From the NCBI GenBank assembly GCA_018394315.1, contig CP074575.1:1830615-1894614 (forward strand): a stretch of 64,000 nt of DNA. Reading direction: 5' to 3'. The position numbers and the translations under genes are program-made. This DNA is from Mycoplasmatota bacterium (GTDB lineage: Bacteria; Bacillota_I; Bacilli_A; MAG-NZ). This document shows, in pieces, positions 1 to 64,000 of this stretch. Each line of letters begins with the position of its first letter. The stretch's first letter is position 1. Below the pieces are notes generated by a model. The model saw only the letters and a program-made list of their open reading frames with translations. It searched no databases and was not told the DNA's origin.

Positions 1-43
1 TCATCAATAAAGATATAGTTATAAATGCGATTATTTTTTTCAT
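1..43 (-). CDS. 5' end of a gene running off the window edge; signal-peptide-like N-terminus (MKKIIAFITISLLM...)
   Basis: ATG (CAT at 41-43) preceded by AAGGAGG SD; basic then hydrophobic N-terminus. Confidence 0.7.
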   Translation of the reverse strand, partial: MKKIIAFITISLLM

Positions 44-353
44 ATTAACCTCCTTCAATTTATTTTCCGTTGAATAATATCCTTTTATACTTAATTATTT
101 GCTTTCTATTCTAAATGATATCTCCTCAAATTTTTAAGAAGACTTTTTCAACTTTTTAAATTTAGGTATTATTAAATTCACTACGAAATATACAATTTTA
201 TATCTTGAATTATTTTTCCCTTTTATGAAAATAATATAATCACTCTTAATAATTATATTTAATAGTCAAACTCATATATAAATAGAAGTATAATTGTTGA
301 ATTCATTCTTAAATTATGTCAAAATTAATTAAGATTAAATAAAGGAGAATATT

Positions 354-743
354 ATGGCTAATCAAGTAAAAGTAAATTTCAATGAGGCTTTTTCGGGAGA
401 ATTAATTGCACCAAGAGGAACTTCTAAAATTGGATCAACAGAAGGAACACTTGCTCCTTATGACATGTTGTTAGGTGCTCTTGCATCATGTGTACATGCA
501 ACATATCTGGGTATTTGCAGAAAGAAAAAAGTAGCATATGAGTCTATTACATATGACATAGAAGGAATTAAAAAAGATGAGATTCCAACTACTCTTAAAG
601 ATGTATATGTGAAAGTAATAATTAAGAATTCAGAAAATGAGAAAAAAACTTCTTCTTCAATGGAATTAGCTGTTAAATACTGTTCTATATACCAAACATT
701 AGCAAAAGTTGCTGATATGCACTTAGATATAACTCATATATAA
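354..743 (+). CDS. OsmC/Ohr family protein
   Basis: P..MLLGALASC and KYCSI conserved-Cys motifs; AAAGGAG SD. Confidence 0.85.
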   Translation: MANQVKVNFNEAFSGELIAPRGTSKIGSTEGTLAPYDMLLGALASCVHATYLGICRKKKVAYESITYDIEGIKKDEIPTTLKDVYVKVIIKNSENEKKTSSSMELAVKYCSIYQTLAKVADMHLDITHI

Positions 744-770
744 AAATCCATTTTAAAAATGGATTTTTTT
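742..770. terminator. bidirectional intrinsic terminator
   Basis: AAAAATCCATTTT/AAAATGGATTTTT inverted repeat between convergent genes. Confidence 0.85.
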
Positions 771-781
771 GATTTAATTTA

Positions 782-1507
782 TCATAATATGCTTGCTTCT
801 TCAGTCTTAATAGAGTTTTTAATTAGTCTATTAAGTTCACTCATTTCACTCTTCGATAACGATCTCCATTTACCTATTTCTAAATCCAAACTAACATTCA
901 TAATGCGTATTCTCTTTAGTTTTGTAACTTCATAATCAAAATGAGCACACATTCTTCTAATTTGTCTATTTAATCCCTGTGTTAGTACTATTTTAAATCT
1001 TTTAGAATCTAATTGCTCTATTATACATGGTTTTGTAATTGTATCTAAAATAGGTACTCCATGACGCATCTTATAAAGAAACTTATCTGTTATCTTTTTA
1101 TTAACAGTTACAATGTATTCTTTTTCATGTAAATTACCTGATCTTAATATCTTGTTAACAATATCTCCATCATTAGTTAAGAATATTAAACCCTCACTAT
1201 CCTTATCAAGTCTTCCAATATGAAAAATTCTTTCCTTATGATTAATAAAATCTACTATATTATTTTTTTTACTTCTATCGGTTGTACATACAATTCCTAC
1301 CGGCTTATTAAAGGCAATGAAAACATATTTACTGGTTTTCTTTACAATAGAACCATTTACTTTAATAATGTCACCTATAGATACTTTATATCCAATTACA
1401 GGAATAGTATCATTTACAGTTACCTTGCCAGCTTCTATGAGTCTATCAGCCTCTCTTCTTGAACAATATCCAACCTCTGATAGGTACTTATTTAATCTAG
1501 TTTGAAT
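782..1507 (-). CDS. rluF: S4-domain 23S rRNA pseudouridine synthase (RluF/RluB/RsuA family), ~241 aa, probable ATT start
   Basis: Frame is open well upstream of the 95-aa [24 protein letters not shown]..., FNKPVG, catalytic [30 protein letters not shown] 6 nt before ATT at 1507. Confidence 0.85.
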
Positions 1508-1525
1508 AAGACCACCTCCAAAACA

Positions 1526-1561
1526 AAACCATAATCTACTTAATTATAATAATTATGGTTT
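1526..1561 (-). terminator. probable terminator of the fdh operon
   Basis: AAACCATAAT...ATTATGGTTT inverted repeat followed by T-rich run on minus strand. Confidence 0.55.
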
Positions 1562-1576
1562 ATTTTTAAATCAAAA

Positions 1577-2902
1577 TTACTTTACTAGCTCACTTACTCT
1601 AAAACCATTTGTATAAACATTCATTTTTTTACTCCTTGCAAAGCCAATTAGTGTGATTCCATATTTTTCAGCAAGCCTTATTGCTAATGACGTAGGAGCA
1701 CTTCTCGAAATTAACACAGGAATTTTAGCAAGTAAACACTTTAGTACCATATCACTTGATAATCTACCACTTACAACTAATAGGCCATTTGTGTAAATAT
1801 TATTATTTAATAAATGCCCAATGATTTTATCTACAGCGTTGTGCCTTCCAATGTCTTCTTTAAAGATGATTTTATCACCAATTTTATAAATTGCAGAATG
1901 TACTCCACCTGTTGCTTTAAATAACTCGCTTTCCTGAGCTAAATATTTTGTTAACCAATAAACTACTTCCGGATGAACTTTTGAATCGTTTTCTAACATG
2001 TCTACAACAATTTGGTCAAGTTTATCATGAAAGGACGTTCCAACACCACAAGCTGAATATAATATCTTTTCCTTAGATTTTATAACTGGAGAATTCTTAA
2101 GTTCTATATCCACTCTATTTTCATCAATATCTACAGAAAGAATATCAGACACATCATCAATAACGCCTTCACCATTTAAGTGTCCTACTACTAAATCTTC
2201 AATGCTTTCAGGAGTACATAAAATAGTTATGTACTTCTCTTTATTTATATAGAGAGTTATTGGATATTCTTCTACAACAAGGTCTTCTTTAATAGATAAC
2301 GTGTCGTCATCATATTTTACTATAATGACTTGTTTACTTTTCGCATAAAGACTTAAGTCATTTTGAGTATTTATGTTAAAAAATAATTCACTAGGACTTA
2401 TATTACAATTCACATCCTTAACATCAATAATCTTAGAATTTGATCTTTTTATTAAGGAATATAGACTATGTGAACCTTCATAGTAATTCAAGCAAGATTT
2501 TCTATATAAAGAGTGAAATGGTTCTATAAACCCATTGTTTTTTAGAGAATATACTTCATAACCAGAATCACTACTGCGTAAGAAATTTATAACCTTTTCA
2601 CTAATATTAGGCATATCAACAGCAAGCAGATAGACATATTCGCTTTTAGAATTCTTTAACGCAACACTAAGTCCTGCTAATGGCCCCTTGTTTCTTTCTT
2701 CATCCTGAAATACTTTACAGTCTAAATCAGCATAAAATTCTTTATTATTAGAAACTACAATAACCTCGTCAAAATACTTATTTAGTTTTCTTATAGATTT
2801 ATGAACTAAATACTCATCACCATCTTTAACAAATTCTTTATTAAATGGCATTCTACTACTAGATCCACCCGCTAATACAACCGCTGTATTACAATTTATC
2901 AT
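1577..2902 (-). CDS. mobA-fdhD: fusion of molybdenum cofactor guanylyltransferase (MobA) and formate dehydrogenase accessory sulfurtransferase (FdhD)
   Basis: N-term VLAGGSSSRM, GPLAGL, LAVDMP, FFNINT (MobA); C-term SACGV, ATGGVH, EDIGRHNAVDK, SGRLSSDM, SAPTSLAI (FdhD). Confidence 0.9.
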   Translation of the reverse strand: MINCNTAVVLAGGSSSRMPFNKEFVKDGDEYLVHKSIRKLNKYFDEVIVVSNNKEFYADLDCKVFQDEERNKGPLAGLSVALKNSKSEYVYLLAVDMPNISEKVINFLRSSDSGYEVYSLKNNGFIEPFHSLYRKSCLNYYEGSHSLYSLIKRSNSKIIDVKDVNCNISPSELFFNINTQNDLSLYAKSKQVIIVKYDDDTLSIKEDLVVEEYPITLYINKEKYITILCTPESIEDLVVGHLNGEGVIDDVSDILSVDIDENRVDIELKNSPVIKSKEKILYSACGVGTSFHDKLDQIVVDMLENDSKVHPEVVYWLTKYLAQESELFKATGGVHSAIYKIGDKIIFKEDIGRHNAVDKIIGHLLNNNIYTNGLLVVSGRLSSDMVLKCLLAKIPVLISRSAPTSLAIRLAEKYGITLIGFARSKKMNVYTNGFRVSELVK

Positions 2903-5558
2903 CAAATTTTACAGCACAAACTTTTAACTCTGGAATATCACAAAATTGATCCAGTGCAGTGTTAGTTAACACATTTGCACCATTAGCAAAATGGAATGGC
3001 ATAAAAATCACATCGTCTTTGATTGTATCTACCACTTTTACTACCGCTATAGTTGTTCCTCTTCTTGAAGATACGTATGTTTTTGCACCATTAATTAAGT
3101 TATATTTTTTTGCTGTCTCTTTAGATATTTCAAAGAAATTTTCTGGAACGATTTTATTAATACCTTCAGTTTTATTTGTCATAGTGGCAGTATGGTAGTG
3201 ATAAAGCGTTCTACCAGTTGTAAGTGTAATAGGATACTCATCATCTGCGACTTCCATAGGTGAAATATACTCAACTGGTGTGAACAATCCCTTCCCACGT
3301 GAGAACTTATCTTTATGTAAGTATTTAGTACCTGGATGAGACTCATCAAAACACGGCCATTGTAATCCTGATTTAGACACTCTATCATAGTTCACACCAC
3401 CATAAATAGGCGTCAAGGAAGCAATTTCATCCATGATATCACTTGGTGACGAATATGCTTGTGGATATCCTAATTCAGTCATTAACTCCTTCAGTATAAT
3501 CCAGTCAGGTTTACTATTTCCAGTAGGCTCAATCACCTTATTAACTAACTGAATTTTTCGCTCGGTATTTGTAAATGTTCCTGTTTTTTCAGCATATGAA
3601 CTTGCTGGTAATACCACATCCGCAAATTCAGCAGTTTCTGTTAAAAAGATATCTTGAACCACTAAGAAATCAACACTTTCTAATCCATGTTTTACATGAT
3701 TTATATCAGGATCAGAGATCATTGGATTTTCTCCCATAATATATAAAAATTTAATTTCATCATTTACCATACCATCAATTATCTTAGGTACAGTTAAACC
3801 AACTTGTGAGTCCAACTTAACTCCCCAAGCACTCTCAAACTTGGCTCTCGCTAAGTCATCAAAAACTTTTTGGTAACCGGTAAAATTATTTGGTAAAGCA
3901 CCTAAGTCACAGGCTCCTTGAACATTATTCTGACCTCTGAGTGGATTTATTCCCGATGATTCTTTTCCAACATGACCACATAGCATTGCCAAATTAGCTA
4001 CAGATTTAACTCCATTTGTTCCTTGAGAATGTTGAGTAACACCCATAGAGTAGTAAATTCCAGCTCTTTTTCCTTTTGCATATATCTCAGCAGCTTTCTC
4101 AATATCCTCTTTTTTACAGCCACATATCTGAGCTGCTTCTTCTGTTGTAAAGTCTTCGATGGATTTAATAAACTCTTCAAATCCTTCGGTTCTTAATCTT
4201 ATAAATTCTTCATCCTGAAGATCATTTTTATAAATATAGTGCATCATTCCTTTAAATAAGGCTACATTACTACCTGGCTGTATTTGAATAAACACATCCG
4301 CATTTTCTGCAAGTTCTATTTCTCTTGGTTCAGCTACTATAACTTTAGCTCCTCTTGCTTGAGCTTGCTTCATAAATGATCCGATTACAGGATGAGTACT
4401 TGTAGTATTTGATCCAGCGATAAATATTACATCATGGTCAAGAACCTCTGAAATACTGTTAGTCATCGCTCCGCTTCCCAAAGTAGAACCTAAGCCAGCT
4501 ACAGTTGACGCATGACATAATCTAGCACAATGATCTACATTATTAGTCCCAAATACAGCTCTCATCATCTTTTGGAAGAGATAGTTCTCTTCATTTGTAC
4601 ATCTAGCAGAAGAAAGTCCTGCAAAGGAATTAGGATAATCTTTCTTAATAAGATCTACCTTATCTTTAATCAAAGAATAAGCTTCATCCCACGTAGCCTC
4701 TTCAAATACACCATTTCTTTTTATAAGTGGTGTTTTTAATCTATTAGGATGGTTTATAAAATTAAATGCAAACTTTCCTTTTACACATAGCAAACCATTA
4801 TTAACAGCATCAACTACTGGTTCAACTCGAACAACTTCTCCATTTGTAACTACTAGTTCCATTTGACAACCGACACCACAATATGGACATGTTGTTTTAG
4901 TTCTGGTTGTATTCCAATTTCTATATTTAGATTTAGATTTAGGCATTAATGCCCCTGTTGGACATACGCTTACACAGTTACCACAACTTACACAATTAGC
5001 TTCATCAAAATCTTCATTTGCAAAAGTTACAAAAGTTTCATTTCCTCTATTAACATAACCTAATGCTCCTACTTGCATTTGTTCATCACACATACGAATA
5101 CACTTACCGCATAAGATACATTTTCTTGGATCTATTTCAAAGAAATGATTGCTTTCATTTTTCGGTTGATTCCTTTTATGGGCATCAAATATTGGTTCTA
5201 CATCTATATCATACTCATAATTATACTCTTCTAATTTACATTCCCCACTTTTTTCACAAACCACACACTCATTTGGATGTGGTCCCCAAAGTAGAGATAA
5301 ATTATGTTTTCTAGCTTCAATAACTTTATCGCTGTGCGTTTCAATTGCCATCCCCTCAGCAACTTCTAAATTACATGATGTTAGAAGCTTTTCTCCTCCA
5401 TTTACTTCAACAACACATAATCTACAACTTGTTTCTTTACTTAATCTATCATCATGACAAAGTGTAGGAATATTAATTCCCAATTCTTTGGTTACTTCTA
5501 AGACTGTAGTTTTTTCTTTAGCCTCTATTTGTCTTCCGTTAATCGTTAATTTAACCAT
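2889..5558 (-). CDS. fdhF: Mo/W-bisPGD formate dehydrogenase alpha subunit with N-terminal Fe-S domains (Cys-type)
   Basis: IPTLCH/CRLCVVE 2Fe-2S, HxxxCxxCxxxxxC, two CxxCxxC motifs, TTCPYCGVGC, CARLCHAST active site, LRGQNNVQGACD. Confidence 0.95.
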   Translation of the reverse strand: MVKLTINGRQIEAKEKTTVLEVTKELGINIPTLCHDDRLSKETSCRLCVVEVNGGEKLLTSCNLEVAEGMAIETHSDKVIEARKHNLSLLWGPHPNECVVCEKSGECKLEEYNYEYDIDVEPIFDAHKRNQPKNESNHFFEIDPRKCILCGKCIRMCDEQMQVGALGYVNRGNETFVTFANEDFDEANCVSCGNCVSVCPTGALMPKSKSKYRNWNTTRTKTTCPYCGVGCQMELVVTNGEVVRVEPVVDAVNNGLLCVKGKFAFNFINHPNRLKTPLIKRNGVFEEATWDEAYSLIKDKVDLIKKDYPNSFAGLSSARCTNEENYLFQKMMRAVFGTNNVDHCARLCHASTVAGLGSTLGSGAMTNSISEVLDHDVIFIAGSNTTSTHPVIGSFMKQAQARGAKVIVAEPREIELAENADVFIQIQPGSNVALFKGMMHYIYKNDLQDEEFIRLRTEGFEEFIKSIEDFTTEEAAQICGCKKEDIEKAAEIYAKGKRAGIYYSMGVTQHSQGTNGVKSVANLAMLCGHVGKESSGINPLRGQNNVQGACDLGALPNNFTGYQKVFDDLARAKFESAWGVKLDSQVGLTVPKIIDGMVNDEIKFLYIMGENPMISDPDINHVKHGLESVDFLVVQDIFLTETAEFADVVLPASSYAEKTGTFTNTERKIQLVNKVIEPTGNSKPDWIILKELMTELGYPQAYSSPSDIMDEIASLTPIYGGVNYDRVSKSGLQWPCFDESHPGTKYLHKDKFSRGKGLFTPVEYISPMEVADDEYPITLTTGRTLYHYHTATMTNKTEGINKIVPENFFEISKETAKKYNLINGAKTYVSSRRGTTIAVVKVVDTIKDDVIFMPFHFANGANVLTNTALDQFCDIPELKVCAVKFDDKL

Positions 5559-5566
5559 AATTCCAC

Positions 5567-7426
5567 CTACCTTGTCACAATTGCATCAAATGGACATCTA
5601 TTAAAACAATCTCCACATAAGATACATTTTTCTTTATTTATAGTATGCTTTTCTTTTCTTTCACCACTTATACACTCAACTGGACAATTTTTTGCACATA
5701 TCGTACATCCTGTACACTTGTCAGTGATAATATATTCATTTATTAAATCTTTACATACACTAGCACTGCATCTCTTATCTTCTATATGTTCAATATACTC
5801 ATCTTTAAAATATTCTAAAGTTGAAAGAATTGGATTCGGTGCGGTTTGTCCTAAACCGCATAAAGAAGTTGAAACTGTTGATTCTGCTAAAGATTCCAAT
5901 AAATCAATATCCTGTAATGTAGCTTTTCCTGAAGTAATATTATTTAATATGTTATACATTTGGATAGTTCCTTCTCTACAAGGAGTACACTTTCCACAAG
6001 ACTCTTCTACCATAAAATCAATATAGAACTTAGCTATATCTACCATACAGTTCTTATCATCTAATACTATCATTCCTCCAGAACCCATCATGCTTCCTAA
6101 CTCTTTTAATCTATCAAAATCCACAATTTCATCTAAATGTTCTTCTGTTAAACATCCCCCACTTGGTCCTCCAGTTAATACTGCCTTAAATTTTCTTCCC
6201 TTTAGCATTCCTCCACCGATATCATAGATTATCTCTCTTAATGTAATTCCCATCGGCACTTCGATTAATCCTGTGTTTTTTACTTTTCCAACTAACGCAA
6301 ATACTTTTGTTCCACTTGATTTTTTTGTTCCTATTCCTTTAAACCATTCAGAACCCTTTTTTATAATCTCTGGTATTACTGCAAATGTTTCTACGTTATT
6401 TATTATCGTTGGTGCTCCCCATAATCCTTTACTCGCTGGAAATGGAGGTTTTGTTCTTGGCATCCCTCTTTCACCTTCAATAGAAGCTATTAATGCTGTT
6501 TCCTCACCGCACACAAATGCTCCTGCGCCTAGTCTTATCTCTAAATCAAAATTGAAGCCAGTCGCTAATATATCTTTTCCGAGTAATCCTTCTCTTTTCG
6601 CCTTTTCTATCGCTAGCTCAAGCCTCTCCACAGCTTGTGGATATTCCGCTCTTACATACACATAACCAAAATTAGCTCCTATCGCATATGCTCCAATTGC
6701 CATTGCTTCTATTACACTATGCGGGTCTCCTTCTAAGATACTTCTATCCATAAATGCTCCTGGATCCCCTTCATCTGCATTACAGATAATATATTTTGTC
6801 TGAGATTCATTGTTTCTTGCAAACTGCCATTTAATTCCTGTTGGAAATCCTCCTCCACCACGTCCACGAAGTCCAGATTCTTTTATTACTTCTATTACTT
6901 CTTGTGGTGTCATCTCTAAAGCTTTTGCTAATGCTTGATATCCTCCAGCTCCAATATATTCATCAATACTTTCTGCATTTATAAATCCACAGTTTCTTAA
7001 TGCTATCTTCACTTGTTTCTTATAAAAAGGAATTTCTTTTGTTGTTTCAATTGCTTTTTTAGTTTCAGGGTTAATATATAATTTCTTCTTATATACTTCT
7101 CCCTTTACTAAATGACTTTCTACTATTTCATTTATATCTTTTGGGTTTACTTGCGAATAAAATATATCTTCAGGCATCACTTTTACTATCGGACCTTTCT
7201 CACAAAAACCGAAACATCCAGTTTCTTTTACTTCTATATCTAATCCATTGTCACTAATTGCTTCTCTTAATCTTTCTACTAGTGTATCTGACTTTAATGA
7301 TTTACATCCTGCTACTCCACATACTAATACTTCTTTTCTTCCATTAGTTTCAAGACCTGCACGGTTTAATATCTTACCTTTTGTTTCGTTATATCTTTTA
7401 ACTAATTCTTCACTACTTCTAATCAT
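5567..7426 (-). CDS. NADH/FMN-binding subunit (NuoF/HydB/HylB-like) with N-terminal thioredoxin-like Fe-S and C-terminal 2x[4Fe-4S] domains
   Basis: SGLRGRGGGGFPTG, CNADEGDPGAFMD, GAGAFVCGEETAL, GGPSGG, ESCGKCTPCREG, two C-terminal CxxCxxC; ATG 7426 after GAGGGTG SD. Confidence 0.93.
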   Translation of the reverse strand: MIRSSEELVKRYNETKGKILNRAGLETNGRKEVLVCGVAGCKSLKSDTLVERLREAISDNGLDIEVKETGCFGFCEKGPIVKVMPEDIFYSQVNPKDINEIVESHLVKGEVYKKKLYINPETKKAIETTKEIPFYKKQVKIALRNCGFINAESIDEYIGAGGYQALAKALEMTPQEVIEVIKESGLRGRGGGGFPTGIKWQFARNNESQTKYIICNADEGDPGAFMDRSILEGDPHSVIEAMAIGAYAIGANFGYVYVRAEYPQAVERLELAIEKAKREGLLGKDILATGFNFDLEIRLGAGAFVCGEETALIASIEGERGMPRTKPPFPASKGLWGAPTIINNVETFAVIPEIIKKGSEWFKGIGTKKSSGTKVFALVGKVKNTGLIEVPMGITLREIIYDIGGGMLKGRKFKAVLTGGPSGGCLTEEHLDEIVDFDRLKELGSMMGSGGMIVLDDKNCMVDIAKFYIDFMVEESCGKCTPCREGTIQMYNILNNITSGKATLQDIDLLESLAESTVSTSLCGLGQTAPNPILSTLEYFKDEYIEHIEDKRCSASVCKDLINEYIITDKCTGCTICAKNCPVECISGERKEKHTINKEKCILCGDCFNRCPFDAIVTR

Positions 7427-7913
7427 TAATAGCACCCTCTTTATGCTTATTTAAGGCTTCTACAGATTTTGATACATTTAAATTACCATATACTTCTTCA
7501 TTAACAGTCATCACCGGAGCTAATCCACATGCTCCAATACATCTTGTTGCTTCTAGTGTGAATTTTCCATCATCTGTAGTTTCATTACTCTTTATTTTTA
7601 ATTCAGAACCTATTTTATCTAATATTGCTTGGGCTCCTTTTACATAACATGCTGTTCCTAAACATACTCCTATTATGTTCTCACCCTTTGGTTCTAGTGA
7701 AAATTGTGCATAGAATGTTACTACACCATTTATTTTCGCAACTGGAATGTTTAATTCTTTTGATATCATTTTCTGTATTTCATATGGTATACATCCTATT
7801 AGCTTCTGAGCATCATGCAAACTAGGCATAAGTGGTCCTGGTTTTTCTTTATGAGTCTTTATTTTATTCTTTAATTCTTTTATTTGCTCTTCTCTTATTG
7901 CTAGTTTAATCAT
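7419..7913 (-). CDS. NuoE/HydC-like [2Fe-2S] subunit
   Basis: VVTFYAQF, VCLGTACYVKG, CIGACGLAP motifs. Confidence 0.93.
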   Translation of the reverse strand: MIKLAIREEQIKELKNKIKTHKEKPGPLMPSLHDAQKLIGCIPYEIQKMISKELNIPVAKINGVVTFYAQFSLEPKGENIIGVCLGTACYVKGAQAILDKIGSELKIKSNETTDDGKFTLEATRCIGACGLAPVMTVNEEVYGNLNVSKSVEALNKHKEGAIND

Positions 7914-7989
7914 AACTTCCCCCCCTGTGGTTTTGTTTTTTCACTATAAAATAAAAAGAGTATTAATATTACTCTTTATACTAACCATA

Positions 7990-8018
7990 ATTATATCATA
8001 TTTATGAAAGCGGTTTTT
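7990..8018 (-). promoter_or_regulatory. extended -10 promoter of the fdh operon with cre-like box over the -35 position
   Basis: TGATATAAT (7998-7990); TGAAAGCGGTTTTT (8005-8018) resembles CcpA cre. Confidence 0.55.
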
Positions 8019-8023
8019 ACATT

Positions 8024-8647
8024 TTACTCAAAATATGCACTACTACCATTTTTATAATTATTATAAATAATCATCAATTCTTCCATAGTAGTTTTAGTAG
8101 ATAACTCCGGCAAATTATCAATATCGAACCATCCCACATCTAACACTTCAAAATTAGGGTTAAATTCTCCACCTATAACCTTAGCTAAAAAGAAAATATT
8201 ATAAACTTCATACATTTTACTTTTTCTATACTTCCTTCTATCTTGAATTCCTAACAACTTAGTAATCTTAACATCAAGTCCTGATTCCTCTTTAGTTTCT
8301 TTGATAGCAGCTTCCATTGGTGTAGTGTCAATATCACACCATCCTCCTGGTAAAGACCATTTACCCTTATCATGCATTTTTGCTTCTTGAACTAATAATA
8401 ATTTATCATTTTTTATAACTAATGTTCTTACACAAGGCTGAGGAGTCGGGTAGTAAAATTCATGATATATATCATATGGTCTAACTTCTAACCCGATATA
8501 CTCATTTAGCATTTTAGTACTCTCATCGAGCAACTCATGGTAATTATCTAGAGCATATTCATCAGTAGAATAGGTTATACCTGTATGAGCAATAGCATTT
8601 ACTTTCTTAATAAACTCAAATATCTTATCGTTCACAATATCACTCAC
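8024..8647 (-). CDS. NUDIX hydrolase with N-terminal Nudix_N domain (YjhB-like)
   Basis: YPTP motif and WSLPGGW...AAIKETKEESG Nudix box. Confidence 0.9.
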   Translation of the reverse strand: MSDIVNDKIFEFIKKVNAIAHTGITYSTDEYALDNYHELLDESTKMLNEYIGLEVRPYDIYHEFYYPTPQPCVRTLVIKNDKLLLVQEAKMHDKGKWSLPGGWCDIDTTPMEAAIKETKEESGLDVKITKLLGIQDRRKYRKSKMYEVYNIFFLAKVIGGEFNPNFEVLDVGWFDIDNLPELSTKTTMEELMIIYNNYKNGSSAYFE

Positions 8648-8957
8648 TCTCTAAGATAATATTAACACAAAATGTAATTATTATTTACAACAATAAAAAA
8701 TAATGAAAGTTTAACCCCTCATTATTCATTATACTTATTTTTCATGTTCTATCTAATGTGGAATCGCTAAGATGAATATTCTCATCCACATAACTATCTC
8801 GTTACAAATCAATATTAATTTTACTATTTCGTTTAATGATTCTCATAAAATATAAAATTTAATAGATTTGATAACGAATCATCAAGGTTAGGTTCATTTT
8901 CGAGAAAATCTGATATGTCTTTCCAATTTGTAAAAAATCTAAAGTCTCATAAAGTAT

Positions 8958-9632
8958 TTATTCGGATTTATTAAGACTAGTTTTAAATTCACTATATCCC
9001 ATAAAGACCACCCAAACATAAGCAAGTGTTTTAGGTATCATAAATACTCCAATCACTCTAATAGTACTTGCCCAGATTACCACTGGGATATAAAATCCAA
9101 ATGACAATACTATTGCAAGCCACATGTATCTAAAGGCTTTGTCGTTATTTTTGTTCGCTTCTTTATAGAATAACCATATAATAATAATCCCCATAATGGC
9201 AAATGGAATATTTCTATAAATCCCCCAAGATACAGGTGCATAATAGTTAAGCCATTCATTTTGTGGAAAGAAACATAACGCTATTCTAACTATAGCTAAC
9301 AAATAGATAAACAAAGTTAGTATTTTATTTTCTTTTACTTTATAGCGCATTCTCCATATATTATATAAGATCACATAAAATATAGTCATAGTAATGGACG
9401 TTATAAGTTTGCCTATACCTAATATAGCTGCGTTAGCTTCAAGACCCGTAGATAATAATGCATAAGATCTTGGGATCAAGTGAAAAGCATCACCGAAACC
9501 TAATAAAACTGCCATTAGTCCAAAAAGTTTATGCTGTATATTATCACCAGATTTTTTTATCATAATAGTTCCAAGAGTTATTACAGTAGAAAGATAAATA
9601 ATATCAAATAAAGTTTCTATAATTGCTTGCAT
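8958..9632 (-). CDS. uncharacterised multi-pass membrane protein
   Basis: ~7 hydrophobic segments, LGFGDAFHLIPR motif; ATG 9632 after AGAGGAGG SD. Confidence 0.75.
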   Translation of the reverse strand: MQAIIETLFDIIYLSTVITLGTIMIKKSGDNIQHKLFGLMAVLLGFGDAFHLIPRSYALLSTGLEANAAILGIGKLITSITMTIFYVILYNIWRMRYKVKENKILTLFIYLLAIVRIALCFFPQNEWLNYYAPVSWGIYRNIPFAIMGIIIIWLFYKEANKNNDKAFRYMWLAIVLSFGFYIPVVIWASTIRVIGVFMIPKTLAYVWVVFMGYSEFKTSLNKSE

Positions 9633-9699
9633 TTGGACCTCCTCTAAATTTTTGATTTTGAACATTGCTTCTTCAAAGGTAAAAAGGGAATAGTTTTCT

Positions 9700-10266
9700 T
9701 TAATCAGTGATTATTTTTTTCAGTAATGATATAAAAAAAGAGAGATCCTCTTCATTGTTTTTCAACATTATAAGCATGTTATCTGATATGAATTTTGCGG
9801 TCTTTTCTTTAGAAATACCATCCACCCAAATATTATCACTAATGCTCGTATCATTATCTATGAATGTCACTATCATATTACGTATTTTCCCGAAGTATTC
9901 TTCTTGTTTTTTTCTACCAAGTTGCTTTTCTTGAGAACTCAATTGAACGATTTGATCAAGCCAATTATCCTTAAAATTTTGAAGATAAGTAGATAAGGTA
10001 TTATAAACTTCTTCTATCTTTTCATAGAAATTCTTATCAATTAGATTAGTAAGATCGATCTTTTTATATGCTTCTATCCAAAAATCCTCTATAACCGCAA
10101 CAATCAAATCCGCTTTAGTGGTGTAATTGTTATATACCGTCCCTATAGATATATTACTTTTTTTTGCCACTAATCGGATATTTATTCTACTCATCCCTTG
10201 CTCTAAAGCAATTTGCTTTGCAACCGACAAGATAATCTCCTTTTGATTATAATTTTGTTTTTCCAT
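9700..10266 (-). CDS. TetR/AcrR family transcriptional regulator
   Basis: HTH NIRLVAKKSNISIGTVYNNYTTKADL; ATG 10266 after GAGGTG SD. Confidence 0.9.
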   Translation of the reverse strand: MEKQNYNQKEIILSVAKQIALEQGMSRINIRLVAKKSNISIGTVYNNYTTKADLIVAVIEDFWIEAYKKIDLTNLIDKNFYEKIEEVYNTLSTYLQNFKDNWLDQIVQLSSQEKQLGRKKQEEYFGKIRNMIVTFIDNDTSISDNIWVDGISKEKTAKFISDNMLIMLKNNEEDLSFFISLLKKIITD

Positions 10267-10283
10267 ATAATTTTTCACCTCAT

Positions 10284-10331
10284 TGAACATTGTTCACTTT
10301 AGATTATATACACCTATAATATATTTGTCAA
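10284..10331 (-). promoter_or_regulatory. consensus sigma-A promoter plus palindromic operator (likely TetR autoregulation)
   Basis: TTGACA-N17-TATAAT (10331-10303); TGAACA-T-TGTTCA at 10284-10296 near the transcription start. Confidence 0.8.
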
Positions 10332-10595
10332 TGAATAGATTTGAAACAATGTAAATACTATTATTCACATTAAGACCGGTACCTATTTGCCTTCTATTTA
10401 AAACGGTGGTCACTTCCCTTTAATTCACTCAGTGTAATTTTGATATACTATGACATAACTTTATCAGTAAAGCTATTTAACACTCGTTTTTTTCAGATTG
10501 ACTAATCTAAATTAGTCATGACAACTAACATTCACTTAGGCATAAGATAACTGAATAGTAAACATATGCCTCTATCTATTATAATCACCTTACAG

Positions 10596-10624
10596 TCGAC
10601 TTATTAAAAATCAAATGCTATAAT
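10596..10624 (+). promoter_or_regulatory. promoter of the PASTA/ABC operon
   Basis: TCGACT-N17-TATAAT with TGn extension. Confidence 0.6.
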
Positions 10625-10651
10625 TAACCGATAAAAAGAGGAGGTAGTACT

Positions 10652-12091
10652 ATGATAGATAAAGAAACAAAAAATGAAAGAGATGAGTCAATAGATAGTA
10701 GTCTAGATAATTTTGACTTTGATGCTTTTGATGAGGCAGATGATGAAGAATCTTATGAATATATGCCAAGGAATGGTAAATATAAGAAAATAATAATTGT
10801 TTCAAGTGTTATTATCGTAGCAGTAATTGCTGTTTGGTACTTGTTTTTCAGAGGATCAGCAATAACACCAAATATGACTAATTGGAATCAATACGAAGTA
10901 GATAATTGGGGAACTTCAAATAAAGTTGAAGTCCTATATTCATATGAATTTCATGAATCTATTCCTGAAAACTACGTGATCAAACAATCCATTCCAGAAG
11001 ACTCGAAAGTTAAAAGAAATATGGTAATAAAAATTACGTTATCAGAAGGACTAAACCCAAATGAATTAGTTCCAATGATTGATCTTTCAAACGCAAACGA
11101 TTCTGACATTCAAAATTGGATTGAATCAAATGGTTTAACAAACATTGAATTGAACTATAGCTTTAATCAACTTGTTCCCGAAAACTATATTGTAAGTTAT
11201 GAATTTGAAAGTGGTTCACAAATCACGTTTAAAAGAAAAGATCACCTTGTTGTCGAGATTTCAAAAGGTTCAAACTCAAATATAGATAAAGTTACATTGC
11301 CTGATTTAACTAAAATGACTCTTCAAGAAGCTTTCGCTTGGGGAGAAAATAATAATATTACATTAAATACAAGCTATGTATATAGTAAATATGCTCAAGC
11401 TGATACTGTTTTGAAGCAAAATATCGACTCTGGTACGAAGGTAAGTCCTAGTAACGTTATTAATCTAACAGTTTCACTAGGTAAACAAGTAATTGTCCCA
11501 GATTTCTCTACTTTAACTCAAACACAAGCTGATAAATGGGGATTAGATAATGGTATCAACTTGACAGTAAATAAAACCTATTCAAGTCATATAGAAGACG
11601 GTTATTTTATTGAACAATCTTTACAAGCTAATGAAATTATGGCTATAAGAGATGATTTATCAGTTACTTACTCATTAGGTAAAATAGATATTTATTCTTA
11701 TGTCGGGTTAAGTATTTTAGACATGAAGTCCGACTTAGACGCACTCAACTTAATAGGAGCAAACATTACTTACTCAATAGATTATGTGTACACAACATCA
11801 TATCCAGATGGTATGGTAGTATCACATTCATATGAACATAGTGAGGTTAGCCCTGGATCAATTATGACGATTTTAGTGTCTCAAGGTGAAAGTGTATTTG
11901 TTCCAGATTTCAAAGGATTGGACCAAACAAGTATTCTAGAATTATGTCAAGCAAACGAGATGGTGTGCGTATTTAAATTTAAACATTATCCTTCTCCTGC
12001 GGGTATGTTCATTTCTCAATCAATTAAAGCTGATGAAGTCATCTCAAAAAATGATCCAGTAACAATAACTTTATCACTAGGGCCATCGTAG
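10652..12091 (+). CDS. single-pass membrane protein with ~6 PASTA domains and no kinase domain
   Basis: acidic N-terminus, one TM, repeated VPDF/LPDL...QSI...V.L.VS.G units of ~70 aa. Confidence 0.8.
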   Translation: MIDKETKNERDESIDSSLDNFDFDAFDEADDEESYEYMPRNGKYKKIIIVSSVIIVAVIAVWYLFFRGSAITPNMTNWNQYEVDNWGTSNKVEVLYSYEFHESIPENYVIKQSIPEDSKVKRNMVIKITLSEGLNPNELVPMIDLSNANDSDIQNWIESNGLTNIELNYSFNQLVPENYIVSYEFESGSQITFKRKDHLVVEISKGSNSNIDKVTLPDLTKMTLQEAFAWGENNNITLNTSYVYSKYAQADTVLKQNIDSGTKVSPSNVINLTVSLGKQVIVPDFSTLTQTQADKWGLDNGINLTVNKTYSSHIEDGYFIEQSLQANEIMAIRDDLSVTYSLGKIDIYSYVGLSILDMKSDLDALNLIGANITYSIDYVYTTSYPDGMVVSHSYEHSEVSPGSIMTILVSQGESVFVPDFKGLDQTSILELCQANEMVCVFKFKHYPSPAGMFISQSIKADEVISKNDPVTITLSLGPS

Positions 12092-12101
12092 GGGTGATAC
12101 A

Positions 12102-14669
12102 ATGATTACAGTTAAAAAACTACATAAATATTATAAAATGAAGAAATCAAAGGCATACCATGCTTTAAAAGGAATTAATATTAAGTTTCCAAATAAAGGA
12201 TTTGTTTTTATAGCTGGTAAGTCAGGATGCGGAAAATCAACTTTGCTCAATATTATTGGTGGTTTGGATACATATGACAAGGGATTATTAGTAATTAGGG
12301 GGCGTTCTACAAAAGAATTTACGAACAGAGATTTTGATAATTATAGAAATAGTTATTTAGGGTTTGTATTTCAAGATTTTCATTTAATAGATGGAGAAAC
12401 AATTGAAGAAAATATTTCACTAGCATTAAAACTACAAGGATATAGAAAAGAATTAATTCCTAAAAGAGTTGGACAAGTATTAAAAATGGTTGACTTGTAT
12501 ACCAAAAAGCACCATAAAATATCAGAAATAAGTGGAGGACAAAAACAACGTGTAGCAATTGCTAGAGCATTAGTTAAAAATCCTCAAGTAATTATTGCTG
12601 ATGAGCCAACAGGAAACTTAGACTCTAGGACAAGTTTACTTATTATGAAAATATTAAAAAAACTTTCTCAGAAGAAACTTGTTATTATAGTAACTCATGA
12701 TATAGATTTTGCAAATGAATTCGCAGATAGAGTTATCATATTAAAAGATGGAAAAATCATTCAAGACAACGAGAGAATGATTGAGGGAGAAAAATTACTT
12801 GATTACACCCCTTTAGAAAGATTAAGGTTTAAGAAATCTACATTTCCTTTTAAAGTTGCTTTAAAAATGAGTACCAAGAGTGTCTTTAGAAAGAAGTTCA
12901 GATTAATATTCACAATTCTATTATTCTCAATTTCCATTGGACTTTTTTCGTTTTCTACTTCTTTCAACTTTTATGACACTGAAGATATCTTCTATCAATC
13001 TATTAAGGATAGTGAAACAACAAATATTGAATTCTCAGAAGGATACGCTGAAGATCACTCATTAATGAATATCTTAACTGAAGAGAGAATATCTCAACTG
13101 AATCAAAGATATCCAAATATCGTTATTGCACCTGCAAGTCAACAAAATACATTCTATATTGACTCATGTGGATTTGAGTCTCAATTATGCAACTACACCG
13201 GAAAAACTGTTTATTTAGATGACGCAAATTTACTAGATCTAAATATCATTTATGGTGATTTGAACGATGATTTTGGTGATGATAATTTAGGTATTGTAAT
13301 TAGTGATGTAACAGCCACTTATTTGAAGAATGCACTAGAAAAATCAAGTTTAAGTGATCTTATTAATATAAAATTGTCTGAGTTAAGTGATTCAAATATA
13401 CATTCCGAATTTGAAGAAGGATATATAAAAGCTATCTATGAATCAAATATGATTGATCAATTAAAAACAGTTAATCAACAAATAAAGAGAAATGAATTCA
13501 GAGATTATCAATCACTAACAACATATAATTCACTTTATACTTATGCTTCAAGCGATATGAACTATCAAGTAGATTCTTATTACTTTGAACTTGATAACAA
13601 AAGCGAAGGCGAAGTTAAATCACATAATTTAAGAGCTTTAAATGTATCTGATAGATTCGGAAAACATTATGTCGGGTCATTACCAACTAAAGAAAACGAA
13701 GCAGCCTTTAGTTATAATTTTCTATTAATTATGGTTAATGAACAAATGGATAATTTGATAGATCAAGGTGAAATCTCATCTACTACAAAGATAAATAGAC
13801 TTTCCCCATATAGCGAAATTGAATCCTTCTGTGGTGTTTATAATGAATCGTATGACTTAGAAACTTGTGATGAGTTATTAAACGATTTCATCATAGACGT
13901 TAATGACTTTTTTGGATTAGAAGACCAAGAATTTACAATGGAATTCTCTCCGATAACATATTCGAGAAGAGAATATAATAGTGTTTCACTGGATACAGCA
14001 ACATTTAATAAGGTTACAGGTATTTCATATAACACAAGAATGGATATGGTGATAAATGAAAAATTATTAAGTAATTACTTGGACAAAAGAGTAGAGTTAG
14101 AAGGAAATTACTTCTATAATAGACATACTGTAGTAGCGCTTTTATCTGAACCGATTAGTCAACATGAAGCATTTATTAAAATGATCCAAGCAGATTATAA
14201 TCACAATACGCCAGCATCAATTTCATTAAGTGTATTAGATGGTTTTATGAATCAAGTAGTTCGAAGAACATTTCTAATAATTTCGCTAATATTTGGTGGA
14301 TTCGCTTCACTATTAATGTTTTCTTATATTAACCAAAGCATCAGATTCAAAAGAGCGGATATAGGTACTTTAAGAGCCATTGGAGCTAAAGGAACAGATG
14401 TTGCGAAAATATTTGTCACTGAAGCTATGATTATTTCCATGATATCATCACTTATTGGTGTTATTGGTTTAAATTATGTAGTTTATAAATTAAACGATGT
14501 TATAAACCAATCTGCATCTCTAAATTTTAAATTATTCTATATTAATGGATTAGTTTACATAATTTTACTATTATTTGCAGCCATAGTCGCACTAATAAGC
14601 TGTTCTTTACCACTTTACAGATTAATTCGAATGAACCCAATTGATGTAATTAGAAAAGCTAGAGATTAA
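12102..14669 (+). CDS. MacB/LolD-FtsX-type fused ABC ATPase-permease
   Basis: GKSGCGKST, ISGGQKQRVAIARAL, IIADEPTGNLD; TM, large extracellular domain, C-terminal IGTLRAIGA FtsX domain. Confidence 0.9.
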   Translation: MITVKKLHKYYKMKKSKAYHALKGINIKFPNKGFVFIAGKSGCGKSTLLNIIGGLDTYDKGLLVIRGRSTKEFTNRDFDNYRNSYLGFVFQDFHLIDGETIEENISLALKLQGYRKELIPKRVGQVLKMVDLYTKKHHKISEISGGQKQRVAIARALVKNPQVIIADEPTGNLDSRTSLLIMKILKKLSQKKLVIIVTHDIDFANEFADRVIILKDGKIIQDNERMIEGEKLLDYTPLERLRFKKSTFPFKVALKMSTKSVFRKKFRLIFTILLFSISIGLFSFSTSFNFYDTEDIFYQSIKDSETTNIEFSEGYAEDHSLMNILTEERISQLNQRYPNIVIAPASQQNTFYIDSCGFESQLCNYTGKTVYLDDANLLDLNIIYGDLNDDFGDDNLGIVISDVTATYLKNALEKSSLSDLINIKLSELSDSNIHSEFEEGYIKAIYESNMIDQLKTVNQQIKRNEFRDYQSLTTYNSLYTYASSDMNYQVDSYYFELDNKSEGEVKSHNLRALNVSDRFGKHYVGSLPTKENEAAFSYNFLLIMVNEQMDNLIDQGEISSTTKINRLSPYSEIESFCGVYNESYDLETCDELLNDFIIDVNDFFGLEDQEFTMEFSPITYSRREYNSVSLDTATFNKVTGISYNTRMDMVINEKLLSNYLDKRVELEGNYFYNRHTVVALLSEPISQHEAFIKMIQADYNHNTPASISLSVLDGFMNQVVRRTFLIISLIFGGFASLLMFSYINQSIRFKRADIGTLRAIGAKGTDVAKIFVTEAMIISMISSLIGVIGLNYVVYKLNDVINQSASLNFKLFYINGLVYIILLLFAAIVALISCSLPLYRLIRMNPIDVIRKARD

Positions 14670-14677
14670 AATGAATC

Positions 14678-14762
14678 AAAAAAATCCCAAAAAGAATATT
14701 CCTTCTTTAATTGGGTTTTTTTATTAAAAATAAAAGACTTTAGAAATATCATCTAAAGTCTT
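14678..14762. terminator. two hairpins between convergent genes
   Basis: CCCAA...TTGGG followed by T7 tract; AAGACTTTAGA...TCTAAAGTCTT. Confidence 0.6.
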
Positions 14763-14779
14763 CATAAATTAATCAATAA

Positions 14780-16171
14780 TTATTCTATAATAAAACTATA
14801 TTCGTGTGATTCACCCTGATTATCTGTTACTGCGATCTTGTATGATCCAGGTTCAGTAAAAAACATTTCCTGAGGTATTTCATAGGATAATCCATCCCTT
14901 AGTGCATTTATATTTTCGTACTCATCAATATTAATATCTATTTGATATCCTTCGACAAAATCATAAACATATACTGCCCCACTCTCTGAGTCATTCTCAC
15001 CATCACGTCCTGCTCCAACTACTATATGATCACCACTACTTGCAACGCTTGATCCAAACACATCAAAATTATCTTTACCGTTATCTTCACTAGATGTGAT
15101 TTTTCTTTCATAAGTCTCGTCATCCAATTTGAAAATGTATACTGATCCGGACATAATATATGTTTCATCACTTCTTGCAACTACAAAAATATGCTCATCA
15201 TCAACTATAACCTTCTCGCCAAAATATTCAAATTTTTGACCATCTGAAGCTATTATTTTTCTTTCATATGTTTCATCGTCTAGATTGTACACCATTACTG
15301 ATCCAGAGTCTTCTCCAGTATCATCATCACCAGGTGTTCCAACCACTAAGTAATCATCATATAAACTCAGAGAAAATCCGAATTTGTCACGGAAAAAACC
15401 GTCAGACATAATGATCTTTCTTTCATATGTATCATCATCTAATTTATAAACATAAACTGACCCAGATCGATTACCGTTATCGTCATCTGACCAAGCTCCT
15501 ACTGCAATGTAATTACCATATATCGCCACACTAGCTCCAAATTTATCATACTCACTGCCGTCACTTGCTGTTATTTTCCTTTCATATGTATCATCATCAT
15601 ACTTATATAGATACACTGAACCGCTAGGTATCCCATCATTACTTGTGGTAGGTGCACCAATAACGATATACTCGTCATTACTTGCTAAGCTTCTTCCAAA
15701 TAAAGCACGTGCACTTCCATCACTTGCAGTAATTTTTCTTTTATATGCTTCATCATCTATTTTATATACATACACCGAACCACTGGAATTACCATAATCG
15801 TCATCCCCTGGAGCTCCTACTATAATGTAATTATTTACTGTTGCAACTGTAGAGCCAAAAACTCCAAAATTAACACCATCAGTAGGAGAAATTTTTCTTG
15901 TATATTCATCATCATCTATTTTATATACATACACCGAACCACTAAAATCACCCTTACTGCTATCGCCACTTGCTCCTATTATTATAAGATCATCATTCAT
16001 TGCCAAACTTGATCCGAACATTTCGAATCTAGCTTCTTCAATTGATCTTATTTTATAATTAATATCACCAAGATTATATTTTATGGCATCAATTATCCCC
16101 TCTTTGTTTGAGCAACTTGTAAGATTAACAATTAGTAGTAATAATACTACTAACAAATATTTTTTCCTCAT
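14780..16171 (-). CDS. lipoprotein with seven FG-GAP (integrin-alpha-like) repeats, predicted 7-bladed beta-propeller
   Basis: lipobox LTSC; seven FG.S.A...IVVGAP...SGSVYVY units of ~53 aa. Confidence 0.85.
   Translation of the reverse strand: MRKKYLLVVLLLLIVNLTSCSNKEGIIDAIKYNLGDINYKIRSIEEARFEMFGSSLAMNDDLIIIGASGDSSKGDFSGSVYVYKIDDDEYTRKISPTDGVNFGVFGSTVATVNNYIIVGAPGDDDYGNSSGSVYVYKIDDEAYKRKITASDGSARALFGRSLASNDEYIVIGAPTTSNDGIPSGSVYLYKYDDDTYERKITASDGSEYDKFGASVAIYGNYIAVGAWSDDDNGNRSGSVYVYKLDDDTYERKIIMSDGFFRDKFGFSLSLYDDYLVVGTPGDDDTGEDSGSVMVYNLDDETYERKIIASDGQKFEYFGEKVIVDDEHIFVVARSDETYIMSGSVYIFKLDDETYERKITSSEDNGKDNFDVFGSSVASSGDHIVVGAGRDGENDSESGAVYVYDFVEGYQIDINIDEYENINALRDGLSYEIPQEMFFTEPGSYKIAVTDNQGESHEYSFIIE
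15750..15943. repeat. 35-nt exact intragenic repeat, 159 nt (53 codons) apart
   Basis: TCATCATCTATTTTATATACATACACCGAACCACT at 15750-15784 and 15909-15943. Confidence 0.9.
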
Positions 16172-16345
16172 AAAATTAGATCCCCCTTAATCTCCCATTG
16201 TAAAAATTATGATCTGAGCAATAGAGTTTAGAAACTATGTTTTAATCAATTTATACTCTATATAGTTTGTCCATTCCTTTGCAGTCATATATGGCCATAA
16301 TCATTGTATCAGTTTAATAATATTAAATAAATCAATTTCAATATA

Positions 16346-16387
16346 TTTACATAAATTAGGAGAATTAATTTACATAAATTAATTCTC
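16346..16387. repeat. 12-bp perfect inverted repeat overlapping a 13-nt direct repeat
   Basis: GAGAATTAATTT-ACAT-AAATTAATTCTC (16360-16387); TTTACATAAATTA at 16346 and 16369. Confidence 0.7.
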
Positions 16388-16681
16388 TAAGCTTATATAG
16401 ACAAAGATATCATTTAAATTAAGGTTAAGTTTATTAAATACAACAATTAAATTTAATTTTATTCACATCACTCATCTCATGTTTTTCATTCTAATAATAT
16501 CATAAAATTTATGAATTTTAAAGAAAAAAATAAATTTTTATAGAAGTTAAATAAGAGGTAATAAATAATATGAATTACACATCAACTTTTAATAATAGGT
16601 TCTATTTAGACGATAAATGAGTTTGATTCACTCCTTATTATTTTCCGTTATAAATATCGTGATTAAACATGATAATTTTGT

Positions 16682-16734
16682 TTGCTTTATTACTCATATA
16701 AGTGTAGAATAAATTGTATTTGAAAACGTTTTAA
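16682..16734 (+). promoter_or_regulatory. hut operon promoter with downstream cre-like box
   Basis: TTGCTT-N17-TAGAAT; TGAAAACGTTTTAA at 16721-16734. Confidence 0.7.
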
Positions 16735-16760
16735 ATCATTAGGAAGTGAGGGTTTTTTTT

Positions 16761-18773
16761 ATGGATAGTTTTAATATTACTTTAGAGTCAATTTTTGACG
16801 AATTACCAAGTAAAAAGAAATTTATAAAAGGGATTAGACGAGCACCTAAAAGGGAATTCACGTTATCTCAAGAAGAGACAGAGTTAGCATTAAAGAATGC
16901 TCTTAGATATATTCCTGAAAAGTGGCATGATGTGTTAGCGGAAGAGTTTTTAGATGAACTCCTTACTATGGGAAGAATCTACGGTTATCGTTTTAGACCT
17001 AGCGGAAATATCAAGGGGTTAACTGTTGATGATTATGAAGGTAATACACTTGAAGGAAGAGCTTTCCAAGTGATGATTGATAATAACTTGGATTTCGATA
17101 TTGCTTTATACCCATATGAATTAGTGACATACGGAGAAACCGGACGAGTATGTCAAAATTGGATGCAGTACCATTTAATTAAAGAATACTTAAAAATTAT
17201 GAATGATAAACAGACTTTAGTTGTTCAATCGGGTCATCCATTAGGTTTATTTAAATCTCACAAAAATTCACCTAGAGTTATCATTTCAAATGGTTTAATG
17301 ATAGGAATGTTTGATGATTTAGATAACTATAACCGTGCTGCAGCATTAGGAGTAGCTAATTATGGTCAGATGACTGCTGGTGGATGGATGTATATAGGAC
17401 CACAAGGAATTGTTCATGGTACATACTCTACTTTACTAAATGCTGGTAGAGATAAACTTGGTATTCCTGTAGATGAAGACTTAAATGGGAAATTGTTTGT
17501 TTCAAGTGGTTTAGGTGGAATGAGTGGTGCACAAGGTAAGGCATGTAAAATAGCTGGTGGTGTTGGAATAATTGCTGAAGTTGATCCTTCGAGAGTTGAA
17601 ACAAGATATACTCAGAAATGGATTGATATTAAGACTAGCGATGTTCAAGAAGCTTTTGATTTAGCAAAAAATGCTATGAAAGAAGGTAAACCACTAGCAA
17701 TTGGTTATATTGGAAATATTGTAACATTATTAGAGTACGCCGTTAGTAACAATATTCATATCGATTTATTGAGTGATCAAACTAGTTGTCATAATGTATA
17801 CGACGGTGGATATACTCCTGTTAACTTAAGCTTTGAAGAAAGAACCGATTTACTTGCTAATAATAAGAAAAAGTTTATTGAAGAAGTTAATAAAGGTTTA
17901 CAAGCGCATTACAAAGTTATAATTAAACTAAGCGATAATGGTACCTACTTCTTCGATTATGGAAATAGTTTTATGAAAGCAATTTATGACAGCGGTGTTT
18001 TAGAAATATGTAAGAATGGTAAAAATGATTTAGATGGATTCATTTGGCCAAGTTACGTAGAGGATATTATGGGTCCTATATTATTTGATTATGGTTATGG
18101 ACCATTCAGATGGGTATGTTTATCAGGTTTAGATAGTGACTTAGATAAAACTGATAATGCAGCTATGGAAATGATCGATAAAGATAGAAGGTTCCAAGAC
18201 TTAGATAACTATAATTGGATAAAAGATGCTAAAGAAAATAATTTAGTTGTTGGTACCAAGGCAAGAATTTTATATCAAGATGCATATGGTAGATTAAAAA
18301 TAGCTCTTAAATTCAATGAAATGGTTAGAAATGGTATTGTCGGACCAATTATGTTAGGTCGTGATCATCATGATACCGGTGGGACTGATTCACCTTTTAG
18401 AGAAACATCGAATATCAAAGATGGTTCTAACATAATGGCTGATATGGCTACTCATATTTTTGCTGGAAATGCAGCTAGGGGAATGAGTTTAATCGCGTTA
18501 CATAACGGCGGTGGAGTTGGTATTTCAAAGTCAATCAATGGTGGTTACGGAATGGTATTAGATGGTTCTACTAGGGTTGATGAGATCCTTAATTCAGCAA
18601 TGTTATGGGATGTTATGGGCGGAGTTGCTCGTAGAAACTGGGCACGCAACGAAAACGCTGTTTCTACTTCTAAAGAATTTAATGAGTTAGATAATGATTC
18701 TTCTATCACTATACCATATCTAGCGGATAATACATTTATTAATGAAATAGTAAGAAAAAATTATAAGAGGTAA
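16761..18773 (+). CDS. hutU: urocanate hydratase (long form)
   Basis: [57 protein letters not shown]. Confidence 0.96.
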
Positions 18774-18777
18774 GATA

Positions 18778-20268
18778 ATGATTATATTAGATGGACATAG
18801 TCTTACAATAGAAAAATGTAAGAAAATACTTACTGGTGAGAAAGTTAGGATTTCAGAACAAGCTATCGAAAAAGTTAACACATCTAGAAAAGCTGTAGAG
18901 AAAATAGTTGATGAAGATAGAGTAGTTTATGGTATAACAACAGGCTTCGGATTATTTTGTAATGTCTTAATTGATTCTGATAAAACAGGTGAATTACAAA
19001 TTAATCTTATTCGATCTCATGCAGTTGGAGTTGGCGAACCATTCAACGAAGAAATTACAAAACTTATGTTAGTACTAAGAGCAAACGCTCTATTAAAAGG
19101 ACACTCTGGCGTACGAATTGAAGTAATCGAACAATTACTTAAATTCGTTAATATGGACATATACCCAGTAATTCCGTGTAAGGGTAGCCTTGGTGCAAGT
19201 GGAGATTTAGCTCCACTATCACACTTAGCTTTATCATTAATTGGTGAAGGTTTTGTAAAATATAATGGTGTTACATATCCTACAGATGAATTACTACAAA
19301 AACTTAATATTACTCCAATCAAACTTCAAGCAAAAGAAGGCTTAGGGTTAATAAATGGTACACAAGCAATGACCGCTGTTGGAGTTTTAGCTTATATACA
19401 TGGAGAGAAATTAGCTTATTTAAGTGAATATATTTCTTCATTTACAATGCAAGCTTTAGAAAGTATTATCGATGTCTTTGATGAGGAAATTCACATTTCA
19501 AGAGGATATCAAGAACAAATTGATGTGGCTAAGAGATTTAGAAATATTTTAAACAACTCGAAATTGATGACTAGACAAGGCGAGTTAAGAGTACAAGATG
19601 CTTACTCAATTAGATGCGTACCACAAGTACATGGAGCTTGCTTTCAAGCCTTGAACTATGTTAAAGAAAAATTAGAAATAGAAATGAATGCATCCACAGA
19701 TAATCCATTGATCTTTGATGATGGTAACAAAGTTATATCTGCAGGAAATTTTCACGGTGAGCCTATAGCTTTCGCAATGGACTTTCTAAAATTACCAATG
19801 TGTGAGTTAGCTAATATCTCAGAAAGACGTATTGAAAGATTAGTAAATCCAGCACTAAATAATGATTTTCCAGGTTTCTTAAGCAATAAGGAAGGACTTG
19901 AATCAGGTGCTATGATTTTACAGTATTCTGCAGCTTCACTGGTGAGTGAAAATAAAACTTTAGCTCATCCAGCAAGTGTAGATTCGATTCCTTCAAGCGC
20001 TAACCAAGAGGATCATGTTTCAATGGGAACAATAGCCGCTAGGCACGCTCTTGAAATAATTGAGAATTCATATAACGTTCTTGCGATAGAGTTATTCTGT
20101 TCTGCACAAGCAGTTCACTTAATGGACTCAAACAAATTATCACCAATTAGTCAAAAGTTCTATGATGAGTACCGAGAAAAGGTTCAGCACTTTGAAAAGG
20201 ATAGAATGTTCTCAATTGATATTAACAAAACTAATGAATTTATGAAAAGTTGTGATATAAGTGGATAA
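18778..20268 (+). CDS. hutH: histidine ammonia-lyase
   Basis: [21 protein letters not shown] (MIO), [26 protein letters not shown]. Confidence 0.96.
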
Positions 20269-21478
20269 GTTATTTATAAATATTTCTGAGTTACTTACAA
20301 TGGATTACGGTAAACCCTATTTAAGAGGAAAAGAGTTAGATCAACTTAAGATCGTTGAACATGCGTATCTATATATTGTTAATGATAAAGTAGTTGATTA
20401 TGGAACAATGGAAGAAATGAATCATTCAGCTAATGTTGTGATAGATTGTACAAACAAAATGATTACTCCTGGTTTAGTGGATCCACATACACATTTAATT
20501 TTTGGTGGTTCTAGAGAAAAAGAAATTGCACTCAAACTACAAGGTGCTAGTTACTTAGAAATACTAAATATGGGATTAGGTATTCATTCTACAGTTGAAG
20601 CTACTAAAAATGCTTCAATTAATGAGCTACAAGAAAAGGCTTTAAAAGTTATCGATACTATGAATGGGTTTGGTGTTACATCTTTAGAATGTAAAAGTGG
20701 TTATGGACTAGATGAGGATACTGAATTAAAGCAATTGAAAGCATTAGTAAATCTAACAAACAACATGAATATAAAATCAACATTCCTAGGTGCACATGCA
20801 ATTCCAAAAGACTCTGATTCTAAAACACAACTATCAAAAATGATCTCCTTTATAGAAAAATATAAGGATTCAAATCTATTCCAATTCGTAGATATATTTT
20901 GCGAAGATAGTGTTTTTAATATAGCTGAGAGTGAAGAATATTTATTAAAGTCTAAAGAGTTAGGATTTGGAATTAGAATACATGGTGATGAGATTAAACC
21001 ACTAGGGGGAGCTGAATTAGCTGCTAGGATAGGTGCAAATAGTGCTGACCATTTAATTGGTTCTTCTATTGAAGGTATAAAAGCTTTAGGAAAGTCAAAT
21101 ACAGTTTGTAACTTACTTCCTGGTACTTCGTTTTACTTGAATAAAAGCTATGCAAAAGCTCGTACAATGATTGATAATAATTGTATAATAGGACTATCTA
21201 CTGATTATAATCCTGGAAGCAGTCCTTGTGAAAACATTCAATTTATAATGAATTTGGCATTACTAAAATATAAGATGACTCCAAAAGAAATTTGGAATGC
21301 AGTTACTATAAATCCAGCCTACAGCCTGAACTTAAATGCAGGTACTCTGAAAATCGGGTCTACAGCTGACTTCGTGATATGGAATGCTCAGAATCATGAA
21401 TATGTTGTATATCATAATGCAGTAAACGATGTAGATAAAGTCTACAAAAGCGGTAAATTAATAAAGGAGGTAGTATGA
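20261..21478 (+). CDS. hutI: imidazolonepropionase
   Basis: [34 protein letters not shown]. Confidence 0.95.
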
Positions 21479-22365
21479 AAAAATTAGTGCAGTGTGTTCC
21501 TAACTTCTCTGAGGGTAGGAATGTAGAAAAAATCGAGAAGATAGTTGATTCTTTTCGTGGGAAGAAAGATCTAAAATTATTGGATTACTCATATGATAAT
21601 GATCATAACAGATGTGTAGTAACAATAATAGGGACTCCTGAAAGCCTAAAAGAATCACTATTAGTTGCTTTTGGCAAAGCAAAAGAGTTAATCGATATGA
21701 CGAGTCATACCGGACAACATCCTCGAATGGGAGCAGTTGATGTATGTCCTTTCATCCCAATCAAGAATACTGATGTTAAAGAATGTGATGAACTAGCAAA
21801 AGATATTGCAAAAGCAATTCATGAAGAACATGATATGGGATTCTTCTTCTATGAAAAAAGTGCTAGCAGCACTTTAAGACAAAACCTTGCTAAAATAAGA
21901 AAAGGTGAGTATGAAGGTATGGAAGAAAAATCTCAGAATGAGAAGTGGATACCTGATTTAGGTGAATTCAAAAAATCAACTGGTATAACTGCTATTGGTG
22001 CAAGAATGCCTTTAGTTGCATTCAATGTACTACTAGACACAAACAACTTAGACATCGCAACTAAAATCTCAAAAGCAGTTAGACATATTAATGGTGGTTT
22101 ACGTTTCGTAAAAGGTATTGGTATTGATATGCCTGAGAGAAATATAACTCAAGTTTCTATGAACTTAACTGATTATACAAAAACTCCTATATATAGAGTC
22201 TTTGAATTAATTAAAATTGAAGCTAAAAGATATGGCGTTAATGTAATAGGAAGTGAATTAATTGGATTAGCACCAATGGATGCTTTTATCCAAACTACTG
22301 AATATTACTTTGGAATTGAAAACTTAGATTACAATCAAGTATTAGAAAAGCATTTGATGGAATAA
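21475..22365 (+). CDS. ftcD: glutamate formiminotransferase
   Basis: CVPNFSEGR, DHNR, HPRMGAVDVCPFIP, GARMPLVAFN. Confidence 0.95.
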   Translation: MKKLVQCVPNFSEGRNVEKIEKIVDSFRGKKDLKLLDYSYDNDHNRCVVTIIGTPESLKESLLVAFGKAKELIDMTSHTGQHPRMGAVDVCPFIPIKNTDVKECDELAKDIAKAIHEEHDMGFFFYEKSASSTLRQNLAKIRKGEYEGMEEKSQNEKWIPDLGEFKKSTGITAIGARMPLVAFNVLLDTNNLDIATKISKAVRHINGGLRFVKGIGIDMPERNITQVSMNLTDYTKTPIYRVFELIKIEAKRYGVNVIGSELIGLAPMDAFIQTTEYYFGIENLDYNQVLEKHLME

Positions 22366-22982
22366 TGTTTAAAGATTATAAAATTAAAGATTTTCTAAAC
22401 CAAACTGCTTCAAATGAACCAACTCCAGGTGGTGGAAGTATTGCAGCCTTAACAGGTGCAATAGCTTTCTCACTTTGTGAAATGGTTGCAAATCTAAGTT
22501 TAAATAAAGAGAAATACGCCATACATAAGAAAGATTTTGAGAATATAATTAAAGTTACTGAAGATTTAAGAGAAGAGTTATTAGATGATATTAATAAAGA
22601 TGCATCTTCTTTTGATGAAGTGATGAAAGCATTTAAGTTACCTAAATCAACTGATGAAGAAAAAAAGGTTAGATCAGCAAAAATTCAAGAAGGTTATAAA
22701 TACGCGGCAAGTGTTCCTATGGGTATTGCTGAAAAAATATTCAAATCATTAGAAGTGATTGAGTTTGTAATTAACAATGGTAACCAAAACGCACTTACAG
22801 ATGGTTTAGTTTCATTAATGTCAGCTAGAACTGCTATATTAGGAGCATTATTAAATGTCAAAATTAACCTAGGCTCTATCAAAGATAAAGAATTTGTAGA
22901 AGAGTGCAATAAAAAAGTAAATGCTTTAGAAACAAAAACTATCGATTTCGAGCAAAGAGTATTAACAAAAATTAATTTATAA
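22365..22982 (+). CDS. formiminotetrahydrofolate cyclodeaminase (FTCD_C family)
   Basis: PTPGGGS.AAL, GNQNALTD, ALLNVKINL; translationally coupled to ftcD. Confidence 0.88.
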   Translation: MFKDYKIKDFLNQTASNEPTPGGGSIAALTGAIAFSLCEMVANLSLNKEKYAIHKKDFENIIKVTEDLREELLDDINKDASSFDEVMKAFKLPKSTDEEKKVRSAKIQEGYKYAASVPMGIAEKIFKSLEVIEFVINNGNQNALTDGLVSLMSARTAILGALLNVKINLGSIKDKEFVEECNKKVNALETKTIDFEQRVLTKINL

Positions 22983-23001
22983 ACTGCCTGAGGCAGTTTT
23001 T
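22981..23001 (+). terminator. hut operon terminator
   Basis: AAACTGCC-TGA-GGCAGTTTTT. Confidence 0.85.
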
Positions 23002-23045
23002 AATTTAACTAAAATAAAGATATAATATAAAAAGAGGTGAGAAAT

Positions 23046-24581
23046 ATGAGAAAAGCATATATAAACGGAAACATAATAACAAATGATAAATCAGTTGCAG
23101 AAGCTATGATAGTTAATGGAAAGACTATTGAATATGTTGGAACTAATGAAATTGTTAATAAAGCCAATATAGAAACTATAAATCTTAACGGTAATACTGT
23201 TCTACCAGGGTTTTACGATAGTCATATACACTTCTTAGGTATAGGACTTCTCAATCATCTTTCAAACTTATCTCAATCTAAGTCAATTGATGAGCTAGTA
23301 AATGAGTTAAAGGAAAATACTAATAGTTGGATTATCGGGAGAGGTTGGCACCAATCGAATATGAATGGGTATGTGCCGACTAAGAATGATTTAGATAGAG
23401 TTTCTTCAGAGATTCCTGTAATCGCCATTAGAGTATGTGGTCATGTGCTAGTAGCCAACTCTAAGGCTATGGAAATCGCTAAGATAGATAAATTTACTGA
23501 ACAAATTGATGGGGGTAGTTTTGATTATGAAACGGGATTATTTACTGAAGACGCATTACTCTTAATAACTAAAGTTATACCTCCTTATAAAAAGGATGAT
23601 ATTAAGAAAATGTTTATTAATGCTAATGAACATTTACTCAGTCAAGGAATAACATACATAGCTAGTGACGACTTCTCTACTTTAAACGTCCCTTATGAAC
23701 TTATAATCGAGTGTCTAAATGAATTATACTTAGAAAAGAAAATTAATATTAAGCTATACGAGCAAGTAAACTTACCAACAATTGAACTATTCAAGGATTA
23801 TGTTTCTAAAGGATACCCAAATAAGATATTCAGTGAACTTTTTAAATTAGGCCCACTAAAACTATTAGCTGATGGCTCACTTGGTGGAAGAACTGCTTAC
23901 TTAAGAAAACCATACAGTGACCAAGATACTTTAGGCATTCCTGTATTTACACAAAGCACCCTTAATGAATACGTTAGGCTAGCAGATAAGTCAAATATGA
24001 ATGTAGCAATTCACGCGATTGGTGATGCTACCGTAGATATGATTTTAGAAGCTACAAAAGATTCTAAAGACCACAGACATGGAATTATACACGCTCAAAT
24101 AGTTGATAAAGAACAGATAAAGAGAATAAAAGAACAAAACCTCTTATTATATGTCCAACCTATATTCTTAAACTCAGATATAGATATCGTATTCGATAGA
24201 CTAGGAAATAGAGCAAATGAATCTTATTTATTTAAAACTATGTATGATTCAGAAGTAATCACTTCATTTGGTACAGATTCTCCTGTTGAAAATTTTAACC
24301 CTTTTGAAAACCTATATTCTGCAATCACAAGGAAATCAATCAAAAATCCTACACAAGACGCATTCCTTAAAGATCAAGCCTTTAATATTTCTTCAGCAAT
24401 TGAGTGTTACACTACTCACTCAGCATATACCTCATATGATGAAAAATCAGTAGGTAAGTTAAAGGCTGGATACTTTGCTGATTTTATTATTATAGATAAA
24501 AACATCATTGAATCAACACCAGAGGAGTTGCTTAAGACAGAAGTTCTTGCAACATACATAAATGGTTCGAAAGTTTACTAA
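23046..24581 (+). CDS. amidohydrolase-3 family protein (YtcJ/NfdA-like)
   Basis: PGFYDSHIH, KLLADGSLGGRTA, IHAIGD, FGTDSPV, GKLKAGYFADF. Confidence 0.88.
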   Translation: MRKAYINGNIITNDKSVAEAMIVNGKTIEYVGTNEIVNKANIETINLNGNTVLPGFYDSHIHFLGIGLLNHLSNLSQSKSIDELVNELKENTNSWIIGRGWHQSNMNGYVPTKNDLDRVSSEIPVIAIRVCGHVLVANSKAMEIAKIDKFTEQIDGGSFDYETGLFTEDALLLITKVIPPYKKDDIKKMFINANEHLLSQGITYIASDDFSTLNVPYELIIECLNELYLEKKINIKLYEQVNLPTIELFKDYVSKGYPNKIFSELFKLGPLKLLADGSLGGRTAYLRKPYSDQDTLGIPVFTQSTLNEYVRLADKSNMNVAIHAIGDATVDMILEATKDSKDHRHGIIHAQIVDKEQIKRIKEQNLLLYVQPIFLNSDIDIVFDRLGNRANESYLFKTMYDSEVITSFGTDSPVENFNPFENLYSAITRKSIKNPTQDAFLKDQAFNISSAIECYTTHSAYTSYDEKSVGKLKAGYFADFIIIDKNIIESTPEELLKTEVLATYINGSKVY

Positions 24582-24584
24582 ATC

Positions 24585-24612
24585 AAAAAAAGCACATCGA
24601 TTATGTGCTTTT
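24585..24612. terminator. bidirectional terminator
   Basis: AAAAGCACAT...ATGTGCTTTT. Confidence 0.8.
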
Positions 24613-24614
24613 CA

Positions 24615-25760
24615 TTACTTTTCAAGCCACTTCTCAAGTTCATAATCAGTAGCAAGAACAGTATGAGTGTCAGATAGATGTTGTATTTTCCCACCCGTAT
24701 AATTTATGTTCTTTTGATCATATATATCTCTTTTTCTTACTTTTTCTAACCTCGGATTAGGTTCAGGTATTGCTGATAAAAGTGACTTAGTATATGGATG
24801 TACTGGATTCTCATAAACATCTTCTACAGTACCCATTTCCACAATATGACCTTTATGCATCACTCCAACTCTATCACTTATGTACTTAACCATGGACAAA
24901 TCATGAGCAATGAATAAATATGTTACACCGGTTTCTTCTTGAAGTGCTTTTAGTAAGTTAATCACTTGTGCTTGAATAGAAACATCCAAAGCAGAAATAG
25001 CCTCATCTGCAATAACAAAATCTGGGTTCATTATCATAGCGCGAGCAATACCAATACGCTGACGTTGACCACCACTAAACTGGTGTGGATAACGATGTAA
25101 ATGATCTTTTAATAGACCTACCTTCTCTAAAATAGCTATTACTTTCTCTTCTTTTTCTTTTTCACTAGAAACTAATCCGTTTACGACTAAACCTTGTCCG
25201 ATGATATCAATAACTTTTTTTCTTGGATTCAAACTAGCCATTGGATCCTGAAAAATCATTTGCATCTTTTGTCTAAAATCTCTGTCTACCATATTATCGA
25301 CTTGTGCTTGTCTTAAATCTAGTTTTAATTCTTCAATATCTTTGTGATTAATTTTGACCTTAGTATTAATTGCATTACTTAATTTTTCTTCATACTCTTT
25401 TAGTCTATCAGTGTGGGTAGTAGACTTTAATCGCTTGACTTCGGCACGAAGTTCATTAATCTTCTTACCATCATATCCTTCTTTAGACTCTCTAATGATA
25501 TGTTTTAATCTCTTAAATTGCTTATCACCTATAGAAATTCTTTTGTTATTAAAATAAATCTCACCATCAGTTATTTGGTAGAGTTTAATTATGCTTCTAC
25601 CCGTCGTAGATTTACCACTACCAGATTCACCAACCAAACTAAATGTTTCTCCTTTAAAAATTTCAAATGAAATACCATCTACAGCCATAACAGTTTGCTT
25701 TTTACTTACTTTAAAGTGTTGTTTTAAATTCTCTACTTTTAATAAAACTTCTCTACTCAT
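24615..25760 (-). CDS. oppF: oligopeptide ABC ATPase with charged internal insertion
   Basis: GESGSGKST, QMIFQDP, FSGGQRQR, HPYTKSLLSAIP. Confidence 0.92.
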   Translation of the reverse strand: MSREVLLKVENLKQHFKVSKKQTVMAVDGISFEIFKGETFSLVGESGSGKSTTGRSIIKLYQITDGEIYFNNKRISIGDKQFKRLKHIIRESKEGYDGKKINELRAEVKRLKSTTHTDRLKEYEEKLSNAINTKVKINHKDIEELKLDLRQAQVDNMVDRDFRQKMQMIFQDPMASLNPRKKVIDIIGQGLVVNGLVSSEKEKEEKVIAILEKVGLLKDHLHRYPHQFSGGQRQRIGIARAMIMNPDFVIADEAISALDVSIQAQVINLLKALQEETGVTYLFIAHDLSMVKYISDRVGVMHKGHIVEMGTVEDVYENPVHPYTKSLLSAIPEPNPRLEKVRKRDIYDQKNINYTGGKIQHLSDTHTVLATDYELEKWLEK

Positions 25761-26794
25761 CAGTATTCCTCACTTAACATCAATTTTATTCTTCTTTGGA
25801 GATGCTCTGGCATTTCAATTTTAGGTGCATACTCATGTAACAACCAACTAGCAACATAATGAGTATCACTTACCTTGAAAAATGGTGGTTGTTCCTCAAA
25901 GTCAATTTTCAAAGTGTGTTCACTTCTATAAGCAAATGCATCACCTACAGGAGGTGATATAAGGTTTGGCGTAGTTCCTGGAATAGAATATAACATATCT
26001 ACTTTTGTTGACATATCAGGAACAGATGCTAACAATCCCCAAGTATAGGGATGTTTTGAATCATAATAGATTTCATCACTTAAACCATACTCTACTATCT
26101 TTCCTGCATACATAACTGCAACTCTGTCTGCCATGTTAGCGACTACACCCAAATCATGAGTAATAAAAATGATAGAGATTTTTAGTTTCATTTGTAGTTC
26201 CTTTATCAACTCTAAAATTTGAGATTGAATTGTTACATCCAATGCAGTTGTTGGTTCATCAGCAATTAAAATATCCGGTTCGCTAGCTAATGCGATAGCG
26301 ATCACTACTCTTTGACGCATTCCACCTGATAGTTGATGAGGATAACTTTTAAATCTTTTACTAGGACTTTCTATCCCTACTAAATCTAATAGTTCTATAA
26401 CCTTTATTTTTGCATCAGATCTTTTCATCTTACGATGTTCCAGCATACTTTCCATAATCTGTTTACCAATAGTCATAGTTGGATTTAAACTAGTCATTGG
26501 GTCTTGAAAAATCATAGATATTCTTGAACCTCTAATCTTAGTCAGTTCCCTTTTGGTTAACTTAAGTATATCGTTTCCATCAAACAAAATAGATCCTTGT
26601 TCAACAGTTGCATTATTGGCTAGCATTCCCATTATGGCCTTTGTGGTAACTGATTTCCCACTACCTGATTCACCTACAATTGCTAGTGTTTCTCCTTTGA
26701 ATAAATTAAAACTTACCCCTCTAATTGCTTGTACATTACCTGAATTAGTCTTAAAAGAAATTCTTAGATCGTTAACTCTCAATATTTTTTTCAT
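25760..26794 (-). CDS. oppD: oligopeptide ABC ATPase
   Basis: GESGSGKSV, IFQDPMTSLNP, LSGGMRQR, HPYTWGLL. Confidence 0.93.
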   Translation of the reverse strand: MKKILRVNDLRISFKTNSGNVQAIRGVSFNLFKGETLAIVGESGSGKSVTTKAIMGMLANNATVEQGSILFDGNDILKLTKRELTKIRGSRISMIFQDPMTSLNPTMTIGKQIMESMLEHRKMKRSDAKIKVIELLDLVGIESPSKRFKSYPHQLSGGMRQRVVIAIALASEPDILIADEPTTALDVTIQSQILELIKELQMKLKISIIFITHDLGVVANMADRVAVMYAGKIVEYGLSDEIYYDSKHPYTWGLLASVPDMSTKVDMLYSIPGTTPNLISPPVGDAFAYRSEHTLKIDFEEQPPFFKVSDTHYVASWLLHEYAPKIEMPEHLQRRIKLMLSEEY

Positions 26795-26796
26795 AG

Positions 26797-27891
26797 TTAT
26801 TCCTCCTTCATCTTAGGATCCAATGCATCACGTAATCCATCAGCCAGTAAATTAAACGTTAACATCAAGAGTGCTAGAATTACAACTGGAAACAATAGCA
26901 TATGAGGATAAACCATAATAGACTTGTATCCATCACTAATTAAAACACCAAGGGAAGCCATAGGGGGCTGTAATCCCAATCCTATAAATGCCAGGAATGA
27001 TTCATAAAATATAGCACTCGGAACCGAAAACATACTCATTACTAAGACCTGTCCGAATATATTAGGAAGAATATCTTTTATTATTATTTGAGAATCAGAC
27101 GATCCTAAAGTTCTTGACGCAAGGATAAATTCAAATGACTTTAACTTTAAAACTTGTGAGCGAACTACCCTGCTCATACCAATCCACCCAGTTAAAATCA
27201 AGGCTAATGTTATAGACATCAATCCTGGATTAAGCACTAGTACTAGCAAAGTCACTATAACTAAACGAGGAATTCCAACAATAATCTCTACTACTCTTTG
27301 CATTATTGTATCGGTTCTTCCACCCTTATACCCAGAAATCATTCCGTAAGTGATACCAATAACCATATCAATTAATACTGCTAGAAAAGCTATATAAAAT
27401 GATACTCTTGTTCCTGTCCAAACTCTAGTCCATTGATCTCGACCTAAAGTGTCAGTACCAAACCAAAAATAGACATCATCAAATCCTTTTTCTTTATATA
27501 TGTTTCTCTCTACATCAACCATTTCTTTTCCATTTACTACATATTCTTTTACGATACGTTCATAATCTGGATTAATCTTTGCACGAGCTTTAGTTTTGGT
27601 TTCTACTATTGTACCATCAAGAATTCCCAATTTTTCAACAATTGGAATCCTAGGTGGAAGTTTTTCATATTCTGTCATTACTTGATCGTACTTATATGAA
27701 TTCATAAATGGACCAATCAATGAAAAGAACAAAACAATTGTGATTACAATCAATCCAACAACTGCACCTTTGTTTTTCTTAAATCTTTTTAAAGTATCTT
27801 GAAAAAAGGATGCGTTATGAACCAGTATCTCTCTTTCATTACTACTATCTCTAAATATCCTTTCAAAGCGACTCTTATCATAATTAAGCAT
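26797..27891 (-). CDS. oppC: oligopeptide ABC permease
   Basis: FGTDTLGRD, EAA-like EFILASRTLG; ATG 27891 overlaps the oppB end. Confidence 0.92.
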   Translation of the reverse strand: MLNYDKSRFERIFRDSSNEREILVHNASFFQDTLKRFKKNKGAVVGLIVITIVLFFSLIGPFMNSYKYDQVMTEYEKLPPRIPIVEKLGILDGTIVETKTKARAKINPDYERIVKEYVVNGKEMVDVERNIYKEKGFDDVYFWFGTDTLGRDQWTRVWTGTRVSFYIAFLAVLIDMVIGITYGMISGYKGGRTDTIMQRVVEIIVGIPRLVIVTLLVLVLNPGLMSITLALILTGWIGMSRVVRSQVLKLKSFEFILASRTLGSSDSQIIIKDILPNIFGQVLVMSMFSVPSAIFYESFLAFIGLGLQPPMASLGVLISDGYKSIMVYPHMLLFPVVILALLMLTFNLLADGLRDALDPKMKEE

Positions 27892-28828
27892 TAGTTCCAC
27901 CACCTTGCACTCGAATTCTAGGATCAATTATCCCATACAGTAAATCTACAAGTAAGTTAACGAAGATATATAGAAAACTATAAATAAACGCTATCGCTAT
28001 TACTACATTGAAGTCGTTAACTTGAATTGCTTGTATTAATAAACTACCAATACCAGGTATACCAAATATTTTCTCAACTACTAATGACCCAGTCATTAGC
28101 CCAACCAGTAAAGGACCTAGGACGGTAATCACTGGTATCATTGCATTTCTAAGGGCATGTCTTATTATTACTTTTAAGTTAGACAACCCTTTTGACTCTG
28201 CTAATTGGATATAATCTGATTTGAAAATATCTATCAATTCCATTCTCATAAACCTAGCAGTTTGTGCAATTACAAACATTGATAGTGCAATTGATGGTAA
28301 AACCATAGACCTAACAGTGTCATCTATATCAAATGTTATTGGAAATAGCCTCATCTTATAACCAAAGTAATAACTTAAACCTAAAGCAAATACATATGAA
28401 GGAATACTAACACCAAGTACTGCAATAATTGTAGTAAGAGTGTCAAATATTGTATTTCTTTTTATACCTGCAATTACACCAAGGACTATTCCCGTAACTG
28501 TTCCTATTAGAATCGCTTGTAAACCAATCTTAATAGTAATTCCAATTCTACTACTTATCATATCTGATATTGCGGCGTTCTTCTTAATTACAAACGAAAT
28601 ACCGAAATCCTGATGTAAAACCACATTCTTCACAAAAATCAAAAATCTTATCACTGGAGATTTATCCAGTCCATACAAAGCGTTTAAATTGGCAATTTGA
28701 TCTGGAGATAATTTTTCATCATTAAACGGCGAACCTGGCATGAACTCAAGTAATAAAAATAAGATAAATAATATCACTAAAAGTGTCAGTGCTGCCATTC
28801 CTAGTCTCTTTAAAATATATTTTGTCAT
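27884..28828 (-). CDS. oppB: oligopeptide ABC permease
   Basis: MPGSPF, DFGISF, AESKGLS...HALRNAMIP, VEKIFGIPG. Confidence 0.93.
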   Translation of the reverse strand: MTKYILKRLGMAALTLLVILFILFLLLEFMPGSPFNDEKLSPDQIANLNALYGLDKSPVIRFLIFVKNVVLHQDFGISFVIKKNAAISDMISSRIGITIKIGLQAILIGTVTGIVLGVIAGIKRNTIFDTLTTIIAVLGVSIPSYVFALGLSYYFGYKMRLFPITFDIDDTVRSMVLPSIALSMFVIAQTARFMRMELIDIFKSDYIQLAESKGLSNLKVIIRHALRNAMIPVITVLGPLLVGLMTGSLVVEKIFGIPGIGSLLIQAIQVNDFNVVIAIAFIYSFLYIFVNLLVDLLYGIIDPRIRVQGGGTNA

Positions 28829-28854
28829 AATCTCATCTCACTTTCATAAAAATC

Positions 28855-28882
28855 AAGGGAACTTATTTGAAATAGGTTCCCT
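28855..28882 (-). terminator. hairpin between oppA and oppB (partial terminator or mRNA stabiliser)
   Basis: AGGGAACTTATTT...AAATAGGTTCCCT. Confidence 0.65.
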
Positions 28883-28903
28883 AGATAACTATTTTAAAGA
28901 ATA

Positions 28904-30574
28904 CTAACCAATCTTAACATTCTTATAAACGTGTGGTAATCCCACTGAATGTACTTCAATTCCTGAAACTTCTGGAGAAATAAGCATTGCATAACCAGAC
29001 TGATAGATTGGGAAAACCCCTGCATCATCTAATAAAACTTGCTCCATTTCTAACATCATGTCCCAACGTTCTACTGTTTTTGTTGATGATGCTAATTCGC
29101 CACCACCAGAAATTTTTTCTAACATTTCTAAGTATACTGGATTAGCATAATCTGTGCTAGATGATCCACCTGGTTTGAATAACTCTAAGTATGTTTGTGG
29201 ATCGGCATAGTCAGGACCCCAACGAGTGATTCCTAATTGGAATTTATCTTCTCGCATTAACTGTAATCTATTTTTCTTAGGTTGAGTTTTCAAAATGACA
29301 GTTAATCCTTCTAAATTAGTTTCCCATTCTGATTTCATAAATTCAGCCATTCTTTTAACAGACTCTGCATCATCAAATAATAATTCAATCTCAATTTCAG
29401 ATTTACCTAACTCTTGTTTAGCTAATTCCCAGTGTTTCTGAGCTTCAGTTACATCATAATTCAGGAAATCTCTAGTTTGAGCCTCACGGTAATCAGTTCC
29501 GTCAACTGGTGATGCTGCAAGTCCTGTAGGTACAATGTAATTAGCAGCAACAGAACCATCGTTTAATACAGAGTTCGCGATATAAGATTTATCAAATCCC
29601 ATTCCTAATGCCATTCTAAAGTTTAAATTTTCAAGTTCAGGCATACCAGAAGCATAGTTTGGAGCTACGTACCAAACATATCCACCAGGATCATTTGTGA
29701 ATGCCTCATCATCTTTATATCTGTCAACTAATTCAGAATTTAACTTAACTACATCTACACTACCTGCTTCAAATTCTAGTGCAGCAGTTTGCGCATCCTT
29801 GAACACGCGCCATTCAACAGAATCAATTTGAACGCTATCTGCATCATAGTAAGTTTCATTCTTTTCTACAGTTAATCCGTATCCTTCTTGCCATTTGGTA
29901 ATTTTAAATGGACCATTTGCTAATACATTTTCAGGTCTCATTCCATACTGCCCATCTTGTGCGTTATAGAACTCTTCATTAATTGGGAAGAATGTGTTAA
30001 ATGTCATTAACTGAACAAAGAATGGAGCTTCATTGTCTAAAGTAACTACTAACTCATAATCACTAACAGCTTCGATTCCTAATGTTTGGTAATCAGCTTC
30101 GCCATCATAAATTGCTCTTGCATTTTTAACTCCAGCAACGAAGAATATCCAACTATATTCTGATCCAACATCTGGATTCATTCCACGTTTCCAAGCAAAT
30201 TCGAAGTCATGCGCTGTTACAGTAGTCCCGTTATCCCACTTCGCATCTTCTCTTAAATAGAATGTATATATTAATCCATCTTCAGAAACTTCGTATGATT
30301 TTGCAATGGAAGGAACTAATTTCCCATTTGCATCATATTGTAAAAGTCCTTCGATAGTTGCACCCACAATTTCAAATGATAGTCCATCAGTAGCTATTTG
30401 AGCATCAATTGATGGTACCTCCACATCTGTTGCTATTCTCAATACTTTTGGTTCTTGTTCAACTGGTTCTCCAGTTTCGTTACCTGTAGGAGTATCAGTG
30501 CTTTCATCACTTTTACATGCAGCTAATGAAAATACTAAAGCTAAAGATAACAATAATCCTAATAATTTTCTCAT
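28904..30574 (-). CDS. oppA: oligopeptide-binding lipoprotein
   Basis: lipobox LAAC; LREDAKWDNG..VTAHDF, NGPF, WGPDYADP; ATG 30574 after GAGGAGG SD. Confidence 0.93.
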   Translation of the reverse strand: MRKLLGLLLSLALVFSLAACKSDESTDTPTGNETGEPVEQEPKVLRIATDVEVPSIDAQIATDGLSFEIVGATIEGLLQYDANGKLVPSIAKSYEVSEDGLIYTFYLREDAKWDNGTTVTAHDFEFAWKRGMNPDVGSEYSWIFFVAGVKNARAIYDGEADYQTLGIEAVSDYELVVTLDNEAPFFVQLMTFNTFFPINEEFYNAQDGQYGMRPENVLANGPFKITKWQEGYGLTVEKNETYYDADSVQIDSVEWRVFKDAQTAALEFEAGSVDVVKLNSELVDRYKDDEAFTNDPGGYVWYVAPNYASGMPELENLNFRMALGMGFDKSYIANSVLNDGSVAANYIVPTGLAASPVDGTDYREAQTRDFLNYDVTEAQKHWELAKQELGKSEIEIELLFDDAESVKRMAEFMKSEWETNLEGLTVILKTQPKKNRLQLMREDKFQLGITRWGPDYADPQTYLELFKPGGSSSTDYANPVYLEMLEKISGGGELASSTKTVERWDMMLEMEQVLLDDAGVFPIYQSGYAMLISPEVSGIEVHSVGLPHVYKNVKIG

Positions 30575-30609
30575 AATTTTCCTCCTCTTGTTATAAATGT
30601 ATTTCTCTG

Positions 30610-30688
30610 ATTCTAGCACAGTTATTGTTTGGGTACAAACCTTTTTTTACAGAAAAACGTTTTCACATCTTTATGTAAAAGCCTTTCA
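30610..30688 (-). promoter_or_regulatory. opp promoter with two upstream cre-like boxes
   Basis: TTGTAC-N17-TAGAAT with TGn; TGAAAACGTTTTTC (30665-30652) and TGAAAGGCTTTTAC (30688-30675). Confidence 0.65.
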
Positions 30689-30691
30689 AAC

Positions 30692-30713
30692 AAAAAAAGT
30701 AGCCTAAGCTACT
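30692..30713 (-). terminator. terminator after the flavodoxin-like gene
   Basis: AGTAGC-TTAG-GCTACT then T-tract on minus strand. Confidence 0.75.
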
Positions 30714-30716
30714 CAT

Positions 30717-31244
30717 TTACTTCAAAAACTCACTATACTTTGTAACGTCAATTTCTTGTGAGTTAATTTTATCTGTACTTTTGATTAATAAATTCATAGA
30801 ATCATCTATAGAAAAGAGCATATTTACTACCTTCATAGTTTCAATAGGTCCATTAAACATAGTAGGCCAATCTCCACCTGCAGTGCAAACTAATAAAGAC
30901 TTATCTAACTTTTTCACTTCTTCTTTTCTTATGAATTTCTTTGTAAAGTAAGTCTGAAATCTCGATATTATATCCAATAAACTACTTGATAAACTCGCAA
31001 AGTATAAAGGACTTGCGATAATTATTTTATCAGCAGAACCAATTAAATCATATATTTGAATCATATTATCATTTATACTACATCCATCTAAGTTGTCACA
31101 ATATTTACAATCCATACAAGCCTTGATATTTTCAGCATATGAATTGATGATTATATACTCTTCATCAATTCCCTTAATAATTTTCTTCACAGTTTTCATA
31201 GTGTGTCCATTTTTGTTTGGTGATCCATTTAGAATGAGAATCAT
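30717..31244 (-). CDS. flavodoxin-like NADPH-dependent FMN reductase / iron-sulfur flavoprotein
   Basis: LNGSPNKNGHT, CMDCKYC...C, IIASPLYF. Confidence 0.85.
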   Translation of the reverse strand: MILILNGSPNKNGHTMKTVKKIIKGIDEEYIIINSYAENIKACMDCKYCDNLDGCSINDNMIQIYDLIGSADKIIIASPLYFASLSSSLLDIISRFQTYFTKKFIRKEEVKKLDKSLLVCTAGGDWPTMFNGPIETMKVVNMLFSIDDSMNLLIKSTDKINSQEIDVTKYSEFLK

Positions 31245-31390
31245 TTGAATATCCTACTATATGGATAATTTAATTCTATTTCTTCTCCAATATTACTTGA
31301 ATCATCCTTAGCATGACAAGTAATCCTAGGTTGCATACAATCTCTATTCTTAATTAATTTATCTTTTATTTTATATTCAGATAGTGACAT
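31241..31390 (-). pseudogene. possible small frameshifted gene or remnant between punA and the flavodoxin gene
   Basis: GGAG SD + ATG 31390 (MSLSEYKIKDKLIKE*); shifted frame MQPRITCH...YPYSRIFK* ends in an ATGA overlap with the next start. Confidence 0.35.
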
Positions 31391-31409
31391 ATCATTCTCC
31401 TTACTAATT

Positions 31410-32225
31410 TCAACCTAGTTCAGCAATTATTCCAGAGATTAATCCTACAAACTTTACAGATGTCTCTTGTGCTGTCTTAACTACATTATCATGAGAGTGT
31501 TTAGTTTCTTGAATGCCAGTAGCCATATTAGTTACGCAACTGATCCCTAATGTGTCAATCCCTAGTTGATTACACACAATTGTCTCTGGAACTGTACTCA
31601 TACCTACAGTATCAGCTCCAAATCCTGCAATCATTCTAATTTCAGCCCTTGTTTCGTAATAGGGTCCCTGAAACCCCGCATACACCCCTTGCTCTAATTT
31701 TATATTTAAATCTTTTCCTACTTGTTTTGCTTTTTCGATAAGATATAATTTATAAGGCTCAGTCATATCGGGAAATCTAGGTCCAAATCTTTCATCGTTA
31801 GTACCAACAAGTGGATTTGTTCCCATAAGATTTATAAAATCATCAATAATCATTAGTGACCCTGGTTTAAAATTCTTGTTTATTCCTCCGCATGCGTTTG
31901 TAATGATCATTTTTTCTATTCCTAATAATTTCATCACATATATAGGGTAGGTTACTTGCTTCATATCATAACCTTCATAAAAATGAAATCTTCCCGATAG
32001 TACCACAATCTCAACGTCTTCTATCGTTCCAAACACTAGCTTACCTGAATGTCCCTTCACTGTAACTTTTGGAAAATTTGGTATTTCTTCATATTCAACA
32101 ATTTCTTGATTCTCAATTTGATTTACTAAATCACCTAATCCAGAACCCAAAACCACTGATACTTTCGGTTTATATTTAACTTTTCTCTTTATATAATTTA
32201 CAGATTCCAAAACTTTGTTATACAT
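31410..32225 (-). CDS. punA: purine nucleoside phosphorylase (trimeric type)
   Basis: VLGSGLG, GRFHFYEG, GPRFPDM, GPYYETRAE, VGMSTVPE, TNMATG. Confidence 0.95.
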   Translation of the reverse strand: MYNKVLESVNYIKRKVKYKPKVSVVLGSGLGDLVNQIENQEIVEYEEIPNFPKVTVKGHSGKLVFGTIEDVEIVVLSGRFHFYEGYDMKQVTYPIYVMKLLGIEKMIITNACGGINKNFKPGSLMIIDDFINLMGTNPLVGTNDERFGPRFPDMTEPYKLYLIEKAKQVGKDLNIKLEQGVYAGFQGPYYETRAEIRMIAGFGADTVGMSTVPETIVCNQLGIDTLGISCVTNMATGIQETKHSHDNVVKTAQETSVKFVGLISGIIAELG

Positions 32226-32339
32226 AATATTCTCCTATATTCTTATATTCTATAAATATTATATCAATTATATAATATTATTCCCCTGTTTTTAGAATAT
32301 ATCTAGTAAAAAAAGCGATCTATAAGTATAGTCGCACTT

Positions 32340-34115
32340 TTATACGGGCCTTTCCTTATATTGAATTTGATAAAGACTATAATACATTCCCTTATTTTTA
32401 AGCAACTCTTGATGAGATCCGATTTCTACAATCTCTCCCTTATGTAAGACTACAATTTTATCAACATATTGAATTGTAGATAATCTATGTGCAACTATCA
32501 ACATTGTCCCGATACTCATCATTTTACTTAATGAGTCTTGTATAAGTTGTTCAGTCTCAGTATCGATATTGGCTGTTGCTTCATCTAAAATCATTACACT
32601 CGGTTTATGAAGCAACGTCCTTGCAAATGATAATAATTGTCTTTGTCCTTGAGAGAAGTTTAGCCCTCTTTCCGTGACTTCTTCATTATATTTCATAGGT
32701 AATTTCTCAATAAACTGATTTGCATTAACATATGTAGCTGCTTCAACCAATTCTTCATTTGATATAGTATCATCTTTTAGTGTTATATTCGACTTTATAG
32801 TTCCAGAGAACATAAAAACATCTTGTAACATTACTCCTATATATTTCCTTAAACTATGAAGTCTAATTTTCTTTATATCTATTCCATCTATAAGTATTTG
32901 CCCCCTTTGAATATCCCAATCTCTAGTTATCAATTTTAATATAGTTGTCTTTCCTGCTCCAGTGGCACCCACAAAAGCAAATGACTCTTTCGGATTGATT
33001 TTAAATGAAACATCCTTCAAAATCCATTCATCTTCAATATATTTAAACCAGACATTTTTAAATTCTATCTCACCTTTTATACTATCTAAATCAAGAGCGT
33101 CTGGCTCCTCACTAATTGATTGATTGTCATCCAAAATTCCAAATATTCTTTCACTTGACGCTAAAGCAGACTGCAATATATTAAATTGCTCAGCGAGCAT
33201 TTGTATTGGTTGAAATAAGTTATCAACGTATGTTTTAAATGTAATCACTAATGCAATTGTCATTAGTCCATCTATAACTTGATATCCCCCAAAAAGAATT
33301 ACAATGCTAATCGAAGTAATGTGAAGTAAATATATTGTTGGCCTATAAAAAGCAAAAGCAAGAATTTGTTGTAAATGCGATCTTCTTAACTTCTTATTTA
33401 CCTTTAGGAATTCATCAAATTTTTCTGCTTCTTGGTTGAAAATCTGTACAATTTTCATTCCAGATAAATGTTCACTTAAAAATGCATTTACTATCGCGAC
33501 ATTTTTTCTTACTTTACGGTAAATACTTCTTGATACTCTTCTGAACAAATAAGAAGATACTAGTAAAATTGGTATAACTATAATAACAAGTGATGCTAAT
33601 TTTAAATTAAGATATAACATGGCAGCAATAATCCCAATAACTGTTAGTAAATCCCTAGACATATTTACGAGTACACTAGTGTACATTTCACTTACAGTAT
33701 TAGTATCATTAGTTATACGAGAAACTAATACGCCTGTAGGTTGATTATTTAAATACTTAATAGATTGATATTCCATATGTGTAAAAATTTCTTTACGTAT
33801 ATCATACACAATATTTTGACCAGTTTTTTGGAGTATTATTTGTTGAAAATATGAAGTAATACTTGCTACAGCAGTTATTGAAAAGTAGAGTCCTAAATAC
33901 ATAAAGAGAGTTTTCATCTCAAATGTTGGTTTTTCAAATACACCAAATACTTCACCGAATATGTATGGTTGCAATAGTTGAATTCCAACCGCAAAGATCA
34001 TTAGTGCAAATGTGATTATAAAAGATACTTTGTATGGTTTTGCGTATTTTACAAGCCTTTTGATTATGGTAATATCAGACATTGATCTTTCCACTTTACT
34101 ATCTTTATATTCCAT
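32340..34115 (-). CDS. ABC exporter half-transporter (YheH/BmrD-like)
   Basis: TMD+NBD; GATGAGKTT, FSQGQRQ, LDEATANID. Confidence 0.92.
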   Translation of the reverse strand: MEYKDSKVERSMSDITIIKRLVKYAKPYKVSFIITFALMIFAVGIQLLQPYIFGEVFGVFEKPTFEMKTLFMYLGLYFSITAVASITSYFQQIILQKTGQNIVYDIRKEIFTHMEYQSIKYLNNQPTGVLVSRITNDTNTVSEMYTSVLVNMSRDLLTVIGIIAAMLYLNLKLASLVIIVIPILLVSSYLFRRVSRSIYRKVRKNVAIVNAFLSEHLSGMKIVQIFNQEAEKFDEFLKVNKKLRRSHLQQILAFAFYRPTIYLLHITSISIVILFGGYQVIDGLMTIALVITFKTYVDNLFQPIQMLAEQFNILQSALASSERIFGILDDNQSISEEPDALDLDSIKGEIEFKNVWFKYIEDEWILKDVSFKINPKESFAFVGATGAGKTTILKLITRDWDIQRGQILIDGIDIKKIRLHSLRKYIGVMLQDVFMFSGTIKSNITLKDDTISNEELVEAATYVNANQFIEKLPMKYNEEVTERGLNFSQGQRQLLSFARTLLHKPSVMILDEATANIDTETEQLIQDSLSKMMSIGTMLIVAHRLSTIQYVDKIVVLHKGEIVEIGSHQELLKNKGMYYSLYQIQYKERPV

Positions 34116-35878
34116 TATAGCCCCTCAATCTCATCTTCTAATTTTTGTCTATTAACAATGTCTAGATACAATTCACATCTACTAATTAACTCCATATGAG
34201 TGCCAACATCTAATACTTTACCTTCATCCATCAATATTATCTTATCCGCATTCTTTATTGAAGATATCCTATGAGCTATAACTATAGTTGTTTTTCCACT
34301 TCTCACATTACCTAGATTTTCTAAAATTGTCTCTTCTGTTTTAGTATCTACAGCCGATACAGAATCATCAAGTATTAAAATACTTGGATCTTTTATTAGT
34401 GCTCTAGCTATCGCAACTCGCTGTTTTTGCCCGCCACTTAGGGTGACACCTCTTTCTCCAATAACAGTTTCATAACCTTCTTTGAATTCTTGAATATTTT
34501 TGTTAACGTCACTTAAAATTGCTGCCTTGATTACTTTATCAAAATAATCTCCATTTCTATCAATTCCTAAAGCAATGTTATTATACAAGTTATCACTAAA
34601 TAAGAACCCATCTTGAGGAACATAACCAATACTCCTTCTCAGTTCTCTTATTGGTAATCTCATAATGTCGATACCATCAATAAATAATGAATTGCTCTGA
34701 ATGTTGTACACTCTCATCAACAAATCAACTAAAGTAGTTTTACCACATCCAGTTCTACCGATAATACCTACAGTTTCTCCTTTTTTTATTTCAAAACTAA
34801 CATTCACTAGTTGTTTAACTTCTGAACCTGGATAAGAAAAAGTTAGATTTTTGAATTGTATATCGCCTCTTATTTCTTCAACATCAACTACCTCTTCATC
34901 TTTGACCTTTACGTCTTCATTTAGAATATTATTTATTCGCTCTAATGAAGCTTTTCCAGATGAGTTGATTTGTATTACTCTCACTACTGCTATCATCGGC
35001 CAAATCATAGCCATAAAGTATGAAATATATTCAAAAAGCATTCCAATAGTGAATTCCGATGCTGTTCCTATAGTATTTTTAATCAAATTTCCACCGTAAG
35101 CTAAAATGATAATAACTATCACAGTGATAAAGAAACGCATCATTATTTCTACTACTACTACAAGCTTCATAAAGCTAAATGTCTTAGATCTGTTATTTTC
35201 ATTAGCTTTTAGAAATTCAATAATTTCTTTTGGCTCTCTTGCGAATGCTTTAATAACTTGAATTCCAGACATGTTTTCATTAACAAAATCACTCATTTGT
35301 TCAAAAGCTTCTTGTCTTAATCTAAATCGTTTATGTAGCAATCTAGATAAGAAACCCGCAATAATAGCCAAAAGTATTAATGGTGAAACAGCAATTAAAG
35401 TCATCTTTACATCTATTCGTATCATTTTGTAAAATGCTAAGGAACCCAAAAAGGCAGCATCTACAACCATAATAGTACCAAAACCAATAGACATTCGAAC
35501 TGCTTCTAGATCATTAATAAAGTATGCCATTAATCCACCAGTTTTGTTTTTTTGATAAAACTCTTGGTCTAATTTCTCACAATGCTTAAACATCTCATTC
35601 CTAACACCAAACTCAATTCTTCTACTTGCTCCTAAAATAAAATATCGCCATATAAACCTACCAACCACTATGATTAGTGCATAAGTAAATAGCATCTTAA
35701 CACTATCGACAATTAATTCTTTAGTCATTGTACCTTCTGTTAAGCCATCAATTACTCCTCTTACAACCTCTGGAATTTTTAGCTGAAAAAAATCAATAAG
35801 TATTAGTGCAGTAATACCAATTAAAAAAAAGTGAAAGAATCTAATATAATATTTGTTTAATGTTTTCCCGAAAATCAC
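34115..35878 (-). CDS. ABC exporter half-transporter (YheI/BmrC-like, degenerate Walker B)
   Basis: GRTGCGKTT, LSGGQKQR, ILDDSVSAVD. Confidence 0.92.
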   Translation of the reverse strand: MIFGKTLNKYYIRFFHFFLIGITALILIDFFQLKIPEVVRGVIDGLTEGTMTKELIVDSVKMLFTYALIIVVGRFIWRYFILGASRRIEFGVRNEMFKHCEKLDQEFYQKNKTGGLMAYFINDLEAVRMSIGFGTIMVVDAAFLGSLAFYKMIRIDVKMTLIAVSPLILLAIIAGFLSRLLHKRFRLRQEAFEQMSDFVNENMSGIQVIKAFAREPKEIIEFLKANENNRSKTFSFMKLVVVVEIMMRFFITVIVIIILAYGGNLIKNTIGTASEFTIGMLFEYISYFMAMIWPMIAVVRVIQINSSGKASLERINNILNEDVKVKDEEVVDVEEIRGDIQFKNLTFSYPGSEVKQLVNVSFEIKKGETVGIIGRTGCGKTTLVDLLMRVYNIQSNSLFIDGIDIMRLPIRELRRSIGYVPQDGFLFSDNLYNNIALGIDRNGDYFDKVIKAAILSDVNKNIQEFKEGYETVIGERGVTLSGGQKQRVAIARALIKDPSILILDDSVSAVDTKTEETILENLGNVRSGKTTIVIAHRISSIKNADKIILMDEGKVLDVGTHMELISRCELYLDIVNRQKLEDEIEGL

Positions 35879-35889
35879 ACTAATACCCC

Positions 35890-36303
35890 CTATTCCATTT
35901 CGTCAAATATTTTGCTTAATGTTTCTAATTCGTCCGAATTTAATTTTGCAATAACATTATCAGTAAATCTACTACTTTCAATCACATTTGATGTTGCTAG
36001 GACTTCTCCTTTAGTAGTTAAGCTAATATATGATACTCTTTTATCAAAATCTGACTGATTCTTAATAGCTAATCCAGACTCTATGAATCTGTTAATTATC
36101 TCTGTAACCGTTGGTTTACTTAACTCAGCTATTTTTGCAAATTTACTTGCGGTAATATTTTCATTATTATATATTATATTTAAATATCTAAACTGTTTAT
36201 TACTTATCTTATCTAAACCAATTTCTTTATACACTTCTTTACAACTTTTGAAATAAAGCCTTAGAAACTTATTTATTGATAATCTTAATATTTCTTTATC
36301 CAT
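35890..36303 (-). CDS. MarR family regulator
   Basis: LSKPTVTEIINRF, DKRVSYISLT; ATG 36303 after GAAGGAG SD. Confidence 0.88.
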   Translation of the reverse strand: MDKEILRLSINKFLRLYFKSCKEVYKEIGLDKISNKQFRYLNIIYNNENITASKFAKIAELSKPTVTEIINRFIESGLAIKNQSDFDKRVSYISLTTKGEVLATSNVIESSRFTDNVIAKLNSDELETLSKIFDEME

Positions 36304-36321
36304 GGGTCTCTCCTTCATAGT

Positions 36322-36370
36322 TAGTTAGTATTTACCTAACTATTATATATTACCCATTATTATTATGCAA
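36322..36370 (-). promoter_or_regulatory. promoter and palindromic MarR-type operator
   Basis: TTGCAT-N17-TATAAT (36370-36342); TAGTTAG-N7-CTAACTA at 36322-36342. Confidence 0.7.
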
Positions 36371-36406
36371 GGAAAAGAAAAAGAGTTGAAATTAACTCCT
36401 CTATAT

Positions 36407-36934
36407 TCAATATATTATTATTCCCATATAATAATTGTCTTTGTAAATTCCGTCAATATATGCCGCACATCTGTGTGTTCCTTCTATTTCGAATCCACAC
36501 TTTTTATATAAATGAATCCCCGCTTTATTATCGCATCGTACCTCTAGATCAATTTTCTTAAGACCAACTTCTTTAGCGTATCTAATTTGTTCTTGAATCA
36601 AAAAATAACCAATACCTAACCCCCAAAATTCTTTAGCTACCGTTATTCCTAAACTACTCATGTGCTTAATCCTTTTTCTCTTATCAGTTCCATGTAAGCC
36701 ACAGATTCCAATTATTCTACCATCATATAAACACAGCAGATTATTACAGCTTTTATTTTCTATCCAATTCATTATTATCTTTTCTTCCTCTTCAACTGTA
36801 TACGAAACTTCACCAGGCGCAGTAGTCAAAGCATCACTTTCAATTACGGTCTTAGCAAAGAAATCTAATAAGTCACTAGCATCACTAACTTTTGTATTTC
36901 TAATTTCAACAATTCTTCCATCATTAATTCTCAT
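36407..36934 (-). CDS. GNAT N-acetyltransferase
   Basis: LGITV.KEFWGLGIG, V..DN..GIHLYKKCGF. Confidence 0.88.
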   Translation of the reverse strand: MRINDGRIVEIRNTKVSDASDLLDFFAKTVIESDALTTAPGEVSYTVEEEEKIIMNWIENKSCNNLLCLYDGRIIGICGLHGTDKRKRIKHMSSLGITVAKEFWGLGIGYFLIQEQIRYAKEVGLKKIDLEVRCDNKAGIHLYKKCGFEIEGTHRCAAYIDGIYKDNYYMGIIIY

Positions 36935-37007
36935 CCAAATCACCTCTATTTAATTTGCTTTATGAAAATTTTCTAGACTATCGTTTTTTTGGTAGATAAA
37001 CTAATAT

Positions 37008-37859
37008 TTACTTAACTATCCAAGATAACCCAAGTCCACCTCTTCCTAAATGAACGCCTAATACTGGAGTAATTTCCCTTGAAATAAATACCCTTGCATT
37101 TTCAAATTTCTCTTCAAGCCTTGACTTTAATTTTAATGCATTCACTTTCGTTGAAATATAAGAGATTCTAATATGTAATAATTCTTTTAAAGAGATTGTT
37201 CTTTCTATTCTATTAATTATGAACTCAAAGACTCTTTTAGTACTTCTTACCTTTCCTGCGATAAAAATTTTTCCAACTCTGTCTAACTCCATAATTGGTT
37301 TTACTCTCATTATAGTACCTATGATTGCTTTTGTTTTAGATACTCTCCCTGATTTCAGAATAGCTTCAAAGTTGTCTATAGTAAAAATTGTATTTAATTT
37401 ATTAGCTTTTTCTTCCATAATCGTAGAAATAACATTGTAATCAGAATTTTCATGCATTAGATCTTTTAACTCCTCAAGAAGTAATTCACCGCCCATTGCT
37501 GACGTTCTTGAATCGATCACCTTGATATTAGCATCTTTAGCCATTTCACACGCAATATTTGCTGATTGATATGTACCACTAATTCCACTTGAAACAGTAA
37601 AGCATATAATATTGCTTATACCTTTTTCTAATAATTTATTAAATGCTTCTAAGAATGCTTCGGGGGTTGGCTGAGATGTAGTTACTTTCTTATTATCATC
37701 CAAAGCATCAAAAATATCTTCACATGATATATCAACACCATCTGTATATATTCTATTTTCTATAATAATATTAAGATTTACTACTTCCATTTCTAAATAA
37801 TCTAGTAGTTCTTTATTTAAACAAAAAGTACTATCTACTACAATTCCTATCTTACTCAT
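37008..37859 (-). CDS. DegV/FakB fatty-acid-binding protein
   Basis: IVVDST, TTSQP, SSGISGTY, KSGR, GVHLG. Confidence 0.9.
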   Translation of the reverse strand: MSKIGIVVDSTFCLNKELLDYLEMEVVNLNIIIENRIYTDGVDISCEDIFDALDDNKKVTTSQPTPEAFLEAFNKLLEKGISNIICFTVSSGISGTYQSANIACEMAKDANIKVIDSRTSAMGGELLLEELKDLMHENSDYNVISTIMEEKANKLNTIFTIDNFEAILKSGRVSKTKAIIGTIMRVKPIMELDRVGKIFIAGKVRSTKRVFEFIINRIERTISLKELLHIRISYISTKVNALKLKSRLEEKFENARVFISREITPVLGVHLGRGGLGLSWIVK

Positions 37860-38406
37860 TACTTTTTCCTCCTTGTAATCTTTCAAAATACTCATCTTTT
37901 ATAATTGAATATATTATTCTATCAACGATTTCTCCTGTTGCGATTTTATCTTCTTTTCTTAATATGCCCTCTTTGGTAAATCCCAATTTTTGAGCAACTC
38001 TCTCACTCGTTTTATTAAATGGATAATGACTCATAGCTACTCTATCCATGTTAAGTTCTTCAAATAAATACTTTATTACTACATTACAAGCTTCAGTAAT
38101 GTATCCATTATTCCAGTAATCATAATTTAATTCAAACCCGATATGTCTTTCTATAATATCATTGTAGGTTAAGTTGTATGCTCCTATAGCTCCAATTACT
38201 TTTCTATTAGATTTCAGTTCTATAACTAATATGTCATCCCTTTTTATAAGTTTTTCTATTCGTTTCATCATCTCGAAAATATTATATACCTTTTTCGAAC
38301 CAGCTGGTATCTGCACCCTATCATCTGAAGAGTATTCATAAAGATCATTAACATCTTCTAACCTAACTCTTCTTAGGATTAATCTATCCGTTTCTAAATT
38401 TTTCAA
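37852..38406 (-). CDS. RimJ/RimL-type GNAT acetyltransferase
   Basis: LETDRLILR, YWNNGYITEA, N..SERVAQKLGF..EG; TTG start after GGAGGT SD. Confidence 0.88.
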   Translation of the reverse strand: MKNLETDRLILRRVRLEDVNDLYEYSSDDRVQIPAGSKKVYNIFEMMKRIEKLIKRDDILVIELKSNRKVIGAIGAYNLTYNDIIERHIGFELNYDYWNNGYITEACNVVIKYLFEELNMDRVAMSHYPFNKTSERVAQKLGFTKEGILRKEDKIATGEIVDRIIYSIIKDEYFERLQGGKSNE

Positions 38407-38591
38407 CAGAACACCTCCGAACATATTATTTAGATTCTACAGAAATATAATTTTAGAAGTTTCATTAATAATTCATACCAAAAGTCCTATTTATTATAAA
38501 TTTTACCATATTAATATCATATTTTATATACAAAGAAAAGATGAAAAATATTTAATTATTACTTTTCACCTTTTTTTAAAGAATTATATTT

Positions 38592-39308
38592 CTATTGATT
38601 ATCACAATAATAGTTTATAGCTAATTGTAAATAATTTGATAAACCTTGTTTGATATTGTCAATATTTTTTGTAAATCGTTTGTCAGTTACATATAACTCA
38701 CCAAGTCCTCTGAAAATTTGGATTGTACACTCATAAAAGTTTTCGCTTATAAATCTTCTCCAATCATCAATTGATGATTGGATGATTGAATCACTTACAT
38801 CTTTATCCATGTTTTTTGAAATCATCACAAAGATTTCGTTCATTTCTTTTTGAACATCGCTCCATTTTGCATCATCGAACTTATCCGTCTTTTTATGGCT
38901 TTGTATCGCTACATCACCATATTTTTTTATCGCTTCTTCCTTATATTTATTAAACTCTTTCTTACTAAATCTTTTAATCATATCTATTTCAAATCCTTTC
39001 GCTAACGTGTTATCAATTGACTCAATCAAACTTTCCACCCTCTCAATTTTTTTCTTAATCAACTCTCTATGAATAGAAAGAGCTTTTCTCTTATCCAAAT
39101 TTGATTTATCAATAATCAACATTATCTTAGATAATGGAAATCCTAATTCTCTAAGATATAAAATTTGAGATAATTTCGCTACATCCTCTTTTGAGTAAAA
39201 ACGATAGTTCGACTGATCCTTTCTAGGGCATAGTAAACCCAATTGATCATAATAATGAAGTGCTCTTACTGTTATTCCTGCCAAATTTGCTAATTCTTTA
39301 ACTCTCAC
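38592..39308 (-). CDS. MerR family regulator with TipAS domain (Mta-like)
   Basis: TVRALHYYDQLGLL, YRFYS; C-terminal GLGELYVTDKRF. Confidence 0.9.
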   Translation of the reverse strand: MRVKELANLAGITVRALHYYDQLGLLCPRKDQSNYRFYSKEDVAKLSQILYLRELGFPLSKIMLIIDKSNLDKRKALSIHRELIKKKIERVESLIESIDNTLAKGFEIDMIKRFSKKEFNKYKEEAIKKYGDVAIQSHKKTDKFDDAKWSDVQKEMNEIFVMISKNMDKDVSDSIIQSSIDDWRRFISENFYECTIQIFRGLGELYVTDKRFTKNIDNIKQGLSNYLQLAINYYCDNQ

Positions 39309-39324
39309 AGAATTACCCCTTTTT

Positions 39325-39355
39325 ATTATATTCTATAACGTAACGTTAGAGTCAA
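39325..39355 (-). promoter_or_regulatory. MerR-type promoter with 19-bp spacer and dyad operator
   Basis: TTGACT-CTAACGTTACGTTATAGAA(19)-TATAAT; dyad TAACGT-T-ACGTTA. Confidence 0.85.
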
Positions 39356-39364
39356 TATAAAAAT

Positions 39365-39388
39365 AAAAAATCAGGGTTTTCACCCTGA
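39365..39388 (-). terminator. terminator after pfk
   Basis: TCAGGGT...ACCCTGA then T6 on minus strand. Confidence 0.85.
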
Positions 39389-40519
39389 CTAATTACCAAA
39401 ATTTATTCCAATTGCCTGACATGCATTAACTAGATCCCCATTTGGATCAACTTGTTTGTTTCCACCTTTTGAAGTTTCTCCAATTGCACCACTTCCCACT
39501 ACTTCTTCAAGTGACACATGTTGAATCTTATTGTCCTTATAAATTACCATTCGCGAATTCTTCCCACTCATAATTAAGTCTACTGAAGCAACTCCAAATT
39601 TGATTCCCAAAGATCTATCAAATTGTGATGTTACTCCACCTCTTTGAAGATAAGCTAGATTAGTATATCTTACTTCATGTGATGGAACTAATTCTTGTAA
39701 TTGTTTAGTAACCAAAGCACCTAACCCGCCTAAACGAATAGAATCTGCACTATCTTCGATAATTTCTCTTACGAATACATCTCCTCCGATAGGTTTTGCT
39801 CCCTCACTGACTACAATAATAGAAAAGAATTTACCAAAATTATCTCTTTCTTTAATTTTTTCCGCTACTTTGTTTAAATCATAAGGAATCTCTGGAATTA
39901 AAATAACATCAGCACTTCCTGCTAATCCACCTTCTATTGCTAACCAACCTGTATTTCTACCCATAACTTCAACTACCATAACTCTGTCATGCGAATACGC
40001 TGTTGTATGAATCTTATCTAGAGCATCCGTAATTGACTCTAATGATGTATTATAACCAAATGTAACATCAGTTGCTGGAAGGTCATTATCTATTGTTTTT
40101 GGAATACCTATAACAGTCATTCCTAACCTGGCGAAATCTCTTGCACTTGTTAGGGTACCATCTCCTCCTAACACTACTAATGCATCAACTCCTTCTTCTT
40201 CCATATTCTTAAGAGCTACATCCGAAACATCTTTATACGTTACAGTACCATCTGGATCTTTTAAAGCATAATTAAACAGATTATCTTTATTAGAACTTTT
40301 TAGAATCGTTCCACCTTGATGCATAATCCCTGAAACAGCTTTTAAGTCTAGTTTTATAAAGTCATTTGTGTATAATCCTGAATATCCTCTAAGATATCCT
40401 ATAACTTCTAAGCCATATTTATTAATTGCTGTTTTAGTTACTGCACTTATTACTGCATTTAAACCAGAGCAATCACCACCACCCGTGATTACACCTATTT
40501 TTTTTATCTTTTTATTCAT
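39389..40519 (-). CDS. pfkA: 6-phosphofructokinase (PfkA family, GGDG/PKTIDND type)
   Basis: TGGGDCSGLN, GGDGT, IPKTIDND, VEVMGR, LQRGG. Confidence 0.9.
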   Translation of the reverse strand: MNKKIKKIGVITGGGDCSGLNAVISAVTKTAINKYGLEVIGYLRGYSGLYTNDFIKLDLKAVSGIMHQGGTILKSSNKDNLFNYALKDPDGTVTYKDVSDVALKNMEEEGVDALVVLGGDGTLTSARDFARLGMTVIGIPKTIDNDLPATDVTFGYNTSLESITDALDKIHTTAYSHDRVMVVEVMGRNTGWLAIEGGLAGSADVILIPEIPYDLNKVAEKIKERDNFGKFFSIIVVSEGAKPIGGDVFVREIIEDSADSIRLGGLGALVTKQLQELVPSHEVRYTNLAYLQRGGVTSQFDRSLGIKFGVASVDLIMSGKNSRMVIYKDNKIQHVSLEEVVGSGAIGETSKGGNKQVDPNGDLVNACQAIGINFGN

Positions 40520-40570
40520 GTAAACCTCCATTTCAGTTTCATCAAATTTTATCATATTTTACACCAAAAG

Positions 40571-42151
40571 TTAATTATTATCGATAGCTCTTTCTATAAT
40601 TTTTTCACTTATTTTAATCCCATCAACTGCAGCAGATACAATTCCTCCTGCATAACCGCAACCTTCCCCACATGGATACAAATTTAAAATATTGACACTC
40701 ATAAGACTTTTAACATCTCTTACTATTCTTATAGGAGAAGAACTCCTAGTCTCAACTCCAGTTAAGATTGCATCATCCAAAGAAAAACTCTTTACTCTTT
40801 TATTAAAAAACTCAAGTGAATCAACTATAGCTTTATTAATTTCATCTGAGTAAATCTCTCTTAGATTGGCAAACGTGGTACCAATTTTGTATGATGGATT
40901 AATATCTCCTATCTTTTCAGTCTTCTTATTATTTATAAAATCCACAACTCTTTGTACAGGTGCATTATAATTTTTTCCACCTAACAAAAACGCTTTTCTT
41001 TCCATCTCTCGTTGGAAATTCACTCCAGAAAATACATCATCACCTACATCATTACGGTCAATTGTTACTAGTATCGCACTATTTGCATTTGGCATATCTC
41101 TTGCATATTCACTCATACCATTCACAACAACAGTATTTATTTCACTTTGTGAAGGGACAACAATTCCTCCAGGACACATGCAAAATGTATAAACTCCCCT
41201 TCCATTAGCTTGGTTAGTTAATTTATATTCTGCTGGTCCTAGTCTTGGATTGTTGTACTCATTACCATATTGTGCTCTATTTATTAGTAATTGTGGATGC
41301 TCAATTCTAAAACCTACAGCAAAAGGTTTTTGTTCAATCCTAACTCCTGACTCATAAAGCATCTTAAATGTATCTCTTGAGCTATGTCCAATTGCTAATA
41401 CTACATAATCATAATTTTTTTTCATTCCATTAACAACTATTCCTACAATTGATTCATTTTCAATTATTACATTTTCTAATTTAGTATTAAAATAAATACT
41501 TGCACCTAATTTACGGGTTTTATTTCTAATATTCTTGACCACTTCTCTTAGCTTATCCGTCCCTATATGCGGATTATGCACATATGAAATCTCATTAGGA
41601 GCCCCTGCAAGAATCAACTCATCAAGAACCTTTGTTGTTCTGATGTTTTTGTTTCTAGAAGTTAACTTTCCATCTGAAAAAGTTCCAGCTCCACCCTCTC
41701 CGAATTGTACATTAGACTCTGTGTTTAGATTTCTGTTAATCCAAAAGTCGTTAACGGATTTTATTCTTTTTTCTATTTCTTCCCCTCGTTCATAAACATC
41801 AACTGTAAATCCAGCTTCAGCCAGGCACATAGCAGAATACATACCCGCAGGACCATAACCAATTACGGCTACTTTTTTGTTTGTGGAGATCTTCTTAATA
41901 TCATATCGGTGTTCATTATATACCATTACATTTTTTATGTTTCGTTTTAGAACAACCGTCTCATTTTTAAGTTCTAGTCCAATATTAAATTGATAAATTA
42001 TATTTTCTTTTTTCCTTGCATCTAAACTTCTCTTAAGAATAACGAAATCAACAATATCATCTATATTGATCCCTAAATATTTGGCACACTTTTTCTTCAG
42101 TTTTCTTTCATCACTATTAATTGATAGCTTAAGTCCTGTTATTTGCAGCAT
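40571..42151 (-). CDS. uncharacterised FAD-dependent oxidoreductase (COG2509-like)
   Basis: GYGPAG, NVQFGEGGAGTFSDGKL, HIGTD, FCMCPGG, GVETRSSSP, GEGCGYAGGIVSAA. Confidence 0.88.
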   Translation of the reverse strand: MLQITGLKLSINSDERKLKKKCAKYLGINIDDIVDFVILKRSLDARKKENIIYQFNIGLELKNETVVLKRNIKNVMVYNEHRYDIKKISTNKKVAVIGYGPAGMYSAMCLAEAGFTVDVYERGEEIEKRIKSVNDFWINRNLNTESNVQFGEGGAGTFSDGKLTSRNKNIRTTKVLDELILAGAPNEISYVHNPHIGTDKLREVVKNIRNKTRKLGASIYFNTKLENVIIENESIVGIVVNGMKKNYDYVVLAIGHSSRDTFKMLYESGVRIEQKPFAVGFRIEHPQLLINRAQYGNEYNNPRLGPAEYKLTNQANGRGVYTFCMCPGGIVVPSQSEINTVVVNGMSEYARDMPNANSAILVTIDRNDVGDDVFSGVNFQREMERKAFLLGGKNYNAPVQRVVDFINNKKTEKIGDINPSYKIGTTFANLREIYSDEINKAIVDSLEFFNKRVKSFSLDDAILTGVETRSSSPIRIVRDVKSLMSVNILNLYPCGEGCGYAGGIVSAAVDGIKISEKIIERAIDNN

Positions 42152-42180
42152 CTATATCACCTTCATATTAATACTACCAT

Positions 42181-42208
42181 AAAAAAGAAAAGTCGTTACC
42201 GACTTTCT
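42181..42208 (-). terminator. terminator
   Basis: GAAAGTCG...CGACTTTTC with T-tract on minus strand. Confidence 0.7.
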
Positions 42209-42217
42209 ATAAATCTA

Positions 42218-43540
42218 TTAATAAATTTTGAATCCAGACTTTATTGTTGAATATAATAGAGGCCTATATCTAATTTTTAAATAACTTGAGTAGTCTAGTG
42301 ATTTAAACCCAGTAAAACTCGGACGGACATTAGCCTCTAGTAGCCATAGATTTTTTTTCTTATCAATGGCTATGTCCATCCCAAATTCAATATATTTTCT
42401 ATCTGATTCAATATGCCTTGCCGTATCAATACAAAGTTTAATAATTTTCTTTTTATATTGAAGGGTTTCACCCAGTTCAAGTTTAAAAACTTTTGTTAGA
42501 GTAAATATTAGTCCTTTAATATAGCTTCCTTGTGCGACATTTGTTATTTCCTTTCCTGTAGATACTCTGCACTCTATCCCAGTGCAATCCCATTTGTCAT
42601 TAAGATTCTTTTGAATGACAACTCTTATATCAAATTTTCCACCATCTAGTTCAGCCAAATCGATATACTCCTGAACCAAGTAATTATGGAAAAACATTGG
42701 ATTTTTGTTAAAAAAGTTCCTCAAGGCACTCAAGTCATTAAAGGTCCGCATTTTCCCATCCTTAACCCTATAGTCATATACTATAAAGTTCTTATCTGTC
42801 TCTTCTATTACACATATCCCTCTTCCTCTTGAAGAATTGGTAGGTTTTAATATTACTTTTCTATATTTATATAAAAAATCATCGACTAATTCAAAATCTT
42901 TACATTTACTTGTTTTTGGTAAATATCTGCTTAGTTTTTTATTTCTTTTAATTAAATTATAAAAATCTCCTTTTATTAATTTATCGGAATTATATATTTC
43001 ATTTCCTAAAACAGCTTTTAACTTCTTGATATCATTCGTATGATGTCTAAAACTTCTTCTGTATAATATTTTTGGTAGCGGAAACTCACCAAATATCCAT
43101 CCATTTTCAGGATGATAGTAAAGTCCACACGCAGTCATTTTATCATAATCTATATTTTTGGGAGTAAATGCTGTAACTAAGCCTTGTATTTTATCATAAA
43201 TCCCTAATCTATCAAGATATCTTTCCATATGTTGAATTGTATACATTTCTGCACTATTTCCAAGAAGAAATCCTATAATTGGACCTATTTCAATTATCCC
43301 TTTCCTTGTAAAAAACTGATACTTTAGATTACTGTCAATATACATCATTTCAATTATCTCATCTGGTAGCTTAATTTCATAACAGTCATTTATAAGAGCA
43401 TCAATACTGCTTTCGTAGTAAACAATTTCAATATCCTTCTTAATGTGACCTACTTTTATAAACTCTATTTTGTGTCTTTTTAGTGTTTTCGGAAAATAAG
43501 CTAGGTTATTACCACTACTAACTATCTTAACCCATCTCAA
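42218..43540 (-). CDS. YheC/YheD-family ATP-grasp protein
   Basis: GPIIG, P.ILYRR, YLPKT, ILKPTNSSRGRGI, YLVQEYI, FDIRV, TNVAQG, FGMDIAID, LLEANVRP. Confidence 0.85.
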   Translation of the reverse strand: MRWVKIVSSGNNLAYFPKTLKRHKIEFIKVGHIKKDIEIVYYESSIDALINDCYEIKLPDEIIEMMYIDSNLKYQFFTRKGIIEIGPIIGFLLGNSAEMYTIQHMERYLDRLGIYDKIQGLVTAFTPKNIDYDKMTACGLYYHPENGWIFGEFPLPKILYRRSFRHHTNDIKKLKAVLGNEIYNSDKLIKGDFYNLIKRNKKLSRYLPKTSKCKDFELVDDFLYKYRKVILKPTNSSRGRGICVIEETDKNFIVYDYRVKDGKMRTFNDLSALRNFFNKNPMFFHNYLVQEYIDLAELDGGKFDIRVVIQKNLNDKWDCTGIECRVSTGKEITNVAQGSYIKGLIFTLTKVFKLELGETLQYKKKIIKLCIDTARHIESDRKYIEFGMDIAIDKKKNLWLLEANVRPSFTGFKSLDYSSYLKIRYRPLLYSTIKSGFKIY

Positions 43541-44285
43541 AATTTTCCCTTCCTTTCATATGCATGAATGAGACAATCTTTAAAAGAGTATTTCTTATGT
43601 CGAATTGATTATACCCGCCTACTGTCATTATAAGTAATTCATTGTTTACAGTAATAGCAAAGTTAATAGTAAAGAGAATTATACTAGGGTAAAATCGCCT
43701 TAAAAAACGGACAATATCCCGCGAGACATCTTTAATTGTGTCATTGGATGCACTATTATCATACAAGAAACAATTTACTTTTACTATCTTTCTAATCATC
43801 TTTCTCTTAACATCGGTATAAAGAAGATTTCCTGAAGGGCTCATTATATCTAATTCATCAACTAGTTTACGTTTAAGATATATATTATCACTATTGCATT
43901 CATCGATTCTTTTTTCAATGTTTGTAACATACTTTCTCGTCTTACTAGATAATTTTAATATCTCGAATACAGAGATTTGGTCTAGTCTATTATGAGAATT
44001 AAACAAACTTATCCCATCAACAGCGTTAAGTTTTCTCAATTTGTTCATCTTATATTTTCGCTTCTCAGCCGAAAGGTTGAAAATGTGACTTGGAAGTTCA
44101 TATATACCATCATTTGCACCTTCAATATCTACCTTTATCCCAGAAAAGGTAACATTTTCTAGATAAATACTGTCCAAGTTTATGATAAAGAAAATCAAAT
44201 CAAGTTTAAATTCATAAACTAAATCATATATTATTTCCTTGTACTTATCAAGTGATTCTTTAACTACAATTATACCAATCTCCAA
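43527..44285 (-). CDS. hypothetical protein, possibly a degenerate YheC/D-like partner
   Basis: GAGGTG SD + TTG; overlaps the next gene; LPSHIFN and LFN similarity but no catalytic ATP-grasp motifs. Confidence 0.55.
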   Translation of the reverse strand: MEIGIIVVKESLDKYKEIIYDLVYEFKLDLIFFIINLDSIYLENVTFSGIKVDIEGANDGIYELPSHIFNLSAEKRKYKMNKLRKLNAVDGISLFNSHNRLDQISVFEILKLSSKTRKYVTNIEKRIDECNSDNIYLKRKLVDELDIMSPSGNLLYTDVKRKMIRKIVKVNCFLYDNSASNDTIKDVSRDIVRFLRRFYPSIILFTINFAITVNNELLIMTVGGYNQFDIRNTLLKIVSFMHMKGRENFEMG

Positions 44286-44535
44286 TATATCCTCACCTCA
44301 AATCCAATAATATTATATGCACGTCTTAGCTTTACTGATAGGCATAGAAATGTAAAAAGCGAATCTAAAAGACCCGCATAAAAGTACAAACAAAATATAT
44401 ATTAGTTTTTCTTCATTTTTTTAGAATAATAAGCTCGCTTCCAACACTACAATATGGGTATAATTTATCGTAGTCAATAATTTGACCACAAACAGTACTT
44501 GAATTGTCTAAAAATAAAAGAAGTAATGTAATTTC

Positions 44536-46371
44536 TTACAAAACTTCTTTAGTTTTCTTTTCTTTGAATTGGTTAAGATATAACCTATGATAATAACCTT
44601 TTTGCTCAAGTAATTCCTTATGATTACCACGCTCTGTAATAACACCATTCTTAAGAACTAAGATCAAGTCTGCATTTACAATTGTAGAAAGTCTATGTGC
44701 AATAATAAAACTAGTTCTTCCCTTTAATAATGTATCAATTGCGCCCTGAATCAACTTCTCAGTTTCAGTATCAATACTTGATGTTGCCTCATCTAAAATC
44801 AAGATTTTCGGATCAGCAATAACTGCTCTCGCAAATGATAATAATTGCTTTTCACCCACACTTAGTTTATTTCCGCCTTCTCCTACTTCTGAATTATAAC
44901 CATTTGGAGTTTTAGAAATAAACCGATCAGCATTTACTGTTTTTGCTGCGCTAACAATCTCCTCAAAAGTAGCATCTAATTTTCCATAAGCAATGTTATC
45001 TTTGATTGTTCCAGTAAATAGATGAGGTGATTGTAATACATAACCTAAATTCGAATGCAACCAAGCAATAGAACGCCTTTTGTAATTTTTACCATCAATT
45101 AATATTTGACCTCCTGTTGGTTCATAGAATCTACTAATTAGATTAACGATGGTAGATTTACCGGAACCAGTTTCACCTACTAAGGCAACACTCATTCCTG
45201 CATCAATTTTTAAGTTAAACCTATCTAAAATCTTCTCACCATCTTTATACTTGAAAGATACATCCTTAAACTCAATGTTTCCGTCCAAATCTTCCCAATT
45301 TTCAATCTTCTTATCGAATAAGTCACCATATTTTTCTATAACTTCTGGACTGTCAGATAAGTCTAAAGGACTATCAATTAAAGAAATTATTCTCTCAGCA
45401 GCTGCTTGCCCCTGTTGAAATTCTGACAATATATTAGTTAAGTTAAGTATTGGTTCAAAAAACTGCATTGAGTATTGAATAAACATAAATAGTGTTCCTA
45501 CGGTAATAAATGTGTTATATACCATCATTCCGCCAAAGAATGTTGATAAAGAAGTTCCAACATAACCTAAGAACAACACTGTAGGCCATAATAATGAAGA
45601 AATTGTAACTGCTCTAACTGAGCTCCTTTTCATTCTCGAAGTTATACTACCGAAGTCTTCTAAATGTTTATCTTCTAATACTAGTGTTTTTGTAGTTGTA
45701 GCACCCATTATGCTTTCGCTAAATCCGGCAGTGATTTTTGAGTTCGTTTTTCTTACATCTCGCCATTGTATTAATATTTTCTTCCTGAAATATATCGCTA
45801 CTAGGACTAATAAAGGCACAACACTTAAAGTAATCAGTGCCAATTTAACATTGACAATAAATAATACAATTGCAATTATTATCATTAACATAAAAGACCA
45901 TACAACATCAATCAGTCCCCAAGCCAAAATGTTACTTAATTTTCTTGAGTCTGAAGTCATTCTCGCCATGATCCACCCTGTCGGAGTCTTATCATAATAA
46001 GAGAATGGAAGTTTTTGTAGTTTTCTAAACGCCTTCTCTCTTAATTGAGCAGCTGTACTTGTTTCAATTTTACCCGCGTAAATGATGAATAGTCTTATAA
46101 GTGCTGCAAAAACAAAAACCAATAATACATATATAACTGCGAAGATAATTATCTTATAAGATTCTGTTTTAACAAAATCTCCAGATAAGAATGTATCGAT
46201 CGCATATCTATTTAATAATGGTAGTAATGTTTCCACAAAGGCAATTCCAATTGCGATAATTATTGAAATAATCAATAATTTTCTTTGCGGTAGTAAATAC
46301 CTTAAAATTTTCTTCCATGTTTCAAATTCAAAACTATCATTATAATCTTGTTCTTTTAAAAATTCAGCCAT
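44536..46371 (-). CDS. ABC exporter half-transporter
   Basis: GETGSGKST, LSVGEKQ, LDEATSSID. Confidence 0.92.
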   Translation of the reverse strand: MAEFLKEQDYNDSFEFETWKKILRYLLPQRKLLIISIIIAIGIAFVETLLPLLNRYAIDTFLSGDFVKTESYKIIIFAVIYVLLVFVFAALIRLFIIYAGKIETSTAAQLREKAFRKLQKLPFSYYDKTPTGWIMARMTSDSRKLSNILAWGLIDVVWSFMLMIIIAIVLFIVNVKLALITLSVVPLLVLVAIYFRKKILIQWRDVRKTNSKITAGFSESIMGATTTKTLVLEDKHLEDFGSITSRMKRSSVRAVTISSLLWPTVLFLGYVGTSLSTFFGGMMVYNTFITVGTLFMFIQYSMQFFEPILNLTNILSEFQQGQAAAERIISLIDSPLDLSDSPEVIEKYGDLFDKKIENWEDLDGNIEFKDVSFKYKDGEKILDRFNLKIDAGMSVALVGETGSGKSTIVNLISRFYEPTGGQILIDGKNYKRRSIAWLHSNLGYVLQSPHLFTGTIKDNIAYGKLDATFEEIVSAAKTVNADRFISKTPNGYNSEVGEGGNKLSVGEKQLLSFARAVIADPKILILDEATSSIDTETEKLIQGAIDTLLKGRTSFIIAHRLSTIVNADLILVLKNGVITERGNHKELLEQKGYYHRLYLNQFKEKKTKEVL

Positions 46372-46373
46372 TA

Positions 46374-48164
46374 TTATTCACCCCCTATTATTTCTTCAAG
46401 TTCATCAGATAAACCTGTTTGAATATCATATAACTTTCTGTATAATCCATTCTCTAATATCAATTGATCGTGAGTACCATTCTCAACGATTTTTCCTTTT
46501 TCTAGAACTAGTATTCTATCTGCTTCCATAGCTGTCGTAATTCTATGTGTGATAATCAAAACTGTAGTATCACTTGATTCATCATTTAGAGCTTCTCTTA
46601 TTGATAAATCAGTTTCAGTATCTAGTGCGCTTAAAGAATCATCAAACACCATAATTGGTCTATCATCGATTAATAATCTCGCAATCGCAACACGCTGCTT
46701 TTGACCACCACTAAGAGTAACACCTTTTTCACCAACTATAGTTTCATACCCTTTTTCAAACCCCTGGATATCATTATGTAGACTTGCTAATTGTGCAGCT
46801 CTAATAATTCTTTTCTCATCTCTTTTCTTTAAAGTAATCCCGATATTTTCTTGAACAGTTTTAGAATACAAGAATGGTTCTTGTAGAATAACTCCTACGT
46901 TACTTCTTAAATGTTTCTTAGAGTATTTACTTAATTCAACTCCATCTATTGTGATAGCACCTGACTGATAATCTAATAATCTAATCAACAACTTGATTAA
47001 AGTTGATTTTCCACTACCAGTTTTACCAACTAAAGCAATTGTTTCACCTGGATTAATCTTAAGACTAATGTTATCAAGTAAATTTTGATCAGAGTCATCA
47101 AATTTAAAAGAAACTTCTTTAAACTCAATTTCACCTTTAATCTCACTTGTTAAGTTACCATCACTCTCATATTCGTCATTAACATCAAATATTTTATTCA
47201 ACCTATCTATAGAAACTACTGTTTTACTATATTCCGAAACAATACGTCCTAAGTTTCTAATTGGCCAAACTACTATCTGAACTAACATAATAAATGCAAT
47301 TAACTGCCCAGTAGAGATGTTACCTTCAAGTGCATAGAAAGTACCTATTACTAATGTTAAACAATATTGTATTAATGTGATAAAGTCACTTGTTGACCAG
47401 TAATTAGCCATTTTATAATACATTTTAAGAGATCTATTCTTGTAAAACTCATTTTTCTCTACGAATTTATCAATTTCATATTGTTCATTACTGAATGCTT
47501 TAACAACTCGAACCCCATTTAAGTTTTCTTGAACAGTAGTTGTTAATGATGCTTCTGCTTCTTCTACTTTAGTAAATATTTTTTCGATTTTCTTAAAGTA
47601 GAACATTGAGATTCCTACGGTAATTGGTAAAACAACTAATGAAATAATTGTTAAAACCGGATCAATAAGAACCATTTGATAGATAACAGAAACTGATAAT
47701 CCACTAATCCAAAAAATGTTAAACACATGATTTTGAAAGAACATTCTTATGGTGTCTATATCTGTTGTCGACCTTTGAATTAAGTCTCCTGTATCAGCGT
47801 TATTATGATAACTATATGATAGATTTTGTAAATGTGAATACATTTTGTTTCTTAAATCTCTTGCAATACTCTCTGAAAAATTAGCTTTTGATACTGAATT
47901 CCCTATCATCATAAAACCTCTAAACAAAGCGAATATAGCGAAACCAAATGTAACATTTAGCAAATGAGTTTTAAAATCACTTGCGTATAATAAATCTACA
48001 ACGAACGATGGTAGATTAGGTACTGCATCACCAAGTAGAGAGTCAATCACATACTCAATGACTTTTGGTATAAAAGATCTAGTAATACTTAAAAGAATTG
48101 TAAACATTATACCTAGGAAGAAAATCCATTTATGATTTTTTCCGATTTTGATTAGTTGTTTCAT
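46374..48164 (-). CDS. ABC exporter half-transporter (degenerate Walker B)
   Basis: GKTGSGKST, LSGGQKQR, FDDSLSALD. Confidence 0.92.
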   Translation of the reverse strand: MKQLIKIGKNHKWIFFLGIMFTILLSITRSFIPKVIEYVIDSLLGDAVPNLPSFVVDLLYASDFKTHLLNVTFGFAIFALFRGFMMIGNSVSKANFSESIARDLRNKMYSHLQNLSYSYHNNADTGDLIQRSTTDIDTIRMFFQNHVFNIFWISGLSVSVIYQMVLIDPVLTIISLVVLPITVGISMFYFKKIEKIFTKVEEAEASLTTTVQENLNGVRVVKAFSNEQYEIDKFVEKNEFYKNRSLKMYYKMANYWSTSDFITLIQYCLTLVIGTFYALEGNISTGQLIAFIMLVQIVVWPIRNLGRIVSEYSKTVVSIDRLNKIFDVNDEYESDGNLTSEIKGEIEFKEVSFKFDDSDQNLLDNISLKINPGETIALVGKTGSGKSTLIKLLIRLLDYQSGAITIDGVELSKYSKKHLRSNVGVILQEPFLYSKTVQENIGITLKKRDEKRIIRAAQLASLHNDIQGFEKGYETIVGEKGVTLSGGQKQRVAIARLLIDDRPIMVFDDSLSALDTETDLSIREALNDESSDTTVLIITHRITTAMEADRILVLEKGKIVENGTHDQLILENGLYRKLYDIQTGLSDELEEIIGGE

Positions 48165-48247
48165 TTCCTCACCTCTTCCTATAGATTATATTCAAACAAA
48201 TGATATTCGTGACTTTTGCTTGAATGAATAATCATATTAATAAACAT

Positions 48248-48277
48248 AAAAAAAACATAGATACAATTATCTATGTT
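48248..48277 (-). terminator. intrinsic terminator upstream of the ABC exporter genes (candidate attenuator)
   Basis: AACATAGATA-N4-TATCTATGTT followed by T-tract on minus strand. Confidence 0.75.
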
Positions 48278-48383
48278 CATACATAATATTATTTTTTTGA
48301 TCAAATAGTAAATTAGGGGTACCTAATAACTCATCTTAATCAAGCCAATAACAACCTATGGTTTTCAAATGTAAATGATAAAA

Positions 48384-48617
48384 TCATTTGAGTACTTGTA
48401 GCTTCATACGAGAGGTAGTCAAATAATTACTAATTTCCAATCTGGAAAAATGATATTTTGAATTTGAAAGACATAGATTTTTTATATGAACAATAGTTTC
48501 AATTATATTCTTTTTGAAACATAAAATTTCTTTTCCGCGCGCTACAAATGTATAAGATAAATCTAACATAGAATCAATGACACTTGCATAACTCGATAAT
48601 AATAATTTTCTAGTCAT
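48384..48617 (-). CDS. 77-aa ORF, candidate leader peptide
   Basis: strong GAAAGGAGG SD, TTGACA box at 48685-48680, no recognisable family. Confidence 0.5.
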   Translation of the reverse strand: MTRKLLLSSYASVIDSMLDLSYTFVARGKEILCFKKNIIETIVHIKNLCLSNSKYHFSRLEISNYLTTSRMKLQVLK

Positions 48618-48801
48618 TTGACCTTCCTCCTTTCATAAAATAAAAACTACTTATTAGTTTTACCACTTTTGGCTATTATTGTCAATTGTTTTTTAAAAAA
48701 ATTTAGGAAAGATATGTAAATGTGAAAATATCTTGTTGAATTCCCAAAATTATGACTATAAATTGCTTTAATCAAAAAAGCAATTCTTATGCTACGCACT
48801 C

Positions 48802-49659
48802 TTACTTATATGAGTCTGCACTAAATTCAACCCAATAAATATCTCTTTCATTAAATGTTTCCCTAACAAAAAACAAGTACTTTCCATCAGGAGATAACGA
48901 TGCCATTGCGTCCCACGATCCAGAATTAATATTCTCTCCTAAGTTTATTGGTTCACTAAATCCATTAGTTGTTCTAAATGATATATATAAATCAGCGCTT
49001 CCAAATCCGCCAAATTTCCTAGAATCAAAAATAATGAACTGTTCATCCGAAGATATAAATGGATGACTCGCATAAAAGTGACCCTCAAACTCCTTTATTT
49101 TTTCTGCTTTTAAATACTTCCTCCCATCAAAGTTAGATACAAAGATGCCCTCTCCTTCTCTTGTAAAATATATATTTCCACTGTCTGATATTGATGCAAA
49201 ATACTCTAAACTAGTACTATTTATACTACTTGGTAGTCTAACTGGCTCACCCCATCCTTCATCTTCTCGTTCAACAAAGTATAACTCACTAGGTTTTCCA
49301 GTTTCGTTTAAAGATGCAGAGAAAAAGAGTTTATCACTGTCAGGTGAAAGTATGGGTTCCATCTCAGGAAGTCCAGTAAATGATATAAACTCAGGATCTC
49401 TCCATTTATTATCTGTACCTTTTTTGACGTGCATCAAGAACCTATTTCTGTCTTTATCCATAGCACCATAGAAAAATTCATCATACTTACGAGAAAATGT
49501 GCATGGATATTCAAAATTTTCTTCAAGTGAAATTACACCCTCTGCAAAAACAATTGGTATATCAAGTGGTTTTTCTTCACCAAAATAATCATCTTCTATT
49601 CCACAAGAACTTAAAACCAACATTGACAGCATTATTAATCCTATTTTCAAATTTATCAC
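48802..49659 (-). CDS. lipoprotein with PD40/TolB-like beta-propeller repeats
   Basis: lipobox LSSC; P.LSPD..KLFFS, PINLG..INS, LSPDGKYLFF. Confidence 0.8.
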   Translation of the reverse strand: MINLKIGLIMLSMLVLSSCGIEDDYFGEEKPLDIPIVFAEGVISLEENFEYPCTFSRKYDEFFYGAMDKDRNRFLMHVKKGTDNKWRDPEFISFTGLPEMEPILSPDSDKLFFSASLNETGKPSELYFVEREDEGWGEPVRLPSSINSTSLEYFASISDSGNIYFTREGEGIFVSNFDGRKYLKAEKIKEFEGHFYASHPFISSDEQFIIFDSRKFGGFGSADLYISFRTTNGFSEPINLGENINSGSWDAMASLSPDGKYLFFVRETFNERDIYWVEFSADSYK

Positions 49660-49750
49660 TCCTAGAGATTTTATATATCAATGTTAGCATAATTAATTAT
49701 TCAATTAAAGCGGAAGCCAGTGAATTAGTCTTTTTCTTGACTTTGTTTTA

Positions 49751-49777
49751 TAAAAAAAAGAGTAGGTTTTTACTCTA
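49751..49777 (-). terminator. terminator after arsC
   Basis: AGAGTA...TACTCT then T-tract on minus strand. Confidence 0.65.
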
Positions 49778-49808
49778 ATTTTCTTTAGATTTAGTGTTAT
49801 ACATAATT

Positions 49809-50216
49809 CTATTTGTTAAATTCTCCCTTTATAATTCTGTTCTTTAAATCAATCATTTTGGACTTAATAATATCTCTTGTAATTCTATAATCTTCAACGG
49901 GCCCACCTGAGGGGTCCTCCAGTCCCCAGTCTTCTCTATACTTACTAGGTACATTAGGGCAATTTACATTGCATCCCATTGTAATTAGTATATCCAATTC
50001 TCTTGGAATATCTGATAGCAATTTGGGTTTATGATTACTCATATTAACTCCAGTTTCTTCCATTACTTCTACAGCAAGCGGTTTTACTTCTGGATAATTT
50101 TCAGTTCCAGCAGAGTAAGCTTCTATTATATCCCCCGCAAGTTCTTTTGCCCATCCTTCTGCCATCTGGCTTCTGCATGAATTATGAACGCAAACAAAAG
50201 CAATTCTATATTTCAT
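49809..50216 (-). CDS. arsC: arsenate reductase (LMW-PTP/thioredoxin type)
   Basis: CVHNSCRSQMAEG, TMGC...CP, WGLEDP; adjacent to acr3. Confidence 0.88.
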   Translation of the reverse strand: MKYRIAFVCVHNSCRSQMAEGWAKELAGDIIEAYSAGTENYPEVKPLAVEVMEETGVNMSNHKPKLLSDIPRELDILITMGCNVNCPNVPSKYREDWGLEDPSGGPVEDYRITRDIIKSKMIDLKNRIIKGEFNK

Positions 50217-50241
50217 TTCACATCGACTCCTTTATTAGTGA

Positions 50242-51303
50242 TTATGTAGTCTTAAACCAATATCTTGTATTGTTAGCTATTCTAACAAGAGTTAGCATTA
50301 CTGGTACTTCAACAAGCACTCCAACCACGGTCGCTAATGCAGCACCTGATTGTAATCCAAACAGAGCAATTGCAACTGCAACAGCAAGTTCGAAGAAATT
50401 ACTTGCACCAATTAATGCAGCAGGTGCTGCAATATTATGTTTCAATTTCCATGCTTTTGCCCATATATATGCTATAGAGAATATTAAGAACGTTTGAATT
50501 GTGAGTGGGATTGCTATCAAAGCAATATGCAAAGGATTATTTAATATAATTTTACCTTGAAATGAAAATATAATTATTAATGTTAGGAATAATCCGATAA
50601 TAGTTGTTTTATCAAATTTCTTCAAAAACGAATTCTCAAAATAATCAAGTCCTTTTCTCTTTACAATATATTTTCTAGATAGAAATCCACCTAATAACGG
50701 GATAACAACAAACAATACAACTGATAGAAACAAAGTATCATATGGGACCTCTATATTAGTTACACCTAGTAGTATAGCTACAATAGGAGTAAAAGCTAAT
50801 AGCAAAATAAGATCGTTTACAGCTACTTGTACTAATGTATAAGCAGGATCTCCCTTCGTTAAGTGACTCCAAACAAATACCATTGCTGTACATGGTGCAG
50901 CACCTAAAAGTACAGCCCCAGCTAAATATTCATTTGCTAAATCTGGAGTAATCCAAAGTTTAAATACTACTTTTAAGAAAAATGCCGCAATTAAATACAT
51001 AGTAAAAGGCTTAATCAGCCAATTTGTTACAGTAGTAATCGTAAGTCCCTTAGGACGTTTTGTTGCCTTTACAATACTAGTAAAATCTACTTTTAACATC
51101 ATCGGGTAAATCATTAGCCATATAAGAATCGCCACTGGTATAGAAACGTTAGCGTATTCAAATTTAGACAGTGTTTCTGGTATTATTGGAATCCATTTAC
51201 CTATTAACAACCCCAAAAGAATACACAATGCTACCCATAAAGTTAAATACCTTCCGAACACACCCATTTCATTTGCCAAATTATTTTCCTTAAGTCTACT
51301 CAT
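50242..51303 (-). CDS. acr3: Acr3 arsenite efflux transporter
   Basis: YLTLWV, MIYPMM, NWLIKPF, APCTAMVFVW, ASNFFELAVAVA, LVEVPVML. Confidence 0.95.
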   Translation of the reverse strand: MSRLKENNLANEMGVFGRYLTLWVALCILLGLLIGKWIPIIPETLSKFEYANVSIPVAILIWLMIYPMMLKVDFTSIVKATKRPKGLTITTVTNWLIKPFTMYLIAAFFLKVVFKLWITPDLANEYLAGAVLLGAAPCTAMVFVWSHLTKGDPAYTLVQVAVNDLILLLAFTPIVAILLGVTNIEVPYDTLFLSVVLFVVIPLLGGFLSRKYIVKRKGLDYFENSFLKKFDKTTIIGLFLTLIIIFSFQGKIILNNPLHIALIAIPLTIQTFLIFSIAYIWAKAWKLKHNIAAPAALIGASNFFELAVAVAIALFGLQSGAALATVVGVLVEVPVMLTLVRIANNTRYWFKTT

Positions 51304-51429
51304 TCAAAACCACCTACATTTCTTATTTTGTATTATTATACATGTAACTCTATCAAATACTATCACTCTATTAAATAGTTATCAAGTAGCATAGTGTAAA
51401 ATTCATGTAAAGATTACTATCTTATATAA

Positions 51430-51468
51430 TTAAACTAAATTACTTATTTTGAGTACACATTCCACATG
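51430..51468 (-). pseudogene. displaced native 3' end of rlmD (distal attachment site)
   Basis: minus strand CAT GTG GAA TGT GTA CTC AAA ATA AGT AAT TTA GTT TAA = HVECVLKISNLV*, matching the RlmD HVE[T/C]V terminal motif. Confidence 0.75.
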
Positions 51469-51816
51469 TGTTTTAACTAATACAAATATGCAGAATCATT
51501 AGGTACATTACAAGGCGCCGTTATCGGGGGTGGTAGGAGTTTATTAGAGTTTACACTTTAATGCAAATAGTATTATTCTACTGTATTAATAGTGTTAAAT
51601 TTGGAAATAATCATCCCCAAGTCATGGATACTTTACTTAAACATAACAGTTGTTGTACAAAAGCAGCCCCTACCTTTAAGGCACGGGCTAAGTTATCTAT
51701 TCACTATTAGGTTCATAATTTCTATCTTCCCCAATTTAGAGTATTACTTAAATATCTAATTTTCACAGTGTTTGGATCTTATGATTTTCTAAACTTTCCA
51801 GTACTAGGTTCTTTCA

Positions 51817-52015
51817 TTATTCTTTTCGAAGCTTCCTTGGCTTGCTCAGCAGAATTCCTAAAAATATATCATGTAACATGCCCACTAGATATGATCTTTC
51901 AATATACTCTAATTCTAAATAATAGGCAAAAATGCACGAGCAACTGAGCTACATTTTGTTTATGCTGTCCTAATTCTGAGCTATATTGAACTCTTTTTAA
52001 GCACTGGTTATTCAT
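51817..52015 (-). pseudogene. frameshifted, truncated HD-GYP/HD-domain gene
   Basis: GAAGGAG SD + ATG 52015: ...HKQNVAQL, then shifted frame SCIFAYYLELEYIERSYLVGMLHDI...ILLSKPRKL. Confidence 0.65.
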
Positions 52016-52040
52016 TATAACCGTTCTCCTTCTAGTACTT

Positions 52041-53102
52041 TTACAATTGATTAACTACATTAAGAAGCATAAATCGAACACCTTTTATTTCATATGAAAA
52101 ATCATTAAAGCTTCCAATGATATATGCATCTTTTTCCTGGTGATAAAACATAAACGAGCCTGTTGCCCCTGCAGCCCCCCAGGAATTGAATTTTTTAGGC
52201 ATCAACAAAGGCACGGTTGTAATCTTCCAAATTCCGTATCCATAATCAATTCCCAGTCCAAATCTAGCACAATTATTCTTCATTTCTTCAAGGGTACTTT
52301 TTGTCACTATTTGATAGTTCACCAAAGCTTTCATGAATTTGAGTAAGTCTTCACTAGTAGCCACTACTCCTCCACCGGTATAGTCAAGACCGGCATACCC
52401 TTTAATATCATTTAATCTAGTTTCTCGTATAAAAAAATCGGCAGTAGGAAACTGGGATTTTTCCATTGGTTCTGAATAGTGATTCATATATGAGTGCCTC
52501 ATATCAAGAGGTTTAAAGATGTAATTTGTTAATGTAGCATGAAATGGTTCACCGGTGATACTTTCGATTATCAAACCTAGTAAATGGTAATTTGTATCTG
52601 TATATTTAAATCCTTTACCTGGAGGAAAATGAGGTCTTGCATTATTTTTTACCCAGGCGACTGCTTCTCTGGGCGTTATATTTAGATTCTGATCCTTAAT
52701 AAGTTCATCTAAGAGAGTCCTAAAATTATCAGCTAAGCCCGATGTTTGATTTAGCAGATGTTTAATCCTGATTTCATCAGTACAGTCCTTCCCCTTGTAT
52801 AAATGCAGGTTATTCAATAATTCATGATCTAAGTATTTAGTGATTTTATCATCAAAAGACAACTTTTTCTTTTCTACTAATATGCCGATAATTGCTGAAG
52901 TAAACAATTTACCCACACTAGCCATATAGATTGGCTGCTGCGGGTTGGCAGGCATATTATTCGTTAAACCTTCTGCAATATTTATGTGAATGCCTTCTTT
53001 TTCCGAATGAACTAATAAATAAGCGTTCTTTATTTTACTATCTTTTTGTACTTGTTTTCTAAACGAGTTTTCTATTGATTCTGTTAATTTATTTGTTTTC
53101 AT
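52041..53102 (-). CDS. serine hydrolase, beta-lactamase/D-peptidase (class C-like) family
   Basis: SxxK (MASVGK), HLLNQTSGL, F.PG..F.YTDTNY.LLG, YGYG. Confidence 0.88.
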   Translation of the reverse strand: MKTNKLTESIENSFRKQVQKDSKIKNAYLLVHSEKEGIHINIAEGLTNNMPANPQQPIYMASVGKLFTSAIIGILVEKKKLSFDDKITKYLDHELLNNLHLYKGKDCTDEIRIKHLLNQTSGLADNFRTLLDELIKDQNLNITPREAVAWVKNNARPHFPPGKGFKYTDTNYHLLGLIIESITGEPFHATLTNYIFKPLDMRHSYMNHYSEPMEKSQFPTADFFIRETRLNDIKGYAGLDYTGGGVVATSEDLLKFMKALVNYQIVTKSTLEEMKNNCARFGLGIDYGYGIWKITTVPLLMPKKFNSWGAAGATGSFMFYHQEKDAYIIGSFNDFSYEIKGVRFMLLNVVNQL

Positions 53103-53155
53103 TTTTTTAATTCCCCTCTACATAGAAAATTCTTGTTTTACTACTAGACGTAAGT

Positions 53156-53378
53156 TTATAAGATGCATGACATAATACAAGCTGTGGTATATAATTTTGT
53201 TATACTTGCTAACAATTTCTGAATTTGACTTTTTGTTACAATATCCGTTATCCAACTTTCTCTTACAATATCCTTTGTCTAATGAAATATTACCTTTTGA
53301 GTTCTTTATATAAGCAACACACTCATGTATGTTTCTATTTTTAGTTAATCTATAAAAGGTAGTTTCAAGTTTATTCAT
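53156..53378 (-). pseudogene. 5' fragment of a second serine hydrolase, frameshifted and truncated
   Basis: N-terminus followed in another frame by LLASITKLYTTACIM (SxxK) at 53215-53156; 27-nt imperfect tandem duplication at 53226-53279. Confidence 0.7.
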
Positions 53379-54000
53379 AATGTTTTCCTGTGGTTAGATT
53401 TTCTTTTAATTTTTCATACCATGATATTTCAAATTCCGTTGATTGAATAGCATAATCTAGTGTAGCAAGACTGAAAATTGATATATCCTTTAGACATTCC
53501 ACATCCGTTTTTTTACCCGCACAACTTCTAAGCTGTTCCAAGTGCTTAGGGTTATTTGAATTACTTTTAATAATTTCTTCTATTTGCTTATCTACATCTG
53601 GTATAGAGTTTTTAAATGTATATAAATCTTTTAAATTATTTTCCTGCTCGTCAATATATGCTTGAATTAAATCTACTCTTTTTTCTTCAACAACTAACCC
53701 CATAAAATATATTTTGCTTAGCTCCATGTTTTTAGCCTTTTTGCTATTCATAGGTTGAGAAACCCAATCAAGAAAATGTACTTTACCACTTTCTTTTATA
53801 GAATATCTTTTTTTATTTACACCATTGTCTACATATTCTGTATATTCTATCATGTCATTTGTAACTAACTTTTTTATGGCTGATTGAATAGCCCCCATGC
53901 TATTGCTACACATATCACTAAAGTAAGTTTGTATATAGTTCCTTATTTCGTAAATTGTTAGTTCACTTAGTAATAATAAACCTAATATCATTTTATCCAT
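53371..54000 (-). CDS. PadR family transcriptional regulator
   Basis: ILGLL...LTIYEI, S.GAIQSAIKKL, NKKRYSI..SG...F.DW. Confidence 0.85.
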   Translation of the reverse strand: MDKMILGLLLLSELTIYEIRNYIQTYFSDMCSNSMGAIQSAIKKLVTNDMIEYTEYVDNGVNKKRYSIKESGKVHFLDWVSQPMNSKKAKNMELSKIYFMGLVVEEKRVDLIQAYIDEQENNLKDLYTFKNSIPDVDKQIEEIIKSNSNNPKHLEQLRSCAGKKTDVECLKDISIFSLATLDYAIQSTEFEISWYEKLKENLTTGKHYE

Positions 54001-54002
54001 TG

Positions 54003-54728
54003 TTAAGCCTCCATGATGTTTATTTTTTTCATTAGCCTTGTTGATATAACAACTCCTAGTATAAGGCTTAATACCATTAAAACTATAAAAAACATATCAT
54101 TGCCAACTACATTATTTGCAGAAACAAGCACTATGTTACTAAATAGTGCAGGTATTAAAATACCCGATATAATAGTCATAGGCACAGAGTTTTTTATAAA
54201 TCCAATTCCCATTGCAACAATCCCAAATCCACCTGCTGTTAATGATGTAAGAATGGTAACTTTTATGGCTCTTTGGATTATTTCAATAGGTAATGTATTG
54301 TCAACAAGATGAAAAACATTCTCCGAAACACTGAATACCAAATAAATAAACAAATTACAAATAATCATTGTCATCGTTGTAAAAAGAAATACAACAGTTA
54401 ATTTTGAGAGAAAAATAATATTTCTTTTCTGTGGATAGGATAACAGTAAAATTTTCCTTTCTTGCTTGTATTCATCTATAACAAATCTTGTATACATGAC
54501 CGCAGATAGTGTCGTAAATGCAACCATACTAAGTACGGAAATCCACGAGATAATACTATCGTATCCCGTAAACACTTTTAAATCAGAGTCAAAATTATCA
54601 ACTCCAATATAAGATAAAAAAGCAAGTGCGTATATAAAAGCAAACATTACTATACTTATGATTATACTTGCAACTATATATTTTTTTATTCTATTTCGTT
54701 TTAATTCTAATCTTATTAATTTAATCAC
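54003..54728 (-). CDS. ABC-2 type permease (LanE/BcrB-like)
   Basis: KLIRLELK, six TM segments, LLLSYPQKR..IFLSK. Confidence 0.85.
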   Translation of the reverse strand: MIKLIRLELKRNRIKKYIVASIIISIVMFAFIYALAFLSYIGVDNFDSDLKVFTGYDSIISWISVLSMVAFTTLSAVMYTRFVIDEYKQERKILLLSYPQKRNIIFLSKLTVVFLFTTMTMIICNLFIYLVFSVSENVFHLVDNTLPIEIIQRAIKVTILTSLTAGGFGIVAMGIGFIKNSVPMTIISGILIPALFSNIVLVSANNVVGNDMFFIVLMVLSLILGVVISTRLMKKINIMEA

Positions 54729-55455
54729 GTTTGTTATCCCCTTTCAAAATATTAAAAAAGTAATCTTCTAATCCATTGGGAAATTTTTGTATTACTTCCG
54801 ATAAAGTTACTTCCTCAATAATTTTTCCCTTTGCAATTATACCTATTGTATCAGCCACATGCTCAACTTCACTAAGATTATGACTTGATATAAGTATTGT
54901 CATGTTTTCTTCTTGTTTTAACTTTAAAAATAGTTTTCTCATTTCACGTATTCCCGTTGGGTCAAGACCATTGACGGGTTCGTCAAGTATTAGCAATTTA
55001 GGTTTGTGTATCAATGCTCTTGCTATACCTAATCTTTGACGCATACCCAATGAAAATTGAGACACAGGCTGATTATTTGTATTACTAAGCCCTACCATTT
55101 CTAAAACCGAGTTTATCTCTAAACCACTAACACCCATGTAAGCTAAATGTATTTCCAAATTCTTAACAGCAGAAAGATGCTCATAAAAAACTGGAACTTC
55201 GATAATACTACCAATATTTTTTAGTATATCACTTCTACATTTTGTAATATCCATACCTAAAACTTCTGCTTTTCCCATTGTTGGAATTAGCAAACCTGTT
55301 AATAATTTAAATATAGTTGTTTTGCCTGCACCGTTTTCACCTAGCAATCCATAAATTGAGCCTTTGGCAATGCTTATATTACACTGATATACTGCCTCAA
55401 TGCTTGAATAACTTTTTGTAAGATTATCGGTTTTTACAACTAATGTCTTTTTCAT
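54721..55455 (-). CDS. ABC ATPase (BcrA/LanF-like)
   Basis: GENGAGKTT, E-loop IIEVPVFY, FSLGMRQRLGIA, LDEPVNGLD. Confidence 0.9.
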   Translation of the reverse strand: MKKTLVVKTDNLTKSYSSIEAVYQCNISIAKGSIYGLLGENGAGKTTIFKLLTGLLIPTMGKAEVLGMDITKCRSDILKNIGSIIEVPVFYEHLSAVKNLEIHLAYMGVSGLEINSVLEMVGLSNTNNQPVSQFSLGMRQRLGIARALIHKPKLLILDEPVNGLDPTGIREMRKLFLKLKQEENMTILISSHNLSEVEHVADTIGIIAKGKIIEEVTLSEVIQKFPNGLEDYFFNILKGDNKRD

Positions 55456-55508
55456 TTGTTTTTACTCCTTCTCTACATAATAAATAAGATATGAAACAAT
55501 CATACGCA

Positions 55509-55543
55509 TTACTAATAGTAACATTACTTTTAGCTTTTGTCAA
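55509..55543 (-). promoter_or_regulatory. promoter of the island operon with a palindrome over the -10 (candidate PadR operator)
   Basis: TTGACA-N17-TACTAT with TGn; TTACTA-A-TAGTAA at 55509-55521. Confidence 0.65.
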
Positions 55544-55745
55544 CACACGCAAACATTATTGTGCTATCAGTAGAAAATATCTGTCATTTTATTATTTGAA
55601 ACCCCTTGTTTATCTGCAATTATTCCACCAATGACACAAATTTGTGCTATCAACACAATGATGTATGTTTCTTTTGCACTCTTTTATTAATGCATCTTAG
55701 CTATATTTTCGAATAATATTTAGAGTAAATCTCAAATTTTTAAAC

Positions 55746-55779
55746 AAAAAAAACCTAGACTCTTCACACTGAATCTAGG
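55746..55779 (-). terminator. terminator downstream of rlmD
   Basis: CCTAGA...TCTAGG followed by T8 on minus strand. Confidence 0.7.
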
Positions 55780-55960
55780 ACATTTTACTATCTAAATTTC
55801 CATTTTTGAACCTCAGAATCTACTGTTGGTTGACGTGTTCCCACGTACCAGGTTTATTGCATTTTGATTTTGATACTCCTTTTTAGGTCTTTTTGGAGGT
55901 AATTTTCACTATTCTTGCTAAAACTAAAGAAGTCATAAAAGTGCTTAAACTCCAGTAAAA

Positions 55961-57256
55961 TCAAGGGTTCTGGCGTTGTAGTCGTACCACCGTCTCCACA
56001 TGGGAAGTTTGAGGAAACATATCAAACGGCTGTACCGATTCTATCTTATATTTTTGTTTCAATAAATTTATATCCTTAGCAAGTGTTGACGGGTTACACG
56101 ATACATATATAACAGACTTTGGTTTTACTTTTAAAATAGTATTAATACTATCTTTATCTAGTCCTATACGTGGTGGATCAAATATCATTAAATCTGGGCG
56201 ATATCCTGATTTGGCCCATCTTTTCAAAACTTGCCCTACACTTCCAACAACGTATTCCGCGTCAATCTTATTTAACTTACAATTATCCTTTGCAGATTCA
56301 ACTGCTGACTCAACAATTTCAATTCCCCTAAGATCTTGACCACTATATACATACTGCCCTATACTTCCTACTCCTGCGTAGCAATCTACTATTCTTTTAC
56401 TATCTCCAGCCAATTTTTTTATATAGTTATAAAGTTTTTCTGTTTGTATATCATTTAGTTGGAAAAAATCCAGAGGTCTAACATAATAACTTTTGGAACT
56501 TATTTTCTTTATTAATCTTGATTTACCAAATAGTTTAATAGATTTACAGTCATACAAATTTCCACTTTTCTTATTATTGATAATACTGAAGATACCTGTA
56601 ACGTTTTTAAGTTCACTAAGTCTATTAACTAAATAATCAAGCTTCATTTTTTTTCCTGTAATTAATGTTATTTGTTGTTCATTCTCCTTATTAGTCCTAA
56701 TCATTATTTTATGTAATCCCTTTGAAGAAATATCTAACTTTATGTTATTCAAAAGATTCTTAATTTCAACTAAAGAATTATTAATTGCTTTATCTTGTAT
56801 TAAACAGTTATCCATTTCAGTAACAAAATGACTACCTTCCTCATATAGTCCTAAAACTACTTTATTTTTAAGTTTCTTTACAACTAGTTGAACTTTGTTT
56901 CGGTAATTATATGGTAACTCCATTCCAATTGTTTTATTGACTTTAGGACTTATTGAAGCATATTTACTAAATGCTTCTTTTACTCTATCACTTTTATACT
57001 TAAGTTGCTCACCATAAACTAAATGCATTAAGGAGCATCCCCCACATTTTGAATAAATATCACACTTAGGTTTAACTCTGGAATTCGACTTTTTAATTAT
57101 GCTTTTTATACTTGCCTGATAGTAATTTTCTTTTTCAATTTCTAAATCAACATCTACAATTTCACCCGGTAAAGCCCCTTTTACAAAAACAACTTTTTTC
57201 TTATAGTAAGCTATACCATTTCCATTTATGTCGATACTCTTAATAGTTAATTTCAT
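55961..57256 (-). CDS. rlmD: 23S rRNA (uracil-C5)-methyltransferase RlmD/RumA
   Basis: TRAM domain, CxxxxxCGGC, FFQLN, DPPR.GL, YVSCNPSTLAKD, DMFPQTSHVETV. Confidence 0.95.
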   Translation of the reverse strand: MKLTIKSIDINGNGIAYYKKKVVFVKGALPGEIVDVDLEIEKENYYQASIKSIIKKSNSRVKPKCDIYSKCGGCSLMHLVYGEQLKYKSDRVKEAFSKYASISPKVNKTIGMELPYNYRNKVQLVVKKLKNKVVLGLYEEGSHFVTEMDNCLIQDKAINNSLVEIKNLLNNIKLDISSKGLHKIMIRTNKENEQQITLITGKKMKLDYLVNRLSELKNVTGIFSIINNKKSGNLYDCKSIKLFGKSRLIKKISSKSYYVRPLDFFQLNDIQTEKLYNYIKKLAGDSKRIVDCYAGVGSIGQYVYSGQDLRGIEIVESAVESAKDNCKLNKIDAEYVVGSVGQVLKRWAKSGYRPDLMIFDPPRIGLDKDSINTILKVKPKSVIYVSCNPSTLAKDINLLKQKYKIESVQPFDMFPQTSHVETVVRLQRQNP

Positions 57257-57265
57257 ATTAATCTC

Positions 57266-58777
57266 CTATGCTAGTGGTGTAAATAAATTTAAAACAGCTG
57301 TTATTAGTTTATCAAATTTTGATCTTCTTCTCCATTCATTATATGAAACAACACTAGAATTCTCTAAATCAGTCAGAAAGCAATCTCTTAACTCTTGCAC
57401 ACTTTTACTAGACATTAAAATAGTATTTTCGAAATTGATTATTGAACTCCTTACATCTAAATTGTATGTACCACATGACGCAAGATAATCGTCTACTACA
57501 ATAAACTTAGAATGATTGAAAGTGTTATTAAACTTATAAATTTTCACACCCTCTTCAAGTAATGACTCAATAAATGATTCTGTAACTTTATAAACAGTTT
57601 TTTTGTCAGGTACTCCAGGAATTAAAATTCTTATATCAACTCCGGATTTTGCGGCTACTTTTAGAGCTGTTTCAGTTTCTTTATCCAAACCTAAATAAGG
57701 TGTGCTAATATAAATATATTTCTTTGCTGAGTAAATCATTTTTAAATATGTATTTCTTATAATAGGAACGGTATCTGGACCTGATTGTAAGACTTGATAG
57801 TATCCCGAATTTTCAACATAACTCTTCTTATAATATTTTTCGTCACTTATAAGTTCATCTGTTACATAGTACCAATCTCGAGCAAATACAGCTGTTAATG
57901 ATTTTACTATCCCACCTTCTATTAACAAGTGAGTGTCACGCCATCTGTATTTTTTAGTACCTAACAAATATTCATTACCAACATTAAATCCTCCAGTAAA
58001 CGCATACTCGCCATCAATAATTGTTATTTTTCGGTGATATCTGTAGTTGATTTTAGTATTGAATATTGGGACTATTATTTTATCAATTGGATAAATCCGT
58101 ATACCGTGAGACCTTAATTTTTTTAGATCCTTTCTTTTTAAATCTTGACTTCCTAAGTAATCGTATATTATCTTAACCTCTACACCTTCTTCCGCCTTCT
58201 TAATAAGTAAATCAATTAGATATCTCCCTATTGAATCACTTCTTATTATGTAGAAGGCGATGAAAATATATTCTTTTGCCTTAGAGATTTTTTCAAAATA
58301 ACTTCCATAGAAGTCATCTCCATCAATAAGTATTTTAGATGACGAATTATTAGCATATATACTATGATTAGTTACACTAGCGGTATATTTAAAAACATCA
58401 TTAACATTTTCACTTATACCATTAAGATAGCTTCTTGCTTCATATAATAAGTATTTTTCATGATGTATTAATTTTTTCTTTTTGTATCTTTTTGATTTTT
58501 TGTAATCTCTAGCAAATGATAAGAAAAGCATTGAACCAAATATTGGTGCGACAATTAATAGTAACAACCAGGGCATCTTATTAGCAGTATTTTCACTTCT
58601 GAATAATACGCTTATCCAAATTGAAGCAACAATTAATCCTGCTGAAAATCTAACAAAGACACTAACGTAAAAGGGACTCACATCATTAGTAAGATAATCT
58701 ATTAGAAAATCTATACCAAAAAAAGTCGTAACCCAAATCGCTAATAATATTATTAATCCAATTATTTTGCTCTTCAT
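57266..58777 (-). CDS. cls: cardiolipin synthase
   Basis: N-terminal TMs; two HKD motifs HRKITIIDG and HSKFIVVDD; WRDTH, SGPD. Confidence 0.92.
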   Translation of the reverse strand: MKSKIIGLIILLAIWVTTFFGIDFLIDYLTNDVSPFYVSVFVRFSAGLIVASIWISVLFRSENTANKMPWLLLLIVAPIFGSMLFLSFARDYKKSKRYKKKKLIHHEKYLLYEARSYLNGISENVNDVFKYTASVTNHSIYANNSSSKILIDGDDFYGSYFEKISKAKEYIFIAFYIIRSDSIGRYLIDLLIKKAEEGVEVKIIYDYLGSQDLKRKDLKKLRSHGIRIYPIDKIIVPIFNTKINYRYHRKITIIDGEYAFTGGFNVGNEYLLGTKKYRWRDTHLLIEGGIVKSLTAVFARDWYYVTDELISDEKYYKKSYVENSGYYQVLQSGPDTVPIIRNTYLKMIYSAKKYIYISTPYLGLDKETETALKVAAKSGVDIRILIPGVPDKKTVYKVTESFIESLLEEGVKIYKFNNTFNHSKFIVVDDYLASCGTYNLDVRSSIINFENTILMSSKSVQELRDCFLTDLENSSVVSYNEWRRRSKFDKLITAVLNLFTPLA

Positions 58778-58835
58778 ATTTACCCCTCCTATCTATTATG
58801 CATTATAAAACAATCTAGATGAATTATTTGTAGAA

Positions 58836-58863
58836 AAAATTTGTAGTAATTACTACAAATTTT
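58836..58863. terminator. terminator after buk
   Basis: AAAATTTGTAGTAA/TTACTACAAATTTT perfect palindrome. Confidence 0.75.
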
Positions 58864-59920
58864 AATATATTTTGGCTATAGTTTTTCCCGTTATTACTTC
58901 AAGTGAACCATATGCTAATGCTTCCAATTCCATTTCTCCAGGATATACATGCATTTTAGCAATAAATTCTACTCTCTCTTTTATTTTTTTGATAAAGTAT
59001 TCTTGATAAGCAATTCCTCCTGTAATGATTATTGCGTCAACATTACCATTAACATTAACACTCATTGCAGCTATTTCTTTAGCGATTTGATAAACAAACG
59101 CTTCATAAACAACATTTGCTAATTCGTCGCCACTTTCTATCATTTTAAATACTTCTCTTGCATCATTAGTACCTAGATAAGCATTGAATCCAGCATTTCC
59201 TCTTAATAGTTTCTTTACTTCATCATGACTATATTTACCACTGAAACATATATCTGCTAGTTGAAATACTGGTATTCCACCAGATCTTTCTGGTGAGAAA
59301 GGACCTTCGTCCATTGCATCAGTTACATCAACGACAACACCATTTTTGTGGATTCCAACGCTAACTCCACCACCAACATGAGCTACAACTAAATTCACTT
59401 TCGAATAATCTAAGTTATTGTCATCGCAGAACTTCTTAGCAATTGCCTTATGATTAAGCGCATGAAATCTCATTCTTCTAGTTGTAAGCGGTTGACCAGT
59501 TATCGTTGCCATTTCTTCGCCTTCGAATGTAACTGGAGGGTCAGTAATAAATGCTTTAAGATTATATTGCTTAGCAAGTTCATTTCCTATTAAAGCAGCT
59601 AAATTACTAGGGTGGTCTGTGTTAGAATTTTTGGAATCATATACTACGTTTTCATCTACTAAATAAGTTCCACTAGATATAGGTTTAATAATTCCCCCAC
59701 GACAAGCTATTGCACTAAATTCATTTAAATCATAATTGTTTTCTTCTAATGATGCAACAATCAACTCTTTTCTAAAATCAAATTGACTACTCAAAGTTTT
59801 ATATTTACTTAACTCTTCTTTAGAGTGTCTTAAAGTTATTTCTTCAACCTTTTCTTTATCGAAAAATACTCCTATTTTAGTCGAAGTAGATCCAGGATTA
59901 ATAGCTAATATTTTATGCAT
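58862..59920 (-). CDS. buk: butyrate (branched-chain carboxylate) kinase
   Basis: INPGSTSTK, HPSNL, HALNHKA, HVGGGVS, EGPFSPERSG, YPGEME. Confidence 0.95.
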   Translation of the reverse strand: MHKILAINPGSTSTKIGVFFDKEKVEEITLRHSKEELSKYKTLSSQFDFRKELIVASLEENNYDLNEFSAIACRGGIIKPISSGTYLVDENVVYDSKNSNTDHPSNLAALIGNELAKQYNLKAFITDPPVTFEGEEMATITGQPLTTRRMRFHALNHKAIAKKFCDDNNLDYSKVNLVVAHVGGGVSVGIHKNGVVVDVTDAMDEGPFSPERSGGIPVFQLADICFSGKYSHDEVKKLLRGNAGFNAYLGTNDAREVFKMIESGDELANVVYEAFVYQIAKEIAAMSVNVNGNVDAIIITGGIAYQEYFIKKIKERVEFIAKMHVYPGEMELEALAYGSLEVITGKTIAKIY

Positions 59921-60827
59921 TTTTATTCCCCTTTTCGTAAACTAATCTAGCAAGGTATAGTGAACCTAATTTTTCTGTCTCACCATCACTTCTTGAAACT
60001 ACAACCATAGGAACTCTCGCTCCCATAATTAAGCCATATCCAATAAAGTCAGCTAAGTATGTCATTGTCTTAGCCATAATATTTCCTGCTTCAATATCTG
60101 GAGCTAATAGGATCGTAGCTTTACCTGCTAACTCATCTTTAACACCCTTGATTTGAGCACTTTCCAAACTAATAGCATTATCAAACTGTAAAGGACCAGA
60201 AATTCTACAACCTTTTAACTCGCCTGACAAATTCAATTTTCTTAAAAGATCAGCATCTATTGTTGCGGGCATTTTATTATACACTTTTTCTTTAGCAGTA
60301 AGAGGCGCTACTATCGGATTTTCAATACCACATGCTTCAGCCAATATAACTGCTGTTTTGACTATCTCTGCTTTTTGTGATATGTCTGGAGCTATATTCA
60401 TTCCACCATCTGTAACTATATATACTAAGTCGTCACTCTCACGATGCATAAGCATAATATGAGAGAGTAATCCACCAGTTCTTAACCCATAATCCTTATT
60501 TAACATTGCTTTCAAAAATACTGATGTATCAATTAGCCCTTTCATTGGAAATTGAGCTTTGTTTTCTTTGATTAACTTTCCAACATTATTAGCTGATTCT
60601 TCCATTGAACTGGAATGAATAACAGTAAAATCTGTTAAATCAATATTATTTTGACTTGCAACATCTTGAATGATCGATTCATCTCCGCATAAATAAGCCC
60701 CATCGATTATATCTAAATCAATCGCTTTTACTATTGTTGACAATGATTCAACGTCATGTGGACAAGCAACAGCTACAATAACCTTTTGAAAATTCTTTGA
60801 AGTCTTGAATTTTTCTAATAATTTCAT
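59913..60827 (-). CDS. ptb: phosphate butyryltransferase
   Basis: MKGLIDT, LSH, TDGGMNIAPD, GPLQFDNAIS, PDIEAGN, SRSD; coupled to buk. Confidence 0.92.
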   Translation of the reverse strand: MKLLEKFKTSKNFQKVIVAVACPHDVESLSTIVKAIDLDIIDGAYLCGDESIIQDVASQNNIDLTDFTVIHSSSMEESANNVGKLIKENKAQFPMKGLIDTSVFLKAMLNKDYGLRTGGLLSHIMLMHRESDDLVYIVTDGGMNIAPDISQKAEIVKTAVILAEACGIENPIVAPLTAKEKVYNKMPATIDADLLRKLNLSGELKGCRISGPLQFDNAISLESAQIKGVKDELAGKATILLAPDIEAGNIMAKTMTYLADFIGYGLIMGARVPMVVVSRSDGETEKLGSLYLARLVYEKGNKNA

Positions 60828-60906
60828 ACTAATCTCCTTAATTTTAATTCTTTACATCATATTGTAACACATTAATATCAATAAAGACTATTAATATTAC
60901 TTATTA

Positions 60907-61944
60907 TTATTTAAATGGATTAATATCAAAATCGCTATCAATTCTAGATAAGAATTCACTTATTAATTCAATTATTTCTTCTACATCTTTTAAACTTCCT
61001 ACTTCACCTGGGGAATGCATATATCTAAGTGGAATGCTTACTAATGCTAACGGAACTCCAGCTACAGATTGATGAATCTTATCTCCATCAGTCCCAGTCC
61101 TTCCAGGTGCAACTTCCCATTGAATATTTATTCCTAATTCTCCTGCAATCGCTTCTAACTTAGCGTTGATTTTATTATTTATAATAGAACTTTTTGCTAA
61201 TACGGGACCATTATCCAATTTTACTTTCCCAGATTTAGAAGGATTAGTTCCCGGGTAATCCGTGGAGAATGTTACGTCTACAATAAGTGCAAAATCGGGT
61301 CTTATTTTTTCCACTGCCCAGAAAGCTCCACGCATTGTTGATTCTTCTCCAACTGTAGTAGCTGAATATACGCCTACACTAGTATTCTTCTCTTTTGCTT
61401 TTTTTAATGACTCAACAACGATAAACGCACCTAATCTATTGTCTAGACCTCTACCTGCTATTCGATTATTTGCTAGTTCATCAACATCATCAGAATATAC
61501 AACATAATCACCAACTCTAACATATTCTAAGACTTCATCTCTTTTACTGAATCCAAGATCAATAAATAAATCTTTTTCTTTAGCGTCCGTATTTATTCCC
61601 TTATCATTTGTACAAACACCAAACACACCTTTCAAAGATTTCTTATATCCCAAGACATTTACTCTTCTTCCTTGAGCTAATTCATGTTTTACACCACCAG
61701 CCTTCACAACCTTGAGTAAACCATCATCTGTCACGTGAGATACCATAAATGCTATTTCGTCAATATGACCAGCAAGTAGAACCTTAAAATTGCTTTCGGT
61801 ATTTAAACAACTAATAACATTCCCAGTGTAGTCAGTTTGAATATCGAACTCACTCATATAATCAATAACTTTCTTTTGTAGTGCATATTCATCACCAGTA
61901 GGTGATGATGTTTTTAACATTTCATATAAAAAATCTTTATTCAT
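60907..61944 (-). CDS. M42 family aminopeptidase
   Basis: AGHIDEI, LDNRLG, TVGEE, GTDGD, SIPLRYMHSP. Confidence 0.9.
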   Translation of the reverse strand: MNKDFLYEMLKTSSPTGDEYALQKKVIDYMSEFDIQTDYTGNVISCLNTESNFKVLLAGHIDEIAFMVSHVTDDGLLKVVKAGGVKHELAQGRRVNVLGYKKSLKGVFGVCTNDKGINTDAKEKDLFIDLGFSKRDEVLEYVRVGDYVVYSDDVDELANNRIAGRGLDNRLGAFIVVESLKKAKEKNTSVGVYSATTVGEESTMRGAFWAVEKIRPDFALIVDVTFSTDYPGTNPSKSGKVKLDNGPVLAKSSIINNKINAKLEAIAGELGINIQWEVAPGRTGTDGDKIHQSVAGVPLALVSIPLRYMHSPGEVGSLKDVEEIIELISEFLSRIDSDFDINPFK

Positions 61945-62132
61945 GTTATTCTCCTTCAATAAGACTTTACTCTATTATTATACATATAAAGACATCTTAT
62001 ATAAATATAAATTTTTCTATAAATTTAGCTTATGTAATTTTTCTATCAAAATAACATATTTTCTCTATATAAACATTTTATATAACACAGTACAAACAAC
62101 ATTTCCTATAGCTATGAATAAAATCTTGTAAT

Positions 62133-62159
62133 AAAAAAACATCAACCTGATGTTTTTTT
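62133..62159. terminator. terminator
   Basis: AAAAAAACATCA-ACC-TGATGTTTTTTT. Confidence 0.85.
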
Positions 62160-62181
62160 ATCTTCACCTATTATTTATTAT

Positions 62182-62955
62182 TTATCTAGTAACTTCTTGA
62201 TTTGTAAATATCTTAATAGAACCATAGACTAAACCAATTATCATTACTAGTGTAACTGCTAAACTTATTAATATATCCTTAACATCAGCTACATTCAATA
62301 TAATTTGCGAGAATAACTTTGTTAATGATACAGGAAAATACTTAAATGGTCCTACAGTAATTACAGATAAGAGTGCTAAAACAAAGTAAACTCCAAAACT
62401 TGATAATAGTGCTGCCAAGTAAGATTTATGGATAGTAGCAAAGAATAAACAAATAGAAATTACAAATACAAAATATAATAATTGAGGTATATTACTTAGT
62501 AGAAAACTACCAAATGCTATTTCATCAAATAATACATATGTATATAATGAGAATCCTAAGATCCCAATAATTTGTGATATCGTAATTAAAATTATTAGAG
62601 TGATAAATTTACTAATTATATAGTCTCTTCTAGATATAGGCTTACTAAGTATTAAAGGTAACATTCCCTTTGTTTTTTCGCTAATGAATATGCTTATCGC
62701 AAAAAACAATATCACGAAAAGTATAGTTTCATTCATATCTGAGAAGTACTGTCTATATGCATCCATTACAGTTGGCTCAGGAATCGTAATTTGAATACCT
62801 TCGGGTGTCATTAGCGAATTTAACAACTCCGGTAAATATTTAGCCATTATCGGACTAAGTAATGAAAATATACCAACTACGACAGAAATAATGATGAATT
62901 TCTTCGTTTTTAATAGATAGTTTAAATCGTATTTAATTAGTGTTATCATGGTCAA
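62182..62955 (-). CDS. ABC-2 type permease (YxlG-like)
   Basis: six TM segments; EKTKGML.LILSKPISR..YIISK. Confidence 0.85.
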   Translation of the reverse strand: MTMITLIKYDLNYLLKTKKFIIISVVVGIFSLLSPIMAKYLPELLNSLMTPEGIQITIPEPTVMDAYRQYFSDMNETILFVILFFAISIFISEKTKGMLPLILSKPISRRDYIISKFITLIILITISQIIGILGFSLYTYVLFDEIAFGSFLLSNIPQLLYFVFVISICLFFATIHKSYLAALLSSFGVYFVLALLSVITVGPFKYFPVSLTKLFSQIILNVADVKDILISLAVTLVMIIGLVYGSIKIFTNQEVTR

Positions 62956-63856
62956 CCACCTTTACAAATATATCTTCTAAATTCATGTTAAGCTTCATTA
63001 GCTGTTTCAAGTGAATATTATTATCTAACATCAAAGGTAGAAACTTTGATTGATAATCATTCTCATCACTATATTCAAATATCAACCCATCTTTATCCTT
63101 ATTAAGGTATTTTACCCAAGATGAATTATCAAGTAGTTCATAAAACACCTCATTATTGCTTGTATCAATTAAATAACGATTTAGATAGTAACTCTTCTTA
63201 ATATTTTCTACTGAATCCTGGATAATAACATTTCCCTCATCTATTAAACAAATTAAATCACATACACGTTCAACATCATTAAGTATATGTGTCGAGTAAA
63301 AAATTGTTTTCTTTCCTCTTAATTTATCAATTATATCAATTACTTTTTTTCTACCAATAGGGTCTAGTGCACTAGTTGGCTCATCCATAATTAATATCTC
63401 TGGATCATTAATTAAACTAGCAGCAATTGCTAACCTTTGTTTCATCCCTCGCGAGTACCCCTTAACTAGTTTTTTAGAGTTTTCTAGTTCAACAAATTTT
63501 AAAGTATCGCTTACTCTTTCTTTTAGCAATGTTCCTTTTATTCCAAATAATTCTCCAACATATGTTAAATATTCTCTAGCGTTCATATAATTCGGAAAAA
63601 CAGGTACATCCGAAACAAATCCAATTTTAGATTTGTATGTTGAATCCTCAAATTCTATAGGTTCATCATTGATAAACACTTTACCACTTGTAGGTTTTAA
63701 TAGAGATAAAATCATATTAATTGTCGTTGTTTTTCCAGCTCCATTTTTACCGATGAATCCATAAACTTGACCGTGTTCTACAGTGATATTTAGGTTGTCA
63801 ACTGCTAGAAAATTTCCGTATTTTTTTGTTAGATTCTCTGTTCTTATAACTGCCAT
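62933..63856 (-). CDS. ABC ATPase (YxlF-like)
   Basis: GKNGAGKTT, YSRGMKQR, MDEPTSALD. Confidence 0.9.
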   Translation of the reverse strand: MAVIRTENLTKKYGNFLAVDNLNITVEHGQVYGFIGKNGAGKTTTINMILSLLKPTSGKVFINDEPIEFEDSTYKSKIGFVSDVPVFPNYMNAREYLTYVGELFGIKGTLLKERVSDTLKFVELENSKKLVKGYSRGMKQRLAIAASLINDPEILIMDEPTSALDPIGRKKVIDIIDKLRGKKTIFYSTHILNDVERVCDLICLIDEGNVIIQDSVENIKKSYYLNRYLIDTSNNEVFYELLDNSSWVKYLNKDKDGLIFEYSDENDYQSKFLPLMLDNNIHLKQLMKLNMNLEDIFVKVVDHDNTN

Positions 63857-64000
63857 TATTCTTCACGTCCTATTAATAAGTAAAGTAACCAACCAAAAGG
63901 ATTTAAAAGTGCAATCAATAATATCCAAATGATTTTTTTGCCGCCTTTAACAGTACGTTCTTCTTTTAAAACATCTATTATGCAATAAATAACCATTACG
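63856..64000 (-). CDS. 3' part of a small PLDc_N-domain membrane protein (YxlE-like), truncated by the window edge
   Basis: ...YCIIDVLKEERTVKGGKKIIWILLIALLNPFGWLLYLLIGREE*; TAATG overlap with the ATPase start. Confidence 0.75.
   Translation of the reverse strand, partial: VMVIYCIIDVLKEERTVKGGKKIIWILLIALLNPFGWLLYLLIGREE

Follow-up and report, generated by a model that had tools for sequence, protein, structure and literature searches.

The window analysed here is a stretch of 64,000 nucleotides from contig CP074575.1 of a Mycoplasmatota bacterium. In the 3′-end of its rlmD (rumA) gene lies a 4,534-bp insert bounded by two CATGTGGA cores. The features of the locus, listed in the order from rlmD to acr3, are as follows:

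55961..57256, minus strand: host rlmD/rumA; last 11 residues element-derived, tail unlike that of G001, a draft genome of the same genus
55995..56002, minus strand: left junction core (attL), CATGTGGA; the crossover, which the sequence cannot resolve, would lie at GA of the Glu codon according to PMC4120198
55854..56000, minus strand: a large serine recombinase (LSR) represented by its C-terminal 48 codons, cut off from the gene body and in a frame other than that of rlmD
55754..55779, minus strand: hairpin resembling an intrinsic terminator, at the close of the conserved left-end module; relatives keep the stem with changed sequence
54721..55455, minus strand: ABC transporter ATPase; best NCBIfam match of the lantibiotic-protection type, below cut-off
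54003..54728, minus strand: ABC-2 family permease (PF12730, E 6e-6, just below cut-off)
53371..54000, minus strand: PadR-family regulator; Mycoplasmatota bacterium zrk1, a sister species of the host, has a protein 97% identical to it
53118..53378, minus strand: pseudogene 1, a serine hydrolase reduced to about its first 65 codons, frameshifted, cut at ~53168-53178 and fused to the end of another gene
52041..53102, minus strand: intact serine hydrolase of the beta-lactamase family, scoring under all beta-lactamase cut-offs
51750..52030, minus strand: pseudogene 2, carrying an in-frame stop: a 5′ gene piece that reaches 51866, fused to the final 44 codons of an ABM-fold gene, which begin at ~51855
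51666..51682, minus strand: terminator-like hairpin after the ABM fragment, conserved in locus L097
51469..51540, minus strand: final ~70 bp of the insert, for which searches gave no relative; ACA precedes the core
51461..51468, minus strand: right junction core (attR-like), CATGTGGA
51430..51468, minus strand: displaced native rlmD tail, HVECVLKISNLV and stop (compare HVECCVKLNIKRK and stop in G001)
50242..51303, minus strand: host acr3, followed by arsC; located immediately after rlmD at the empty site of G001

The insertion point falls in the His-Val-Glu codons near the rlmD 3′-end, and the short core is shared by both junctions. As the first-pass annotation of this DNA had reported, the core letters, TCCACATG, are present at 51461-51468 and 55995-56002. 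The rlmD product (TIGR00479, 318 bits with a cut-off of 184) ends in DMFPQTSHVETVVRLQRQNP before the stop, and on the minus strand 51468-51430 encodes the displaced tail. The contrast in composition between the two tails, described in the same annotation, is also real: G or C accounts for 22 of the 39 nt of the current tail, but for 10 of the 40 of the displaced one. By itself, the core 8-mer is weak evidence; there are five copies in the window (shuffle mean 0.99) and 56 in the 2.17-Mb genome. The peptide pattern HVE-[TSC]-x-V, on the other hand, occurs only three times genome-wide, and two of the occurrences are the junctions. Since the GC content of the insert (31.0%) equals that of the genome (31.1%), overall composition is no marker of the insert. 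A repeat search found no terminal inverted repeats in it, and symmetry tests of the reconstructed att sites, in which no centre exceeded 13 of 28 matches, failed to locate the crossover.

An empty site was sought with RlmD as a query against 40 related genomes. It is known from one draft, G001, which is 55% complete and has some chimeric-looking contigs. In this genome cls is followed by rlmD ending in HVECCVKLNIKRK, an 11-bp gap, acr3, arsC and an ABC pair, which is the gene order of the window minus the insert. The same draft also carries 206 bp of the cargo (95% identity) at a contig end. In G004 and G005, other genes follow rlmD and acr3 is not adjacent. It had been proposed that an empty site in a relative would end with the displaced tail directly upstream of the acr3 promoter. 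G001 does have an HVEC tail followed by acr3, but not the identical peptide, and the spacer is 11 bp instead of 126 bp. Among proteins with a named source, the nearest RlmD sequences belong to Mycoplasmatota bacterium zrk1 (82%) and WC44 (65%), which suggests that the host is close to free-living Mycoplasmatota.

The left end of the insert belongs to a family found in other genomes. A GTDB scan for the tail motif yielded 35 loci, and the first ~250 bp of the insert are 78-93% identical in DNA to 16 of them, over 209-281 bp in 15 cases and 67 bp in one. Although the comparison database started at the core by construction, the residues upstream of the 16 left ends vary by host, coming from rlmD (11), the end of another element (2), unrelated DNA (2) or a contig end (1). 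Within the retrieved DNA, parA is present behind a variable cargo slot in eight of the 16 loci, and in seven of these eight it is followed by parB and a giant ORF, which we take to be a helicase/methylase. A recombinase search in five genomes of the family revealed one LSR type that ends across attR 70-102 kb downstream in four of them; such an LSR reading through attR was not seen in the fifth, G415. The element of G413, which could be read whole, spans 93,466 bp, ends at a native-type tail and encodes a MobA/VirD2-type relaxase domain, VirD4, ParAB, an LSR (serine integrase) and a VirB4-like ATPase below cut-off. The tail peptide HVETVVRL was rejected as diagnostic on its own, as G004 ends in HVETVVRLDRKR and further left-end homology is absent there.

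The left end also encodes the end of an integrase. Over 47 aa, its 48 residues share 64% identity with the C-terminus of LSR P0187 (E 2e-17), and a 49-residue integrase frame is retained in 15 of the 16 relatives, the window copy being frameshifted in its last codons. The left end is constrained in the integrase frame: differences between the left ends (related sequences, counted repeatedly) are distributed 6/31/89 by codon position. The left end thus holds both the new rlmD tail supplied by the element and the integrase C-terminus. Together, the G001 empty site and the left-end match to integrase-encoding ICEs at rlmD support integration in the rlmD 3′-end with tail replacement, as first suggested, and attL is a genuine site. 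Against 399 genomes of the host's phylum the left end produced nothing convincing (23 weak short matches), and in viral contigs it had no match.

No mobility genes accompany this left end. The host genome (93.6% complete) had no match to PF07508, PF00239, PF02534 or PF03432, that is, none to serine recombinase, relaxase or coupling-protein families. When 120 LSRs were compared with it by tblastn, only the junction tail and one unrelated domain of a fused protein were matched. The tail at rlmD is the sole serine-recombinase trace found in the host genome, and the genome-wide search that the first-pass annotation recommended uncovered no intact enzyme. Its statement that the insert has no recombinase is right as far as genes go, but overlooks the last 48 codons of one at 56000-55854. 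A six-frame Pfam scan of the three non-coding stretches of the insert detected no recombinase. Its ORFs include no relaxase, coupling protein or VirB4, which would be expected in an ICE, and no integrase of its own, which would be expected in an IME or iOriT; the loss of both integration and transfer genes is the pattern of a CIME. Because no integrase gene at the right end reads through attR, the insert is a derivative and not an autonomous rumA/rlmD element. Elsewhere in the host genome there are ten tyrosine-recombinase matches.

The right end does not fit the left one. Both junctions had initially been read as the ends of one element, yet the right end agrees with the family attR at 13 of 40 nt, compared with 35-40 for four family ends aligned with the G413 end. 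The two ends therefore look non-cognate: attL is matched by the family, whereas the right end retains the core and a preceding ACA, with no match to the cognate attR. Many right ends of non-family rlmD elements likewise have ACA directly before the core, and this triplet is present at 7 of 13 junctions from LSR loci, but at only 5 of 234 CAYGTNGA sites in the host genome. A second rlmD element probably contributed this end, of which ~70 bp are left. Likeness to LSR ends beyond ACA is not significant, as 256 of 1000 controls score as well, and so we can only infer the tandem step. The terminal part had no BLAST match in 300 Clostridia, a pattern search for the parent returned 3 of 401 (10 for a control pattern), and viral contigs gave 0 matches. 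An eroded L103-type integrase end was considered as well and rejected, its likeness not being significant. Tandems at the rlmD site do exist, in G414, G416, L061 and L087, and tandem elements at rumA/rlmD are described in PMC4120198 and PMC5704250.

The main rival to a second-element right end is a cryptic site. According to this explanation there was only one ICE, whose integrase recombined the true attR with a cryptic att-like site in the cargo, so that the core was excised in one step. No second element would then be needed to account for the non-cognate right end. Family left ends located behind non-rlmD, non-LSR sequence (L063, L068) suggest that secondary sites are used, and cargo-related homology reaches 51541, ~70 bp from the core. 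However, the X4 metagenome contig that spans 51541-51855 has other DNA on both sides and diverges before the core, and the right end bears the ACA typical of real element ends. We consider a single ICE with a cryptic site unlikely.

The cargo itself shows signs of decay. The families assigned at first (ABC ATPase and permease, PadR, serine hydrolase) were all matched by profile and both pseudogenes are real, but none of the four intact genes reaches an NCBIfam cut-off. An intact homologue of pseudogene 1, a 338-aa serine hydrolase, follows PadR in G619. In plasmid and phage collections, matches were to cargo genes only (66-76%); the pseudogene-1 ORF had no match among plasmids and the 5′ piece of pseudogene 2 none in the Atlas. 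A PadR query in metagenome contigs revealed one distant locus.

In marine-sediment metagenomes the cargo is present at 97-98% identity. Part of the insert was detected in 20 of the 24 listed runs, and half of its words in none. Four runs from four studies have long contigs over the cargo at ~97-98%, with only short patches of the host flanks. Among the matches listed, environmental contigs depart from the window at 51866 in five of the seven runs compared (X1, X9, X4, X8, X2) and at 53168 in two of the four compared there (X1, X9), where other DNA takes up 2.4 kb of the X9 contig; parts without cover in the compared runs were not counted as absence. These two breakpoints indicate that internal DNA was lost from the window copy. 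Also among the matches listed, short joints in X4 and X1 show the region upstream of the cargo attached, in other hosts, to a left end of the family, X9 has the cargo behind ars genes instead, and the four runs compared over both ends contain no attP-type joint. No single contig shows the cargo inside a complete ICE.

Taken as a whole, the insert is likely to be what was left stranded of a conjugative element of the clostridial family, 70-100 kb in size, which probably acquired a second element in tandem and then suffered deletions. A large serine integrase of the family would have inserted the element, presumably a full ICE on arrival, into the His-Val-Glu codons at the rlmD end. The left end restores a working rlmD tail and brings in the integrase C-terminus with the terminator; behind it lies cargo known from other hosts as well. 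A second rlmD-targeting element may then have entered in tandem at the same site, after which deletions would have removed the ICE core up to the last ~70 bp of the newcomer, and at least two further stretches inside the cargo. What remains would be the left end of one family, the right end of another, the ABC exporter, PadR and the serine hydrolase, inherited vertically. The insert is presumably immobile at present and could be remobilised only in cis, if a new ICE integrated alongside. The first-pass annotation had allowed for either a decayed element or a minimal cassette mobilised in trans. The first is favoured by the internal deletions, the nonsense and frameshift changes, the non-cognate ends, the lack of a helper in the genome and the failure to find the unit elsewhere. 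The insert is probably a decayed, hybrid-ended, CIME-like remnant and not a designed minimal cassette.

The zrk1 proteins bear on the possibility of movement. The RlmD of zrk1 ends in the same element tail, and its cargo is much closer to that of the window than its core genes are (PadR 97%, RlmD 82%), which suggests that one lineage or both acquired it recently. Of 7,951 LSR matches, the best 120 include no zrk1-labelled protein, although 90% clustering can hide one. It is quite unlikely, in our judgement, that a live, integrase-free, hybrid-ended cassette is shuttled between phyla by clostridial rlmD ICEs and has entered two or more free-living Mycoplasmatota species by separate integrations; if so, rlmD would be a landing pad for cargo that moves without its own recombinase. 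The related explanation, that a helper ICE excised, transferred and integrated a minimal integrase-less cassette in trans, draws on the two intact cores, on the recent movement of DNA implied by zrk1 and on other loci in which HVE junctions flank a short unit lacking an integrase (L079, 0.6 kb; L137, 1.4 kb). It is very improbable all the same, given that the ends come from different families, no listed run holds half of the unit's words, the four runs lack an attP-type joint, the breakpoints are private to the window and no helper genes were found in the host genome. Least credible of all is that the HVECV tail is itself the left terminus of an earlier element now almost gone, with the 126-bp spacer as its scar and the native tail lost: the two spacers differ and the two tails are only loosely alike, but both tails read HVEC-x-[VL]-K-[LI] directly before acr3 with no other HVE tail nearby, and this would leave the 4.5-kb insert with the status it has.

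Described CIMEs derive mainly from tyrosine-integrase ICEs. As defined in PMC5704250 (primary papers, as referenced there: Pavlovic 2004 and Bellanger 2011), CIMEs have lost integration and transfer genes and kept att-like sites at both ends; the insert resembles them except that its ends look non-cognate, and with the same exception it fits the route from ICE to CIME with accretion described there. The site is an established hotspot, reported in PMC4120198, PMC7168690, PMC10044541, PMC11578063, PMC8386393 and PMC13651849 for streptococci, Enterococcus, Roseburia, Dehalobacter and Listeria. In PMC4120198 (Srinivasan et al.), vanG elements and ICE-r occupy rumA in streptococci, Enterococcus faecalis and Roseburia. 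They share with the insert the target position (GA of a Glu codon, 11 codons before the end of the gene), the new tail supplied by the element, the displaced tail at the far end and the tandem arrays. They differ in being ~45 kb long and in having an integrase gene as their right-hand terminus, whereas the insert has 4.5 kb, no integrase body, a different left-end family and a Mycoplasmatota-related host. In rumA ICEs and IMEs that rely on one serine integrase (PMC4701971, PMC5357655), rumA and the integrase gene exchange 3′-ends reciprocally in different frames. The insert shows the detached tail of such an exchange (as described for the left end in PMC4120198 and PMC4701971) but, unlike these elements, lacks integrase, relaxase and coupling protein altogether. 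iOriTs, which carry oriT, are likewise small islands without relaxase or mating-pair genes, but most of the att-delimited islands in bioRxiv 10.64898/2026.01.13.699239 keep an integrase and carry oriT, whereas the insert has no integrase.

The clostridial rlmD ICEs (for example the 93-kb element of Clostridiaceae bacterium 35-E11, CP121688; also Fusibacter sp. JL216-2 and Alkaliphilus pronyensis) have the same 250-bp left end, integrase tail, terminator and target; the insert differs from them in its missing core and integrase, its right end and its cargo. Integration at rumA/rlmD, tail exchange and CIMEs are already known, and the insert is likely an ordinary outcome at a well-known hotspot. 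Its value is modest, the mechanism being published and the cargo functions putative, assigned from sequence. Still, it offers a compact, readable case of how an rlmD island ages, from integration through probable tandem accretion to deletion down to the cargo. A literature search, covering few subscription journals, found no relevant paper on such an element in Mycoplasmatota. The presence of the clostridial rlmD ICE family in a Mycoplasmatota-related host, which extends the host range of the family to this lineage, is mildly new, as is the finding that zrk1 shares this tail and has a PadR 97% identical to that of the insert.

Remnants smaller than a full element seem frequent at rlmD. Two short units, one of 0.6 kb that follows the tail in locus L079 and one of 1.4 kb in L137 (11055–12493), are each flanked on both sides by HVE junctions, the His-Val-Glu insertion site near the rlmD end, and both are too small to hold an integrase. 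In the related genome G004, the rlmD tail HVETVVRLDRKR (L034:15215–15260) is similar to the ICE left end across roughly its initial 24 nt (83% over 30 nt), and after the tail comes an element that we take to be IS3-like. This tail may be the scar of an older insertion at this site. A second rlmD paralogue (G000:C1:1968865–1970100) has the tail HVECCAVLKRKCDD, which is not element-type.

In L063 and L068, the ICE left end at the motif match is preceded by DNA that belongs neither to an rlmD gene nor to the end of an integrase gene, which suggests secondary-site integration or deletions.

Within the insert, pseudogene 1 contains an imperfect tandem duplication of 27 bp (53228–53281) that is not present in the intact serine hydrolase homologue from G619; environmental contigs cover this stretch as well. 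The spacer before acr3-arsC (51304–51429) is 126 bp long in the window versus 11 bp in G001, the same-genus draft genome with an empty site. It includes a promoter-like site (51385–51357); such hits are no commoner than chance in the region. The terminators of the insert would shield acr3 from upstream transcription. Another difference from G001 concerns one gene nearby.

In the window, a PD40/TolB-like lipoprotein gene (48802–49659) separates arsC from the ABC pair.

It is missing from the corresponding place in G001 and would be a second small insertion near the rlmD insert. At the ends of L033 and in L127, both from G001, ORFs change abruptly from one gene to another, unrelated one, suggesting that the draft includes chimeric contigs.

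The ICE of Clostridiaceae bacterium 35-E11 (L132, G413, CP121688) encodes a T2SSE/CpaF-like ATPase amid several membrane proteins, beside VirD4 and VirB4. This gene content suggests a Tad/Flp-type pilus module in its clostridial ICE family.
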